DNA of 46,318 nt. It comes from a virus. The stretch covers positions 92,152 through 138,469 of IMG/VR virus record IMGVR_UViG_3300028534_000016; one strand, written 5' to 3'. Under the pieces are notes generated by a model. It was not told where the DNA came from and did not search any database. It saw only the letters and a list, made by a program, of their open reading frames with translations. Positions within the stretch are counted from its first letter, which is position 1; every line of letters begins with the position of its first letter. A program made the position numbers and the translations under genes. Positions 1 through 46,318 of this stretch are shown one piece after another.

Positions 1-1091
1 GTAGTGAAGTATCTATTGTTACTATACCTAAAAATCTTCTTTTACCGGATAGAGAATATGTAATAGAACTTTATGTTAGAATTAATGAGAAAAATGAAAT
101 TGTTAGATACTATATGAATACTAACGATTATAGCACCAGAACACAATTCATAGATAATGATAAAGTATATGAAAATAAAATCATACCTAGAAAATCTGAA
201 CCATTTTATAAAATAATTCCTTATTCTAGTTTATACGAAACATTTGATAACAGAATATATGCTCCTTATGTAGATGAAGGAACTTATTATGGTATATATG
301 AATATATCTATAATAAAGATGACGGAGAAGATAACATTAGTGTTAACCGTAGCTATGTTCCAGGAATATCACTATATGATACTACTGAATCATGGTATGG
401 AAAAATGTTAGAAGGTAATATTTTTTTAACAGATAATTATGACAATACTGATGATGTTGCTATGTTTGCGGTATATGACTATAATCCATTTGAAGGTAGT
501 TTTATATTAAAACATACAATTAAAAGGATTAATAGTGTTCCGTTAGGATATAATAATGCTGTAGTGTCTTTAGATAAAACAACAATTGCTTTTCTTAACC
601 CAGATAATGCTAGTAGCATAGGATTTTATGATGTTATAAATAATACTATACGTTATAGTATAGAAAGTGATGATTTTGTAAATAATCCATTAATTAATGC
701 TGCATTAGTAGACATTGGAAATGGTAGACTATTAGTGGTTCCTGGTAGAGGCAGTTATACTACCACGTATATTTATAATATTAGTTCTAATACTTGGTCA
801 CAAGGTATATCTATTCCTGAATCATTTAGAGATCATTCTTTAAGAGCAGATAAATTATCTAATGGAGATACCATTATTTATCGCAGAGATAAACCAGACA
901 ATACTGAAGATGATGCTGTTATTCTGTTTAGTAAAGTTAAACAAGACTTTATACTAATTGACCCTGGTACCAATAATCTACATGCTAACGATAGTAGTAT
1001 AAAATTAAATAATGGCGATATATTACTTATAAGTAACACATATGGCGCTGTTAATAATGGCGAGGAAGCCTATAAACACATGTACGTATAA
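1..1091 (+). CDS. 5'-truncated putative virion structural protein, beta-propeller/kelch-like C-terminus
   Basis: Frame is open from base 3 to TAA at 1089-1091, so the true start lies upstream of the window. Kelch-like motifs (GNGRLLVVPG...YIYNISSNTWS, LSNGDTII, LNNGDILLI). Directly upstream of the sheath gene. Confidence 0.55.
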   Translation, partial: SEVSIVTIPKNLLLPDREYVIELYVRINEKNEIVRYYMNTNDYSTRTQFIDNDKVYENKIIPRKSEPFYKIIPYSSLYETFDNRIYAPYVDEGTYYGIYEYIYNKDDGEDNISVNRSYVPGISLYDTTESWYGKMLEGNIFLTDNYDNTDDVAMFAVYDYNPFEGSFILKHTIKRINSVPLGYNNAVVSLDKTTIAFLNPDNASSIGFYDVINNTIRYSIESDDFVNNPLINAALVDIGNGRLLVVPGRGSYTTTYIYNISSNTWSQGISIPESFRDHSLRADKLSNGDTIIYRRDKPDNTEDDAVILFSKVKQDFILIDPGTNNLHANDSSIKLNNGDILLISNTYGAVNNGEEAYKHMYV

Positions 1092-1207
1092 TTTTTGTAA
1101 TATTAATTGATATATTACATATCCTTATACGTATGAGTAAAAAAAAACGCTTAACATAGCGTGCTAGCAATAGCAATATGTTTAAATAAAACCTAAAGGA
1201 AAATAAT

Positions 1208-3391
1208 ATGAGTTTATTCGTAAACGCAAGTCCACAAGTTATTAATCTTGGTGTTCATGATTTATCTACAAGAGTAGTTACTCCTGAGCCTATTGAGATT
1301 CCGCAACATTTACCTAAAGCATACTTCTATGCTAGAAAAGGTACAACAATTCCTACGCCTAACGTTGGCGCTCCAATGTTATTGATGTATGGAACAGAAA
1401 CATTTGATAAAGATAGCAAATATTACAACCATTCAACTAGATTTATTACTGGTTTTGCTGGTGCAGCAAATACTATTATGTTACAACGTGTGATTCCTGA
1501 TGACGCTAACCCTGAATCTAATATAACTATCTACTTAGATGTATTAGCTACAGATGTCCCTAACTATTTAAGAAATAGTGATGGTTCGTATGTTATTGAT
1601 CCTGCTACAAATGATTATGCTGTAGATGCAGACAATCCTACTATTCCTGGATATAAATATAAGATTATCGAAGAAGTACAAGTAGGCACTGAAGTAGGTG
1701 AAGCATTTATTCGTAACGGTATGACTATCGGTGCTGCTAGAACTAAATCAGGAACTATGTCTGATGCTGATGGAAACAGATCTATTATGTATCCAATTGT
1801 TGATTTAAAAGCAAAATATAAAGGCGAGTTTTATAATAATATAGGTATCGCTATTGGTAGTATGTCTGATGATGAAGTACAAAGAGATATTATCGAAGCT
1901 ACTAAATCATTACCTTATAAATTAGCACTTGTTGAAAGAGAAGATACTGATAGTAAGTATGTTGTTAAACCATCACTTTATGGCGAACCAAATGTACAGT
2001 TCACATTTAAAGAAGGCGCAATTAATCCTCTTACTAAAGCTAGATTTGATTTAGAAACAGTTTTCTTACAAAACTGGTATAATGAAACAGATCCACTTCT
2101 TCCGTTAGAATATGAGGATTATGAAAAATTATATGTTTATACGAATTATTTAGATAGAGTTTTAACAATGCTAATCGAAAAAGAAGCACCTCATATTACT
2201 AATGATCCTGAAGTATGGAATGACGGTAATGATGCTGCTACTTCTTCATGGTTTGATTTCTTAACAGCAGATGCTGACCTTACTGCTGAAGAAAGATATA
2301 TCTTTAACTTCTTAACTGGTAAATCTACAAAAGGTGTTAACTTCTTTACATTTGTTAGAAGTGATGATACTCCTAATACAACTCCTGAACAACAAGAGAT
2401 TACTATGTCATTAACTACACCAGTATTCCTTAAAGGTGGTTCTGATGGTAGTTTAACTAGTGATATGTTCAATACTCTTGTTGAAAGAGAACTAGCTAAG
2501 TATCTAGACACAGATAGTGAAGTTATGGATAATGCAATCAACGTTGAATCAGTAATGTATGATTCTGGATTCCCTTTAAACACTAAAGAAGAAATTTGTA
2601 ACTTTATCGCTGTACGTAAAGATACTGCTGTAGCATTATCTACGCATGATGCTTCTCTCGGAGAATCATTCTTACCACTTTCTGATGAAAGAGCTATTGC
2701 GGTAGCACTTAAAAACAGATTAAAATTAACACCTGAATCTGATTACTTCGGAACAAGTGTCGCTAGAGGTATTGTTGTTGCTGGTACCGGTCTGCTTGCA
2801 GATAATACTACGAGAGATAGAATTCCGTTACTATATTCAATTGCTATTAAATCAGCTAAGTTTATGGGTGCAGGTAATGGTAAATGGAATGGTGTATATG
2901 CATTCGATAGAGCGCCAGGTAACATTATTACTGAATTGGTAGATATTGAACCATCATTTATTCCTGCTGGTATTAAACCAACACTATGGAATGACGGAAT
3001 TGTATGGGCACAACCATATGATAGAAGACAATACCATTTCCCTGCTATCCAAACAGTATATGATGATGATACATCAGTACTTAATAGCTGGTTTACAGTT
3101 ATTGCGGTATGTACTGTTACTAAGATTGCTGATAATGCTTGGAGAAACTTTACTGGAGCAACAGACCTTACTGAAGCACAATTATCAGATGCTATCGTAG
3201 CATATGTTAATAAAGCAACTAAAAATATCTTTGATGGTAGAATTGTTGTAGTTCCAGAAGTAGTATTTACAGAAGCAGATAAAGAACGTGGTTATAGTTG
3301 GAAGCTTATAAATAAATTATACGCAAATAACATGAGAAGTGTTATGGTTTATGAAACTGCTGTTTATAGAATGTCAGATTTAGAACAGTAA
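1208..3391 (+). CDS. Tail sheath protein (phiKZ gp29-like)
   Basis: 727 aa, AAAGGA RBS. Motifs NASPQVINLG.HDLS, IPQHLP, GGSDG, YDSGF, PESDYFGT, FPAIQTVYDDDTSVL, YANNM. Followed by the tube gene. Confidence 0.9.
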   Translation: MSLFVNASPQVINLGVHDLSTRVVTPEPIEIPQHLPKAYFYARKGTTIPTPNVGAPMLLMYGTETFDKDSKYYNHSTRFITGFAGAANTIMLQRVIPDDANPESNITIYLDVLATDVPNYLRNSDGSYVIDPATNDYAVDADNPTIPGYKYKIIEEVQVGTEVGEAFIRNGMTIGAARTKSGTMSDADGNRSIMYPIVDLKAKYKGEFYNNIGIAIGSMSDDEVQRDIIEATKSLPYKLALVEREDTDSKYVVKPSLYGEPNVQFTFKEGAINPLTKARFDLETVFLQNWYNETDPLLPLEYEDYEKLYVYTNYLDRVLTMLIEKEAPHITNDPEVWNDGNDAATSSWFDFLTADADLTAEERYIFNFLTGKSTKGVNFFTFVRSDDTPNTTPEQQEITMSLTTPVFLKGGSDGSLTSDMFNTLVERELAKYLDTDSEVMDNAINVESVMYDSGFPLNTKEEICNFIAVRKDTAVALSTHDASLGESFLPLSDERAIAVALKNRLKLTPESDYFGTSVARGIVVAGTGLLADNTTRDRIPLLYSIAIKSAKFMGAGNGKWNGVYAFDRAPGNIITELVDIEPSFIPAGIKPTLWNDGIVWAQPYDRRQYHFPAIQTVYDDDTSVLNSWFTVIAVCTVTKIADNAWRNFTGATDLTEAQLSDAIVAYVNKATKNIFDGRIVVVPEVVFTEADKERGYSWKLINKLYANNMRSVMVYETAVYRMSDLEQ

Positions 3392-3489
3392 CAACACACA
3401 ACACACTATTAGATTCTGTAGAATCTAATAAATAAGGTATACCCAATGGGTATACTGTTTAACAAAAAATATTATATAAAGGAATTCAA

Positions 3490-4362
3490 ATGGCTACAAT
3501 TGCTGATGCTATTTTAAACAAAGAAGAAGTCTATGCTGGTCATTCACCAGCCCTTAACTTACGTTATGGCGGACAAAACGGATACTTTGCTAAGATTGGT
3601 AGAGTTGGTCCTGATGGTAAAAACGTTGAAGAATGGATCTCTAACCAAGCTTACGTACAACGTAATATCATTCCTGTGGTATTAAGAGCACCTAAGTTTC
3701 TTAACTACATGCCTGAACCACAAAAATGGATTGATACATATAAAGCACTTATCGAGCTACACCCATTAACTATTACTGGTTTAACTTCTGGTCTTACAGT
3801 TGAGACTGATGAACACGCTATTGGTGGTGCTGGTGAGATGCAAGAAGAGATTACTGATGTAAAAAGAGCACGCTCTACAGTCAGTACTACATATAAAGAG
3901 AAAGCTGGTAAAGCTATTATCAAATTCCTAGATTATCTTATTAGATATGGTATGATGGATCCTGATACTAAGAAACCTTTAGTAGCTAACTTTATGGAAA
4001 ACATCGAAGATATTGGTGGTATGTATACTGCTGACTTCTATACTGGTACAGTATTGTTTATCGAACCAGACGTTACACAGAAAATTGTTGTTGATGCTTG
4101 GTTAACTACTAACTTCTTCCCTAAATCAAATGGTGAAAGAACTGGTAAACGTGATATTCATAGTGCCGGTGAAGCTCCTGAACTAAGTATCGAATGGGCT
4201 GGTATCACTATGAATAATGAAGCTGTTATGAATATGGCAGATACTATCCTACAGAACTTAACTGTTATTAACACTCTTCCGGATGTCGGCATGGTGACAC
4301 CTCAGTCAGAAATTGACCCAAATGTTGCAGCCAGTGAAAATGTTGGCTATAATGAACATTAA
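3490..4362 (+). CDS. Tail tube protein (phiKZ gp30-like)
   Basis: 290 aa after the sheath. Motifs YGGQNG, WISNQAYVQRN, GGAGEMQE, MMDPDTK, LFIEPD, NFFPKS.G. Confidence 0.88.
   Translation: MATIADAILNKEEVYAGHSPALNLRYGGQNGYFAKIGRVGPDGKNVEEWISNQAYVQRNIIPVVLRAPKFLNYMPEPQKWIDTYKALIELHPLTITGLTSGLTVETDEHAIGGAGEMQEEITDVKRARSTVSTTYKEKAGKAIIKFLDYLIRYGMMDPDTKKPLVANFMENIEDIGGMYTADFYTGTVLFIEPDVTQKIVVDAWLTTNFFPKSNGERTGKRDIHSAGEAPELSIEWAGITMNNEAVMNMADTILQNLTVINTLPDVGMVTPQSEIDPNVAASENVGYNEH
4288..4334 (+). repeat. 47-bp direct repeat, copy 1 (inside the 3' end of the tail tube gene)
   Basis: GGCATGGTGACACCTCAGTCAGAAATTGACCCAAATGTTGCAGCCAG, identical to 6015-6061. Confidence 0.97.
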
Positions 4363-4368
4363 GCATAA

Positions 4369-4400
4369 GTTACACTATATCCTAGTGGATATAGTGTAAC
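4369..4400. terminator. Bidirectional hairpin terminator
   Basis: GTTACACTATATCC-TAGT-GGATATAGTGTAAC, 14-bp stem between the convergent tube and endonuclease genes. Confidence 0.75.
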
Positions 4401-5980
4401 TATATAAATTTTTTATAATTATGTATTGTAGTATTACCTGGTAAATTAAGATCTCTACACATATCAAGAAAAGTTTTATAATATGTCCCCTTAACATTAA
4501 ATTTATAAAAACGTTTAATTTGTTTTTCAAGATATTCTTCTAGTATATTGTATTTAATGTATGGTATGCGTATTAAATGTATATTATTAAATGTAGCTAA
4601 TGTATTTTTTTCTTTATCTCTTTTTCTTGTTTTTTTAAATTCGTCCTTACCGCCAAAAAATGATCTTGGTTTGAAATGTTGGATACCGTCATACTCTATA
4701 AGTATATTGAGTTCTGGTAAATAGAAATCATATCTATAGTTATAACCAGGTATTTTATATTCACGAATATGCGATATGTTGTGTTTTTTTAGATATTTTA
4801 ATATTTTTTCTTCTCCTTTAGAAATACTACATTGCGAACAACCATTTCCAGTTAGATGGCTAGTAGCTGTTTGTTCAAAGTCGCCATGTTTAGGACAAGT
4901 TATAACTACTATATTTTTACTCAATGTATACATTGTTTTATTGTAGTCGTATTTATTTCCGTGTATTTTTCTGGCTTTCTCTATAAACTGATCCGTAGAT
5001 AAGGTATTTTTAATTATAGCGCATTTTAAACAGTTTCCGCGAATATGACTATTTGGTGTTTGTTTGAATTCTCCGTGTATCGGACAAATGATAGTAACTG
5101 GTATTTTGCTATTAATATAATTAACTTTACTATAATCGTACATACTGCCATGTACTTTTTTAGAGGCAGTAATAAATTTTTTCATATTTATATATCGTTC
5201 GTTATCTCTATAACATCGCATACAGCCGATGTTTGATAAATGTATTCTTGGTAATTGTTCGAAGTCGCCATGTACCGGACAGGTTATACGTATTGGAGTA
5301 TTGCTTCCCATATATTTTACATTGTCATACTTATATTTATTACCGTGTACATTTTTAGCTTTCTCTATAAATTGTTCAGTAGTGAATGTTCTTTTCATAA
5401 CACTACATTTATAACAACCACTACTTGTTAAATGTTCACTTGGTATTTGTTCAAAATCACCATGAACTGGACATGTTATAGTTATTTTTGTTCGCATATT
5501 TATGTATTTAGTTTTACTATAACTATATTTATCTCCGTGAGCTTTTCTAGATTTCTGTACGAATTCTTCTTTCGTAGTTCTTTTCGTATCGGCGACCGAT
5601 ATTCTTCCGCATATAATACATCCGCGACCACTTAAATGATCGTTAGGTGTTTGTTCAAAAACTCCGTGCTTTTTACAAATTATCTTTAATGGTATTCTAC
5701 TAAGCACGTATTCGGATAAAGAATAATCATATTTATCGCCGTGTATTTGTTCGGCTTTCTTTATGAATTGATTTGTAGTCACTCGGTCATTATTAATTCT
5801 GCATTCATTACACGCACTCCCTGCTAAATGTCTATTGACTCGTTTTTTATATTCGCCGTGCATCGGGCATATTATTGTTATATCCTTATTCTTATATACT
5901 CTGTCTGTTGATGGTTGTATGTATTTATATTTATTATTATACATCTTATTAGCAATATTTAAAAAATCTTTAAAATTCAA
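4400..5980 (-). CDS. Free-standing putative homing endonuclease: six zinc-binding repeats (DUF723-like) plus C-terminal Vsr/DUF559-like nuclease
   Basis: TTG start with AAGGA. Six CxxHG...H...CxxC units (CPMHG, CKKHG, CPVHG, CPVHG, CPIHG, CPKHG). C-terminal SKGE...YRYDFYLP..NILIEYDG.QHF...RDKEKN...LIRI. Confidence 0.82.
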   Translation of the reverse strand: MNFKDFLNIANKMYNNKYKYIQPSTDRVYKNKDITIICPMHGEYKKRVNRHLAGSACNECRINNDRVTTNQFIKKAEQIHGDKYDYSLSEYVLSRIPLKIICKKHGVFEQTPNDHLSGRGCIICGRISVADTKRTTKEEFVQKSRKAHGDKYSYSKTKYINMRTKITITCPVHGDFEQIPSEHLTSSGCYKCSVMKRTFTTEQFIEKAKNVHGNKYKYDNVKYMGSNTPIRITCPVHGDFEQLPRIHLSNIGCMRCYRDNERYINMKKFITASKKVHGSMYDYSKVNYINSKIPVTIICPIHGEFKQTPNSHIRGNCLKCAIIKNTLSTDQFIEKARKIHGNKYDYNKTMYTLSKNIVVITCPKHGDFEQTATSHLTGNGCSQCSISKGEEKILKYLKKHNISHIREYKIPGYNYRYDFYLPELNILIEYDGIQHFKPRSFFGGKDEFKKTRKRDKEKNTLATFNNIHLIRIPYIKYNILEEYLEKQIKRFYKFNVKGTYYKTFLDMCRDLNLPGNTTIHNYKKFI

Positions 5981-6014
5981 AAATTCATCCTTTAGTCGAT
6001 ATAATCAATTAAAT

Positions 6015-6089
6015 GGCATGGTGACACCTCAGTCAGAAATTGACCCAAATGTTGCAGCCAGCAATTCAGGGTATAACGAACAAGCTTAA
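6015..6089 (+). pseudogene. Second copy of the tail tube 3' end (47-bp repeat copy 2 plus variant C-terminus)
   Basis: Reads GMVTPQSEIDPNVAASNSGYNEQA*, versus GMVTPQSEIDPNVAASENVGYNEH* in the intact gene. Confidence 0.85.
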
Positions 6090-6110
6090 GTAAAAAAAAA
6101 ATAGATAATA

Positions 6111-6144
6111 TATACTACCTAGTCTTATAAGACTAGGTAGTATA
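6111..6144. terminator. Perfect 34-bp palindrome, probable terminator
   Basis: TATACTACCTAGTCTTA/TAAGACTAGGTAGTATA, with an A-run on the left that reads as a U-tract on the minus strand. Confidence 0.75.
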
Positions 6145-6219
6145 GTTACTATTATTTTAGGATATGGATATAGCAATAACACTCAGCTATTGTGTTAATA
6201 CTATGTTAGGTTAGGTATG

Positions 6220-6325
6220 TGCTCTAGGTTGGAGTTGAACCAACTAAATACCTCGTTACAATCATAATGTATTCTACAGTGATACACTATGAATTCACTC
6301 AGTCTATCCGATTTTCATCTAGAGC
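6220..6325 (-). ncRNA. Atypical tRNA-like RNA (class II-like, 12-nt anticodon loop, no encoded CCA)
   Basis: Minus strand: acceptor GCTCTAG/CTAGAGC+A, T-arm GTTGG-TTCAACT-CCAAC, D-loop-like AATCGGATAGAC, stem AGTGA/TCACT, variable arm AATAC/GTATT. Confidence 0.6.
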
Positions 6326-6332
6326 ATAGATT

Positions 6333-6435
6333 GTAGTCAGGACATTGGTTAGCGCACCTATCCTGTGCTGTCCTGACTACTAAATATATAACCTAGATAT
6401 TGGTTAGCGCACCTATCCTGTGCTGTCTAGGTTAT
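6333..6435. ncRNA. Two tandem hairpins with an identical 24-nt loop and different 12-bp stems
   Basis: GTAGTCAGGACA-[TTGGTTAGCGCACCTATCCTGTGC]-TGTCCTGACTAC (6333-6380) and ATAACCTAGATA-[same loop]-TGTCTAGGTTAT (6388-6435). Confidence 0.65.
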
Positions 6436-6439
6436 GATA

Positions 6440-6745
6440 ATAATTCGGTTTTCGAATACCAGACATACTACAGCGAGATCTACAAGCAAGAATATGCACG
6501 GTATCAATATAGTGTATTCAGATTGACTCGCTACGCCAACCCCGCTTACCCATAAAATCAAGGGCAGCTGCTCATAGTCGCCTATGAGATTTGTTCACTC
6601 GATTCGCTTGAATCTACTAAAGGAACACGACAAAACTTATATGTATAAGGTCGTAAACGGGACTAGGATATCTCCAACAATACAACGCATCCCGTGACGC
6701 AGTATTTTACAGACATATCCTGAAGCGCATGCAGCACTAAAAGTT
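6440..6745 (-). ncRNA. Putative ~300-nt structured non-coding RNA of unknown family
   Basis: No ORF, higher GC than the flanks. Minus-strand helices: CTCATAG-GCGA-CTATGAG, GCGTC-ACGG-GATGC, AGGATAT/ATATCCT, ACGAC/GTCGT, GATTC/GAATC, TAGCGAG/CTCGCTG. Confidence 0.5.
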
Positions 6746-6763
6746 AAATTAACTTACCTACGC

Positions 6764-7186
6764 CTACGAAAGTAGTGTAGCAGTCATCTCTTTAGTAAGG
6801 TCTTGAATCTTAGACTTACTAACTTTAGTAAGCGGATCTTTAACTGTTACACCAAGAGTAGACTTAGTTACTTCAGTGCCATCAGCAGGCGATTTAAATG
6901 TTTGTGAGCGTTTAGCAACAACATTCACTTGTCCGCGTTTAGATACACCATATGGGTATTCTACAACTACTTTATCGATGTCTTTATCTTCAGACATGAT
7001 TTTAGTAGATTGTTCTGCAGCAGCTTTAGTAGCTTCTTCAATATAAGAATGTGCATGGTCGAACACTTCTTTAATTACTTTCTTAGAAAGTTCTGTACCT
7101 TCGTAGAATGCATTTTCATCGTTATACTTTACAGTAGCGATTCCTTCTGTTTTACTTACTTCAAATTTTCCAGCATCGATTGCCAT
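6764..7186 (-). CDS. Hypothetical protein (140 aa), probably early-expressed
   Basis: ATG with AAGGA RBS, uninterrupted ORF, downstream of an early-promoter-like motif. Confidence 0.8.
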   Translation of the reverse strand: MAIDAGKFEVSKTEGIATVKYNDENAFYEGTELSKKVIKEVFDHAHSYIEEATKAAAEQSTKIMSEDKDIDKVVVEYPYGVSKRGQVNVVAKRSQTFKSPADGTEVTKSTLGVTVKDPLTKVSKSKIQDLTKEMTATLLS

Positions 7187-7279
7187 TGTTGTTTCCTTGT
7201 TCTTTTTTTATAATGTTAATACCATATAGGTACACCTCATATACTAATGCATTAGCACACCTTCGATTTCATGTATGCT

Positions 7280-7392
7280 GACCATAAGACACCCGCAGTC
7301 TTAACAGGAGTAACCATTTGGGATAAAGGTTATTTAAGAATACGTCGAAACACCAGTAACAGTTCATTTGTATCAAGCAGGTGTCTATGGTC
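7280..7392 (-). ncRNA. Structured leader or small RNA closed by a long terminal stem
   Basis: Minus-strand GACCATA-GACACCTGC pairs with GCGGGTGTCTTATGGTC (one bulge, one G-U). A second hairpin AGCATAC/GTGTGCT follows. Confidence 0.55.
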
Positions 7393-7398
7393 TACTTA

Positions 7399-7410
7399 AA
7401 TAATATATGT
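7399..7410 (-). promoter_or_regulatory. Candidate early promoter ACATATATTATT
   Basis: Identical 12-mer at 42937-42948. Resembles the phiKZ early motif TATATTAC. Confidence 0.45.
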
Positions 7411-7476
7411 TTAAATTTTTTTAAGAATCACTATTTCTGATATCTTAATTGATATTAAAAAATATAAGGAGATATC

Positions 7477-8703
7477 ATGGCTATCGTTGAGAGCGCTATA
7501 GATGTAGGCACCATATCTACATTAACAAGTTTGGATTTAAGCAGGGTATCAGAAGAAGGTACAGTTAATACAGACACAACTAAGAAGATAGTTACTAATA
7601 AAGATGGTTCTGTAAGAGTAGAGGCATTAGCACCAAAAATAACAAATGATTTAAAAACACTAGGTACTGCAAATGCTATAAATACTAATGATATTAGTAA
7701 TGTAGACAATAGTATTTTTTCAGATATTAAAGTACCTGAACCAAGCATAGGTGATAAACTAATAGGTTTATTTACTCCTAGTACAGATTGTAATACTAAA
7801 GCACCTAGTAAGTATAGATCAACATATAGTAAAAGCAGCAATAATAGAAGTTTAAAGAAAGTTAATCACAATTGTGACCAATACGGTAATCCAGTAACAG
7901 ATGTTATTGTTGGACTAAAAGATTACTCTGCTAAAGAAGATATATTAAATGCTTTTAACGAACCAAAAGTAGATAGCGCTATATCAGATACACTTAAAAC
8001 TTCCTTTAAAGATATTAATAGTTATACTGACCCTAGTAAAGTAGTTTCTGCCACAAAGTCTAACCTATTAAAATTAACACAACAAGGTGGGAGTACACTT
8101 AAAGCAAAAAGCATACTTAATGATGCGCTAACTTTATGTAAGAGTAAAAATAGTCTTAACTTAAATACTAGTAGTTTATTTGATTTATCATATATTAAAT
8201 CTTTATTAGAAAATATTGCTTGTGATTTAGATAATGCTTTACATAATGTGTTAGTATCGGTTATTGGTATTGACCCCACACAAAGCACATCAGCATTACA
8301 AGCAGTAACTAGTATACTCGGCGATAGCAATAATAAAAGCGTTATAGGTAATTTAGGTGTAATACAAGAATTACGAGCAGATGTAGGTGGGGCAAAAGCT
8401 ACTGCTATTACAAAAACTAAATTTAGTAGTATTTTAAAGGGAATAGATAGAGATGAATCTAAGACTGCTAATGCTACAGAAACTAATGATGTTATTTTAA
8501 CTAGTTTAGACACCATAGACCCTACTTGGGATAGAGATGAATTAGGTAATGTTAACTACTTTAAACTTAACGGTAACGATAAAGTATGTAGTACTTCACA
8601 AACAGCATTATTAGATAATTATGGAACAACTCCTTCAGATGGAACTGTTACCGTACAATTAGATAGAACACAAAGCATATCAGTAATGAGTGCATTCGCA
8701 TAA
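7477..8703 (+). CDS. Hypothetical protein, possibly virion/baseplate-associated
   Basis: 408 aa, AAGGAG RBS, LDTIDPTW motif near the C-terminus, located among structural genes. Confidence 0.55.
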   Translation: MAIVESAIDVGTISTLTSLDLSRVSEEGTVNTDTTKKIVTNKDGSVRVEALAPKITNDLKTLGTANAINTNDISNVDNSIFSDIKVPEPSIGDKLIGLFTPSTDCNTKAPSKYRSTYSKSSNNRSLKKVNHNCDQYGNPVTDVIVGLKDYSAKEDILNAFNEPKVDSAISDTLKTSFKDINSYTDPSKVVSATKSNLLKLTQQGGSTLKAKSILNDALTLCKSKNSLNLNTSSLFDLSYIKSLLENIACDLDNALHNVLVSVIGIDPTQSTSALQAVTSILGDSNNKSVIGNLGVIQELRADVGGAKATAITKTKFSSILKGIDRDESKTANATETNDVILTSLDTIDPTWDRDELGNVNYFKLNGNDKVCSTSQTALLDNYGTTPSDGTVTVQLDRTQSISVMSAFA

Positions 8704-8736
8704 CATAGTAACTAGCATTAGCTAGTTACTATGTTA
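8701..8736. terminator. Bidirectional hairpin terminator
   Basis: TAACATAGTAACTAGC-ATTA-GCTAGTTACTATGTTA, 16-bp stem starting at the stop codon, between convergent genes. Confidence 0.78.
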
Positions 8737-8740
8737 TATA

Positions 8741-10864
8741 TTATTTGTTCAGAATTGATGCTTGTGACACGAATCCACCTAAAACGCCATTTAAAGCGTT
8801 TCCTGTCCTCAATCCCCATGAGGATGGTGAAATGGCTTGCTCGTATGACATAAGTGCTCTAGAGAGCTTTAATTTAACTCTAGGAAGGGCATATTTGGAA
8901 TCCAGTAATGAACGAGCAGCTATAACTGAAATATAATTACCTAACGGAGTATCATCATATAACGGGACATTGAATATTTCGTCAAATATAGATGTATTAA
9001 CAGGTGCCGACATAATGTTGCTGAAGTCGGTTACGGTAAATGATACATCTATAGCTAGTGCTTTTCTGTCATTATTAAATCCTAAATTGGAAGTACCTCT
9101 TGTAATGGTTAAATTAGTTATCATTCCTAATTTAATCTTCTGTACACCTTTAGAAAATAAACTACAAAGATATGGTGATGTATAAGATGCTTTACCGGTA
9201 GCTAATGGTAAAGATCCTGCTAACAACATCGCTAATGGAATATAAATATTAGTCATTTGACTAATAGTATTACCATAAGGAGAAATAAGTTTCATTTTAT
9301 ATGTTACTTGCGGTAAACTAACACTGCTATCTTCCCAACGCTTAGGGACATCTATATATCCGCCACCTAATAACGTTTGTAATACATTACTCGCTCCATA
9401 AGTAACTGAATCTAATCCACCCATAATTAAATCTTTAACACCAGAAGCTATAGCTTGTGCTGCTTCCCCTACAATGTTACCGCCAGCTAAATTAAATTTA
9501 ACATCTTTTGATTTTTTACTTAAAGATTTTAATGTACTACCAGTATCTATTTCACCTACACTATTAGAAAACGATTCGGTAACACTACCAGTATATTCTA
9601 CTTCAAAAGCAGCATAAGCACCACCATCTCTTACAGCAGAATCAAAAGCATCTACATAACTTTTTAATTTACTTACTTTTTCTTTATCTTTACTAGTCAT
9701 AGGGTAAGTACCATCTGGTTGTTTACCTATTTCTTTTAAATCAACAACAACTGGATCTGGTTTACCACTAATATCATCTTGTGTAGTAGTTACAGTATCT
9801 TGTGCTGGTTCACTATAGTATTTGTTTTTAGTAACAACTTTATCTATATATTTGCTAAACATAAAAGTACTATTAATGCTATCACCGATACCAGAACCAC
9901 TAGCTTTATCTTCGCTTACAGTATATTTAGTTTTAATATATCCAGCAAAATCTAAATCTGTTTTTTGGTCATATATCTTTTTATCATATAGTGCTTGTTT
10001 ATTAGCCAATGCTTGAGCTTTAGTAGCTATGGCAAATACGTCAATATAATTATTATCCGTAATAATGCCAGGCATCATCTCTTTTAAGTTATTTAAATCA
10101 TCTTGATTTATTTGTACATTAACACCTATCTTGTTAGCTACAGTATTATCATTTGTGAATTCAGGAATAAGTAACCCTAATTCAGTAGCCATATGTGTTG
10201 TTATTGTGTTTACTGTAGCCCAATAGTTATGCATAGTCGGATCTAAATAATAATAATTAAAAGCACCATGTCCAGCTACTAATCCTGCTATAGTTTTAAT
10301 AGTCCAGATAGTAACTGTTATTAGTGGAAAAGCAGCTAACATAATTCCGGCACCTAAGAATTTACCTATGTTATACATATATGGTTTTCTACCAGTATTA
10401 GCTAAAACACTATCTTGATAATCTACTGCTCTAGTAAAGAAATCAAATAATGAGTTAAATTTAGCTATTCCAAATTCCATATATACTATTTGTTTATTAT
10501 CATCTAGCGATTCAGAATAGTATCTACCCATACCGTAGTTACCTGTTGTATCTTCAACTGTAACAGGAGGTAACCCTAATCTTCTACCAGGAATACGTAT
10601 ATCCGCGTATCTAGTATATTGTGGTCTATTATTTATGGCAATATTACCACCCAGTGAGCTATCTGTGAACTTAAAGTTAGCACTACTATAATATCTATTT
10701 ATTTTATCTACTTCGTCTAGATCGTTATCAGTTACCATGAACCTAACTTTGACCCAATCTTTATCTATAATTTTGATATCATTTAGCTTAGCTTTACTTT
10801 CGTCACTTCCTTTGTTTATGTTTGTACCAAATAAGTTACTTTTTGTAAAATCTATAATTGACAT
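8741..10864 (-). CDS. Conserved phiKZ-like virion structural protein (probably gp182-like, tail/baseplate)
   Basis: Start moved to ATG 10864 (AGGAG RBS). Motifs FTDSSLGGNIAIN..PQYTRYADIR, GMGRYYSE, L.SPYGN, ITRGTSNLGF. Confidence 0.7.
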   Translation of the reverse strand: MSIIDFTKSNLFGTNINKGSDESKAKLNDIKIIDKDWVKVRFMVTDNDLDEVDKINRYYSSANFKFTDSSLGGNIAINNRPQYTRYADIRIPGRRLGLPPVTVEDTTGNYGMGRYYSESLDDNKQIVYMEFGIAKFNSLFDFFTRAVDYQDSVLANTGRKPYMYNIGKFLGAGIMLAAFPLITVTIWTIKTIAGLVAGHGAFNYYYLDPTMHNYWATVNTITTHMATELGLLIPEFTNDNTVANKIGVNVQINQDDLNNLKEMMPGIITDNNYIDVFAIATKAQALANKQALYDKKIYDQKTDLDFAGYIKTKYTVSEDKASGSGIGDSINSTFMFSKYIDKVVTKNKYYSEPAQDTVTTTQDDISGKPDPVVVDLKEIGKQPDGTYPMTSKDKEKVSKLKSYVDAFDSAVRDGGAYAAFEVEYTGSVTESFSNSVGEIDTGSTLKSLSKKSKDVKFNLAGGNIVGEAAQAIASGVKDLIMGGLDSVTYGASNVLQTLLGGGYIDVPKRWEDSSVSLPQVTYKMKLISPYGNTISQMTNIYIPLAMLLAGSLPLATGKASYTSPYLCSLFSKGVQKIKLGMITNLTITRGTSNLGFNNDRKALAIDVSFTVTDFSNIMSAPVNTSIFDEIFNVPLYDDTPLGNYISVIAARSLLDSKYALPRVKLKLSRALMSYEQAISPSSWGLRTGNALNGVLGGFVSQASILNK

Positions 10865-10904
10865 GTTGTCTCCTAGTATAATCAATGAAAAAAGAATTAT
10901 AGTA

Positions 10905-10934
10905 TAACTATACTAGGAATTCCTAGTATAGTTA
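10905..10934. terminator. Perfect 30-bp palindrome overlapping the protease stop codon
   Basis: TAACTATACTAGGAA/TTCCTAGTATAGTTA. Confidence 0.72.
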
Positions 10935-11687
10935 CCATTGTTCGATTACGTCGCTATTATTATCATTACAGTTAATGATAAGTTCTTTAACCATTTCTCT
11001 TTCTGTATTAGATTCAAGACTACAAGCAAAACATTCATCTACTTCATCACCGTCAGCAATATCGTCTAAATCCATAACAATAGAGTCCATAGATTCAATA
11101 CTTAACTCTTTCCACTTAGTAGCGTATTTAATACCTGGTTCGTTAACATAATCATATGTGATAAGTTGCACTATTTTCTTTATAACGATACCATTAACAA
11201 ATGTATTCTTTGTTAAACATCTAACCGAGAAAGCTACGTTTTCTTCAGGATTATCTAAAGCTTTTTGTAAGAAATCTCCTTTAGGTCCTGATGGTTTAAC
11301 CCATCCCTTAACAAGAATAACATTACCTTTACCAGGAACACCGCTATCTATATTGGATTCTTCTAGAACTAATTCTCTAATATGTACACATACATTTTCT
11401 TCATAGATTTTTAAATTTCTAGCTAAAAATTGGTCTCTAGTCATACCAGGTACAAACTTAGGATGACCAACTTCACCTCTTAATGCTCCAGTCTTTAATC
11501 TTCTCATAAGAGTAGAATTATTATCTGTAAACATATTTCTTACATCATCAGCAGTATAGAACTCACCAGCAGAGTTAATAACATTAAGAGCACCTAATGT
11601 TACAAAGTAATAACCTTTGTCATCTTTCTCTAAAGTTCTATTATCTGTTGTAGACTTAACAGTTGAAAAAACTATTTTATTTCCCAT
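10932..11687 (-). CDS. Prohead (head maturation) serine protease (phiKZ gp175-like)
   Basis: LRGEVGHP (His), AFSVR (Ser), TYDYVNEPGI, C-terminal SIE/SLE self-cleavage motifs. Synteny with the vRNAP cluster. Confidence 0.88.
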   Translation of the reverse strand: MGNKIVFSTVKSTTDNRTLEKDDKGYYFVTLGALNVINSAGEFYTADDVRNMFTDNNSTLMRRLKTGALRGEVGHPKFVPGMTRDQFLARNLKIYEENVCVHIRELVLEESNIDSGVPGKGNVILVKGWVKPSGPKGDFLQKALDNPEENVAFSVRCLTKNTFVNGIVIKKIVQLITYDYVNEPGIKYATKWKELSIESMDSIVMDLDDIADGDEVDECFACSLESNTEREMVKELIINCNDNNSDVIEQW

Positions 11688-11695
11688 ATTTTATC

Positions 11696-12427
11696 CTATG
11701 CACGAAGTATCTCTTCGATTTTTGTAGTATCTTTTTCTTTATTCACGATAGCACTAATGACACCTTTACTGTAATAACTACCAGTAAGTTTACTAACAGT
11801 ATTATCAAAAGTATAAAATAAGTTAAGTAACCCGACATATTCAGGATGTACTTCTTTAAGTACTTTTTTATCTTTAAGTAACTCACGATATAATTTACTT
11901 TTGTCATTAGGATTCTTGGCAACAATACTTGCGAGTATTTCTGTTACTATAGGGTTGTCTCCTAAATTACTATTAGCATATTTATCAGTTTGTTTAAAGA
12001 TATCGATAATATCGTCATATTCCATAAACCACGGAATCTTACCGTTAATATAAAATTCGTTAAATAAATCAAACAAGAATTTGTTATTAACTACCATTTT
12101 GTTATTGTTGGTAAAATTAGTTCCTTCTGGAAATTCTAAAACTTTATTAACAACACCATTAACTTCGATAAATTTAATATTGCTAGGAGTCAATTCCATA
12201 AAGATAGGTAAGTTACTTACAGCATAGTTACCATCATCATCTAGTACGGCATAAATATTAACTATCCTAACAGGATTACCCAAGATAGCTAATTTTTTAC
12301 TTTCATAAGATTCTGGGTAAATTACTCGTAAGTTTTTATTAACTACTATAGTGTCACCTATAGTAGTCATTGCTTGTTTTATTTTGTTCGCGTCTCTTTT
12401 GAGTTTTTTAGGATCTAATATATCCAT
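11696..12427 (-). CDS. Conserved virion protein (phiKZ gp176-like, possibly vRNAP-associated)
   Basis: 243 aa next to the protease. Motifs GKIPWFM.Y.D, KLTGSY, IEEILRA. Confidence 0.65.
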   Translation of the reverse strand: MDILDPKKLKRDANKIKQAMTTIGDTIVVNKNLRVIYPESYESKKLAILGNPVRIVNIYAVLDDDGNYAVSNLPIFMELTPSNIKFIEVNGVVNKVLEFPEGTNFTNNNKMVVNNKFLFDLFNEFYINGKIPWFMEYDDIIDIFKQTDKYANSNLGDNPIVTEILASIVAKNPNDKSKLYRELLKDKKVLKEVHPEYVGLLNLFYTFDNTVSKLTGSYYSKGVISAIVNKEKDTTKIEEILRA

Positions 12428-12436
12428 AGGATATCC

Positions 12437-13720
12437 TTATTTTGTAGTTACCTGCATAGTAAGATAATCGATAACCATATCTAATACAGCTAATGATGCT
12501 ACTTCTTTAGAATTGAGTTCAGGGTTAGTTTTACTGTAATCTGTCATATTTTCTAAGAACTTCTCAAAGTTTTCATTATCAAAAATATATTCAGAGATTA
12601 ACTCTCTTGACATAGCTACAGTATCTTTAAGTTCATAAAGTGGCTCATTACGTACTTCATCTCTAATAATGTTTTCAAGTTGACCAACATTATCATTAAC
12701 TAAGTATTCGTTAATTTCAGAAGGAGCTTCTTTAAGTGCATCTCCTATAGCTACAGTATAAGCCATTCTGTAAATACCTATTTCATCAACAGCTAGTTTT
12801 TTCATTTTAACGTATTGCTTCCAATTAGCAGCATAAACATCAGCACTAGTTTTAATATCATACAGATAGTGTTTATTAACTAATTTAGCATCTTTATCGA
12901 TAGCCAAACCAAATAGTACTTCAACAGGAAACTCTTTTAAGAATTCGCCATATACTTCTTTATGTACGTATACAGTTTTACCATCTACTTTAGCAACTAA
13001 ACGTTTAGTATCCAATGCGTTTAGCATTTGTTTATAAATATACGTTAAATCATTACGTAGTTTATCTTTAAGTAAACCCATAACTTTATTGTATGTTTCA
13101 GCACTAGCAACAATTCCTTCTGGAATATTATCCATAAGTTTGTCTGTTAATAAATATGTTAACATAACTTCATTAACATTGATAGGTGCATAAATGCGTA
13201 CCATAGTTAAATTGTCGTTACTTTTAGAGATATTTCCTAAATACTTTTCCCATACATTAAGTAGTTCTTCATCTGTGAATTCGTTAAGTAATTCATTAAT
13301 GTAATCGTTAATGATAGGTGATTCAGAATGTAAATATCTCTTAATATCTTCAACACTTGGTGTAGGTATACTGATACTAGAAATAGGTAGGATTACTTGT
13401 GAATCACTAGCACCAATAATATCACGCTTAACATACTCTTTTAAAATTAATGGCACCTCAATAGTTTCGACTTCGATATCGTTAATGTTAATATTGCTTA
13501 ATCTTTGGTTAACAATTTCTTCTACTTTACTTCTGTAATCCTTAATAAACGGAATAAGTAAATTACGATAAGTAGAAACCTCATTAGCGATTAGTGAACT
13601 TAGTTTAATAACTACTTCATCTTGATTGTCTACAACCAATACACTATTAGCTTTAGGTGCTAGTACTTTATTTTTATTAGCTAATTCAATAGCTATTGTT
13701 TTTAATGCTTCGTTAATCAT
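12437..13720 (-). CDS. Putative virion protein (phiKZ gp177 position)
   Basis: 427 aa, AAGGA RBS. Call rests on synteny between vRNAP beta and the gp176-like gene. Confidence 0.5.
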   Translation of the reverse strand: MINEALKTIAIELANKNKVLAPKANSVLVVDNQDEVVIKLSSLIANEVSTYRNLLIPFIKDYRSKVEEIVNQRLSNININDIEVETIEVPLILKEYVKRDIIGASDSQVILPISSISIPTPSVEDIKRYLHSESPIINDYINELLNEFTDEELLNVWEKYLGNISKSNDNLTMVRIYAPINVNEVMLTYLLTDKLMDNIPEGIVASAETYNKVMGLLKDKLRNDLTYIYKQMLNALDTKRLVAKVDGKTVYVHKEVYGEFLKEFPVEVLFGLAIDKDAKLVNKHYLYDIKTSADVYAANWKQYVKMKKLAVDEIGIYRMAYTVAIGDALKEAPSEINEYLVNDNVGQLENIIRDEVRNEPLYELKDTVAMSRELISEYIFDNENFEKFLENMTDYSKTNPELNSKEVASLAVLDMVIDYLTMQVTTK

Positions 13721-13729
13721 TAGTTATCC

Positions 13730-13939
13730 TTATAAAAGTTTATTTTTAAGTTTAGTAGTAATTAGTGTATCAATTACTTCGCTATTTTCTTCAGAAGCAG
13801 GATAAAGGATATCATCTTTATCAGTAGTTACTTTTACAATAACTCTTTTAGCTAATGTAGCCATCTCTTCTAAAATTCCATAATTTAAATTTACTCGCTC
13901 GTCGCGACTAATTTCTTGTATTGCTTTTGCATCAAACAT
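13730..13939 (-). CDS. Hypothetical protein (69 aa)
   Basis: ATG with AAGGA RBS, fills the gap in the operon. Confidence 0.65.
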   Translation of the reverse strand: MFDAKAIQEISRDERVNLNYGILEEMATLAKRVIVKVTTDKDDILYPASEENSEVIDTLITTKLKNKLL

Positions 13940-13995
13940 ATTTTTTCCTTAATAATGTAGTATCTCTAGAGATATTAATTCAATTAATATCTCTA

Positions 13996-16900
13996 TTATT
14001 CCTTACCGAAGTAAGTTTCAACTGCCTTTTCAGACAATACTTCAAGTACTTTACTAGTAGTACCTATAATATACGGCGAGTTAACAATCCTTGCAGAAAT
14101 AGATTTAAATCCAAATAACGCATCTATTTCAGTACCATCTTCTGCGGACATAGTATAATCATACACTTCACTTACAGTACTTTTTAATTGGTTAGCAAAT
14201 ATTAACTTATCAGCTACACCCATAGATTCTTTGGTATCTATATAAATCTTAATCTCTACTTGTCCTTCTAATAAAGGTTTACCTTGTATAGAATAACCAG
14301 AAGTAACTTGTCCAGTTATATCTTTTTTACCTAAATTACGCTGTAATTCTTTATCGCTTTGTTTAGCTAGTTCTTGTAACTCATCACTTAGCTCTTCAAA
14401 AGGACTATTGTAATAGATTTCAATCTTATTCACAATACCTTTATATTTAGATTTAGGACTAGCTTGCTTTAAACGTTTAAGTGCTTCCAAAGTTTCTTTG
14501 TCTAAACCTTTTAGTTTATAAACACTAGCATCACTTATGCTGAACAATACAGTATTAGGTTCTAACTTATCACCTTCTTTAACCATATCCAACACGATAT
14601 CAGTATTATTAACTACAATAGATTTTACTTTAGTTACTGTAGTAGTTAAAAGTTTAGAAGTCTTTTTACTAATAGAAGATGAATCCTCAAATGTATTAGG
14701 GTCTTCCATTAATGCAACATTGATATTGACAGAAGTTTTATAAACTGACCTACCTGGTTGAAAAATATCTTCCTCGAAGAAAGCTGGATCGTAAAGAAGT
14801 GTATCAAATTTCTTAAACTTATTACCTTTCTTAAGACTAGTGATTAACTTGTGAGAATAAGTAGCTCCAGATTCTTCTTTAGTAGTCCATTTCTTAATAG
14901 GATATTTAACAGTTTCAGTTTTATATTGTACTTTTAAATAACTTTTAGTTACTTCTAAGACTTTACCATCTTCTTTGGCATGCACAATATATTTATCAGA
15001 CATACGAAATGGAACAACTGCTTCATATCCTGTTCTTACAGGTGATACTTTAGCACCATCAATAGGAATAACATGGGACGCCATAATATTGGCAAAGTTG
15101 GACCTTTTGGGGTCATCTTTATTAGCTGCCGGAGATAATAATGCTACTGCTGACATGGTTCGTGCTTGGCTGTCTTTTTTACTATCGTATTGACCAACTA
15201 TACCTCTAACTGATTCTATTTTAGGGTTAGCTGTTAAGAACATAGAAATACCAACATCACTACTATCCCTAGTAGCTTCTGAAACAATACCTATTTCACT
15301 AGGATGCAGTACTCTGGTATCTCTATTCATAGTTACTTTACTTCTACCACCAAATCCTAAGTTACCGACATCATCATGTTGTTTAAGTTCAGCCATAGGA
15401 TTTAGGTCATCTACCAATACCGTAGTACTATCTTCATTTAGTTTAGCAATAATACTATATGGTTTCATATTGAGTTTAGCTTTACCAAATACACTTCTGT
15501 TTTCGTAATCTCTAACGCTTTTAACTAATTCGTTATATAACATACCTGAGATACGCTCATAACCTTTAATTACTGTATTACGTATATCATTAGGGTTTAC
15601 ATAGTTATCATCTGTCAACAACTCTACTGCTCTTAATAATAACTTAGTAAACAATGTAGGTTCTTTTAACTCCTCTAATAATGTTTTAGTAATAGGGTCT
15701 ATATACATGTTTAGCAATATTTTAATCTCGTTAATATAACTAACTGGTAATTCCATCATGTTAAACAATGCTAGATATGTGTTCTTATTGTTCATGTGTT
15801 TAAGAGACATTTGTTTAATATATTTTTGTATACTAAGATACCCGCTAAACAATAGGTCGTTAACACCACCATCTTTCTTAATGATTAATTTATAGTCGCT
15901 AAACTTTATAACATATTCATCATTATTAACAGGTACTCTCTTATTAACTTCTTCTTTTACATATTCGGCTTTAGTAACTTTCAATAGTTTTTCTAAACCA
16001 TAATAGTAACCTAAGATAGCTACAATAGGGAATGTTTTACTATAGATTTTCATACTAGCATGTTCTATAGGCATAGTACTCGTACCTAATTCTAGTAACT
16101 CGAATAATGAAGGTAATTCTACATAACTATTATCTTTATGTAACCATAATTTATCATCTTGATCCATCAGAATAGCATTTTTACCATTTTTACCAATAAT
16201 AACCATATCGTTATTTTCTACATCTTTTAAATCAGTAACATTCTTCAATTTTAAGATTTTATATCTGTTAGGATAGTCAAAATTGAATTCATACTTACCT
16301 TTAGTAAAAGATTTAGTGTAACGAATAATCTTACCATATAATTTAGGTAATTTAACATCGGTTACTTTAACTGGTATAAACACTAAATCTTTTAAATTAG
16401 TATTCTCTTCTTGATATTGTTTTAGTAACTGTTTTTTAATCCAGAATCCAACATCATCTTTTTTAAAGTTAGCTTTAGTAATAAATAATTTACCATAATA
16501 ACTTGTTAATGCTACCTCAGTATTAGATATCTTTCTAATAGGTAAATCACTCTTTTGCTTTCTTAAATAATACTTATTTTTACTTAAAACAAATGTACCA
16601 TCTTCTTCTACTTTAGGTAATGTAAAATTAAGTTTATGTGGTTTACCATCTAAACCTAAAATACTTATAGTGTATTCTAATGTACTACCCATAATATTAG
16701 TATTTTCTGTTATATCAATATCTTCTACTATAAAGTTATTACCCTCAATACCAGTAATTACATTAAGAATATCTTTATGCATAACTTGATTAATGTATTT
16801 CTTCTCTATAATACCTACAGTATCTACTAGTTGATCTTTATCTTTTACAATGCTATCTTGTGGAATAGTGTTAAGACTAGTATCTACCGTAAAATCTTCT

Positions 16901-18126
16901 TTACTATATTTAGTAAGTTCTATTAAGGTACCCTTTTTACCATTAGGTAATTTTAATATTTTTTTACTTTGATTCTCTAATACTGTTTCAATCTTTTCTA
17001 TTTGTTTTTTGCTAATAAGTTTTTCTTCTTTTAATTTATTAACTTTATGTTTGAGTTTTTCTTTATTGTCTTTAGCCACTATATCTATGTTGTCTTCTAA
17101 AGTATCTTCTAACTCATTTGTATTTAAATTTTCTACTACTTCTTCATCGATACTTTCTTCTATATTTTTGTCATCTACTGGGTCATCTACTAAATCTGTT
17201 AAATCAGTTATATTATCAACTGGTAATGTATTTTCTTTAGTATTGATTATTTCGTCTAAATGTTTTGGTATAGTCGCGATTACTTTTGTTAAAAAAAGAT
17301 AAAATAACTTTCTTACAGTAAATGCATTATATTTGGTTAACTTAGATTTAATATCGTAGTCTTTTACTATACTCATTAAGATACCTAGATTAACGATAAC
17401 AACTTTACTGTTTAAGCTAAACAACAGTGTTACATCATTCATCTCTTCTTCTGGTATTTGGTTAAGCAAACTTGTTTCTCTTAGTTCTGGAGTTAATAGT
17501 CTCCAAATATCTAATAAGTCTAAATGTGAATTAGTATTAAAGTACTCTAAACCTCTTCTATCTAACTTAGCAGCATATTTTTCAAATATCTTTCTTTCAG
17601 GAATGACAAAGGGAATTTTAATTAAGAGAAATTTATTTTTATTAGAACCAGTCATATCACTACGTAATGTTTTACAAACAGTACCAAAAGCATTATACCA
17701 TTTGTAGTAATTATTCATTGGATGTTGACTATATTTATGTATAGGATTAATAACACCATAATTAAATATGAGTAATTTCTTATTACTAACACTTATGTTT
17801 TTAGTATTAGGTTTAAGAAACTTAAATCCCTTAGCATCACTCTTAAACTTTTGTATTAGTCTGTTTACATTAATATCTGTACGTTTTTTAAACTTACCTA
17901 TAGTTTCTATTTCATAATCTGTAGGTGTAACTACAACAGGTAATTTAAGATTTTTTAAATAACCGTATTCTCTACTAGGAGCTGTTATTATTTCTTGTAT
18001 GTTATTCCAGAATAACATTGAATCCATAGGGAATTCAAGTTCATTATCTGATAATACTTTTGGGTCTACAAAATCTGCTATCTTTCTAGTACCCACATCT
18101 AAATAAAATTGTGTATATTTTTGCAT
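13996..18126 (-). CDS. rpoB: Virion RNA polymerase beta subunit, N-terminal part (phiKZ gp178-like)
   Basis: 1376 aa. Motifs G.GGRS, GIVSEATRDSSDVG, DDPKR.NF, VRTGYE, TFEDSS, GVADKLIFANQLKS, SISARIVNSP. Confidence 0.9.
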   Translation of the reverse strand: MQKYTQFYLDVGTRKIADFVDPKVLSDNELEFPMDSMLFWNNIQEIITAPSREYGYLKNLKLPVVVTPTDYEIETIGKFKKRTDINVNRLIQKFKSDAKGFKFLKPNTKNISVSNKKLLIFNYGVINPIHKYSQHPMNNYYKWYNAFGTVCKTLRSDMTGSNKNKFLLIKIPFVIPERKIFEKYAAKLDRRGLEYFNTNSHLDLLDIWRLLTPELRETSLLNQIPEEEMNDVTLLFSLNSKVVIVNLGILMSIVKDYDIKSKLTKYNAFTVRKLFYLFLTKVIATIPKHLDEIINTKENTLPVDNITDLTDLVDDPVDDKNIEESIDEEVVENLNTNELEDTLEDNIDIVAKDNKEKLKHKVNKLKEEKLISKKQIEKIETVLENQSKKILKLPNGKKGTLIELTKYSKEDFTVDTSLNTIPQDSIVKDKDQLVDTVGIIEKKYINQVMHKDILNVITGIEGNNFIVEDIDITENTNIMGSTLEYTISILGLDGKPHKLNFTLPKVEEDGTFVLSKNKYYLRKQKSDLPIRKISNTEVALTSYYGKLFITKANFKKDDVGFWIKKQLLKQYQEENTNLKDLVFIPVKVTDVKLPKLYGKIIRYTKSFTKGKYEFNFDYPNRYKILKLKNVTDLKDVENNDMVIIGKNGKNAILMDQDDKLWLHKDNSYVELPSLFELLELGTSTMPIEHASMKIYSKTFPIVAILGYYYGLEKLLKVTKAEYVKEEVNKRVPVNNDEYVIKFSDYKLIIKKDGGVNDLLFSGYLSIQKYIKQMSLKHMNNKNTYLALFNMMELPVSYINEIKILLNMYIDPITKTLLEELKEPTLFTKLLLRAVELLTDDNYVNPNDIRNTVIKGYERISGMLYNELVKSVRDYENRSVFGKAKLNMKPYSIIAKLNEDSTTVLVDDLNPMAELKQHDDVGNLGFGGRSKVTMNRDTRVLHPSEIGIVSEATRDSSDVGISMFLTANPKIESVRGIVGQYDSKKDSQARTMSAVALLSPAANKDDPKRSNFANIMASHVIPIDGAKVSPVRTGYEAVVPFRMSDKYIVHAKEDGKVLEVTKSYLKVQYKTETVKYPIKKWTTKEESGATYSHKLITSLKKGNKFKKFDTLLYDPAFFEEDIFQPGRSVYKTSVNINVALMEDPNTFEDSSSISKKTSKLLTTTVTKVKSIVVNNTDIVLDMVKEGDKLEPNTVLFSISDASVYKLKGLDKETLEALKRLKQASPKSKYKGIVNKIEIYYNSPFEELSDELQELAKQSDKELQRNLGKKDITGQVTSGYSIQGKPLLEGQVEIKIYIDTKESMGVADKLIFANQLKSTVSEVYDYTMSAEDGTEIDALFGFKSISARIVNSPYIIGTTSKVLEVLSEKAVETYFGKE

Positions 18127-18177
18127 TGGTATTCCTTCTCACATGCGTTAATCAATGAATATTGAAACAAAGAAATA

Positions 18178-18209
18178 AGATAACAACAGGTTATAACCTG
18201 TTGTTATCT
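18178..18209. terminator. Perfect 32-bp palindrome
   Basis: AGATAACAACAGGTTA/TAACCTGTTGTTATCT, overlapping the TAG of the 18208-18525 ORF. Confidence 0.72.
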
Positions 18210-18525
18210 ATCTATTCTTAACACAACCACAATTAAGGGTTTTTCCTTCAAGTATACGTTTAATAGAAGCTTCCCATGTATTACCGCATTCGGGACAAAT
18301 AAAAGTAGCTCTATGTATATAGTTAACTACTCTTTGTTTACCCCAATAGCGGATACCATTTTTTACTTCTTCACCTAACTTAGCAGTAAAGATAAACTCT
18401 TTTTGTTTCTTGTCTGATTTTTTTAATCTTTTTAACGATCTTAAATCGTTATAATCAAAATCCTCATAAACTGATTCACCATAATCAATATTTTCATCAT
18501 TTGGCGTATCGTGGTCTTGTAACAT
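18208..18525 (-). CDS. Small zinc-ribbon protein, possible homing-endonuclease remnant
   Basis: CPECG...ASIKRILEGKTLNCGC resembles the Cys module of HNH/AP2-type phage endonucleases. No nuclease domain seen. Confidence 0.55.
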   Translation of the reverse strand: MLQDHDTPNDENIDYGESVYEDFDYNDLRSLKRLKKSDKKQKEFIFTAKLGEEVKNGIRYWGKQRVVNYIHRATFICPECGNTWEASIKRILEGKTLNCGCVKNR

Positions 18526-18533
18526 TGTATTTC

Positions 18534-18700
18534 CTAAGCAGTTAGATATTTTAAAACGTAATTAACAGGGTCAACGCTAACACTATGTGCTAACTCACCA
18601 TTAGGAGTAATATAGAATTCTTTACTGTTAATGTAATTATCGATTTCTTTTATAGACTCCTCAGTCAATAGTACGTTGAGCGAAACAGTGTCGCCATCGA
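18534..18700 (-). CDS. rpoC: Virion RNA polymerase beta' subunit (phiKZ gp180-like), exon 2
   Basis: Absent from the ORF track. TC GAT GGC GAC ACT GTT TCG... gives (F)DGDTVSLNVLLTEESIKEIDNYINSKEFYITPNGELAHSVSVDPVNYVLKYLTA* and completes DFDGD. Confidence 0.9.
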
Positions 18701-19957
18701 CGTAATGTTCGATATGTATCGCTACTACACATCCGTGGTCTTACCACTGCTCTAGCTTTCACTAGAGACCAGACTATATCTTCACCCACTATATACATAG
18801 CTAGGGTGTCTACCATTTCGATTTAAGGGATTCTCACCCACCTGCTTAGGCCCTACTCCTGTTGCTCTATTATTTATTGTTGGTGAGCCAAGGGATAGTC
18901 GTTGAACACATACCATACTGTAGTTACAGGTTAGATACTTCGCTGCGTCGGTTGCCCAATCTCTATAGGTTTTTACTATGCTCCTTACCACTATTACGGC
19001 CGGAGTATTACAGTCTATTTCTAGCTGTAAGTAGTACTATAGAGCTCTAAGGGGTTTCCCGCAATTAGATAGATATTGACATACATTACTGTATGAAAGA
19101 TCACATGTTATTTATAAATCAAATATTGCTTAACATCTTTTGGTTTAATATTACCTGGTAAATGTTCACCTTTACACAATTCTAAGAAATTACGATACCA
19201 CTTATTATTAACACAATATTTAAAATATCTTGATATTCTGAATAACAAATATTTTTTAATATTATTAATTTCCGTATACTTAATACGTATAAGCTTATAT
19301 CCTTTTTCTTTAGCTATCTTATTTTTTGTTTTATCGCGTTTTTGAATATTTAATAATTCTTTTTCTCCGCCCCACGCAGTCACTGGTTCAAAATGTTGTC
19401 TACCATCATACTCTATGAGTATGTTAAGATCAGGTAAATAGAAATCATATCTAAATTTAGTATTGCTATCAGGAATATTATACTCTCGTTTAAAAGATAT
19501 ATTTAAATCATTAAGTAGTTTAGCTATTTTTAATTCACCTTTAGATAGTTTGCATATAGGACAACCAGTTTTATTTGCAATATGGTTATTGGGCTTAACT
19601 TTAAAATCTCCATGTATAGGACAAGTAATTATTACTTTATTTTTAGAACCAGTATAGTTAATATTATTGTAATCATACTTATTCTTGTGTTTATTTTTAG
19701 CTTTTTTAATAAATATTTCTTTTTTTAATAACATATAGCATTTTAAACATCCTTTATTAAGGTGTGTTTTAGCAATTTGTTTAAACATACCGTGTACTGG
19801 ACATAATATATCTATTTTTTCTTTATAATGATCTAAATTTTTATCATTATTAATGAAATATTTATATTTATTATTGTGTATTTTATTTGCAATATTTATA
19901 AATTTATAACCTAACATAATGTACTTCTTGATTTAATTTCAATAAAGCACAAAATTT
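18701..19957 (-). mobile_element. Group I intron (1257 nt) with homing endonuclease ORF in the P1 loop
   Basis: 5' exon ends in U, intron ends in G. Core elements AATTGCGGGAA, GACGCAGCG, GTTCAACGACTA, AAGATATAGTCT. Guide GATCTTT (19096-19102) pairs with exon GGAGATT with a U-G at the splice site. Confidence 0.92.
19108..19917 (-). CDS. Intron-encoded homing endonuclease (two zinc repeats plus Vsr/DUF559-like nuclease)
   Basis: CPVHG and CPIHG repeats, SKGE...FRYDFYLP..NILIEYDG.QHF...RDKTKN. Paralogous to 4400-5980. Confidence 0.85.
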   Translation of the reverse strand: MLGYKFINIANKIHNNKYKYFINNDKNLDHYKEKIDILCPVHGMFKQIAKTHLNKGCLKCYMLLKKEIFIKKAKNKHKNKYDYNNINYTGSKNKVIITCPIHGDFKVKPNNHIANKTGCPICKLSKGELKIAKLLNDLNISFKREYNIPDSNTKFRYDFYLPDLNILIEYDGRQHFEPVTAWGGEKELLNIQKRDKTKNKIAKEKGYKLIRIKYTEINNIKKYLLFRISRYFKYCVNNKWYRNFLELCKGEHLPGNIKPKDVKQYLIYK

Positions 19958-21386
19958 AATCTCCAACTAATCCATCGAGCTTACTGAGGTGAGGTGATAA
20001 AGAATTATAAAATTTCTCTGTTAATACAGGATATTCTACCATAGTACTTTCGACACCATTCATAATGAATTTAACATTCCTACCATTAACAGTTGTTTTT
20101 AAATATAGTTTAGTAGGATAGATACCACCTAAATCAACAACAGGATATCTTGTTAAATAAGCTGGGTATTTTTTTCTTATATCATAAATGCTAATATAAA
20201 ATAATTCAGCATAGGTAATAGGTCTTAAATACTTCTTATTATAATTATCCGGTAATGTTTCTGTATTAAATACAGGCATTACTGTTTTACCATCATCATA
20301 AATTAATAACATATAGTATTTGTCTAACATAACAGGTTCGGTTCTAATTACCTCTTGTGCTAACTTATTGATTATTCCATCTAAACCTTCATAACTCAAC
20401 CATTCATCTCTTTTACTAGCATCTATTGTTGCGTTTATAGTTTGCATAGTTTTAGGATCAACCACAGTAGCTATTGTTGTTTCTGCATTTATAATTTTAT
20501 TTATGAATTTAGTGTGTAAGTGATATTTGATAATAGGACTAATTGCTGCTATATATTGGTATAACCCAATAATAGTATCGTTAAATCCTGGTTTATCTTC
20601 ATTCTCAATATCATCAATACTAGAAGGTACAGAAGTAATAACATTTCTGGTACCGTAGGTAATAGCTCTTTTAGTCCATTTACCTTGTATGAATTTACTT
20701 TTACCATCTAATAAGACTTTAATATATTCATATATCTCTAAAGTAATATTTTGTATTTTAACACGGATAGGGTCTATTAAATCAATAGTATCTTTAGTAA
20801 CAGTTATACTATTTAAGCTGTTTACTGTAGCTATTAGTTTACGGTATAAATCATTTATCTCGTCTTCTTTAGGCGTACCATCATCGTCTACAGTGTAATC
20901 CCTCAATCCAGCCGGTAACACTAACCAGTGATCTAACATCATAGTATCATCAGTATACTTCTTGATTAATTTAATTTTAAAAGCTCTTTCATCAGAATCA
21001 TTATCATAAAACTTAATCTTATGTACATGTTCCATCATAAACTGGTATCCAGTTCTTCCTTCTTCTCTAGTTGTCTCTACTAAATCTTTCTCTCCACTAT
21101 CCCATTTAGCATAACGCTTACCGTTCATTATGTCTTTATATAAAGTTTTAAGTGTTCCTAGCAATTGATACACTAACGGATGTAGTATAGGGTATTTTAA
21201 ATCTATATACCCAAAAGTAACATTACGTTCTTCACTACCCACAGGACCAAATATAGTTGTTGAAAATAATCCATCTTCTGTAAAGTTTTTAGTACTAGAT
21301 TCCATTATGGCTAAGTTAGTAACTTGTCCTAACTGTCTTAATATTCTTTTATCTAATATAAGAATATCTATATTAAACGGTATCAT
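19958..21386 (-). CDS. rpoC: Virion RNA polymerase beta' subunit (phiKZ gp180-like), exon 1
   Basis: Start ATG 21386 (AAGGA RBS). Motifs GLFSTTIFG, VLPAGLRD, GK..FIQGKW..R...GTRNVIT, TRYPV. Ends ...LDGLVGD+T at the intron. Confidence 0.9.
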
Positions 21387-21471
21387 TGGTTTTCCTTGAA
21401 ATAATCTAAATACTATATTAATATAGCTTTCATACAAATGAATAAGTTATATATTTTGAAAGGAGTTCACC

Positions 21472-24400
21472 GTGGCAGATAAAGAAGATTTAGACATAGA
21501 TTTTGACGATGACTTTGACGATATCCTCGGAATGGACGACAATAATGAAATTGATACAGAAAATCTTCCTAAAGGAAGAGAAGCAGTAGTTAAAACACTC
21601 AAAGATGGAGCTAAAGGTTTTACAGAAACATATACCGATGCTCCGTTAGAGAATGTAGAAAAAATAGCTACTTCAGCTATACCTAAAGAGTTAAGCGTTG
21701 AAGTAGATACTATTAAAGATTTAGCTGGTAGTATTAAAGATGAATACAAAAATACTTTAAAAGAAGTTAAGAAAACAGCTAAACCTACACTTAGTCTATT
21801 ACAAAAGATAGCTCCTAAAAATGAAGTATCTGATAAGATATTTAATAAATTACATAGTATATTAGGAGAATCAGATTCAGGTAGTTCTAGTGGTCCTAGT
21901 AAAGAAGAGATAGAAAATAGACGAATAACAGATAACATCAATAGTACTTTAAGTAAAGAATCGTTAAGCTCTATAGAAACTATTTTTAAAGACACAGTTG
22001 AACGTAATAGATTTAAAACAGAATTAGAAGCTAGTAACTTAATAGCGGCTAGGTTAACAGAAATATCTAGTTTTAATAAACAAATTACTAATAGTTACTT
22101 TAGAAAGAGTTTAGAGTTACAATATAAATCACTATTTGTAAGCAAACAACAACTTGATGTAACTAAAAATTTAGCAGATGTAGTTAGTAAACAATTAGAA
22201 GGTATAGTTAAGAATACTGCATTACCGGATATTGTTAAGATTAAATCTACTGAGGGCATTAAACAAACATTACGACAAAAAGCAACTACTGATATTGCTG
22301 ATGTATTATTTAAGAAAGGTAGTGTGTTAGATTCTGGTAAAGACAGAATTAAAATTATTGGTAGTAATCTTAGAGAGAAACTAATAGGTGGTTTAGAAGG
22401 TGTTAGTAGTCTAGCTGAACAAAAAGCTATGATGGACGATATGGCTATGCCAGGTATGAGCGAAGCTAATCTAGCAGGCGGTTTATTAGCAGACGGACTT
22501 AATTCAATTGCTGGTAGTACTATTGGTAGAAAAATATCTAACAGTAAAAGAGGTAAAGATTTAATTTACAAATTTAAGAATGCTATGGTAGACCCATCTG
22601 TAGCTCTTAATAATACTGCTAGAGATTTAGGCAGTAGTAATATTTTAAAACGAAGAGCACAAGATGCTTTATTTTTCACTAGTGATATCTTAAAAACAGG
22701 TGGTGTTAATGAAGGCATTACTGTTGATAAAGATGACTTAGACGAAGTTAAATTATTCGATGGAAGAGCTTATAATAGTTTAACTAAAGTAATACCTGGA
22801 CTTTTATCTAAAATCTATGGAGAGATTAAATCTTTTAGAACAGGAACTAAGCCTTCCGATAACGAATTAACATATGACTTTACTAGAGATAAGTTTATTA
22901 AGAAGAAAAATAGTGTTACTAATTTTAAGAAAGAAGTAACAAGAACTTTAGAACATACATCAGCTAATGCTTTAGATAACATTATAGGGTTATTTGTTAG
23001 ATACGGTAACTATAAAGTAAACTCTAAAGAAGATGTACAAGTACTCAGAGAAGCCTTAAGTAGTTATGTAATTAATGGTAAACCTTTAGTTCCTGCTTAC
23101 ATGGAAGAATCAGGATTCTTAGATAGTATTCCTAAGAAATATAGAGGTAAAGTAAAAACAGCACTTAAGAAACTATTAGTAAACAGTAGAAAAGATTCAT
23201 ACATATTAGACAGCTTTATAAGTAGCTTAAAAGCATTTAAAGAATCTTTACCTAAACTAGATGAACATGTTAGAAACATTATCGCTAGTGGTAATGGTAG
23301 TAGTTTAGCTAAAAGTGGAATAGTTGACTTTGACAAACTAACTGGCACATATACTGGTAACACAAAAGGACTTAATAAACTTTATTTAGAGAGTCTTAAG
23401 AAAGCAAAAATAGATGAAAATTTATATTCTCTTAAACAAGAAAAAGTAAGTGGTTATAAAGAACAAGATATAGGCGGTACTTTAAAAGATAGTATTAAAG
23501 GACACTACAGCACTATTAAAGAAAAAAATAAAAGGTTAAAAGAAGAAGCAGGTAAGCTTAATCCAGAGTATTTTAAAGATAAAGCGAATAACTATAAAGA
23601 ATCTTTTAATAAGAAAAGAGAAGAGTATAAAAATACTCAAACTAAACAAAATAGAAAATTAACTCCGGATGAAGAAGAAGCTTTAAAAGAAGACTTCTTA
23701 ACAAGTGAAGCATACCAAGAAGGCACTGTACAAACCTTTAAAGAGTATAAAGAAGCATTAGGATTTGAAGCTGAAGACGATAATACTATTGTTAATACAA
23801 TCAAAAATAGATATGAAGAGAAAAAGAAAACATATGCTGAGAATGTTAAACAATATGTTAAAGATAGATTCAATCCTAATTTAAAAACATTAGACCTTGA
23901 AACAGAGAAACAACTAAGAGAAGAGTTCCTAAAAAGTGAAGCTTTCTTATCTGGTAAAATGACCGACTTTAATAAATATGTTAGAGCCTTTGGTTATAGA
24001 CCTAGACTAAATATCAAAGCATTACTTAAAAAGACTAGAGCTTTAGATAGAAAAATTATGGGAGCCGCAATTAAAGTTCCTGGTAAAGCATTAAGTTTTG
24101 GTTGGAAACATAAAAGTAAAGCATTTAATCTTTTAGGTAAAAGTGCTAAATATGGAGCTAAAGGAATAGGTACTGTAGGTGGTTCTGTTTTAAAACAATT
24201 TACAGGATATGATTACTGGGGTAATGAAGAAGATAGTGATATATTCAGCAAAACTAGAGCTATAGATAGAGACCTAATGAAAAATAGTACTAGATACGCT
24301 AAGAAGAGTACTGTTGATGCTGCTAAGAAAACTAAAGAAACAGTTACTAAAACTACTAAAGTAGTTACTGAAGCAGTTGCTGCTACATTAGAGCGTTTAG

Positions 24401-26505
24401 GATTAAAAACTAAAAAGAAAAATAAATTCGATAAAGATGGTGATGGCGATAGAGATGGTAATTGGAAAGATAGATTAAAAAGTTTTATACCTAAAGGAAA
24501 TAAAAAGGCTAAAGGAAAATTACTTAACTTTGTTAAAGAACATAAAGGTCTTTCAGGTAGCATGTTATTTACAGCTATGTTAGTAGCTATGAAAAGTATG
24601 GGTATTACTATGGAAGATGTTAAAGATTTTGTAGGAGGTGCTGTAGATGGCATCAAAACTATAGGTGGTGTTCTTGGTGGTATATGGGATGTTATGAAAG
24701 GTGTCTATGATAAAATATCCACAATAACAAATTACCTTAAAGAAGGACTTAAAAACCTACTACCTGATTGGATGTCTGACGGAGAACAAAAATGGTATAA
24801 TCCATTAACTTGGGGTAATGATAGTGACGGAACAACTGATAGTAGTGGTACTAGTGCGGGTAAAACATTAGCATATGGTGCTGCAGGTTATGTTGGCTAT
24901 AAAACAACTAAGGGTGTTTATAAGACAGGTAAAGCTATTGGTAGAGGAGCGCAAGCTGTAGCTGGTATTAAGAAAAAAGTAAAACCTAAAATAGACCCTA
25001 AGAAAAAAGTAAAACCAGGTAAACTAAAATCATTCTTAAGAGTACTTAAAAAACGAATTATTAAAAAAGTAGGTTTAAAAGCAGGAGCTAAATTATTAGC
25101 TAAAATTGCTTCAAGATTTGTACCGATTGCTGGATGGGGATTACTAGCATATGATGCTGGTATGATTGGTTATGATATGGTTAAAAATGGTACTGATTTT
25201 AAAACAGCTGCAAGTAATCAAATCTTAGGATTCGATATATTCTCAGATGACGATATTCCTGTAGATGTTGATGGTAAACCTATTAAACCAGATACTGCTG
25301 CTGAAGTAGAAAATAAATACATTAGTAATACGGATAGAATAACTAAAATAGATACTAGTGATAACTCTGTTAGTAATAACTATTTAAGTAGTTTTGTTAA
25401 TACAGCTAGAAAAAGTGATTATGGTCAAGCTGTAAACAATGCTTTATATAAAGCTAATATGAAAATCAATAGTGTTAATAAAGTATTAGGAGATGGTGAG
25501 GATAAACCTAGTGGAGGTTTTAGTCCTAGTAACAATAATAACTATAGTCCTAGCGCTAAAAAGATTATTGTTAGAGGTGGTGAAGAAACCACGCCTATAG
25601 GCGGTGAGAATAATATTACTAAACCAAGTAATGTTAGAATAGATGGGTTAAATCCTGTTATGTTAGACAAACTCAAAGCTATGGCTAATGAGTATTATGA
25701 GTTAACAGGTAAAAAGATACACCTTAATTCAGGGTATCGTTCTACAGCAGACCAAATTAAACTCAGAAAGAAATATGGAAGTAGAGCAGCTAGACCTGGT
25801 CATTCTACACATGAATTTGGTTTAGCAGTAGATATCAACGGAAAACAATTAGACGAATTAGAACAATTAGGGTTATTAGGTAAATACAAATTCACTAGAC
25901 CTGTCGGTGGTGAAAAATGGCATATGGAACCAGCCGGTATTCAATTAGATATTAACAATGCTAAAAAAGATCCTAATTACGCAGCACAACTAATTGATGG
26001 AGTTACTCATGGTGGTAGTGGTTGGGGATTAGTTTCAGGTGTACGTAAATATAGTAGAAATGAAGAGTTCCAAAAAGAGATACTCAAATCTAAACCTACT
26101 AAGATAATAGACCCTAAAACTAATAAACCATTAACAGTCACTGCTGCTAAAGATAAAGGGTTAATCAGCACTAATAAAAATGTGAGTAGTTCTTCTATCA
26201 CTATGCAGAAAGAGATAATAGCTAAACAAAAATCAAATAGTTTAGTTAAACCTATGACTGCTAGTGCTGATTTAGCTAAAGTAGCTAATAAACAATTAGC
26301 TAGTATGGATGCAACATTAAAACAATCTTTAGAAGTACAAACACGTATGATGAAATCTTTAGATGTTTTAGTTAAACAAAATAAAGAATTACTAAAAGGT
26401 AGTGAACCAATAGATGTAGATGTTGCTAACAATGTTAAAAGACACGATAGTAATCAAAGAGAGAGTTTACCAGAACCAGCTATTAGTTTAGCTAGAAAAT
26501 ATTAA
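21472..26505 (+). CDS. Tape-measure-like tail protein (phiKZ gp181-like) with C-terminal M15 zinc peptidase
   Basis: 1677 aa, divergent from vRNAP beta'. Motifs RKSLELQYK, KNTALPD.VK, VIPGLLSKI, DKDGDGDRDGNW. Peptidase motifs SGYRS..Q, AARPGHSTHEFGLAVD, EKWH. Confidence 0.85.
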   Translation: MADKEDLDIDFDDDFDDILGMDDNNEIDTENLPKGREAVVKTLKDGAKGFTETYTDAPLENVEKIATSAIPKELSVEVDTIKDLAGSIKDEYKNTLKEVKKTAKPTLSLLQKIAPKNEVSDKIFNKLHSILGESDSGSSSGPSKEEIENRRITDNINSTLSKESLSSIETIFKDTVERNRFKTELEASNLIAARLTEISSFNKQITNSYFRKSLELQYKSLFVSKQQLDVTKNLADVVSKQLEGIVKNTALPDIVKIKSTEGIKQTLRQKATTDIADVLFKKGSVLDSGKDRIKIIGSNLREKLIGGLEGVSSLAEQKAMMDDMAMPGMSEANLAGGLLADGLNSIAGSTIGRKISNSKRGKDLIYKFKNAMVDPSVALNNTARDLGSSNILKRRAQDALFFTSDILKTGGVNEGITVDKDDLDEVKLFDGRAYNSLTKVIPGLLSKIYGEIKSFRTGTKPSDNELTYDFTRDKFIKKKNSVTNFKKEVTRTLEHTSANALDNIIGLFVRYGNYKVNSKEDVQVLREALSSYVINGKPLVPAYMEESGFLDSIPKKYRGKVKTALKKLLVNSRKDSYILDSFISSLKAFKESLPKLDEHVRNIIASGNGSSLAKSGIVDFDKLTGTYTGNTKGLNKLYLESLKKAKIDENLYSLKQEKVSGYKEQDIGGTLKDSIKGHYSTIKEKNKRLKEEAGKLNPEYFKDKANNYKESFNKKREEYKNTQTKQNRKLTPDEEEALKEDFLTSEAYQEGTVQTFKEYKEALGFEAEDDNTIVNTIKNRYEEKKKTYAENVKQYVKDRFNPNLKTLDLETEKQLREEFLKSEAFLSGKMTDFNKYVRAFGYRPRLNIKALLKKTRALDRKIMGAAIKVPGKALSFGWKHKSKAFNLLGKSAKYGAKGIGTVGGSVLKQFTGYDYWGNEEDSDIFSKTRAIDRDLMKNSTRYAKKSTVDAAKKTKETVTKTTKVVTEAVAATLERLGLKTKKKNKFDKDGDGDRDGNWKDRLKSFIPKGNKKAKGKLLNFVKEHKGLSGSMLFTAMLVAMKSMGITMEDVKDFVGGAVDGIKTIGGVLGGIWDVMKGVYDKISTITNYLKEGLKNLLPDWMSDGEQKWYNPLTWGNDSDGTTDSSGTSAGKTLAYGAAGYVGYKTTKGVYKTGKAIGRGAQAVAGIKKKVKPKIDPKKKVKPGKLKSFLRVLKKRIIKKVGLKAGAKLLAKIASRFVPIAGWGLLAYDAGMIGYDMVKNGTDFKTAASNQILGFDIFSDDDIPVDVDGKPIKPDTAAEVENKYISNTDRITKIDTSDNSVSNNYLSSFVNTARKSDYGQAVNNALYKANMKINSVNKVLGDGEDKPSGGFSPSNNNNYSPSAKKIIVRGGEETTPIGGENNITKPSNVRIDGLNPVMLDKLKAMANEYYELTGKKIHLNSGYRSTADQIKLRKKYGSRAARPGHSTHEFGLAVDINGKQLDELEQLGLLGKYKFTRPVGGEKWHMEPAGIQLDINNAKKDPNYAAQLIDGVTHGGSGWGLVSGVRKYSRNEEFQKEILKSKPTKIIDPKTNKPLTVTAAKDKGLISTNKNVSSSSITMQKEIIAKQKSNSLVKPMTASADLAKVANKQLASMDATLKQSLEVQTRMMKSLDVLVKQNKELLKGSEPIDVDVANNVKRHDSNQRESLPEPAISLARKY

Positions 26506-26518
26506 AAAAAAAATAGAT

Positions 26519-26548
26519 ATAGTAGTAGAGCACTTGCTCTACTACTAT
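26519..26548. terminator. Bidirectional hairpin terminator
   Basis: ATAGTAGTAGAGCA-CT-TGCTCTACTACTAT between convergent genes. Confidence 0.75.
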
Positions 26549-26549
26549 G

Positions 26550-27152
26550 TTATAAATCTGCTTCTAGCTGATATTCTTTATCGATACCATAAAGTATATC
26601 TTTAGTTTTATCTACTTTAAAAGAGTTAACTATTTTCTTAATAATATCTAAATCAGCATCATTATATCGTAGCTCATTGTTAAATACTTTAAAATGAATA
26701 GTCTTTAATATACGTAGATACTTATCAAGCTCATGATTTTCTTCTGCTAGAAAGTTAACTATACCATGTCTTTCATGTTTTACCATTTTAAAACTACGGA
26801 AAGGTGTACTTACTGGTAATTTCTTTAATTCAGCAATAAGCATCTCATCTTGTATTACTTTTTCAATCAGAAAATATGCAACAGCTGCCCAATAATTTGG
26901 TATGTAGATTTTCTTTAATCTAGATATCTTTTCAATATCTTTAGAAGTCATTTTAGTTTTACCTAAAAATGATTTTGGATAATCTACTCTTGTTAAGAAA
27001 TCCATAGCATTACGCATATTACTAACTTTACCTACAATAGTTTCAAATGGTCTTATATATCCTGGCGATAATACTCTACCTAATTCAGTCATTCCATATG
27101 GAGAAATATTAATATATTCAACACCATCTTTATGGTCTACATATTTACTCAT
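26550..27152 (-). CDS. Hypothetical protein
   Basis: Likely start ATG 27152 (GGAG RBS). DGVEYINI...TELGR.LS motif recalled from jumbo phage proteins. Confidence 0.65.
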   Translation of the reverse strand: MSKYVDHKDGVEYINISPYGMTELGRVLSPGYIRPFETIVGKVSNMRNAMDFLTRVDYPKSFLGKTKMTSKDIEKISRLKKIYIPNYWAAVAYFLIEKVIQDEMLIAELKKLPVSTPFRSFKMVKHERHGIVNFLAEENHELDKYLRILKTIHFKVFNNELRYNDADLDIIKKIVNSFKVDKTKDILYGIDKEYQLEADL

Positions 27153-27600
27153 CAGTATCTCCTGCAAACTCTTTTAGCATACTAATTATAGTTAGAATAT
27201 TGTTCCGTAATAAATAAAGATATATGTAGTGTATACTACTAAGATGTAGTTTGTGTTTTAATAATTGCTTAACTTCTTCAGGAACAGCCAATGACTCAAC
27301 ATGTAAATCATCAATAGCAATAATATCTTCTGCTAATTGTGTAACTCTATTAGCTCCACCTATCATTACCATATTATAGCTAAAAGTATTTAAATAATCC
27401 ATAACAACATCAGAATCTAATTTAGTAATGAACATATCTATTTTATCTCTCGCTGATCTACTAAAAAACGTATGGGTATATAAGCTAGATAAATCTATAA
27501 AGAATTCTAACAACGTATTTATCTGGCCGTCATTTAATCCGATTAAATGTTTCTCTGTGCTATTTATAGCGTTACTTACTAACTCTTGATTATTTAACAT
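27145..27600 (-). CDS. Hypothetical protein
   Basis: Likely start ATG 27600 (AAGGA RBS), overlaps its neighbours as in an operon. Confidence 0.65.
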   Translation of the reverse strand: MLNNQELVSNAINSTEKHLIGLNDGQINTLLEFFIDLSSLYTHTFFSRSARDKIDMFITKLDSDVVMDYLNTFSYNMVMIGGANRVTQLAEDIIAIDDLHVESLAVPEEVKQLLKHKLHLSSIHYIYLYLLRNNILTIISMLKEFAGDTDE

Positions 27601-27970
27601 CTTCTTTTCCTTCTTCTCTTTCTTCACCTACAGTATTTCCTGCGACGGCGACACTGTGCACGCTCGTGTCGCCGTTAGCGTAATGTAATTTAACAACTAA
27701 CTCAACTTTTCTTACTTTCACAAAGTTAAGTAATAAATCCATAAACGTTTTAAACGTCATAGCTGGAGCAGTTATATCGTTAATCAAACTGCTCTTAGTT
27801 TTACGTTTACCTGATTTAATACTATTACTCTCATTTACATATCTTTTTACCATGTAATCTAAAGAGTTAACCATGCCTGTTTCTTCCAGTATATTACGCC
27901 ATAGTTTAGCTAATATACCCGACTCTGTGTTTGATACACTTTTCTGTATCTTGATTTTATTTTCTGACAT
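27590..27970 (-). CDS. Conserved hypothetical protein of phiKZ-like phages
   Basis: AAAGGA RBS. GILAKLWRNIL...MTFKTF pattern. Confidence 0.65.
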   Translation of the reverse strand: MSENKIKIQKSVSNTESGILAKLWRNILEETGMVNSLDYMVKRYVNESNSIKSGKRKTKSSLINDITAPAMTFKTFMDLLLNFVKVRKVELVVKLHYANGDTSVHSVAVAGNTVGEEREEGKEDVK

Positions 27971-28002
27971 ACTGATCCTTTTATCAGTAGTAGTTATGTT
28001 AA

Positions 28003-28473
28003 CTACTTAATTTCTAAGCTTAGAAGTATATCTACTATACGTTCTATATTAATAATATATGGTTGTATTTTTATAGCATTACCATATGTTGTGTGGTTAC
28101 TCATATCTTTTGATATGACATAATATATTTTTAATAACTCTTTAGAGTGTCTTAACCACTCTTGATATACTTCATCAGTATTTTCTATAGTCCCATTATT
28201 ACTAAACCATCTAGCAACACTTATCTCTTTTAATGTGTTGTTATTAACATTCTTAACATTAACATAGCTGTTGATGAAGTCACTTTTAACTAATAACGAT
28301 AGATATCTCACATATTTATAAATATCGTCTTCTAGGGTACTTAATGTTAGTCTCATAGTGTCTTCTGTAAAATAATCTAGTTTATTTAATAATAAATAAT
28401 CTATTTTTTCAATATAGTTTTTAGGTTTAGCTAATTTCTTTCCGAATAAAAGCATTTTTATCTTTTTTAGCAT
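28003..28473 (-). CDS. Hypothetical protein
   Basis: Likely start ATG 28473 (AAGGA RBS). Confidence 0.6.
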   Translation of the reverse strand: MLKKIKMLLFGKKLAKPKNYIEKIDYLLLNKLDYFTEDTMRLTLSTLEDDIYKYVRYLSLLVKSDFINSYVNVKNVNNNTLKEISVARWFSNNGTIENTDEVYQEWLRHSKELLKIYYVISKDMSNHTTYGNAIKIQPYIINIERIVDILLSLEIK

Positions 28474-28529
28474 CGTTATTATCCTTATAGTGTTCACAAT
28501 ATATTCGAATATCAAAAAACTAATTATAC

Positions 28530-28557
28530 AGTATAGTAGACACTAGTCTACTATACT
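28530..28557. terminator. Hairpin terminator
   Basis: AGTATAGTAGAC-ACTA-GTCTACTATACT at the resolvase stop codon. Confidence 0.7.
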
Positions 28558-29107
28558 ATAACATTAATAATAATACCGGGTTTTCTCTTAATTCTAAAAT
28601 AGTTAAATAACCAATAGCAATACTATCGGCTTCATGTTCACTAACTAATAATGGGTTAATATACTGTGTTATTTCAGGTATTCTATTTATCGCATTAGCA
28701 ACAGCATCTTTATCACCTTTACCAGTAGCACCTATTATCTTTTTAACTTTCTTAGGAGGATAGTTAAAAATTCTTATAAAGGGATTACATTCAGTAACAG
28801 TTAATTCTATAGCTGCTATATACTGCGATAGATACATTACACTTTTAGGAAATCTACTATTAACAAAAGCTGCTTCCATAGCTAAGATATGTGGATTAAA
28901 CTCATACATTATTTCTCTAATGTAATTCTGTATAATCTGTATCCGTAATAGAAGATTTTTACTAAAAGGATCATCTATAGTGAATTTACTTAAATCAATT
29001 ACTCTTGTAGTTATGTTAACTATGACTAAATCAGGAACAGTTACAGTATATACTGTAACCCCCATATTGGTTCCTGGGTCTATGGATAAAATATTAATAG
29101 TATCCAT
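28556..29107 (-). CDS. ruvC: RuvC-like Holliday junction resolvase
   Basis: ILSIDPGT.MG, LAMEAAF, YPPKKVKK.IG..G..DK..V, HEADSIAIG. Confidence 0.85.
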   Translation of the reverse strand: MDTINILSIDPGTNMGVTVYTVTVPDLVIVNITTRVIDLSKFTIDDPFSKNLLLRIQIIQNYIREIMYEFNPHILAMEAAFVNSRFPKSVMYLSQYIAAIELTVTECNPFIRIFNYPPKKVKKIIGATGKGDKDAVANAINRIPEITQYINPLLVSEHEADSIAIGYLTILELRENPVLLLML

Positions 29108-29111
29108 AGTT

Positions 29112-29915
29112 TTACTTAATAGTTAATTCGAGACTACCTATCTCGATACTTCTTAAAATATTGTCATTAGTTAATAGATACATAGTAGTATCTATATTTA
29201 CTTCTACAAAGTAATTAATCACACAGTTATTAACTTCAGGATATTCATCTACAGTATCTTCTATACCACTACAAATACCAATTTCTGTTAATGGGTATAC
29301 TTCACCATATTTTATCAGCATAGCGTCATTCATATCTTTTAGTTCATCTTGATCTAAACTAAATTCTACCTTAACTGTTTTAGCAGTATATGTTCTATTA
29401 TCTATATCCAAATAATCTTCTACTAATCTAGGTATAGGATTTAAGAATTCACTACTATTAGTATTTAAAAATTCTAATGTATGTACATCAGACCTGCTAC
29501 TAATTTCAAATAATCCATCTCTACAAGTATATCCTGTAAATGCTTTTGCATAATAAACAACATACTCTATTCCGTTAATTATCTCTAATCTTCTTAATCT
29601 GTATTTGATTCTATCTTCTGGTAATAAATCATTGTCTAATGTTCTTATTACAAAAGGAACATGTTTAAACAAAGCAGCATCTATACTTCTGTGTTTACTA
29701 AACTTATAAGCGCTATCATCTATAATATCATTACCGCCTATACCTACTACGATATAGTTTAGTTTAGGGTATGTTCCCTCGGGAATATCTTTTAAAGGTA
29801 ATATTTGGAATTTCTCATTCAAGGTAGTGTTCACTAACGATTTATGTGGTTTACCTAATAACATATCCATTTGTAAATTAATCCCATACATAGTACGTTG
29901 ACTGTTAATAATCAT
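29112..29915 (-). CDS. Virion structural protein (phiKZ gp139-like)
   Basis: NTTLNEKF, GIGG, H...DAALFKHVPFVIR...NDL...R..YRLR, EIGICSG. Adjacent to the resolvase. Confidence 0.7.
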   Translation of the reverse strand: MIINSQRTMYGINLQMDMLLGKPHKSLVNTTLNEKFQILPLKDIPEGTYPKLNYIVVGIGGNDIIDDSAYKFSKHRSIDAALFKHVPFVIRTLDNDLLPEDRIKYRLRRLEIINGIEYVVYYAKAFTGYTCRDGLFEISSRSDVHTLEFLNTNSSEFLNPIPRLVEDYLDIDNRTYTAKTVKVEFSLDQDELKDMNDAMLIKYGEVYPLTEIGICSGIEDTVDEYPEVNNCVINYFVEVNIDTTMYLLTNDNILRSIEIGSLELTIK

Positions 29916-30001
29916 TTTAAAAATCCTTAAGTTATTTCAATCATATCTAAAAAACTCAATAGTTAGTTAACTAAAGTAGGGTTACCTACTCTAGTCACTA
30001 T

Positions 30002-30862
30002 TTAATTTCTAGCAAATTGTTTAATGTTTTTAACCGTATTTACCATAGTGTCATTTTCTTTCATTAGAATGTAATAAACACTAATGCTGTTAGTAATCAA
30101 TTTAGCTACTTGTTCTAACCCATTACTTAATACTAATAAACTTTGTTTACTAGCTTTATCGATATCTTTATCACTCATAGCTTCATATAATGCTTCTACT
30201 TTTTCAGTAATCTTATCTATCTCTTCTTCTACTTTTTTAAGTGTCTTTTCATTAATCTTTTTGTTAACATCTATCAGTTGTTTATTAACAACATTTAAAC
30301 TATTCACATTAGGAATTAATTCACCAACAGTAAATACTTCTTTAGTGCTTTTACTATCGATAACATCTTCTACTATTTGCCCTAAAGCAATTTGTGCTCT
30401 CATTACGTAATCAAAATCGTAACTCTTTCTAACACTCTTTCTGAACTCTTCATCAGCTAGCATCTTACTAACAACACTATCTAATTCATCTAGACTCTTA
30501 AGTAGATTCTCGTTAATAATATCAACACCTTTATTAACACTACCAGTCAAGTCTAATAGGTTAACTTTTAACCCCATAATAGTACTTACTTCAATAGGTC
30601 TAATTGTACTAAAAGAGTATTTCTTTTCTATCTCGTTAATATCTTTACTTAGTTTAAATAGTTGTTTACCATTAAAGTTCATATTCTTTAATTCATCACC
30701 ATTACTTCTAAATATGTTAACAAATGATTCTATCTTACTACTAAAGAAATCACTAATGCTTTTAAATACATCACCTATTCCTTCATTACTAAGTACAGAT
30801 GCTCTGTATGTTAAGTTAGGTACTTTGTTTAAGTTACTCAATCTATGTTTATTAATGTTCAT
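30002..30862 (-). CDS. Putative internal head protein
   Basis: Helical 286-aa protein with an N-terminal LSNEG motif matching the S-X-E prohead protease site. Confidence 0.5.
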   Translation of the reverse strand: MNINKHRLSNLNKVPNLTYRASVLSNEGIGDVFKSISDFFSSKIESFVNIFRSNGDELKNMNFNGKQLFKLSKDINEIEKKYSFSTIRPIEVSTIMGLKVNLLDLTGSVNKGVDIINENLLKSLDELDSVVSKMLADEEFRKSVRKSYDFDYVMRAQIALGQIVEDVIDSKSTKEVFTVGELIPNVNSLNVVNKQLIDVNKKINEKTLKKVEEEIDKITEKVEALYEAMSDKDIDKASKQSLLVLSNGLEQVAKLITNSISVYYILMKENDTMVNTVKNIKQFARN

Positions 30863-31102
30863 GTTATTCCCTTACTACTGTAATTGTATATGTAATCATT
30901 CAATATGTATATAGCTATAGTAACTATATATTTTAATATAAAATAATAAAACTAATATATAGATACATGTAGCTACTATACTTCTATTCTATTTAATAAT
31001 AATTAAATAAAGATAGCATGCTATCATAGCTATATACTCTATCTATATATAAATATTATTAATAAATGCTTCTATTATAGCTATATGCTACTATATAACG
31101 GA

Positions 31103-31133
31103 TATATACTTCCTATAATATAGGAAGTATATA
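31103..31133. repeat. Inverted repeat in the divergent intergenic region
   Basis: TATATACTTCCTATA-A-TATAGGAAGTATATA. Confidence 0.8.
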
Positions 31134-31278
31134 GGCATCAAAACACCCCTCCCCCACGGTTCCCCTCTTTGGAGATCCTCATATAATACTAAATACATTT
31201 AAAAAGTTATTTAATCTAAAAAAATAATTATTTCTATAACAAGTATTAAGTAGAAGATAATAACAAGAAGGAATTATA

Positions 31279-32706
31279 ATGTCATTACGTTTTAATGTAA
31301 AGAAAAGAGTTACACCTAAGATACTAATCAATATTGGTGCATTATTTGATGTACCTACAGGAACATACATTACTGGAGCTAAAGGAGAAAGTATTCTTAA
31401 TGGTGGTCTAGGACAGAACACAGGTATAGTAGGTGGCGGTAATAACTTTAAATCAACTACACTACACTACTCTATGTTATCAGCAGCTAATAGAATATTT
31501 GCTACAGCAGAAACAGCTATGTCTACATACGACACTGAAGTTAATATATCTATCGATAGACTAGAAGCATTAGCTAATAGATTTGAATATATTCCTAAAA
31601 ATCCTATCACTGGACCAGAAGCATGTTGGACCCTTACAGATAAATCTTTAGAGTATGCTGATAAATGGTTTGATGATATCTTAGCTTATGCTGAAGAAAA
31701 AGAGAAAGATAAAAGTATTAGAGTAAAGTTAACTGCTTTTAAAGACCCATATACCGGTGGTCCGTTAGAAATCATCTTACCTACATTTGTAGAGATAGAT
31801 AGTTTATCAGAATTTGAACCAGAGTCTACTGTTGATATGGTAGATAAAAATATCGATGATAGTAATACTCTATTTATGAAACAAGGTTTATTTAAAACTA
31901 AAGTACTTTCAGCGTTACCTAGAGTAAGTAATGGTTCAAATACATATTTCTTATTAACAGCACAAATTGGTGAAAAGATAGATATGGCTACTGGTCCTGC
32001 TAAGTACCAACAACCATCTAAAAAATTACAACACTTAAAAGCAGGAGATACTATTAAGGGTGTTAGTGGTAAGTTCTTTTACTTATTAAACAATGCTTGG
32101 TTTGCTCATACTGCTTCAGTGCTCAAGAATCCTACTACTAAGTTAGCAGAGTACCCTAAAGATAGTAATGATACCCTAGAAACAGATTTAAATATTGTAA
32201 GAATGACACAACTTAGAAGTAAATCAGGTCCATCTGGTTATACACTAGAAATAGTAGTTTCGCAAACTGAAGGAATTATTGATTACTTAACAGAATTTCA
32301 CCACATTAAAACAAATGGCAGATTTGGTTTAGAGGGTAATGATAGAAGTTATGCTTTAGTGTTAGTTCCTGATGTTAAGTTAGGAAGAACTACTGTTAGA
32401 ACTAAATTATCAGAATCTTATAAATTAAGAAGAGCAGTTAATATTCTTTCTGAACTTTTACAAATGCATAAATTCCATCATAATTTAAAAAATGAAGATT
32501 TATTATGTACACCTGAAGAACTATATAAAGATTTAAAAGATATGGGTTATGATTGGGACATTCTTTTAGATACTAGAGGATGGTGGGCTGTTGACCAATA
32601 TAATAAAAAGATTAAACCATTCTTATCTACCATGGACTTATTAAAAATGAGAAAAGGAATGTATGTTCCTTACTGGTATGATAAAAGTAAATTAAAGACA
32701 AAATAA
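31279..32706 (+). CDS. uvsX: UvsX/RecA-like recombinase (phiKZ gp152-like)
   Basis: INIGALFDVPTG, Walker A GGGNNFKST, YDTE, Walker B VEIDSLS, LRSKSGPSG, SQTEG. Confidence 0.85.
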   Translation: MSLRFNVKKRVTPKILINIGALFDVPTGTYITGAKGESILNGGLGQNTGIVGGGNNFKSTTLHYSMLSAANRIFATAETAMSTYDTEVNISIDRLEALANRFEYIPKNPITGPEACWTLTDKSLEYADKWFDDILAYAEEKEKDKSIRVKLTAFKDPYTGGPLEIILPTFVEIDSLSEFEPESTVDMVDKNIDDSNTLFMKQGLFKTKVLSALPRVSNGSNTYFLLTAQIGEKIDMATGPAKYQQPSKKLQHLKAGDTIKGVSGKFFYLLNNAWFAHTASVLKNPTTKLAEYPKDSNDTLETDLNIVRMTQLRSKSGPSGYTLEIVVSQTEGIIDYLTEFHHIKTNGRFGLEGNDRSYALVLVPDVKLGRTTVRTKLSESYKLRRAVNILSELLQMHKFHHNLKNEDLLCTPEELYKDLKDMGYDWDILLDTRGWWAVDQYNKKIKPFLSTMDLLKMRKGMYVPYWYDKSKLKTK

Positions 32707-32903
32707 TGCGAATAGAAATAGTAGAAGAAAAATTTGCATGGTTACCCACTAGAGTTTATAGGTTTCCGCATACTCCTGCTATTTCAGCAGGATTTACGAT
32801 ATGGCTACAGCCATATAAAGTAGTTGCAATATATGATGTTAAACACAGTAAATGTATTTGTGATTATATAAAAATAAATATGATAGGAATAGAAAATGGC
32901 TGA
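32706..32903 (+). CDS. Hypothetical protein (65 aa)
   Basis: TAATG coupling to uvsX, FAWLP motif. Confidence 0.55.
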   Translation: MRIEIVEEKFAWLPTRVYRFPHTPAISAGFTIWLQPYKVVAIYDVKHSKCICDYIKINMIGIENG

Positions 32904-33597
32904 ACAACAAGATGTCGAAATATATGAAACAGAAGAGATGTTAAAAAAGAAACAAGAAGAGTTATTAGAATCTGGTAACTGGGTTTATCTTATGAAATTA
33001 GATGAGCCTATTGTTACTGGTACAGTATACTCTTTAGAGTGTTTATTGGATTTATTTAAAGTTGATATGGAGACACTTAAGAAAGGTGTCGATGTACGCA
33101 TGGGTACAGAAATAGAAACACCTAAACCAGTAGATGAAAATATAGACCAAGAGTTCTATAAAAGATACGCTACTGTCGATACTAATATGTGTACAGGTTT
33201 GATTAGTAAAATAAGACTAGTAGAAGATGATAATGATGGTTACCATATTGAGGGATACTATATTCCTATTCCTGGTAAATTAGAATCTGATGAACTAACA
33301 TTTTTACCTAGAGCATTTGGTAAAGAAAAAGATAGTAAACAATGTCTTACTACACTAATAACATTTGATGTGTTCTATGCAGGTAAAACTATTAAGACTC
33401 CTGATGAATACCACAGTATTAAAATGTTAGAACGACTTAATGGTATGGGTGAAGATGAATTAAGAAATGTAGCAAAAGCTACTATGTCCACAGAATCACC
33501 TAAACCTAAACAACAAAATAAAACAGATAAACCAAAACGTGATAAACGTAAAGCTAAATTAGCTAAACTTTCAAAACAAAAAAATCGGAGAAAATAA
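32896..33597 (+). CDS. Hypothetical protein with basic C-terminal tail
   Basis: 233-aa ORF, AGGA RBS. Confidence 0.7.
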   Translation: MAEQQDVEIYETEEMLKKKQEELLESGNWVYLMKLDEPIVTGTVYSLECLLDLFKVDMETLKKGVDVRMGTEIETPKPVDENIDQEFYKRYATVDTNMCTGLISKIRLVEDDNDGYHIEGYYIPIPGKLESDELTFLPRAFGKEKDSKQCLTTLITFDVFYAGKTIKTPDEYHSIKMLERLNGMGEDELRNVAKATMSTESPKPKQQNKTDKPKRDKRKAKLAKLSKQKNRRK

Positions 33598-33962
33598 TGA
33601 TTGATAAAACTGCATTCAGCATGTTTAACATGCCGCCACAACCAAATGACCCTAACTTAGTAGAACTTATTAAGTTACACCTAGAAGCTGCTGAAGCTCC
33701 TGATGAAGCACAAGCATTTCTTTCTATACCAGAGATACAAAATGTTATGAATCTTAATCCTGTTTCACAAAGAGTAATCATTAACAGAGTATTGACTACT
33801 GTATTATTAAAATTACGTGCTATGGAAGAAACAGTAGTTATTCATATGGTTCCATTATTGGCTAATGATGGTTTATTGGAAGACTGGATTACTTTGATGA
33901 AAGAATTTGTTATTCCATTCTTAGTATCTAATAAGGTATTAACTAAAGTAACAAATAATTAA
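33597..33962 (+). CDS. Hypothetical protein
   Basis: 121 aa, TAATG coupling, GGAG RBS. Confidence 0.7.
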   Translation: MIDKTAFSMFNMPPQPNDPNLVELIKLHLEAAEAPDEAQAFLSIPEIQNVMNLNPVSQRVIINRVLTTVLLKLRAMEETVVIHMVPLLANDGLLEDWITLMKEFVIPFLVSNKVLTKVTNN

Positions 33963-33970
33963 CATAAGGA

Positions 33971-34741
33971 ATGATTATGGAAGACGCACAAAGTGTAAGA
34001 ATGGCTTATCTTGGAAAAGATGAGTCAGATAAAAATATTGATAATAAAAGAGCAATAACTATACATATATCAAGTGGTATACCATTTGTTATGGTAGACG
34101 ATAGAATAGTGAATGATTATACTGTTAACGCAACTACAGTAGATGCTAAAGCAAGTGATACTGACATCATCAATACATTAGTTGATCCTGATATGGATGA
34201 TAGATATACGTATATTTGTGAAACGAAATCATCTATTACTAAAAACATAGTTAGACTTTATTATGATGCAAAATATGAAGATATTATTGTCGTGCCGGAT
34301 ACTACTATGTTAGGCACCAGTGATTTAAGCGACCCTAATTCTAATCAACAATTTGATTTGATTGGTTACGTAATTGGTGGTGGTGATGTTGTTAAAGACG
34401 GTATCTGGCCAGGTACAGTTAATCCAAAACCTACTTTTAAATTACCTACTACAAACAAAAATTTAACATCTACACATATGGGTGTTTTATTAAATGGAGT
34501 AGCACCTACTATGGGTGGTAGAAAAGGTGTTTATTATGTAGACGATGCAGGTACATATCGTTTAGCAGATAATAGAAGATTACCTGTGGGTCTTTTAGAC
34601 TTAGGAAATATTGCAGATATATTTGGTCAAGATGTTACTGTACCAGTATATACAGTATACCAAGGTACTACTGATATGTATAAAGTAAAATATTTAGGCT
34701 TTAAATCAGTAACTAAAGCATATATCTTACTGGACTTCTAA
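33971..34741 (+). CDS. Hypothetical protein
   Basis: 256-aa ORF, AAGGA RBS (start may be the second ATG). Confidence 0.7.
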   Translation: MIMEDAQSVRMAYLGKDESDKNIDNKRAITIHISSGIPFVMVDDRIVNDYTVNATTVDAKASDTDIINTLVDPDMDDRYTYICETKSSITKNIVRLYYDAKYEDIIVVPDTTMLGTSDLSDPNSNQQFDLIGYVIGGGDVVKDGIWPGTVNPKPTFKLPTTNKNLTSTHMGVLLNGVAPTMGGRKGVYYVDDAGTYRLADNRRLPVGLLDLGNIADIFGQDVTVPVYTVYQGTTDMYKVKYLGFKSVTKAYILLDF

Positions 34742-35350
34742 ATGATTGAACAATATCAGAAATTAGTAAGAGAACACTTTAAAAAAGAACTTATGATAAA
34801 TGATGATGCGCATGGTTTAGAACATTGTGATGCGGTGCTACGCAAGATGTACCGTGTTAAAAAACATTTTAATTTAGTAGTAAATGAAAAACTTATGATA
34901 ATGGCTGCTTATATACATGATTTAAAATGCCATGAATCAAGAGAACACCATCATACTCTATCAGCAGAATGGGTAAAGAATAATGCAGATAAAGATTTTT
35001 TCTTAATGGATCTAAGCACTAAAGAAATAGTTGAGTTATATACTGCTATATCTGAACACAGAAGTAGATTAAATTGTGGCTTAACCAACACATTATCCGT
35101 AGTCTTAAATACTGCTGATAAAGATGAGCCCAGGTTAGATTTAATACTCTATCGTTCATTACAGTACAATAATGACCCATTAAGAGTATACGAACACATT
35201 ATAGATAAATATAGTCGTAAAGGTTATATTAAATATACTAAATGGTATATTGATTTCTACGGTAAAGAATCTTTAGAGAAACTTTATTCTGATATTGATA
35301 AATTAACTATTGAAGATGTTATTAAATTTAAAGAAGAGCATAATATGTAA
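34742..35350 (+). CDS. HD-domain phosphohydrolase
   Basis: HGLEH, AAYIHD, HH..SA, ISEHR, ADK motifs. Confidence 0.82.
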   Translation: MIEQYQKLVREHFKKELMINDDAHGLEHCDAVLRKMYRVKKHFNLVVNEKLMIMAAYIHDLKCHESREHHHTLSAEWVKNNADKDFFLMDLSTKEIVELYTAISEHRSRLNCGLTNTLSVVLNTADKDEPRLDLILYRSLQYNNDPLRVYEHIIDKYSRKGYIKYTKWYIDFYGKESLEKLYSDIDKLTIEDVIKFKEEHNM

Positions 35351-35376
35351 CTAGTAGCTTATAAGCTACTAGTTAC
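35347..35376. terminator. Perfect 30-bp palindrome between convergent genes
   Basis: GTAACTAGTAGCTTA/TAAGCTACTAGTTAC, overlapping both stop codons. Confidence 0.78.
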
Positions 35377-36041
35377 TATAGGTTATTTTTTATATGTTGT
35401 GCTTTCAAATATGTTGAAAATGTTTTTGTAGAAACTACTCCGGTAGAGTATTGATTAATTACTTCTTGCGAAGCAGTACCTTGTCTCATGAGTAGTGTCG
35501 ATAACGCACTCTTGGCACCTAAGTCACCACCTCTTATCTTCATAAGTTCATCTAGTGATTCTTTAAATCCCATACCTGCAAGTACTTGTATTTCAGGCAT
35601 AGTTAATTTACTACCTTTACTTTTACCAGTAACTTGTCCTGTGGTTAAATCTATTGACTTATCGTCAATAGGTATACTAATCTTCTTAGTCAATAACTGT
35701 GCAGCTCTTCTAACTGGTAAACTCAATACACAGAACTCAATAGGTGTTTTGTAATCAGGTAAATTTCTATCGCCAGAGACTAATAGTTTCTGGAAAAAGT
35801 TATATCCTAATTCTTTACCTATTTTAAAGTTTCTTTCTACATTTAAATTAGTTTTTCCAGTATTAGGTACAACTACTGATAGTGTTAGTTTTTTATTCTT
35901 TAACTTTAGCATAAATTCTTCAAACTCTTTATCATTCATTCTTTTGAATAAATCTTGATAAAGTTTCTTATTTTCACCGCCTGGAGCAATCTTATCGATA
36001 TACTCCAGTATTAACTTTTCAGTTGCTTTTCTTTTACTCAT
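35376..36041 (-). CDS. Virion RNA polymerase beta subunit, C-terminal part (phiKZ gp149-like)
   Basis: LPVRRAAQLL.KKISIP, DLTTGQVTGKSKGSKLTMPE, ELMKIRGGD. Confidence 0.85.
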   Translation of the reverse strand: MSKRKATEKLILEYIDKIAPGGENKKLYQDLFKRMNDKEFEEFMLKLKNKKLTLSVVVPNTGKTNLNVERNFKIGKELGYNFFQKLLVSGDRNLPDYKTPIEFCVLSLPVRRAAQLLTKKISIPIDDKSIDLTTGQVTGKSKGSKLTMPEIQVLAGMGFKESLDELMKIRGGDLGAKSALSTLLMRQGTASQEVINQYSTGVVSTKTFSTYLKAQHIKNNL

Positions 36042-36043
36042 AA

Positions 36044-38365
36044 TTATTCTCCTATTTCAACAGTTACAGTAGGTGCTGTAGGAACTGCATTAATTTCTTC
36101 ATATGTAGGGTCATCGTTATATGTAATACCGTCACCTGTCTCTTTAGATGTTGCGTCAGTAGTATCTCCTAACTCATTAACATATAATACATTGTTTTTA
36201 TTCAAATCATCTATTTCCATTTTTGGTCTATAGTAATCAATAATGTCACAAAGTATTTCTACAGTTACCGTAGGTTCAAACATAACAGCATTAATATCTT
36301 TATATGTATCTTCACTATAACTAATAGCATCAAAACAATTTCCTCTAGTTATACTATAACCAGGACCAGTGTCAAATGCTACTGGACCATCTGTAAAGTC
36401 ATTAGCAGTACTTTTAGTCCAAGCAAAATTAGGTTCTAAAGCATGATCTATTTCTGCTTCTAGTACTTTAATTATACCAACTTTAGTATTATTAATATTC
36501 AAATGGTTATATTGTGTAGTTATAGGGTCATCATCTTCTACATTTTTGGTTATTTGTGTAGTATAACTAGTTAATTTATTAACTATGTTAATAAAACTTT
36601 GAATATATCTGTCTAAGATACCAAATCTATCTATGTCTATCCCAGTAAATGTTTTAAGTAATTCCACGATAGCTAAATAATGATCGTAGCTACCTGTAGT
36701 ATCTATATCTATATTGTTTTGTAAAAGTAATTCTGTTGGAGTATACGCTACGTTATCTTCTGTTAAGGTGATTGTTCCTCTTTTAAGAATTATTTCGTTT
36801 ACGGTCTTTACAGTAGTGATTAACGTAGTGTTATTTATATTACTAGTAATTACATTGTTAGATATATAATATTTTACTACATTGTTAATATAGTCTTTAA
36901 ACACAGATACGTGTTCGATATTTTCTGGGTATTTAGGAATAAGATCTAATAATGTATTTAATATATACTCATTATCATCAGGAGATAAAGTATTTCTGTT
37001 TAATTCTTCGTATGTTACTGTATCGTCCAATAATGAAAAATATGTATATGTCTGTATTTTCTTATTAATATCAAACATATCCATCATTAATTTAAATAAC
37101 ATATGTACTGCAGTTTTAGGTGTTAAATTGTAATATATATTAGTATTGGGGTCCCTATACGGAACAACACTAACATTATCTGTTGTATAACCGTAATAAA
37201 CAAAATTATCAAATAGCACCTGTACCAATACATCGTTGTCTATTTTAAATATATTAAAACTATTAATGTCTAGTAATTTGGTATCTTGTTTATTCAGGTT
37301 AGGATTACTTAATTCTTTCTCTACGATATTAATATAGTAGTCTATGCTATTTTTAACAATATCAGTATCTATAGTAGAATCATTAGTCATTTCAGAAGTT
37401 ACTACAGAACTGATGCTTCTGTTTAAGTTATCATCATTGTTATAATAACTATTGAGTGCTTTACTAATTAATCTAACTTCTGCTTGATCAAATACTGGTT
37501 TGCTAAAATCGTTATAGTTATCAGTATTTAGAGTTAAATCAGATTTATCTAAAATAATTTCACCTATACCAAGTTGATTACCACTAAATAATTTATCTAC
37601 GATAATATTTAAAGTTTCTTCTTTACCAACATGCTTCATTAAGTATCGTACGTTATTGTATAGCCATATTTTCGATTGGTTATTCAATACTTGAATATCA
37701 TCCCATATATCTAAATGACTTCTAAAGTATTGTTCCATATGATAACTGTGTGCTTCATTAGTTAAAGATTTATTAATTCTTATATTTAAAATCTTATTAA
37801 CTAAACTACCATATAACACACCTAACATACCGCTAAGGTAAAGTTCATCTGTTATGGTATAATCTTTAATATGCCATCTTAATAAAAAGTTTTGTATATG
37901 GGTCTCTAACTCTCTTATTAAACTATACTCTTGTTCTTCTACGTAAAATTTATTATAATTTAATATAGTTCCATTAGTAGCATTTATAGCAGCATCAATA
38001 TCTACAGGATACAACATACCTTTGATATACGATTCGTCATTAGGGTATTTTAATAAAAGATTTTTATAAGCATCGTTGTCAGTTACTAATGATTTATATG
38101 TAACAGGATAATCCGTAGCTATAGTATTTGTTAGTACTACATATTGTGTAGTTTCTAAAGAATATACTTCTATATTTTGTGTATTGGTTTCATGCGGTAA
38201 TCCAGCTAAATTTAAATAATATTTCCACAAATGTTTATCTGCAGGAATAGTAAAACCGTTAAATAGTAATCCATTGTTTATAGCTATAGCTATATCGTCT
38301 AATTTAATAACGATACTCTTAGCTAGTTTAATGGTATTTTTTATATATGTATCATTTACATTCAT
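36044..38365 (-). CDS. Virion structural protein (phiKZ gp128-like)
   Basis: WKYYLNLAG..H, GMLYPVD, EAHSYH, LYNNVRYL..H.GK, SYT.Q. Divergent from the portal gene. Confidence 0.7.
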   Translation of the reverse strand: MNVNDTYIKNTIKLAKSIVIKLDDIAIAINNGLLFNGFTIPADKHLWKYYLNLAGLPHETNTQNIEVYSLETTQYVVLTNTIATDYPVTYKSLVTDNDAYKNLLLKYPNDESYIKGMLYPVDIDAAINATNGTILNYNKFYVEEQEYSLIRELETHIQNFLLRWHIKDYTITDELYLSGMLGVLYGSLVNKILNIRINKSLTNEAHSYHMEQYFRSHLDIWDDIQVLNNQSKIWLYNNVRYLMKHVGKEETLNIIVDKLFSGNQLGIGEIILDKSDLTLNTDNYNDFSKPVFDQAEVRLISKALNSYYNNDDNLNRSISSVVTSEMTNDSTIDTDIVKNSIDYYINIVEKELSNPNLNKQDTKLLDINSFNIFKIDNDVLVQVLFDNFVYYGYTTDNVSVVPYRDPNTNIYYNLTPKTAVHMLFKLMMDMFDINKKIQTYTYFSLLDDTVTYEELNRNTLSPDDNEYILNTLLDLIPKYPENIEHVSVFKDYINNVVKYYISNNVITSNINNTTLITTVKTVNEIILKRGTITLTEDNVAYTPTELLLQNNIDIDTTGSYDHYLAIVELLKTFTGIDIDRFGILDRYIQSFINIVNKLTSYTTQITKNVEDDDPITTQYNHLNINNTKVGIIKVLEAEIDHALEPNFAWTKSTANDFTDGPVAFDTGPGYSITRGNCFDAISYSEDTYKDINAVMFEPTVTVEILCDIIDYYRPKMEIDDLNKNNVLYVNELGDTTDATSKETGDGITYNDDPTYEEINAVPTAPTVTVEIGE

Positions 38366-38460
38366 AACATACCCTTCTGTTGTTTCTTCAAAGAAATGAG
38401 CTTTTTAAACAGAAATATTAAAGAGAAGGTAATATATTGAACATAATATAAAGGCACAAT

Positions 38461-40965
38461 ATGAGTAAAAAAATAAATATACCTAAGATAGTAAATGAAC
38501 ACCCTCAAGCTGCTGTCCTTTTAAGTAAATTAAACAATACTAAAAAAGGCAAAAATATTGGGGAATCATATAGTAGTATGCCTGCTATTTCTGATAGTAT
38601 TAAAGAAAAATTAAAAAATAACGAAGATATTGCTCAATTATTTCCGGATGTAGAGCTTTCTATGCAAATTCTTGTGAGTAGTATTCTTGCACCTAATGAT
38701 ATGCTAACAACTAATCTTATTTATCAAAAACCAGATATTAAGATGCCTAGTGAAATTAATGCAGTCATTATGGAAACTATTAAAACATATATCAAAACTA
38801 ATTATGACTTAACAAGTAAACTAGGAACTATAGTAAGAGAAGCATTATTTACTAAAGGTGCGTATATCGAAACTATCATACCGGAAGCTAGTTTAGATGC
38901 AATTATTAATCCTACAGAAAAAGAAAGTAATGGCGAAGTATCTGTAGAAGATTATATAGATACTATTATTGCGAATAATGAAAAAGCAGTATATGTTAAA
39001 GATAGTGATGTTACTGTTTCTTTAGAGGACTATAACAACATAGAATTAACTGGTAGCAGTGAAGATTTATTAGTAGATATTACTGATGATCTAACAATAC
39101 TTAAAGCTAAGGAAAAGTTATTCGTTAGTATTGAAGAGAAAAAAGATGAAACTAGTGATATCTTAGATAAGTTGTTTAAGAAAAATGACGATTATGAAGA
39201 AACACCTTTTGTAAGAGTTAATACATTAGAGGATAATCTTAGAGATAGTATAGGTAAACCTTTAGTAATGAAATTACCAACTGAAGCAGTTATTCCTGTT
39301 TATGTAACAGGTGACCCGACTAAACATGTAGGTTATTTTATTTTACTAGATGAAAAAGGTACTCCTGTAACTATGGATACTAAAGCACCAGCTATCGCTG
39401 ATGAAATAGATAACATGGCTAAGAGTAAAGATAATAAACTCAATATTATTAAAAAAGCTAAAGATGCTTTAAATGGCATTACTAGAAAAGATCCCACTTT
39501 AAAAGATATGGAAGATATTTATGGTGCTGTACTTAATGAAAAAATTAATAAAGCATTAGCTGCTGGTAAATATGGTGATTTAGTAGATATCAATGCTACA
39601 GGCGATATCTATAGGGTTATGTTATATAGAGCATTAAGAGCACAGAAAACAAGATTGCTTTATATTAGTTCTGAGAATATGATATATTATGCTTTTGACT
39701 ATAGAGATAATGGTACAGGTAAATCATTATTAGAAAAAGTATCTGTGTTATTCAGTATTAGAGCTATTCTTTTATTTGCTAGACTTATGGCTAATATTAA
39801 AAATTCAGTAACAACAACTGAAGTAACTGCTACACTTAGTGAAAATGATATAGATCCAGCTAAGACTATGGAACACATTATATCTGAAGCTATGAAAACA
39901 AGGCAGACACAGTTACCATTAGGTGTTACTAAAATAGATGATTTAGTAGACTGGGCACACAAAGTAGGGTTTAAGTTTAACTTTAAAGGTCCTGGTATAC
40001 CGGATATGGATATTAGCGTATCTGATGAAGGAACGAATAAGATAGTACCAGATACTGACCTAGATGAAACTATTGAAGAACATATTATTATGTCTTTCGG
40101 ATTAACTCCTGAAATAGTTAAATCAGGTTATGACCCTGAATTTGCGACTACAGTATTGGCCAATAATATACTCTTAGCTAAACGTGTTATGCAGTTACAA
40201 GATAAGTTAGTTCCGTTTATTACTTCACATGTTACTAAGATGCTACATAATGATAGTGTGATTAGAAGTAAATTAGCTAAGATAATTGAAAGTAATAGTT
40301 CTAGTATTGAAAGATACATTATTAAAGGTGTAGACCCTGATAATAAAGAGTTACTTAAAGAACTTAAAAAGAAAGATGTACTAATAACATATGTGACAAA
40401 TCAATATATCAAAAACATTACTGTCACATTACCTAGACCGTCTATCCAAGAAAATGAAGATATGAAAGCAGCGTTTGAGAAATTTGTAGATCCTTTAGAC
40501 GATTATTTAGATCTCATTATTTCAGAAGATGCGTTACCTGAAGAGTTTGCAGGTGAACTATCTACTAAACTTGATGATGTTAAGAAAATTATTAAAACTA
40601 TGCTAGTTAAGAAATGGGCTGCTGATAATGGTTATATGTCAGAGATTAATGAGTTCTTAACACTTAATGAAGATGGTAAACCAGAGTTAGATTTATTATC
40701 AGAATATAACGAATATATCAAAGCATTGAGTAATGCGATTATTCCATTCTTAAAAGACAATAACAAAATAGTTGATAAGACTGATGATAAAATAGAAAAG
40801 ATAGATGAAGAAGATGAAAATAATAATGTTGGTGATGCCGAAGAACCAACTGAAGATGATAATGTTGATAATATGGAAGAAGATAACGGTGGTGGTGATG
40901 TAGATAATAATGAGGATGATGGTGAAGAAGAGACAGATAATACAGAAGATGATTTTAAAGTATAA
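38461..40965 (+). CDS. Portal protein (phiKZ gp129-like)
   Basis: LFPDVELSMQILVSSILAPNDM, KLPTEAVIPV...GDP..HVGYF.LLDE.G.P, YYAFDY...G.GKSLLE, DIDP, FGL.PE, FATTV. Confidence 0.8.
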   Translation: MSKKINIPKIVNEHPQAAVLLSKLNNTKKGKNIGESYSSMPAISDSIKEKLKNNEDIAQLFPDVELSMQILVSSILAPNDMLTTNLIYQKPDIKMPSEINAVIMETIKTYIKTNYDLTSKLGTIVREALFTKGAYIETIIPEASLDAIINPTEKESNGEVSVEDYIDTIIANNEKAVYVKDSDVTVSLEDYNNIELTGSSEDLLVDITDDLTILKAKEKLFVSIEEKKDETSDILDKLFKKNDDYEETPFVRVNTLEDNLRDSIGKPLVMKLPTEAVIPVYVTGDPTKHVGYFILLDEKGTPVTMDTKAPAIADEIDNMAKSKDNKLNIIKKAKDALNGITRKDPTLKDMEDIYGAVLNEKINKALAAGKYGDLVDINATGDIYRVMLYRALRAQKTRLLYISSENMIYYAFDYRDNGTGKSLLEKVSVLFSIRAILLFARLMANIKNSVTTTEVTATLSENDIDPAKTMEHIISEAMKTRQTQLPLGVTKIDDLVDWAHKVGFKFNFKGPGIPDMDISVSDEGTNKIVPDTDLDETIEEHIIMSFGLTPEIVKSGYDPEFATTVLANNILLAKRVMQLQDKLVPFITSHVTKMLHNDSVIRSKLAKIIESNSSSIERYIIKGVDPDNKELLKELKKKDVLITYVTNQYIKNITVTLPRPSIQENEDMKAAFEKFVDPLDDYLDLIISEDALPEEFAGELSTKLDDVKKIIKTMLVKKWAADNGYMSEINEFLTLNEDGKPELDLLSEYNEYIKALSNAIIPFLKDNNKIVDKTDDKIEKIDEEDENNNVGDAEEPTEDDNVDNMEEDNGGGDVDNNEDDGEEETDNTEDDFKV

Positions 40966-40976
40966 AGTATAAGATA

Positions 40977-41010
40977 TATAACTACTAAGACTATAGTCTT
41001 AGTAGTTATA
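40977..41010. terminator. Perfect 34-bp palindrome between convergent genes
   Basis: TATAACTACTAAGACTA/TAGTCTTAGTAGTTATA. Confidence 0.78.
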
Positions 41011-41017
41011 GCAGTAT

Positions 41018-41356
41018 TTATTTTGCTGGAGCAGGTAATTTAGGAGCTCCACTATCTTCAAGTTTACCTTGTACTTCTTTATAAATAATGTGATTTAATC
41101 CTATGATACCATTAACTGTTTTCATATATGTAATAATGTTATCTAGCATGATGTTAGTCATAACAGTATTAGCATAACGATACATAGGAGTAACAGCATA
41201 CATATCTAATTTAGACATAAGTTTTTCAGTATTAGATTCATCGTTAATATTTTCTAATGCAATATCGATTAAATCCTTACTATCGATATCTTCTAAAGAT
41301 AACTTTGGTTCTAAATTCTCATCTTCTCTAGATAAGTCAAATAACTTCATTTTCAT
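41018..41356 (-). CDS. Hypothetical protein, possible processed head protein
   Basis: AAGGA RBS. SLE and ALE motifs in the N-terminal part. Confidence 0.6.
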   Translation of the reverse strand: MKMKLFDLSREDENLEPKLSLEDIDSKDLIDIALENINDESNTEKLMSKLDMYAVTPMYRYANTVMTNIMLDNIITYMKTVNGIIGLNHIIYKEVQGKLEDSGAPKLPAPAK

Positions 41357-41411
41357 TTCGTGTCCTTAATTTTGTTATATGCATAGAAAAACTAAAAAAA
41401 AAAAATTAATG

Positions 41412-41439
41412 ACTATAGTAGCTTATTAGCTACTATAGT
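41412..41439. terminator. Hairpin terminator
   Basis: ACTATAGTAGCT-TATT-AGCTACTATAGT at a stop codon, followed on the minus strand by a T-run. Confidence 0.7.
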
Positions 41440-42884
41440 TTTACGATTACAAACTTGTCACTATCTGGGTTATAGTATACATAATAAGTATCTGTATCTG
41501 TACACAATACCATATACTGTAATGGTTGAGTTACATCTCTTCCACCGACAACATCTAGTAATGCTCGATACATAGCAGTATGTGATACTTCATTAACAGC
41601 CATACTGTTGTCTTCCATAGTTTCTAACTTATAGTTAATGATTTTACTCTTACTATAAGCAATGATAACATTTTCAGGAAGTCTAATAGTCTTAGCTACT
41701 TTAGTATCTTCTTCTACTTTAGGTAACTTATTCTTAATGTCCAGCATTAAGATATCGTGGAACTTATTACATGCTAAAATAAGATCTTCGGATCTTAATG
41801 GATAAGTTTTAGGAATATAGTTATTGACAAGAATATCAAAGTCTTCCATATAACTATCTATGTTTAGCTTTAACCCAGTAGCAGCCACTATATAGTAGTT
41901 AAACTTATCTGTTAAGAACTCATCTATACGACAATATAGATTATGTTTTAACTCATGGTTAGTTAAGATAGAGATATGTTTATCGTCAATGTCATCACTA
42001 CGAAACATACCATCTTTCTTAATTTCTTCTTCTTCGATAAGTCTACCTAAACGCTTAGCTAATGATTCTAAGTCTTGTTTACGGTAAGTGCTTCTTACTA
42101 AATCAGCATAAACATTGTCATCTATTTCTTTACTTGTAATAACGTCACGAGCAGCTACTGTTTTAGTATATGTAATTGCATTGTTAGTTTCGTACGATTC
42201 TAACTTAAGTTTTCTAACTACACTTGAAAGATGGAATTTTTTATTTCCTTCTATCACGTCAGTTACAACAGGTATGGATGTTACTTTATTTGTTTGTATA
42301 CGAGGAGGGTTCTTCATGTTGCTTACCTTAAAAGAGTATTTAAAATGTCTGTCATCAGTATCTATTACTGTTTCTACACTATCATCTGTAATGAATTTGT
42401 GTTCATGTCCAGGATATGGTATCGACTTAATAGTCTCTTTTTCAATAGTTTCTACAGGAACAACTACTTCCTCTTGTTGTTTAGGAGTAACATCGGTGTC
42501 ATAAGCATCATTATCAACACTATAACGACTACTGTATGTGCTAGCTTTATGTTGTTGTGGTGCTTGCTGCATACCGTATGTAGGTGCAGGTTGAAACCCT
42601 TGTGGTTGTGGTTGATATGGTTGTTGCATAGGCTGACCATATGGTTGTTGTCCATACACTTGCTGTTGTTGCATGCGTTGCTGTTGTAGTGCTTGTTGTC
42701 GTTGTTGTAGGATTTGACGCTGTTGCATAGCGATATCTTGTTGTGTTGGTTGGTATACCGGTTGTTGGTACATCGGCTGTTGTACTGGTTGCTGATATAC
42801 TGGTTGTTGTGGATAACCTTGTTGTACTGGTTGTACATTAGGTTGATACTGTGGTTGTTGGCCATAACCATAGTTGTTACTCAT
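41433..42884 (-). CDS. Hypothetical protein with Q/P/Y-rich low-complexity N-terminus
   Basis: About 110 aa of QQPxY repeats, then a globular region. AAGGA RBS. Confidence 0.75.
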   Translation of the reverse strand: MSNNYGYGQQPQYQPNVQPVQQGYPQQPVYQQPVQQPMYQQPVYQPTQQDIAMQQRQILQQRQQALQQQRMQQQQVYGQQPYGQPMQQPYQPQPQGFQPAPTYGMQQAPQQHKASTYSSRYSVDNDAYDTDVTPKQQEEVVVPVETIEKETIKSIPYPGHEHKFITDDSVETVIDTDDRHFKYSFKVSNMKNPPRIQTNKVTSIPVVTDVIEGNKKFHLSSVVRKLKLESYETNNAITYTKTVAARDVITSKEIDDNVYADLVRSTYRKQDLESLAKRLGRLIEEEEIKKDGMFRSDDIDDKHISILTNHELKHNLYCRIDEFLTDKFNYYIVAATGLKLNIDSYMEDFDILVNNYIPKTYPLRSEDLILACNKFHDILMLDIKNKLPKVEEDTKVAKTIRLPENVIIAYSKSKIINYKLETMEDNSMAVNEVSHTAMYRALLDVVGGRDVTQPLQYMVLCTDTDTYYVYYNPDSDKFVIVKL

Positions 42885-42936
42885 GTTGCTTCCTTCTGTT
42901 TATGTATTTGCGCAAGTACATAGTGTACTCTATTTT

Positions 42937-42948
42937 AATAATATATGT
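42937..42948 (-). promoter_or_regulatory. Candidate early promoter ACATATATTATT
   Basis: Identical to 7399-7410, intergenic, upstream of the Q-rich gene. Confidence 0.45.
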
Positions 42949-42953
42949 CTATA

Positions 42954-43472
42954 TTATTTTGAAAAGTAGATTAACAATCCGTTCTCGTCGTTTACTTCAT
43001 AACTATAATTGAGTTTTTCTAATATCGTTTTTGTGGCATCTATAGTTCCGGTATTTATAGTACCCATAAGACATTTGTCATTATTAGTAGCAGCATTCTC
43101 TTTGATGGTAGACAATACTTTACCAATGTAACTAATATTAGGATACAACATATTAATTTGTTCTCTATCTTCTTTATCTAGAAATGTTATTTCATCTTCT
43201 AACACTTCGTTAAAGATACCATATACTATTCTCAATATTTCTAAATACTCATCTACATCTAATTTTTTAGAATATTCTAAAATATGCTTGATACTGTTTA
43301 CGAATACATTATCATTCGCACTATGTGATATTTCGACATCACCTACTTTAACACTTAATATGTCAGGTTTAAAATACTCACCTTCTTCGATACGTGCTAT
43401 CAAGTTATCATTACCTTTGTAATTGATGCGTTCTTCTAGATACTCAGCACTTAAATCTTTTAACTTAACCAT
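42954..43472 (-). CDS. Hypothetical protein
   Basis: 172 aa, GAGGAG RBS. Confidence 0.7.
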   Translation of the reverse strand: MVKLKDLSAEYLEERINYKGNDNLIARIEEGEYFKPDILSVKVGDVEISHSANDNVFVNSIKHILEYSKKLDVDEYLEILRIVYGIFNEVLEDEITFLDKEDREQINMLYPNISYIGKVLSTIKENAATNNDKCLMGTINTGTIDATKTILEKLNYSYEVNDENGLLIYFSK

Positions 43473-43489
43473 TGTTTACTCCTCATTAT

Positions 43490-43846
43490 TTATTCCACTA
43501 TTACAGGTATAGTAATTAACTTACCTTTATATTTCTCTACTTGTTTTAACTTTACATCTAAAACTATTTTACCTTCATTAGTGTTAGCAGTAATAGTACA
43601 TTTATTTTTATACATAGTTACTTCAATATCAATAAGTATTTCTTGTCTTAACTTAAACTCTAACTTATTGATTTTGAGTAAACCTTCATATGATGCTATA
43701 CTATTAAGTACAACACTATTCGTAATAGATGTACTATCCTCGTGTTCTTCTTTTGTAATAAGGATAAATCTATTATCCTTAATGGCTAAGACTAAATACT
43801 CATTAGGTAAATTAGTCTTAATGCTTTTAGCAACTGCTATGCTCAT
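43490..43846 (-). CDS. Hypothetical protein
   Basis: 118 aa, AAGGAG RBS. Confidence 0.7.
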   Translation of the reverse strand: MSIAVAKSIKTNLPNEYLVLAIKDNRFILITKEEHEDSTSITNSVVLNSIASYEGLLKINKLEFKLRQEILIDIEVTMYKNKCTITANTNEGKIVLDVKLKQVEKYKGKLITIPVIVE

Positions 43847-43855
43847 TGTTTCTCC

Positions 43856-44155
43856 TTATTCGATACTGTCTAATGTTACAACATGTTCTGAATCTAGTAT
43901 CTTTTTGTTTTCTTTTGCTTTACCAAGTAACATACTATCTAGTAGTTTAATGGTATCTTTCATTTTATCATCGATTTTTAATTTACCTGTATGTAAATCA
44001 TAATCCATAAACAGGTTAGCTCTAAATCTAGGTGATGGAGCTGTTTTACTTAAGAACAATAATGAACCTAACCATAAGTCATGTCCTCTTAAAGTTCTAG
44101 TTGATTCTGGAAATTGGCTCTTTCGACCAACTTTTACACCGTCGCCTTGCGATTG
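43856..44155 (-). CDS. Non-virion RNA polymerase beta subunit N-terminal part (phiKZ gp123-like), exon 2
   Basis: QSQGDGV...GSLLFLSKTAPSPRFRANLF, in frame with exon 1 after intron removal. Confidence 0.8.
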   Translation of the reverse strand, partial: QSQGDGVKVGRKSQFPESTRTLRGHDLWLGSLLFLSKTAPSPRFRANLFMDYDLHTGKLKIDDKMKDTIKLLDSMLLGKAKENKKILDSEHVVTLDSIE

Positions 44156-44635
44156 CAAAATCTTCAGTATGTATCGCTACTACATACCCGTCTGTATTTC
44201 ACAGACTGCTTAACCATTACAGTTAACGACTACAGTATTTCTGTAGAAGGGACTATTGTCCGTTGAGACTATATCTTCATCCCTAGTTCATATATTTGAA
44301 CTAGTAGGATGTTTACTGTTTCGATTTAAGGGATTCTCACCCACCTGCTTAGGCCCTACTCCCATAAGGGATAGTCGTTGAACTCACACACTCCATATAG
44401 GATAGCTCTCGCTGTTTAAGGTGCTTCGCTGCGTCGGTTCCGCCCAGGTTATAGAGTTTTTACCTCAGTATTCCTACGGATACTTCCGTACGGATTACCA
44501 TGCTACACACTTCCATTACTGGGTGTAGTATTACAGTCTGTTTCCAGCTGTAAGTGGTATCTATAACTTTTAACAGGGGTTCCCGCAATTAAATAAATAC
44601 ATTTCTACCTATTACTAGATAGAATAGACCATTCG
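44156..44635 (-). mobile_element. ORF-less group I intron (480 nt)
   Basis: Core AATTGCGGGAA, GACGCAGCG, GTTCAACGACTA, AAGATATAGTCT. P1 AGAT|C-GAAT-GGTCT with U-G at the splice site. 3' end GAAGATTTTG aligns with intron 1 GAACATTACG. Confidence 0.88.
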
Positions 44636-46042
44636 ATCTTTAAAGATACTTGTGATTTTAGGGTACATAATGTCAGTAGGTGTATCAGCCATATTCATAG
44701 TCAAGTTCATAGCGGAACTCTTTACTATGCCATATATTCTTTTAGCAGTTAAACTATTAGCGAATACAGATACTATTTCTTTTTCACTAAGAACTTTCTT
44801 ATTGAATTTCTTATTGATATCAAATAATGATTTATTAATACCATAAATGATATCATATAGGATATAGTAAAGAATATCCACATATCTATTGCTAATATCA
44901 CTATTATACTCTTTACTGTTGATTAACCAAGTATTGAATCTACTCAATATGACTGCCATTAAATCAAATACGGTTTTAACATCTACACCTATCTCTTTTA
45001 ACTTACGAATAATCAAGTTATCCATATAGTTTTGTAATGTACCAAAATGATTAGTCATTTCAGACATAATCTTGTCAATACTATATCCATTTCTGAATAT
45101 AACTTTACCTAATACAATACGCCAATAGATTACTTCGTCTTTAACATCATGGTTATCTAACAGTGTTATGAAGTCATTAACAATATCAGGCATTACATCA
45201 AAAGTATATATGATACCAAATATGAAGTTATCTAAAAATGATTTATTGCTTTCGTTTACTTCATCTTTAGGAATAAGTATCTTTAAATCATGACCTACAT
45301 AATACGTCTCTTTACTATTTCTAGGTTTAAGTTTAGTACTTTCATAAACATGGTACATGTCTCTGTAATGATCTACATTATCTAGAGTCACTTTAACATT
45401 CTTGACATTAGCATATTTCTCTAAACTCTTTTTGAACCCATACATGCCTAATAGATATAAACTAACAGCAGGATATGCTAAACCTAAATTATCTTGTATC
45501 TTTCTACCGGCTAGTCTATATGTGTTACTATAGATAACTTGTCCGTCTCTTTTCTCTCCGTCTATGATAAAGTTTCTCTGGTATCTACTGAACGTTAACT
45601 TATCCTTAAGTAACCTTACAAAGATTTCTTTATTACTAGGAGAGATAACTGTATCTGATAATATAGGTACTATGTTATAAATAGTATCTGATATTTTGAT
45701 TAAGTTACCTCTATCAGCATATGGTAAATACACAAATCTAGGTATAGGCGTTCCTCTATATACGAAACGCAACTCTATCATGTAGAGATCACTTACTGCT
45801 AAATCATATAACGTTTTCTTATCAGGAGAAGTAAAGAGTTTATCGAACTCTTCTTTAGGTGTTAGTTTACGCCAACCATGGTATTCTAAACCTGTGTGTT
45901 GCATGTTATTAACAGAAGTAGTTATTATCTCATCAAGATACTCTGGTGCTGTTTTAAGTATTTTCTTAGCAGCTCCTTCTGTTACATTCTTATTGAACTT
46001 AGGTGTGTTGTTGTCAAGTACTCGCGCTAGTACATCGTTCAT
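44636..46042 (-). CDS. Non-virion RNA polymerase beta subunit N-terminal part (phiKZ gp123-like), exon 1
   Basis: NTPKFN..V..G, YDLA.SD.Y, YLPY..RGN...IS, P.LSD.VIS, IFVRLL.DKLTF. 469 codons ending KITSIFKD. Spliced product 568 aa. Confidence 0.8.
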
Positions 46043-46050
46043 GTTGTCTC

Positions 46051-46318
46051 CTATATATAAAGTTTAACCACTGTTAAGATAACAGGTATAGCTCTTAATA
46101 CTAATTCAGCATTAAACCTAGTTTTATCGTTATCAGTTTTTATCTTTTGTGTTTTTAACTCATTTTGGTGCTTAAGATTTTGAGCATAGATATCACTTTC
46201 GTTTTTCATCTGTTGAAGTTTTCTATCTATGTCAAATTTGATTCGGGTCATATATGTATCTATCTCAAATTTTGTAATCAGTATTTCATTCTCTAAAACC
46301 TTTCTTTCAAATTCGGTG
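46051..46318 (-). CDS. 3' part of a hypothetical coiled-coil protein (5'-truncated by the window)
   Basis: Frame stays open upstream of ATG 46251 to the window edge (TEFERKVLENEILITKFEIDTYM...). Confidence 0.65.
   Translation of the reverse strand, partial: TEFERKVLENEILITKFEIDTYMTRIKFDIDRKLQQMKNESDIYAQNLKHQNELKTQKIKTDNDKTRFNAELVLRAIPVILTVVKLYI

Follow-up and report, generated by a model that had tools for sequence, protein, structure and literature searches.

The locus lies in a window of 46,318 nucleotides, the whole stretch of DNA that was analysed, which is part of a 138-kb contig from an uncultured phiKZ-like jumbo phage; all coordinates are positions within the window. A tail sheath gene precedes a tail tube gene, an order conserved in relatives, and the tube gene is followed by a free-standing homing endonuclease gene (HEG) on the opposite strand, enclosed by two exact copies of a 47-nt direct repeat (R). 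The features are the following:

1208..3391, plus strand: tail sheath gene, a 727-aa ORF upstream of the tube gene (PF20961 phiKZ_gp29PR, E 1e-25)
3490..4362, plus strand: tail tube gene, 290 aa (PF23806 Phage_TTP_14, E 8e-76), ending ...AASENVGYNEH and stop
4227..4287, plus strand: left part of a divergent tract within the tube coding sequence, co-conversion-like
4288..4334, plus strand: R1, first exact 47-bp repeat copy, tube codons G267-S282
4335..4362, plus strand: end A, the expressed substitute tube C-terminus, ENVGYNEH and stop
4368..4401, no strand assigned: hairpin A, an inverted repeat with a 15-bp stem (100% complementary) and a 4-nt loop, which came with the cassette
4400..5980, minus strand: HEG, 526 aa (PHROG 559, 681, 9084; PF05265 DUF723)
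4403..4828, minus strand: Vsr-like/EDxHD-type nuclease domain, aa 385-526 (AF2 model, pLDDT 90.5)
4829..5941, minus strand: predicted DNA-binding array of six Zn-ribbon repeats of about 64 aa, aa 14-384
5981..6014, minus strand: HEG leader, carrying the AAAGGA Shine-Dalgarno, unique sequence linking the HEG to R2
6015..6061, plus strand: R2, second exact 47-bp repeat copy
6062..6089, plus strand: end B, the stranded tube C-terminus, NSGYNEQA and stop, in frame with R2
6090..6144, no strand assigned: A-run and hairpin B, forming the terminator module that follows the tube gene in the lineage of the window and its close relative L012

The two repeat copies are spaced by 1727 nt, with 1680 bp between them, and R has no further occurrence in the whole 138-kb contig; by arithmetic, one 47-mer repeat is expected by chance in 46 kb at about 1e-19. 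R2 runs on in the tube reading frame into NSGYNEQA and its stop codon, an end that is not expressed as part of the tube. Ends A and B are homologous yet diverged, with a 3-nt indel between them. The anatomy described in an earlier note on this DNA, with one tube end, a hairpin and an antisense gene between exact repeats, and a second tube end with its own hairpin beyond them, is confirmed, the second hairpin being the usual one of the window/L012 lineage. The tail tube gene is now a hybrid of a resident body and a substitute 3' end. That the element "invades an essential gene", as the same note put it, is overstated, as 24 tube codons are duplicated and only the last 8 are replaced, in a C-terminal tail that is variable across the family and of low confidence in the monomer model. 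The tube protein retains the family's invariant G286 and the GYNE motif, and no longer proteins fusing a tube to an endonuclease were found.

Hairpin A (dG -23.9 kcal/mol, z -6.4) closes the tube transcript and lies directly against the HEG stop codon. A T6 run is found 8 nt beyond it, and because of this offset the hairpin was missing from the consensus terminator scan. L012 has no equivalent of hairpin A, nor does the rest of the genome, and a genome-wide search found no further copies of either hairpin, R, the leader or end A. Hairpin B (6111-6144; dG -27.1 kcal/mol) is terminator-like on both strands in the terminator scan. Followed by U10, it makes a strong terminator on the minus strand, and the HEG lies on the downstream side of it. 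A sigma-70 scan gave fewer matches than shuffled sequence and no convincing promoter for the HEG; the HEG start codon is TTG, with the Shine-Dalgarno 7 nt upstream. The cassette has a GC content of 20-33%, compared to 37-39% in the tube gene. Between the repeats, the endonuclease is the only ORF with a family match, short ORFs overlapping it having been left out of the family search, and the cassette holds no integrase-like ORF, as had been claimed, and no transposase or terminal inverted repeats.

Regarding the encoded enzyme, the three PHROG families that it matches are annotated as endonuclease/homing endonuclease. Its N-terminal array has six intact C-x2-H...C-x2-C ligand sets, falling into two repeat families, with matches to DUF723, DUF4379 and Zn_ribbon, whereas NUMOD gave no match. 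For phage HEGs, Zn-finger arrays of this class are the predicted means of binding DNA (PMC10448857). The whole protein sequence returned only noise against the PDB and NCBIfam, while the model of the nuclease domain has as its best Foldseek matches 3r3p_A/B, the catalytic domain of I-Bth0305I (TM 0.74 on target), followed by the Vsr structures 1cw0 and 1vsr, with a probability of 1.00. The nuclease profile also matches 3r3p at E 0.01 with the E/D/H/D motif residues aligned, placing E on E, D418 on the mutated D196A and D455 on D222, and the D-to-H spacing of 17 residues is the same as in I-Bth0305I. Among 34 homologues, E390 is nearly invariant and D418, E429, H435 and D455 are invariant. As judged from the model and these alignments, the HEG encodes an intact enzyme of homing-endonuclease fold, with its catalytic residues and Zn ligands complete.

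The HEG family is found in 1053 phage records, multi-copy and patchy, at up to 14 places per genome, with three copies in the window's genome; the nearest homologue has approximately 45% identity. In Klebsiella phage YX3973, considered as a possible second example, the feature table places the HEG between the portal and head-morphogenesis genes.

The empty site predicted in a relative is present in L012, where the tube gene is followed by a hairpin of similar type and by the same non-coding stretch of about 610 nt and the same 140-aa gene as in the window, with no cassette. Among the 94 tube loci scanned, none of the other relatives carries the cassette, although gene order is conserved, and distant relatives likewise lack it; HEG occupancy at this one locus therefore differs among otherwise syntenic relatives. 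The L012 tube ends ...EASATGYNEQQA, so the exact empty allele that had been expected, ...AASNSGYNEQA, was not found there, nor was it or an excised allele found in the public collections searched, and at 90% clustering the tube protein of the window groups with that of L012 alone. GenBank phages contain no near-identical DNA, and searches of IMG/VR and JGI metagenome contigs with exact and degenerate patterns, for R and for end A, gave 0 matches and thus no donor lineage. The layout of stop codon, A-run and hairpin is common to relatives. Among them, gene content varies at the junction following the tube gene, which is a general hot spot of such change. The genes following the tube in L101, L102 and L104 were tested as other nucleases and are not nucleases.

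The comparison with L012 reveals a patch of different ancestry around the insertion. The tube body (3490-4226) is 91.0% identical at the nucleotide level, and the final 135 nt fall to 77% and then 60%. The segment 4227-4287 has 77.0% identity (Fisher p 0.0016 against the tube body), with 43% of its third codon positions different compared to 20% (p 0.027), while the protein is nearly unchanged. R1 has 59.6% identity, with 73% of third positions different and synonymous sites in R near saturation. End B closely matches the L012 end (...GYNEQQA and stop) from about 6067 on, and hairpin B and everything downstream are orthologous to L012, with 94% identity in the hairpin and 90% further downstream; the two differences in hairpin B (6123 and 6132) form a compensatory pair. 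In total, about 110-140 bp hugging the cassette, both repeat copies included, have 60-77% identity to L012 against 90-91% in the flanks. As far as the sequence allows, this divergent patch looks like a co-conversion tract, but, since there is only one close relative, it is not polarisable, and the replacement could instead have taken place in L012. In its (E/N)VGYNE motif, end A is closer to the L007/L009 clade than to L012, whereas end B resembles L012, in segments of only 28 nt.

Taken together, these features make it likely that the 1727-bp unit, which sits among the last tail-tube codons, is a cassette built around a free-standing HEG and spreading by homing with gene-end replacement. The idea of an intron-less endonuclease cassette at the tube 3' end, supplying an in-frame substitute end and hairpin, is thereby supported, and the tube protein remains complete because the cassette carries end A in frame with its own hairpin. 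During co-infection, the HEG enzyme would cut cassette-free tube alleles near the insertion site, and the break would be repaired from the cassette-bearing genome, the tube body providing homology on the left and R2, end B and hairpin B on the right; along with the cassette, some 100 bp of neighbouring tube sequence would be co-converted. The duplication itself may have arisen once, when the HEG 5' flank was joined to the tube 3' end illegitimately or by template switching, and the perfect identity of the 47-bp copies would reflect a recent origin or gene conversion between them. The same identity would let a single crossover remove the cassette precisely, after which a functional tube gene would carry end B; arithmetic and reading frame agree with the proposal that such a crossover would remove 1727 bp and yield a 290-aa tube ending ...AASNSGYNEQA. 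Since no closely related HEG lies at any tube gene, homing to this locus is deduced from a single site that is filled and many that are empty.

The self-immunity expected of such an element is more difficult to accommodate. The filled genome retains the junctions of tube with R1 and of R2 with end B contiguous, and every target of less than 49 bp is still whole there; disruption would require a recognition site of at least 49 bp spanning all of R. A cleavage-resistant replacement end, as first suggested, would thus be too simple an account, and the predicted self-immunity would be unexplained unless the site is at least 49 bp or the target is a diverged allele. The real target may be a diverged allele, since both repeat copies lie in the tract of foreign ancestry relative to L012.

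A candidate target is offered by the conserved coding block for P-D-(I/V)-D-M at the left edge of the duplication, which is a perfect palindrome in L012 (ATATCGATAT), while the expressed copy in the window has three substitutions that break it (ATGTCGGCAT). It is a rather improbable proposal that this palindrome is the HEG target, the filled genome being doubly immune, with a stranded copy under the HEG start and a 17-nt filler at the palindrome centre. The alignment of 5958-6001 with L012 tube codons upstream of R' (28/44, p about 0.03) gives a weak hint that a tube relic may extend under the HEG start. If the proposal were true, the L012 palindrome would suit a dimeric Vsr-like nuclease, the filler would be a fossil repair scar, the HEG translation start and ribosome-binding site would have been built from orphaned tube codons, and the perfect 47-bp repeats would be a scar-free exit restoring a functional gene.

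The strongest competitor to homing with gene-end replacement is a one-off scar, in which the HEG homes elsewhere, to intergenic sites, and illegitimate recombination dropped it here together with a foreign tube piece, with no tube targeting and no role for the duplication. Its uniqueness among the loci scanned and its position at a hot spot fit such an event, as does the fact that the remaining two family members in the genome, like the one in L007, are plain intergenic insertions without flanking duplications. We nevertheless consider it unlikely, because the insert begins exactly in frame at the homologous tube-end position, indicating homology-guided and not random joining, the tract of different ancestry lies on both sides, as predicted by homing with co-conversion, and the enzyme is fully intact.

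Far less credible is a target-site duplication, in which a transposition-like insertion with nicks staggered by 47 bp was filled in to leave the flanking repeats. Exact direct repeats around an insert are the hallmark of staggered-cut insertion, and Vsr is itself a nicking enzyme (PMC3239194). However, this process does not predict that the insert starts with the homologous, in-frame and diverged next tube codons (end A against end B), and transposase, integrase and terminal inverted repeats are all lacking from the cassette. To our knowledge, a 47-nt stagger also has no precedent. It is likewise very improbable that the locus is a host-beneficial switch, toggling two alternative functional tube C-termini by repeat recombination with the HEG as hitch-hiker: both ends keep the family G-Y-N-E motif and an open frame, and excision would be precise, but it would be irreversible within a genome, the highly variable C-terminal tail gives no sign of two maintained types across the family, and no relative has two ends.

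The contig is metagenomic, and the exact repeat is short enough to mislead small-k assemblers, which could have stitched a strain with end A and the HEG to a strain with end B through the shared 47-mer, an artefact that the earlier note had itself raised. This is the least probable of these readings and already largely refuted: an independent contig (L013, ENA ERZ27262685, MEGAHIT k141) is collinear with window positions 1351-12000 at 99.991% identity, both repeats included, and an artefact is very unlikely because k = 141 exceeds the 47-bp repeat and the junction of HEG leader and R2 (between 6014 and 6015) is unique sequence, which must be present in the reads and cannot be made by stitching via the repeat. 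A group I intron is rejected, as no intron RNA family was found (Rfam, 4000-7600, E<=1), the tube frame stops at 4362 and the HEG is antisense, an arrangement that also leaves no in-frame intein around it.

Free-standing homing endonucleases are thought to require an intron, an intein or an intergenic niche, thus sparing their phage. Homing with gene-end replacement would represent a fourth route in a phage, that of carrying a spare gene end, and at this locus the occupied site can be seen alongside its empty counterpart in a close relative and a putative recombination tract flanking the insertion. It predicts that structural-gene termini of jumbo phages are swapped between lineages as a by-product of homing, and it is a warning for annotation, as short orphan gene ends beside endonuclease genes may be footprints and not noise. 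In addition, a DUF723 Zn-ribbon array is combined here with a Vsr-like nuclease, and the cassette provides defined substrates for studying target choice and self-immunity in a very common and uncharacterised phage nuclease family.

The HEGs of T4 occupy the spaces between genes or divide a gene into two functional parts, and are not known to leave a duplicated gene end. By analogy with the "intronless homing" of T4-like free-standing HEGs, such as SegB, SegF, SegG, MobE and Hef (PMC2330249, PMC2790892), the cassette probably spreads in co-infection, as it shares with them a free-standing HEG beside an important gene, a patchy distribution and, beside the insertion, a tract whose apparently different ancestry would fit co-conversion. 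It differs in its insertion inside the coding 3' end, rescued by the carried replacement end.

Concerning the nuclease, the EDxHD/Vsr-like homing endonucleases I-Bth0305I and T-even Hef (PMC3239194) have in common with the HEG the nuclease fold, the composite E, D, H and D residues and a multidomain organization with an N-terminal DNA-binding region, and they also occur in phages and can be free-standing. I-Bth0305I, however, is intron-encoded and has NUMOD/HTH modules, while the HEG has six DUF723-type Zn ribbons and approximately 17% identity to 3r3p; this Zn-ribbon module has been described so far mainly with T5orf172 nucleases (PMC10448857). Another homing endonuclease of a phiKZ-like phage is gp210 of the nucleus-forming jumbo phage PhiPA3, an enzyme whose reading frame lies in a group I intron of an RNA polymerase gene, and which acts on an essential gene of co-infecting relatives and shows that such enzymes can matter in phage competition (PMC11620839). 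The cassette HEG, in contrast, has no intron, belongs to another nuclease family and has a putative target.

No published phage description of an endonuclease layout that replaces a gene end was found; the layout is known from fungal mitochondria, as the mORF "gene hybrids" in atp6 of Allomyces macrogynus, atp6, atp9, cox2 and nad3 of Glomus sp., atp9 of Rhizopus oryzae and cox2 of Mortierella (PMC3630166). In both cases an endonuclease ORF lies in the 3' part of a protein gene with no intron or intein, an in-frame, diverged substitute C-terminus is expressed while a second copy is stranded behind the endonuclease gene, and relatives have the uninterrupted gene. The differences are the phage host and the structural gene, the Vsr-like/EDxHD nuclease with its Zn-ribbon array instead of LAGLIDADG or GIY-YIG, and the orientation, since mORFs are on the same strand and often in phase with the host gene, whereas the phage HEG is antisense with a hairpin between. 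Moreover, only 8 codons are replaced here, and the copies of the duplicated segment show no divergence over their first 47 bp. The locus thereby connects the intronless homing of phages with the mORF gene hybrids of mitochondria.

The tail tube gene of this phiKZ-like jumbo phage has two 3' ends, one of them brought by a 1727-bp unit, the cassette, consisting of end A, hairpin A, an antisense homing endonuclease gene, its leader and one copy of a 47-bp repeat. The earlier note had read the locus as an intron-less endonuclease cassette that duplicates and replaces the tube C-terminus; as to what the feature is, this was essentially right, the feature being real and every listed element lying where it had been placed:

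Directly upstream of the tube gene, plus strand: sheath gene (PF20961)
3490-4362, plus strand: tail tube ORF, 290 aa, phiKZ-type (PF23806, E 8e-76), directly 3' of the sheath gene
4288-4334, plus strand: R1, first copy of the exact 47-nt direct repeat, in frame within the tube ORF
After R1 to the stop (4362), plus strand: end A, where the tube frame reads ENVGYNEH, then stop
4368-4401: hairpin A, perfect 15-bp stem, dG -23.9 kcal/mol, z -6.4
4400-5980, minus strand: endonuclease ORF, 526 aa, TTG start, AAAGGA 7 nt upstream of the start
Between the endonuclease ORF and R2, minus strand: leader, 34 nt
6015-6061, plus strand: R2, second exact copy, 1727 nt from R1
After R2, plus strand: end B, which reads NSGYNEQA in the frame of R2, then a stop codon and an A-run
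6111-6144, both strands: hairpin B, terminator-like on both strands in the scan

In a search of the whole 138-kb contig, the 47-nt repeat occurs only as R1 and R2, and the cassette is AT-richer than the tube gene (GC 20-33% vs 37-39%). A stitching artefact is very unlikely as the source of this structure, because the window belongs to an IMG/VR contig and a second, separate ENA assembly of the same phage (L013, ERZ27262685) was made with MEGAHIT at k141, exceeding the repeat length, the junction of leader and R2 is unique sequence, and L013 is collinear through both repeats (99.991% identity over 10,650 bp).

Regarding the empty site, the 90% cluster of the tube protein has only one other member, on L012, a contig from a close relative. 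Its order is sheath, tube (291 aa), A-run, a hairpin of the same type, about 610 nt of non-coding DNA and the same antisense 140-aa gene, with no endonuclease gene and a single tube end at this locus. An empty allele ending in NSGYNEQA had been predicted but was not observed, that of L012 ending in ATGYNEQQA. Hairpin B differs from its L012 counterpart at just two positions, 6123 and 6132 (L012 about 8913-8922), which together make a compensatory T-A to A-T swap and so speak for selection on the hairpin as a structure; given this match, the module behind end B is the usual tube terminator of the window/L012 lineage. Among more distant relatives, the cassette is absent from seven contigs (L005, L007, L009 and L101-L104) and from 80 IMG/VR loci; in a scan of 94 tube-bearing loci, a second tube end or a member of this endonuclease family next to the tube gene turned up in L013 alone.

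An ORF-free, GC-richer stretch of about 610 nt (6150-6763, GC 40-43%) separates hairpin B from the antisense 140-aa gene; it is outside the cassette, since the empty allele has it too. It is 84-99% conserved in L012 and absent in more distant relatives, which have a gap of about 100 bp instead. Two near-identical hairpins lie in tandem within it (6326-6387 and 6390-6440). The stretch has MFE z-scores of -3.4 (plus strand) and -4.6 (minus strand), is single-copy in the genome and matches no Rfam family or tRNA, being a candidate structured RNA island.

The ancestry around the insertion was compared by aligning the window, minus the 1727 bp, to L012:

Tube body: 91.0% identity, third codon positions 20% different
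60 nt before R1: 77.0% identity (p 0.0016), third codon positions 43% different
Repeat segment (R): 59.6% identity (p 4e-8), third codon positions 73% different
End B: 68% identity, most differences within its first 10 nt
Hairpin B: 94% identity
Next 1 kb after hairpin B: 90% identity

As judged from these alignments, about 110-140 bp hugging the cassette, both repeat copies included, has a history different from its flanks. Relaxed constraint alone is an insufficient cause, given that synonymous sites in the R region are near saturation although the protein is partly conserved. Co-conversion during homing would leave such a divergent patch; as the comparison rests on a single close relative, either the window or L012 may have changed. 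Comparing the end A and end B sides, identity drops sharply from 47/47 to about 60% at 4334|4335, a break that marks a crossover or gene-conversion end point. In addition, end B is similar to L012, and the (E/N)VGYNE motif of end A to the L007/L009 clade; between segments this short, such similarities are suggestive only. Elsewhere in the tube gene, otherwise 91% identical to L012, a 20-nt patch at 3997-4016 has eight differences (protein ENIEDIGG in the window vs KSIDDVNG in L012) and is a small variable loop or else a second micro-mosaic.

The endonuclease has six repeats of about 64 aa (residues 14-384), each with an intact C-x2-H...C-x2-C ligand set and a match to DUF723, DUF4379 or Zn-ribbon models; together they form the N-terminal part. 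Such Zn-ribbon arrays are predicted to be what phage homing endonucleases bind DNA with (PMC10448857). For the last 142 residues, a 34-sequence alignment yielded a confident model (pLDDT 90.5), whose best structural matches are the catalytic domain of I-Bth0305I (3r3p) and E. coli Vsr (1cw0, 1vsr); the domain profile also matches 3r3p (E 0.01), the alignment pairing the motif residues E, D and D. Homologues conserve E390, D418, E429, H435 and D455, which make up the composite motif characteristic of the EDxHD family (PMC3239194). The enzyme is an intact nuclease of homing-endonuclease fold, and its family carries the labels endonuclease or homing endonuclease in PHROGs 559, 681 and 9084. The family is very large (at least 7992 proteins and 1053 phage records), and a genome often has several copies; no donor can be named, because even the nearest homologue shares only about 45% identity. 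The genome has two more copies (19108-19917 and G000:C1:13470-14694, both minus strand), which combine Zn-ribbon and Vsr-like parts, one having 269 aa and the other, which may be frameshifted, two adjacent or overlapping reading frames; neither has a duplicated gene end in its flanks. In L007, another insertion of the family, a 230-aa DUF723 protein gene (10965-11657), lies between a 722-aa gene and a Peptidase_S80 gene, free-standing and with no duplication alongside, and is missing from the syntenic L009.

The 3' edge of the tube gene is a forgiving landing place, because the last 25 or so residues of the family vary in length and sequence except for a G-(Y/F)-N motif, kept by both ends, residues 260-290 have low confidence in the monomer model, and gene content at the junction behind the tube gene differs among relatives. 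This junction is a hot spot of gene-content change. Differing extra genes occur there at L101 3946-5043, L102 3877-5233, L103 3959-6459 and L104 3904-4215, including a phiKZ internal-head-protein-like 365-aa gene, a dNK-type kinase and small ORFs.

During co-infection, the enzyme would cut cassette-free tube alleles, and break repair would copy the cassette, with homology supplied on the left by the tube body and on the right by R2, end B and hairpin B. The duplication probably had a single origin, in which the 5' flank of the endonuclease gene was joined illegitimately, by end-joining or template switch, to a tube 3' end. As a speculative lead, a weak alignment links the 44 nt left of R2 to L012 tube codons (28/44, p about 0.03, given a 17-nt filler at the position of the palindrome described next). 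In L012, the conserved PD(I/V)DM block (PDIDM there) holds a perfect 10-bp palindrome at 8795-8804 (window 4281-4290), ATATCGATAT. Its position coincides exactly with the left edge of the segment that the window has in duplicate, and the window's expressed copy reads ATGTCGGCAT there; the palindrome is a possible, speculative nuclease target. The filled genome keeps tube|R1 and R2|end B each as contiguous sequence, and insertion destroys only recognition sites spanning all of R, i.e., 49 bp or more. I-Bth0305I has a footprint of about 60 bp, of which mainly a central 14-bp pseudopalindrome is read (PMC3239194). The diverged patch as a whole is a more likely basis for any immunity of the filled genome than end A alone, which the earlier note took to be probably cleavage-resistant.

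No published phage example of this layout was found in the literature searched, whose coverage is incomplete. To our knowledge, the free-standing Seg, Mob and Hef endonucleases of T4-like phages carry no replacement gene ends. The cassette likely spreads in the manner of these enzymes (PMC2330249, PMC2790892). Architecturally, mitochondrial mORF gene hybrids come closest, as in Allomyces (atp6) and Glomus (atp6, atp9, cox2 and nad3), in which the endonuclease ORF supplies a C-terminus of foreign origin and the native one is left stranded (PMC3630166). Unlike those hybrids, the cassette resides in a phage, encodes a Vsr-like nuclease in an antisense ORF with its own hairpin, replaces a very short segment, and has identical copies over the first 47 bp of the duplicated segment.

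Follow-up and report, generated by a model that had tools for sequence, protein, structure and literature searches.

An anticodon-less tRNA mimic in an optional non-coding island downstream of a conserved gene of a phiKZ-like jumbo phage

We identified a tRNA-like element under strong constraint in a non-coding island of a phiKZ-like jumbo phage of the nucleus-forming type. The element lies downstream of a conserved gene for a 140-aa protein and could direct the processing of a longer RNA into smaller ones. Judging from sequence, we consider it somewhat probable (roughly 0.55) that the locus forms one early transcription unit, in which tRNA-processing enzymes cleave the 3′UTR island at the tRNA mimic. 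The locus is part of a 46,318-nt stretch of DNA (the window) from a 138-kb record covering 53% of the genome. On the minus strand, it runs from a promoter motif through a 5′ stem-loop, the 140-aa gene and ~660 nt of non-coding RNA to a bidirectional terminator:

7391..7411, minus strand: phage promoter-like motif AACATATATTATTTAAGTAGA, recurrent, early-type by analogy
7285..7390, minus strand: 5′-terminal long stem-loop of the leader, basal stem conserved and interior variable
6764..7186, minus strand: conserved gene for the 140-aa protein, with an AAGGAA ribosome-binding site upstream
6437..6763, minus strand: island part A, ~330 nt of non-coding RNA with several local hairpins
6388..6435, minus strand: twin hairpin 1, a 10-bp stem bearing the 27-nt unit CAGCACAGGAUAGGUGCGCUAACCAAU (z -3.5)
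6333..6380, minus strand: twin hairpin 2, an unrelated 12-bp stem bearing the same 27-nt unit (z -5.5)
6220..6325, minus strand: anticodon-less tRNA mimic with covariation, G+1 at 6325 and discriminator A at 6220
6170..6204, minus strand: spacer hairpin between mimic and terminator, from a consensus fold with the relative L012
6096..6144, both strands: bidirectional intrinsic terminator, a 15-bp palindromic stem (6144-6111) with T-tracts on both strands

All the features listed in an initial annotation of this DNA were recovered where it had placed them. The ~850 nt of GC-richer non-coding DNA that it described correspond to about 210 and 660 nt, with a GC content of 0.38-0.43 compared with 0.30 genome-wide. 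Its statement that no named RNA family is recognizable also holds, as Rfam scans at gathering thresholds and at a permissive cutoff (E<=10) gave no credible match for the region, nor for three related loci. Because two group I introns found by the permissive scan escaped the whole-window gathering scan, this negative result rests on the permissive scan. The catalytic core model of group I introns (RF00028) had no match at E<=10 in 5900-7600; the same model detects five such introns elsewhere in this genome, which is rich in mobile introns. A search of the phage record collection returned no DNA or protein match to the locus. Nor did we find hidden coding capacity in the island: its longest frame (44 aa) is altered and cut short in L012, and no ORF is conserved.

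The mimic comprises a 7-bp acceptor stem, a conserved D-loop-like strand (AUGAAAAUCGGAUAG), a variable central hairpin and a T-arm, which reads GUUGG-UUCAACU-CCAAC in the window. Seven distinct versions were found, in phages with 140-aa proteins that share 64-94% identity with that of the window. In the acceptor and T stems pairing reaches 96%, and sliding the partners lowers it to 21-51%; compensatory change is seen at 5 pairs. For the acceptor stem alone, the figures are 8 pairs, 95% paired, 4 of them with compensatory change. Against the closest relative, L012, the mimic has accumulated 0/109 substitutions, compared with 31/141 (22%) at third codon positions (p=4e-9). The tRNA-like RNA of the initial annotation is thus borne out both by this constraint and by covariation around homologues of the 140-aa gene. 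The T-arm has the 5-bp stem, G53-C61 pair and UUCRANY loop of tRNAs, and the pair and the loop sequence UUCRANU are invariant. The GG of the D-loop-like strand is present in 7/8 rows and absent from the L018 version. Position -1 is a U in 7/8, the base preferred by RNase P. The acceptor and T stems can stack into a coaxial 12-bp minihelix with a T-loop inside a longer predicted transcript, as in t-elements.

The decoding half is missing. No D-stem can be drawn and each lineage has a central hairpin of its own length and sequence, so that the mimic has neither a D-stem nor a 5-bp anticodon stem with a 7-nt loop. ARAGORN called no tRNA or tmRNA gene at the element, elsewhere in the window or genome, or at these sites in relatives, and the Rfam tRNA (RF00005) and tmRNA models did not match the mimic at E<=10. 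A covariance model built on the mimic (R1) matches solely the orthologous sites in 8 loci (E 1e-13 to 1e-20), with no second copy elsewhere in this genome, and a pattern scan of viral contigs found no match.

Several observations suggest that the locus is a single transcription unit, as the initial annotation had proposed. The AACATATATTATTTAAGTAGA motif occurs in ~12 copies in the 138-kb record, every copy upstream of a gene, and is kept upstream of the homologous 140-aa gene in relatives, including L008, L014 and L018. The early promoters used by the virion RNA polymerase of jumbo phages are marked by conserved AT-rich motifs, and AACATATATTATTTAAGTAGA fits the definition of such motifs (AT-rich, conserved, ~10 nt, repeated upstream of operons; PMC7598289). 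By analogy, we regard it as an early-type promoter. At the other end, the palindromic terminator with its U-tract, likewise noted at the outset, is well defined (fold z -5.7; compensatory pair 6132/6123) and is common to the end of the convergent tail-tube gene. Because it is the only strong terminator and sits at the end of the island, one unit probably extends from the promoter to this point. The minus strand is probably the RNA strand, because 13 one-sided changes between the window and L012 stay paired as G-U and four pairs are fully compensated.

The other parts of the unit differ in how well they are defined as folds. In the leader, a basal stem of ~16 bp is present in both the MFE and the centroid folds and is retained in L012 by compensatory changes, while the interior is replaced or expanded there (43% divergence plus indels) and the stem-loop as a whole is not significantly stable (z -1.6). 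The 113-nt long-stem RNA of the initial annotation therefore stands for its basal stem and not for its interior. Similarly, the ~300-nt multi-helix stretch, our part A, is indeed non-coding and diverges slowly from L012 (9.6%, compared with 22% at third codon positions; p=5e-4), with compensatory pairs 6713/6673 and 6613/6602 in two of its local hairpins, but as a whole it is not significantly stable (z -1.55). The twin hairpins carry an identical 27-nt loop, expected 0 times by chance, on significantly stable stems, as had been noticed, and hairpin 1 has a compensatory pair (6428/6395); they are real yet lineage-specific. For such lineage-specific parts, the comparison is between two sequences, the window and L012. 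The spacer hairpin has one-sided changes only against L012 and is weakly supported. Of the ‘four distinct structured RNAs’ originally proposed, support is thus good for the tRNA mimic and for the twin hairpins, whereas the 5′ stem and the ~300-nt part are weak as defined folds.

The island varies greatly among relatives. In roughly half of the phages that share this gene, among them L008, L013, L016, L021 and L035, it is followed by the terminator alone and no island; the remaining phages carry three different island types. The only module common to the islands is the tRNA mimic, and a stable hairpin always lies 7-11 nt upstream of its G+1 in all three types. Sister islands contain an invariant anti-Shine-Dalgarno-like ACCUCCUU. 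L033 and L034 encode an identical 140-aa protein, yet L033 has just one module, and homing endonuclease genes are inserted at the same site. As the island is absent from five relatives and its modules vary under an identical protein, we read it as optional cargo with rapid turnover, occupying a hot spot for insertions where two convergent genes meet.

On the reading that we favour, a phage-specific promoter would yield an mRNA with a protective stem-loop at its 5′ end, followed by the 140-aa reading frame and an accessory 3′UTR of ~660 nt up to the shared bidirectional terminator. The mimic probably recruits host tRNA-cutting enzymes: host RNase P would cleave between U-1 and G+1, and 3′ tRNA-processing enzymes would trim the other side. 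This would leave the upstream RNA (mRNA, part A and twin hairpins) with a protective hairpin at its end, and the freed product would be a stable tRNA-shaped RNA of ~105 nt. Some observations fit this scheme less well. A processing signal alone leaves unexplained both the conservation of a 15-nt single strand (GAUGAAAAU.GGAUA) and the dispensability of the mimic in half of the relatives. The L018 version without GG in its D-loop-like strand also counts against the scheme, as does the stability of part A and of the 5′ stem interior, which is no higher than that of shuffled sequence. None of the mimic versions encodes a CCA end, a further point against it, and no gene for a CCA-adding enzyme was found in the 138-kb record.

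There are precedents for such an arrangement. In plant mitochondria, tRNA-like t-elements set mRNA ends via RNase P and RNase Z (PMC1920247). These t-elements and, by the same principle, the mascRNA-type elements of MALAT1/NEAT1 are also non-decoding tRNA-like folds within a longer transcript, whose ends tRNA-processing enzymes define with their help (PMC1920247; PMC12941219). The mimic further resembles t-elements in lying downstream of a coding region and being preceded by a stabilizing structure. Unlike either class, it is a phage element, has no sequence relation to them and is likened to them by its predicted fold; it also differs in its conserved D-loop-like single strand and variable central hairpin. 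The tRNA-like domain of tmRNA combines a 7-bp acceptor and a canonical T-arm with a D-loop-like strand that forms no D-stem, and an unrelated helix replaces its anticodon arm. The mimic is built in the same way, with UUCAACU as its T-loop in the window, but lacks the G3-U70 alanine identity pair: its third acceptor pair is U-A, A-U or C-G, and U-A in the G-G-U version. At ~105 nt, it also lacks a tag reading frame and pseudoknots, and it was negative with ARAGORN and the Rfam tmRNA models.

Among phage RNAs, parallels are ncRNA1/2 of PAK_P3 and 3'UTR_PHIKZ298 of phiKZ, described in the transcriptomic account of them as abundant small RNAs processed from the 3′UTRs of upstream phage genes; the part of that account concerned with them reports no tRNA-like module (PMC10914365). 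In our search of the phage record collection, the locus had no sequence similarity to these RNAs. Like the mimic, YrlA-type Y RNAs retain the acceptor/T-arm part of a tRNA, its top half, but no anticodon arm. They differ in that their acceptor stem is closed by a loop and they have a Ro60 partner, whereas the acceptor stem of the mimic is open-ended; a TROVE gene is absent from the 138-kb record and no Rfam YrlA match was found at the locus. GOLLD and ROOL are ornate phage non-coding RNAs of several hundred nucleotides, often found beside tRNA genes. The island differs from them in having no Rfam match at E<=10 and in its modular content, which varies between close relatives.

An alternative is that the chief role of the mimic, and perhaps of the rest of the modules, is to serve as a decoy or sponge for a putative host tRNA-binding factor, with processing serving only for release. 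Factors that might be bound in this way include a defence nuclease, a modification or processing enzyme and a translation factor. Constraint on the single-stranded segment as well as on the helices suggests a specific protein or RNA partner, and the patchy, accessory distribution of the mimic is that of usual counter-defence cargo. The early-type assignment of the promoter, made by analogy, would suit such a role, and ACCUCCUU in the sister islands hints at mimicry of RNAs of the translation machinery. We nevertheless consider this reading unlikely, since the mimic has no anticodon loop to draw anticodon nucleases, its central hairpin is not conserved, the 138-kb record has no Ro60/TROVE gene, and the twin-hairpin loop has no complement in the phage genome beyond 10-nt chance matches. 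A broader version holds that the islands are interchangeable cassettes of RNAs mimicking the host translation apparatus, made early and titrating host factors or RNA-targeting defences. It is speculative and, in our view, rather improbable. All island types contain a tRNA top half, and the sister type has the 16S anti-Shine-Dalgarno-like sequence. If this holds, phages would exchange the islands much as they exchange anti-defence genes, as cargo made of RNA alone that serves host takeover or counter-defence. A functionless origin, with the island as decaying debris of a phage tRNA cluster, an intron or mobile DNA at an insertion hot spot, would fit the lineage-dependent content, a presence that varies even under an identical protein, the homing endonuclease genes at the same site, the insignificant structure of part A and of the 5′ stem interior, and a genome rich in mobile introns. 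It is hard to reconcile with an entire 3′ island diverging at less than half the third-codon-position rate (p=6e-6), with an unchanged mimic, with compensatory changes in several helices and with persistence of the same mimic down to 64% identity of the 140-aa proteins. We think it a poor explanation overall, and for the tRNA mimic it is disfavoured.

RNA anti-CRISPRs and viral crRNA-like mini-arrays occur in phages (PMC10651486; 10.1101/2024.10.29.618823), and the twin hairpins could in principle be mimics of CRISPR repeats, serving as an RNA anti-CRISPR or as a mini-array that hijacks host Cas proteins. They share with Racr and crRNA-like mini-arrays a phage genome context and tandem identical units of ~28 nt, with a stem-loop inside every unit (PMC10651486). 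Their two identical 27-29-nt units recur with a 55-nt period (‘repeat’ 29 nt, ‘spacer’ 26 nt), each consisting of a short stem-loop and then a ~9-nt tail. Copy 1 in L012 has a 5+5+5+5+8-nt layout with a GUAUA loop, which we take to resemble the 28-nt repeats of type I-F. Here, however, the units stand as the loops of closing stems and the ‘spacer’ is made of two half-stems that close the hairpins, a layout that is not known from arrays. An exact scan for CACNNNATAGGTGCGCTAA across 185,579 species genomes, one genome per species, gave 13 scattered single matches, none in CRISPR arrays or tRNA genes, and a scan of viral contigs gave one match, in a microvirus, which we judged to be chance; diverged repeats would escape such a pattern. 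We consider CRISPR mimicry very unlikely.

The initial annotation raised the possibility of a dedicated ribonucleoprotein made up of the RNAs and the 140-aa protein, which their predicted co-transcription and a weak HU/IHF-type resemblance of the protein (Foldseek E about 0.1; Z 4.2) might favour. The reading frame is a real conserved gene, with 27 close homologues and 201 representatives at E<=1e-3. Pfam and PHROGs gave no match for the protein; distant members of its family touch only phrog_9746, which has no assigned function, and no homologue was detectable by sequence in phiKZ itself. Its AlphaFold2 model (pLDDT 85) matched only uncharacterized proteins of phiKZ-like phages in BFVD, and a search of the PDB yielded no clear fold, with HU/IHF and pilin-like matches at noise level and no clear nucleic-acid-binding fold. 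By residue count the protein is not basic. Many phages with the conserved protein, including the five island-free relatives, have no island, and island content shifts while the protein stays unchanged, which makes a dedicated ribonucleoprotein very unlikely. Pairing between the island and the ribosome-binding site of its own gene extends over only 6 nt, at chance level.

Little is yet charted of the non-coding RNAs that jumbo phages make; all that a 2026 review states of them is that phiKZ “expresses non-coding RNAs”. The locus described here is a compact and testable case, in which a strongly constrained tRNA mimic without decoding parts is found in swappable, putative 3′UTR cassettes of a conserved gene, and the covariance model R1 offers a handle to find further members in metagenomes. 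If RNase P cuts at the mimic, phages would shape their messages by a tRNA-punctuation logic known from organelles and MALAT1. If the released RNAs bind host factors, they would represent a new kind of RNA cargo in the conflict between phage and host.

The locus belongs to the final 46 kb of an IMG/VR record of 138 kb (estimated completeness, 53%; genome G+C, 30%). The adjoining 714-aa virion protein has matches in ~300 phiKZ-like jumbo phages at ~31% identity, and in relatives a phiKZ gp29-type sheath gene and a tail-tube gene adjoin the locus. Re-reading the sequence confirmed that all features listed in the initial annotation are present on the minus strand. These, with the gene directly past the terminator, are:

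7411–7391, minus strand, 21-nt promoter-like motif
7390–7285, minus strand, leader stem-loop (5′ long stem)
7186–6764, minus strand, 140-aa ORF
6763–6437, minus strand, part A of the non-coding island
6435–6388 and 6380–6333, minus strand, twin hairpins
6325–6220, minus strand, tRNA mimic
6144–6111, bidirectional terminator
5980–4400, minus strand, HNH/DUF723 endonuclease gene

The promoter-like ACATATATTATT is part of the 21-nt motif, of which ~12 copies occur in the record with ≤4 mismatches allowed, every one a short way 5′ of a gene. The recurrent form across the whole record is (A/C)CATATATTATT(T/A)AA(G/A)TAGA; nearly all copies are on the minus strand, 15–40 nt before start codons and often with a short hairpin directly after, a succession that suggests, at the level of sequence, 5′-hairpin-capped early transcripts. 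Distant relatives also keep the motif 5′ of their homologue of the 140-aa gene. In RNAP-encoding jumbo phages, the AT-rich motifs that bioinformatics can pick out proved to be the early promoters used by the virion RNA polymerase, and promoters of the middle and late classes escape such prediction (PMC7598289). We therefore reasonably infer by analogy, rather than report as a result, that the window motif is an ‘early-type’ promoter.

The family searches proposed in the initial annotation left the non-coding RNA without a match: Rfam returned zero at the gathering score or at E ≤ 10, and ARAGORN found neither a tRNA nor a tmRNA. For group I introns the Rfam negative is meaningful, since the same model detects five elsewhere in the genome; a fast whole-window gathering scan missed two of these, and a permissive scan recovered both. 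The two window introns, at 18750–19126 (minus strand, 85.2 bits) and 44247–44643 (minus strand, 49.4 bits, slightly below the cut-off of 50), occupy the remaining GC-rich ‘non-coding’ gaps, between same-strand ORFs. Three more lie upstream of the window in the same genome at 70–89 bits (L026 7145–7475; L027 13269–13620 and 13827–14198), so the 138-kb record holds at least five.

The 3′ stretch of 671 nt forms a much more stable fold than its shuffles (z = −7.75, 20 shuffles). The terminator (z = −5.7), the twin hairpins (z = −3.5 for the first, −5.5 for the second) and the tRNA-like element (z = −3.2) account for most of that signal; neither part A (330 nt, z = −1.55) nor the 5′ long stem (z = −1.6) is significant alone. 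Comparison with the closest relative, L012, whose protein is 94% identical and which is alignable over the whole region, revealed divergence of 22% at third codon positions, 9.6% in part A (Fisher test versus third positions, p = 5e-4), 11.7% in the twin hairpins, 6.6–9.3% in the spacer and terminator, and 0/109 in the tRNA-like element (p = 4e-9). The 5′ stem interior differs by 43% plus indels. A joint consensus fold contains four fully compensated pairs (6713/6673, 6613/6602, 6428/6395 and 6132/6123) and zero broken pairs, the latter in part a product of the method. Thirteen one-sided changes preserve pairing as G-U when the RNA is read from the minus strand, so that minus must be the functional strand. 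None of the island's reading frames is conserved between the two phages.

Following another proposed check, we gathered ~25 loci from related phages (L numbers) around homologues of the 140-aa protein. The 140-aa gene is convergent with the tail-tube gene in every locus, and the intervening region is variable.

Content between the 140-aa gene and the tail-tube gene
No island: L008/L007 (protein identity 73%), L013, L016, L021, L035; 41–81 nt, terminator only
Type A with tRNA mimic, version 1: window, L012; 660–680 nt
Type A with tRNA mimic, different version: L009, L034; ~600 nt
Type B with tRNA mimic (third kind): L014/15, L018, L031, L032; ~470–520 nt
Other content: L019; 235 nt of unrelated sequence
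Other content: L023; small ORF and DUF723 endonuclease, 1711–3000
Other content: L033; protein exactly that of L034, only the last module of the L034 island kept

L008 and L009 have nearly identical terminators and differ by a clean ~590-nt insertion from stop codon to terminator. Together with the variable content and the adjoining endonuclease gene, this indicates that the site is a hot spot at which islands behave as accessory cargo. DUF723/HNH-type homing endonuclease genes are found there in two different phages (window and L023). Type B islands carry an invariant ACCTCCTT (L014 ~3700–3720 and aligned sites in L018, L031 and L032), resembling the anti-Shine-Dalgarno end of 16S rRNA, and an invariant GCGTTTAATA block, both within otherwise diverged sequence; on the opposite strand, no ORF follows the RBS-like complement of ACCTCCTT. 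In L013, ARAGORN called a 90-nt tRNA-Met (3605–3694, plus strand) antisense within the tail-tube gene, probably a false positive.

BLAST, followed by a covariance model (R1), recovered one element, the tRNA mimic, common to all three island types; there was no other match at E < 0.8 in 200 kb. Its acceptor stem is 7 bp long, optionally extended by an eighth pair (U-A). The single strand reads GAUGAAAAU.GGAUA, the central hairpin is different in each lineage, G53-C61 and the loop UUCRANU are invariant in the T-arm, the discriminator is A, and CCA is not encoded. Covariation analysis, also envisaged at the outset, identified five pairs with compensatory changes among eight rows, and 96% of cells in the two helices are paired, versus 21–51% with partners slid. 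Because it lacks both a D-stem and a conserved anticodon arm, it is a mimic rather than a tRNA proper. A D-stem is likewise missing from the tRNA-like domain of tmRNA, but the mimic has neither the G3-U70 pair nor a tag. A stable hairpin stands 7–11 nt 5′ of G+1 in each island type: in the window this is twin hairpin 2, type B has a covarying hairpin of 11 bp, and L009 has nested hairpins. L009 (~974–1058) and L033 (~2965–3049) also carry a further tRNA-like element, 85 nt long and built in the same way, with 6/7 acceptor positions paired and a T-arm ACTAG-TTCRATT-CTAGT; it is the sole module retained in L033. We found no Rfam family, annotated record or describing paper for the tRNA mimic, and class it among tRNA-like processing elements or phage 3′UTR-derived ncRNAs, both known kinds.

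The twin hairpins share a 27-nt unit, a small GCAC/GUGC hairpin with a ~10-nt tail, present in two exact copies in the window and enclosed by unrelated 10-bp and 12-bp stems. It occurs only in the window and L012, where copy 1 has drifted with one stem pair compensated. To test whether the unit could be a CRISPR-repeat mimic, we searched for its exact pattern in one genome per species and obtained 13 isolated matches, 0 arrays and 0 in tRNA genes; the one viral match, in a microvirus, is by chance. The phage genome contains nothing notable complementary to the loop. The initial annotation raised an RNP of the island RNAs with the 140-aa protein. That protein has 27 close homologues in metagenomes and 201 cluster representatives in a profile search, with no Pfam or PHROG family match. 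Its AlphaFold2 model is confident (pLDDT 85) and matches only uncharacterised phiKZ-like phage proteins in BFVD and nothing convincing in the PDB (Foldseek E ≥ 0.1, Z ≤ 5.4). As it is conserved in phages without an island, an obligatory RNP is unlikely. No Ro60 or CCA-adding enzyme gene was found in the 138-kb record (~53% of the genome).

The evidence best supports a reading in which one early mRNA begins with a protective stem-loop and has an accessory 3′UTR punctuated by a tRNA top-half mimic. RNase P would cleave at the mimic, leaving the upstream RNA with a stable hairpin as its end and freeing a tRNA-shaped RNA. The minimal RNase P substrate is an acceptor/T minihelix, and U at −1 is its preferred leader base. 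Plant mitochondrial t-elements follow the same logic (PMC1920247), and Pseudomonas phages, phiKZ among them, have processed 3′UTR RNAs (PMC10914365). This processed-3′UTR reading leaves room for the released RNAs to act as decoys or sponges, because constraint on the single-stranded block of the tRNA mimic is very strong and the distribution of islands is patchy and cargo-like.

Follow-up and report, generated by a model that had tools for sequence, protein, structure and literature searches.

Twin RNA hairpins with compensating stem changes beside a tRNA-Leu-like element in an uncultured phiKZ-like jumbo phage

Two neighboring hairpins, HP1 and HP2, in the genome of an uncultured phiKZ-like jumbo phage from the deep sea are, as judged from their sequences, old duplicates of one whole hairpin, the stems of which drifted apart via compensatory changes. 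This conclusion was drawn because pairing is retained in five outer stem pairs of which both partners differ between the two hairpins. The hairpins are part of a variable RNA island which occupies a fixed genome position and which contains, in sense orientation, a tRNA-Leu-like element. The stretch of DNA analyzed here (46,318 nt, in the following called the window) corresponds to the last 46 kb of an IMG/VR contig of 138 kb, which is about 53% complete. The contig encodes phiKZ-type tail sheath and tube genes and has a GC content of 30%. Near-identical DNA was found in epibiont and hydrothermal-vent metagenomes.

The twin hairpins in the window and in a related phage

The hairpin region contains the following elements:

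6333-6380, minus strand: HP1, with a 12-bp stem, an inner 4-bp helix, a 7-nt apical loop, and a 9-nt one-sided bulge
6388-6435, minus strand: HP2, with an architecture like that of HP1 and an outer stem of other sequence; 6398/6425 forms a G-U pair only when read on the plus strand
6341-6372: core repeat copy 1, 32 nt
6396-6427: core repeat copy 2, 32 nt, with one mismatch to copy 1

The sequence-only reading had described a 24-mer occurring twice, each time closed by a 12-bp stem, with an inner GCAC/GTGC helix in the loop. Repeat, stems and inner helix were all borne out, with the repeat in fact extending over 32 nt and a single mismatch between the copies (C6343 versus T6398). The 24-mer is present exactly twice in the window, at 6345-6368 and 6400-6423. 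In shuffled sequences 0 copies were expected, even at up to 3 mismatches, and no third copy was found in the window with the same tolerance. The stem of HP1 is formed by 6333-6344 with 6369-6380 and is Watson-Crick throughout, and the stem of HP2 is formed by 6388-6399 with 6424-6435, its pair 6398/6425 reading G-U on the plus and A-C on the minus strand. In minus sense the parts of the hairpin are the 12-bp stem, a GCAC/GUGC inner helix, an AGGAUAG apical loop, and the 9-nt bulge at the 3' side.

Compared to shuffled sequences, the hairpin pair folded with a z-score of -4.4 on the plus and of -4.4 on the minus strand, and z-scores of -3.3 to -5.1 were obtained for the single hairpins (window copies, both strands). 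The MFE of HP1 was -22.8 kcal/mol on the minus and -22.9 kcal/mol on the plus strand (z about -5), that of HP2 -13.8 kcal/mol on the minus and -17.7 kcal/mol on the plus strand. Comparing the stems of HP1 and HP2, the inner 4 bp were found in common and 3 of the 8 outer positions were equal, and their earlier description as unrelated had to be abandoned. For the remaining 5 of the 8 outer pairs both sides were changed with the pairing retained. Overall, 93.8% of the cells were paired, versus 23-44% when the partners were slid by 1-3 columns. These data support the view that the stems have been maintained by compensating mutations and that the structure is under selection. The proposal that the hairpins are selected structures is strengthened accordingly by five pairs doubly changed between the copies and one more between phages.

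The sequence-only reading had tied its proposal to the existence of further copies with preserved stems. One such locus was found, L121 on a JGI metagenome contig. It is the only other locus with the hairpins, and its 140-aa protein is 94% identical to the protein encoded next to the hairpins in the window. The DNA identities between window and L121 were:

140-aa gene: 89% identity
Multi-helix domain: 89% identity
HP2: 81% identity
HP1: 96% identity
tRNA-like element: 100% identity (107 of 107)

HP1 of L121 shows one core change (inside the 24-mer) and one stem change. The stem of L121 HP2 was kept; in it, one A-U pair is replaced by G-C as a compensatory change, two wobble pairs are new, and a single mismatch is present whichever strand is read. 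In the core of this hairpin 4 substitutions and a 1-nt deletion occurred (5 of 24 positions), by which the GGA was lost from the apical loop, the inner helix was extended to 5 bp, and the bulge was changed. Because of this altered core, the loop can be called invariant within the window genome only, while across phages the term fails with the five changes of L121 HP2. A block of 13 nt is constant in 4 of the 4 copies; it takes in the loop's 3' half together with the 3' strand of the inner helix and the first part of the bulge. Both a weaker constraint on HP2 and a homogenization of the window cores by gene conversion fit these data. As the motif was found in just two genomes, the statistical basis is thin, and either explanation may apply.

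In scans of IMG/VR, JGI metagenome contigs and GTDB genomes, the motif was confined to these two closely related uncultured phages, and it was absent from 9 other relatives. The search for the 24-mer in the rest of the genome and in viral metagenomes, as suggested by the sequence-only reading, yielded no exact match in IMG/VR. Using a pattern with a free inner stem, at least 117 chance matches were obtained from IMG/VR, none in a hairpin context, and a 17-nt degenerate core had no match there. A 19-nt degenerate core matched the JGI metagenome contigs once, within a coding region. For an 18-mer of the core one single-copy chance match and no array was found in 185,579 GTDB species genomes. No new copy was detected by a fuzzy search of the 138-kb contig (up to 6 substitutions), nor by the covariance model R1, which was built and run on the 138-kb contig and 13 related loci. 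Short words shared between the core and the islands of the relatives, including a 10-mer in L124 and a loop-plus-bulge match in the tRNA-like element of L128, were not above chance, as 31% of the shuffles had as many and 4% had as long ones. The listed sequencing runs carrying window-like sequence included no RNA run. Near-identical pieces were present at low depth in four DNA runs, none spanning the hairpins, and one contig stops within the HP1 core.

The variable RNA island and its neighborhood

Around the hairpins the following elements were located:

6111-6144: palindromic bidirectional terminator identified by a terminator scan, end of the island (minus) and of the original tail-tube gene (plus)
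6159-6170, minus strand: two UAUCC motifs next to each other within an unpaired linker, with complementarity to the loops of the hairpins
6221-6325, minus strand: tRNA-Leu-like element with acceptor stem (7 bp), T stem (5 bp) and canonical T loop, but lacking a usable anticodon arm
6440-6763, minus strand: multi-helix non-coding sequence of ~320 nt between 140-aa gene and HP2
6764-7186, minus strand: conserved 140-aa gene with 27 homologue clusters, the island being located in its predicted 3' tail

The hairpins are located within a 674-nt stretch without conserved ORF (6090-6763), which reaches from the 140-aa gene to the original end of the tail-tube gene at ~6089. Two small ORFs over the hairpins contain stops or a frameshift in L121, and the hairpin region thus appears to be non-coding. 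The island core (6145-6763) has a GC content of 39% versus 30% for the genome and is strongly structured, with a fold z-score of -6.5 on the minus strand. Compared to L121, the multi-helix domain at 6440-6763 shows 3 compensatory pairs and many minus-sense G-U pairs. It had no Rfam family match and was seen in the window and L121 only.

The gene order was constant in the readable relatives, with the 140-aa gene followed by the gap, the terminator and the convergent tube gene. In 11 relatives, the gap between 140-aa gene and terminator ranged from 51 to 677 nt with strongly different contents, which were read from the loci L121, L124, L127-L132, and L134. A hairpin with T-run equivalent to the terminator at 6111-6144 was found in every relative read. 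The terminator stretch 6091-6144 shares 84% identity over 54 nt with an unannotated spot of the unrelated Halocynthia phage JM-2012, and this was the only match of a blastn comparison of the island with 50,697 phage records. L124 (about 4640-4720), L129, L130, and L131 contain a long hairpin with covarying stems and 1-2 UAUCC motifs in the loop, followed by a conserved AACCUCCUU stretch similar to the anti-Shine-Dalgarno terminus of 16S rRNA at its 3' side.

The tRNA-Leu-like element starts 7 nt after the end of HP1 (minus sense). Including the window, 7 islands contain tRNA-like elements, all of them in the sense of the 140-aa gene. Across phages they comprise 79-105 nt, with acceptor stems of 7 bp which covary, T arms with a 5-bp stem and canonical loop, and a D region of leucine type, the start of which is formed by a conserved GAUGAAAA, whereas a usable anticodon arm is missing throughout (window; L124, L128-L131). 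Between window and L121 the element is identical in 107 of 107 positions, versus about 89% for its flanks. The elements were missed by both ARAGORN and Rfam in the window and in the islands of the relatives. L124 and L128-L131 likewise have a stable hairpin close to the 5' side of their tRNA-like element, in L128 again with a 12-bp stem.

Homologues of the 140-aa protein form 27 clusters with 48-94% identity, and no family was found in Pfam or PHROG. The protein has 24 invariant residues, among them a PYG-SKRG block. Its structural model was confident (pLDDT 85) and gave no clear fold match, with weak Foldseek hits to HU/IHF (E about 0.1-0.5) and VIA-align Z values of at most 5.4. At 7399-7410, 5' of the 140-aa gene, the 12-nt motif ACATATATTATT was observed, with 4 exact copies in the contig, all on the minus strand, and with 15 minus-strand versus 3 plus-strand occurrences at one mismatch. 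It is a candidate for a phage promoter element. A scan for sigma-70 promoters remained at chance level, sigma-70 being irrelevant to a phiKZ-type phage. On the other side, an HNH endonuclease cassette is located 3' of the tube gene, with exact 47-bp direct repeats at 4288-4334 and 6015-6061. The cassette brings a duplicate of the tail-tube gene's 3' end, and the endonuclease contains six internal repeats of about 190-200 nt. As the cassette is absent from the closest relative L121, the uninterrupted arrangement found there provides an empty-site comparison.

Strand, proposed mode of action and competing explanations

The hairpins alone gave no strand signal. The paired cells amounted to 60 of 64 on the minus and 62 of 64 on the plus strand, with a summed MFE of -71.6 (minus) versus -72.9 kcal/mol (plus). 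The sequence-only reading had left the strand uncertain on the grounds of one G-U pair. Its plus-only G-U pair does exist in the window, but as an argument it is cancelled by minus-only G-U pairs in L121. Taking the surroundings into account, the minus strand is probably the functional sense, because the orientation of tRNA-like element and 140-aa gene, fold energy, substitution tolerance and flanking G-U pairs all favor it. Folded in minus sense, the island was more stable by 24 kcal/mol than in plus sense, of 23 single-sided substitutions the minus fold kept 12 and the plus fold 7, and the helices flanking the hairpins contain many minus-sense G-U pairs.

Tentatively, and a little short of calling it probable, we regard the hairpins as modules of a minus-sense non-coding RNA which forms the 3' tail of the 140-aa gene, where they would function as a cap and in loop docking. 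The transcript would contain, in this order, the 140-aa gene, the ~320-nt multi-helix domain, HP2, HP1, the tRNA-Leu-like element, and the bidirectional terminator. For RNase P, the minimal substrate is an acceptor stem of 7 bp with a T stem of 5 bp stacked to it. The enzyme would cleave 7 nt past HP1, where the tRNA-like element begins, and the upstream RNA would then end in HP2-HP1, very stable hairpins which may shield it from 3' exonucleases. The exposed loops would serve as docking sites, with the UAUCC pair just beyond the tRNA-like element as best candidate partner. Island transcription, RNase P cutting, 3'-end protection, and loop docking are the four steps that we infer.

A 3' cap would account for the stems and not for the shared core, because a plain cap needs no conserved core. 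The identity of the core within the window genome could also come from gene conversion, and HP2 is conserved to 81% versus an island average of ~89%. The loop sequence AGGAUA is complementary to the side-by-side UAUCC(U) motifs at 6159-6170. In L121, a change of G to U in the HP2 loop coincides with a change of C to A in the first UAUCC motif at the same pairing position. RNA docking by the loop is the only specific lead for the core, and a lead rather than a result, because this single covariation was noticed after the fact and its estimated chance is 0.03-0.06, i.e., roughly 3-6%. A two-part trans target (UUGGUU then UAUCC) was found at chance level in the contig. The small pseudoknot suggested earlier between the loop and CUAACC did not hold up, as it competes with the inner helix and its CUAACC partner is gone in L121 HP2.

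Several other explanations were weighed against the cap and docking function. The hairpins might represent a decoy or operator for a dimeric RNA-binding protein, putatively the host CsrA or a phage protein, which would be titrated early in infection. The GGA that the sequence-only reading saw exposed on the minus strand is indeed found in the 7-nt apical loop of both window copies, 55 nt apart, one motif on different stems is the design of a multi-site decoy RNA, and 13 contiguous nt do not vary among the four copies. Moreover, Campylobacter jejuni lacks CsrB-type RNAs, and two GGA hairpins of its flaA leader titrate CsrA (PMC4894983). However, the GGA is present in the apical loop of 3 of the 4 copies (minus strand) and L121 HP2 lost it with the stem kept, only two sites are available compared to many in known sponges, and the loop CAGGAU misfits ANGGA, (C/A)A(A/T)GGA, and the CANGGANG hexaloop (PMC4894983), carrying within its 7 nt a C two bases 5' of the GGA where the consensus expects an A. 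The CsrA sponge proposed from the sequence alone is weakened by this departure from the extended consensus (PMC4894983) and by the GGA loss in L121 HP2. We consider a protein decoy in general as rather unlikely, and its special form, a decoy acting early in infection on the CsrA of vent Campylobacterota-type hosts without CsrB-type sponges of their own, as distinctly improbable. A similarly low rank as for the general decoy, i.e., doubtful, was given to a relic duplication with generic stems and little sequence-specific function, in which recent gene conversion would have made the cores identical. Consistent with a relic are the identity of HP2 between the two phages (81% versus about 89% for the surrounding island), the HP2 core changing as fast as the HP2 stem, and the lack of the motif in 9 other relatives and in the public collections scanned. 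Compensatory changes maintaining the stems, the 96% conservation of HP1, and L121 cores which are still much more alike than the outer stems argue against it.

Less likely still, the hairpins may be peripheral arms of one large ornate RNA of ~560-620 nt, composed of multi-helix domain, hairpins and tRNA-like element, with the identical loops making tertiary or intermolecular kissing contacts. The whole island is free of ORFs, raised in GC, and highly structured. In addition, a long-range helix is predicted between the island start and the stretch after the tRNA-like element (columns 16-23 with 564-571), and the loop complement is located in an unpaired linker with one covariation. On the other hand, the long-range helix shows no covariation, no Rfam family matched, GOLLD and ROOL included, substitutions were similarly frequent in paired (34 of 438) and unpaired positions (23 of 241), and the island is modular, with quite different neighbors of the tRNA-like elements in the relatives. 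An equally small probability was assigned to the plus strand as the functional form, either as antisense RNA or as single-stranded DNA, e.g., a DNA hairpin recognized by a protein. On this strand two non-Watson-Crick pairs of the window turn into G-U, the inner helix can reach 5-6 bp stacked on the outer stem, and the MFE of HP2 is slightly better (-17.7 versus -13.8 kcal/mol). It is opposed by the two minus-only G-U pairs of L121, by every neighboring element reading on the minus strand, and by the lack of a plus-strand gene or a repeated promoter-like motif upstream. A non-palindromic hairpin center disfavors cruciform extrusion, and the center found here comprises 24 non-palindromic nt. Finally, it is most improbable that a CRISPR-repeat mimic or mini-array with two 32-nt repeats and a 23-nt spacer is present. 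The repeat length would fit and the core is partly palindromic with complementary ends, but the "spacer" is made up of two outer stem arms of 8 nt each, both of them paired with the flanks outside, its 23 nt are too short for the expected 30-40 nt or so, and the 18-mer of the core gave one chance match in 185,579 species genomes with no array.

Known RNA classes were compared as well. With the Rfam 15 covariance models, riboswitches, ribozymes, Y RNA, GOLLD, ROOL, tRNA and tmRNA among them, no match at gathering score was obtained for the window, the eukaryotic small-RNA models SNORA79 (E 6.6) and mir-344 (E 3.6) over the hairpins being both far under their gathering scores, and the islands of the relatives gave none at E up to 1. 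The aptamer considered by the sequence-only reading found no counterpart, since no known aptamer was resembled and Rfam gave no match, and nothing resembling an antitoxin repeat array was seen in support of its antitoxin-like repeat. ToxI-type type III antitoxin repeats were rejected, as there are only two units with differing flanks and no ORF between hairpins and terminator. The neighbor genes of the hairpins are the 140-aa gene and the HNH cassette. The hairpins are also no tRNAs, as a T arm is missing and every register of the inner loop is without U33 or a purine at 37, and ARAGORN detected no tRNA anywhere on the contig, the window included. Intrinsic terminators were dismissed because neither hairpin appeared in the terminator scan and neither strand shows a T-run behind them. 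Regarding Y RNA and Ro60, no TROVE match was found in the 138-kb contig (about 53% complete) and no Rfam match.

Related RNAs and meaning of the hairpin site

We would group the hairpins with phage hairpin RNAs which are derived from 3' UTRs or linked to tRNAs. To our knowledge, phiKZ-type jumbo phages make small 3'-UTR RNAs, none of which has a known function. Phage phiKZ produces an abundant ~100-nt RNA with two stem-loops by processing of the PHIKZ298 3' UTR, its function being unknown (Gerovac et al., 2021, PMC8545117). Likewise, the window hairpins belong to a phiKZ-type jumbo phage, span ~100 nt with two stem-loops, and follow a protein gene. In position, size and predicted shape they agree with such a 3'-UTR RNA. 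The PHIKZ298 RNA has no start site of its own. Its second stem-loop is a terminator, whereas the window hairpins have no U-tract and differ further by their common core, the tRNA-like element next to them, and the lack of sequence similarity. With the CsrB/RsmZ sponges and the flaA leader, the hairpins have in common the GGA motif in neighboring apical loops, the different stems, and a spacing compatible with a dimer (PMC4894983). Unlike CsrA-titrating RNAs, the window and L121 hairpins deviate from the extended consensus, offer two sites only, and include one L121 copy without GGA.

The long, ORF-free, highly structured phage region beside a tRNA-type element recalls GOLLD and ROOL; unlike these, the window island is modular, found in two phages only, and without Rfam match. 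Formation of 3' ends directed by tRNA-like elements is found for MALAT1/mascRNA, the tRNA-miRNA units of the herpesvirus MHV68, and the stable RNAs of the T4 tRNA cluster. In these cases, as predicted for the window, a tRNA-shaped element adjoins stable hairpins in one transcript, and therefore tRNA-processing enzymes can define RNA ends. Different from the window, the hairpins of these systems are not known to have a core in common, and for the window the processing is only predicted. For MHV68 the hairpins are located 3' of the tRNA-like part, whereas the window hairpins are located 5'.

The general importance of the hairpins is limited because the motif is restricted to two phages, and the more general feature is the variable RNA island, together with the conserved tRNA-Leu-like element in it. 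The hairpins illustrate cleanly how an RNA hairpin, once duplicated, is kept via compensatory evolution beside a strictly conserved tRNA-like element, and at their genome position different RNA modules are exchanged among related phages. If the hairpins only cap an end generated by RNase P, they would constitute a bacterial-virus counterpart of the tRNA-like-directed formation of 3' ends. If docking or the capture of a host protein turned out to be true, they would offer a first handle on the role of phage RNA islands.
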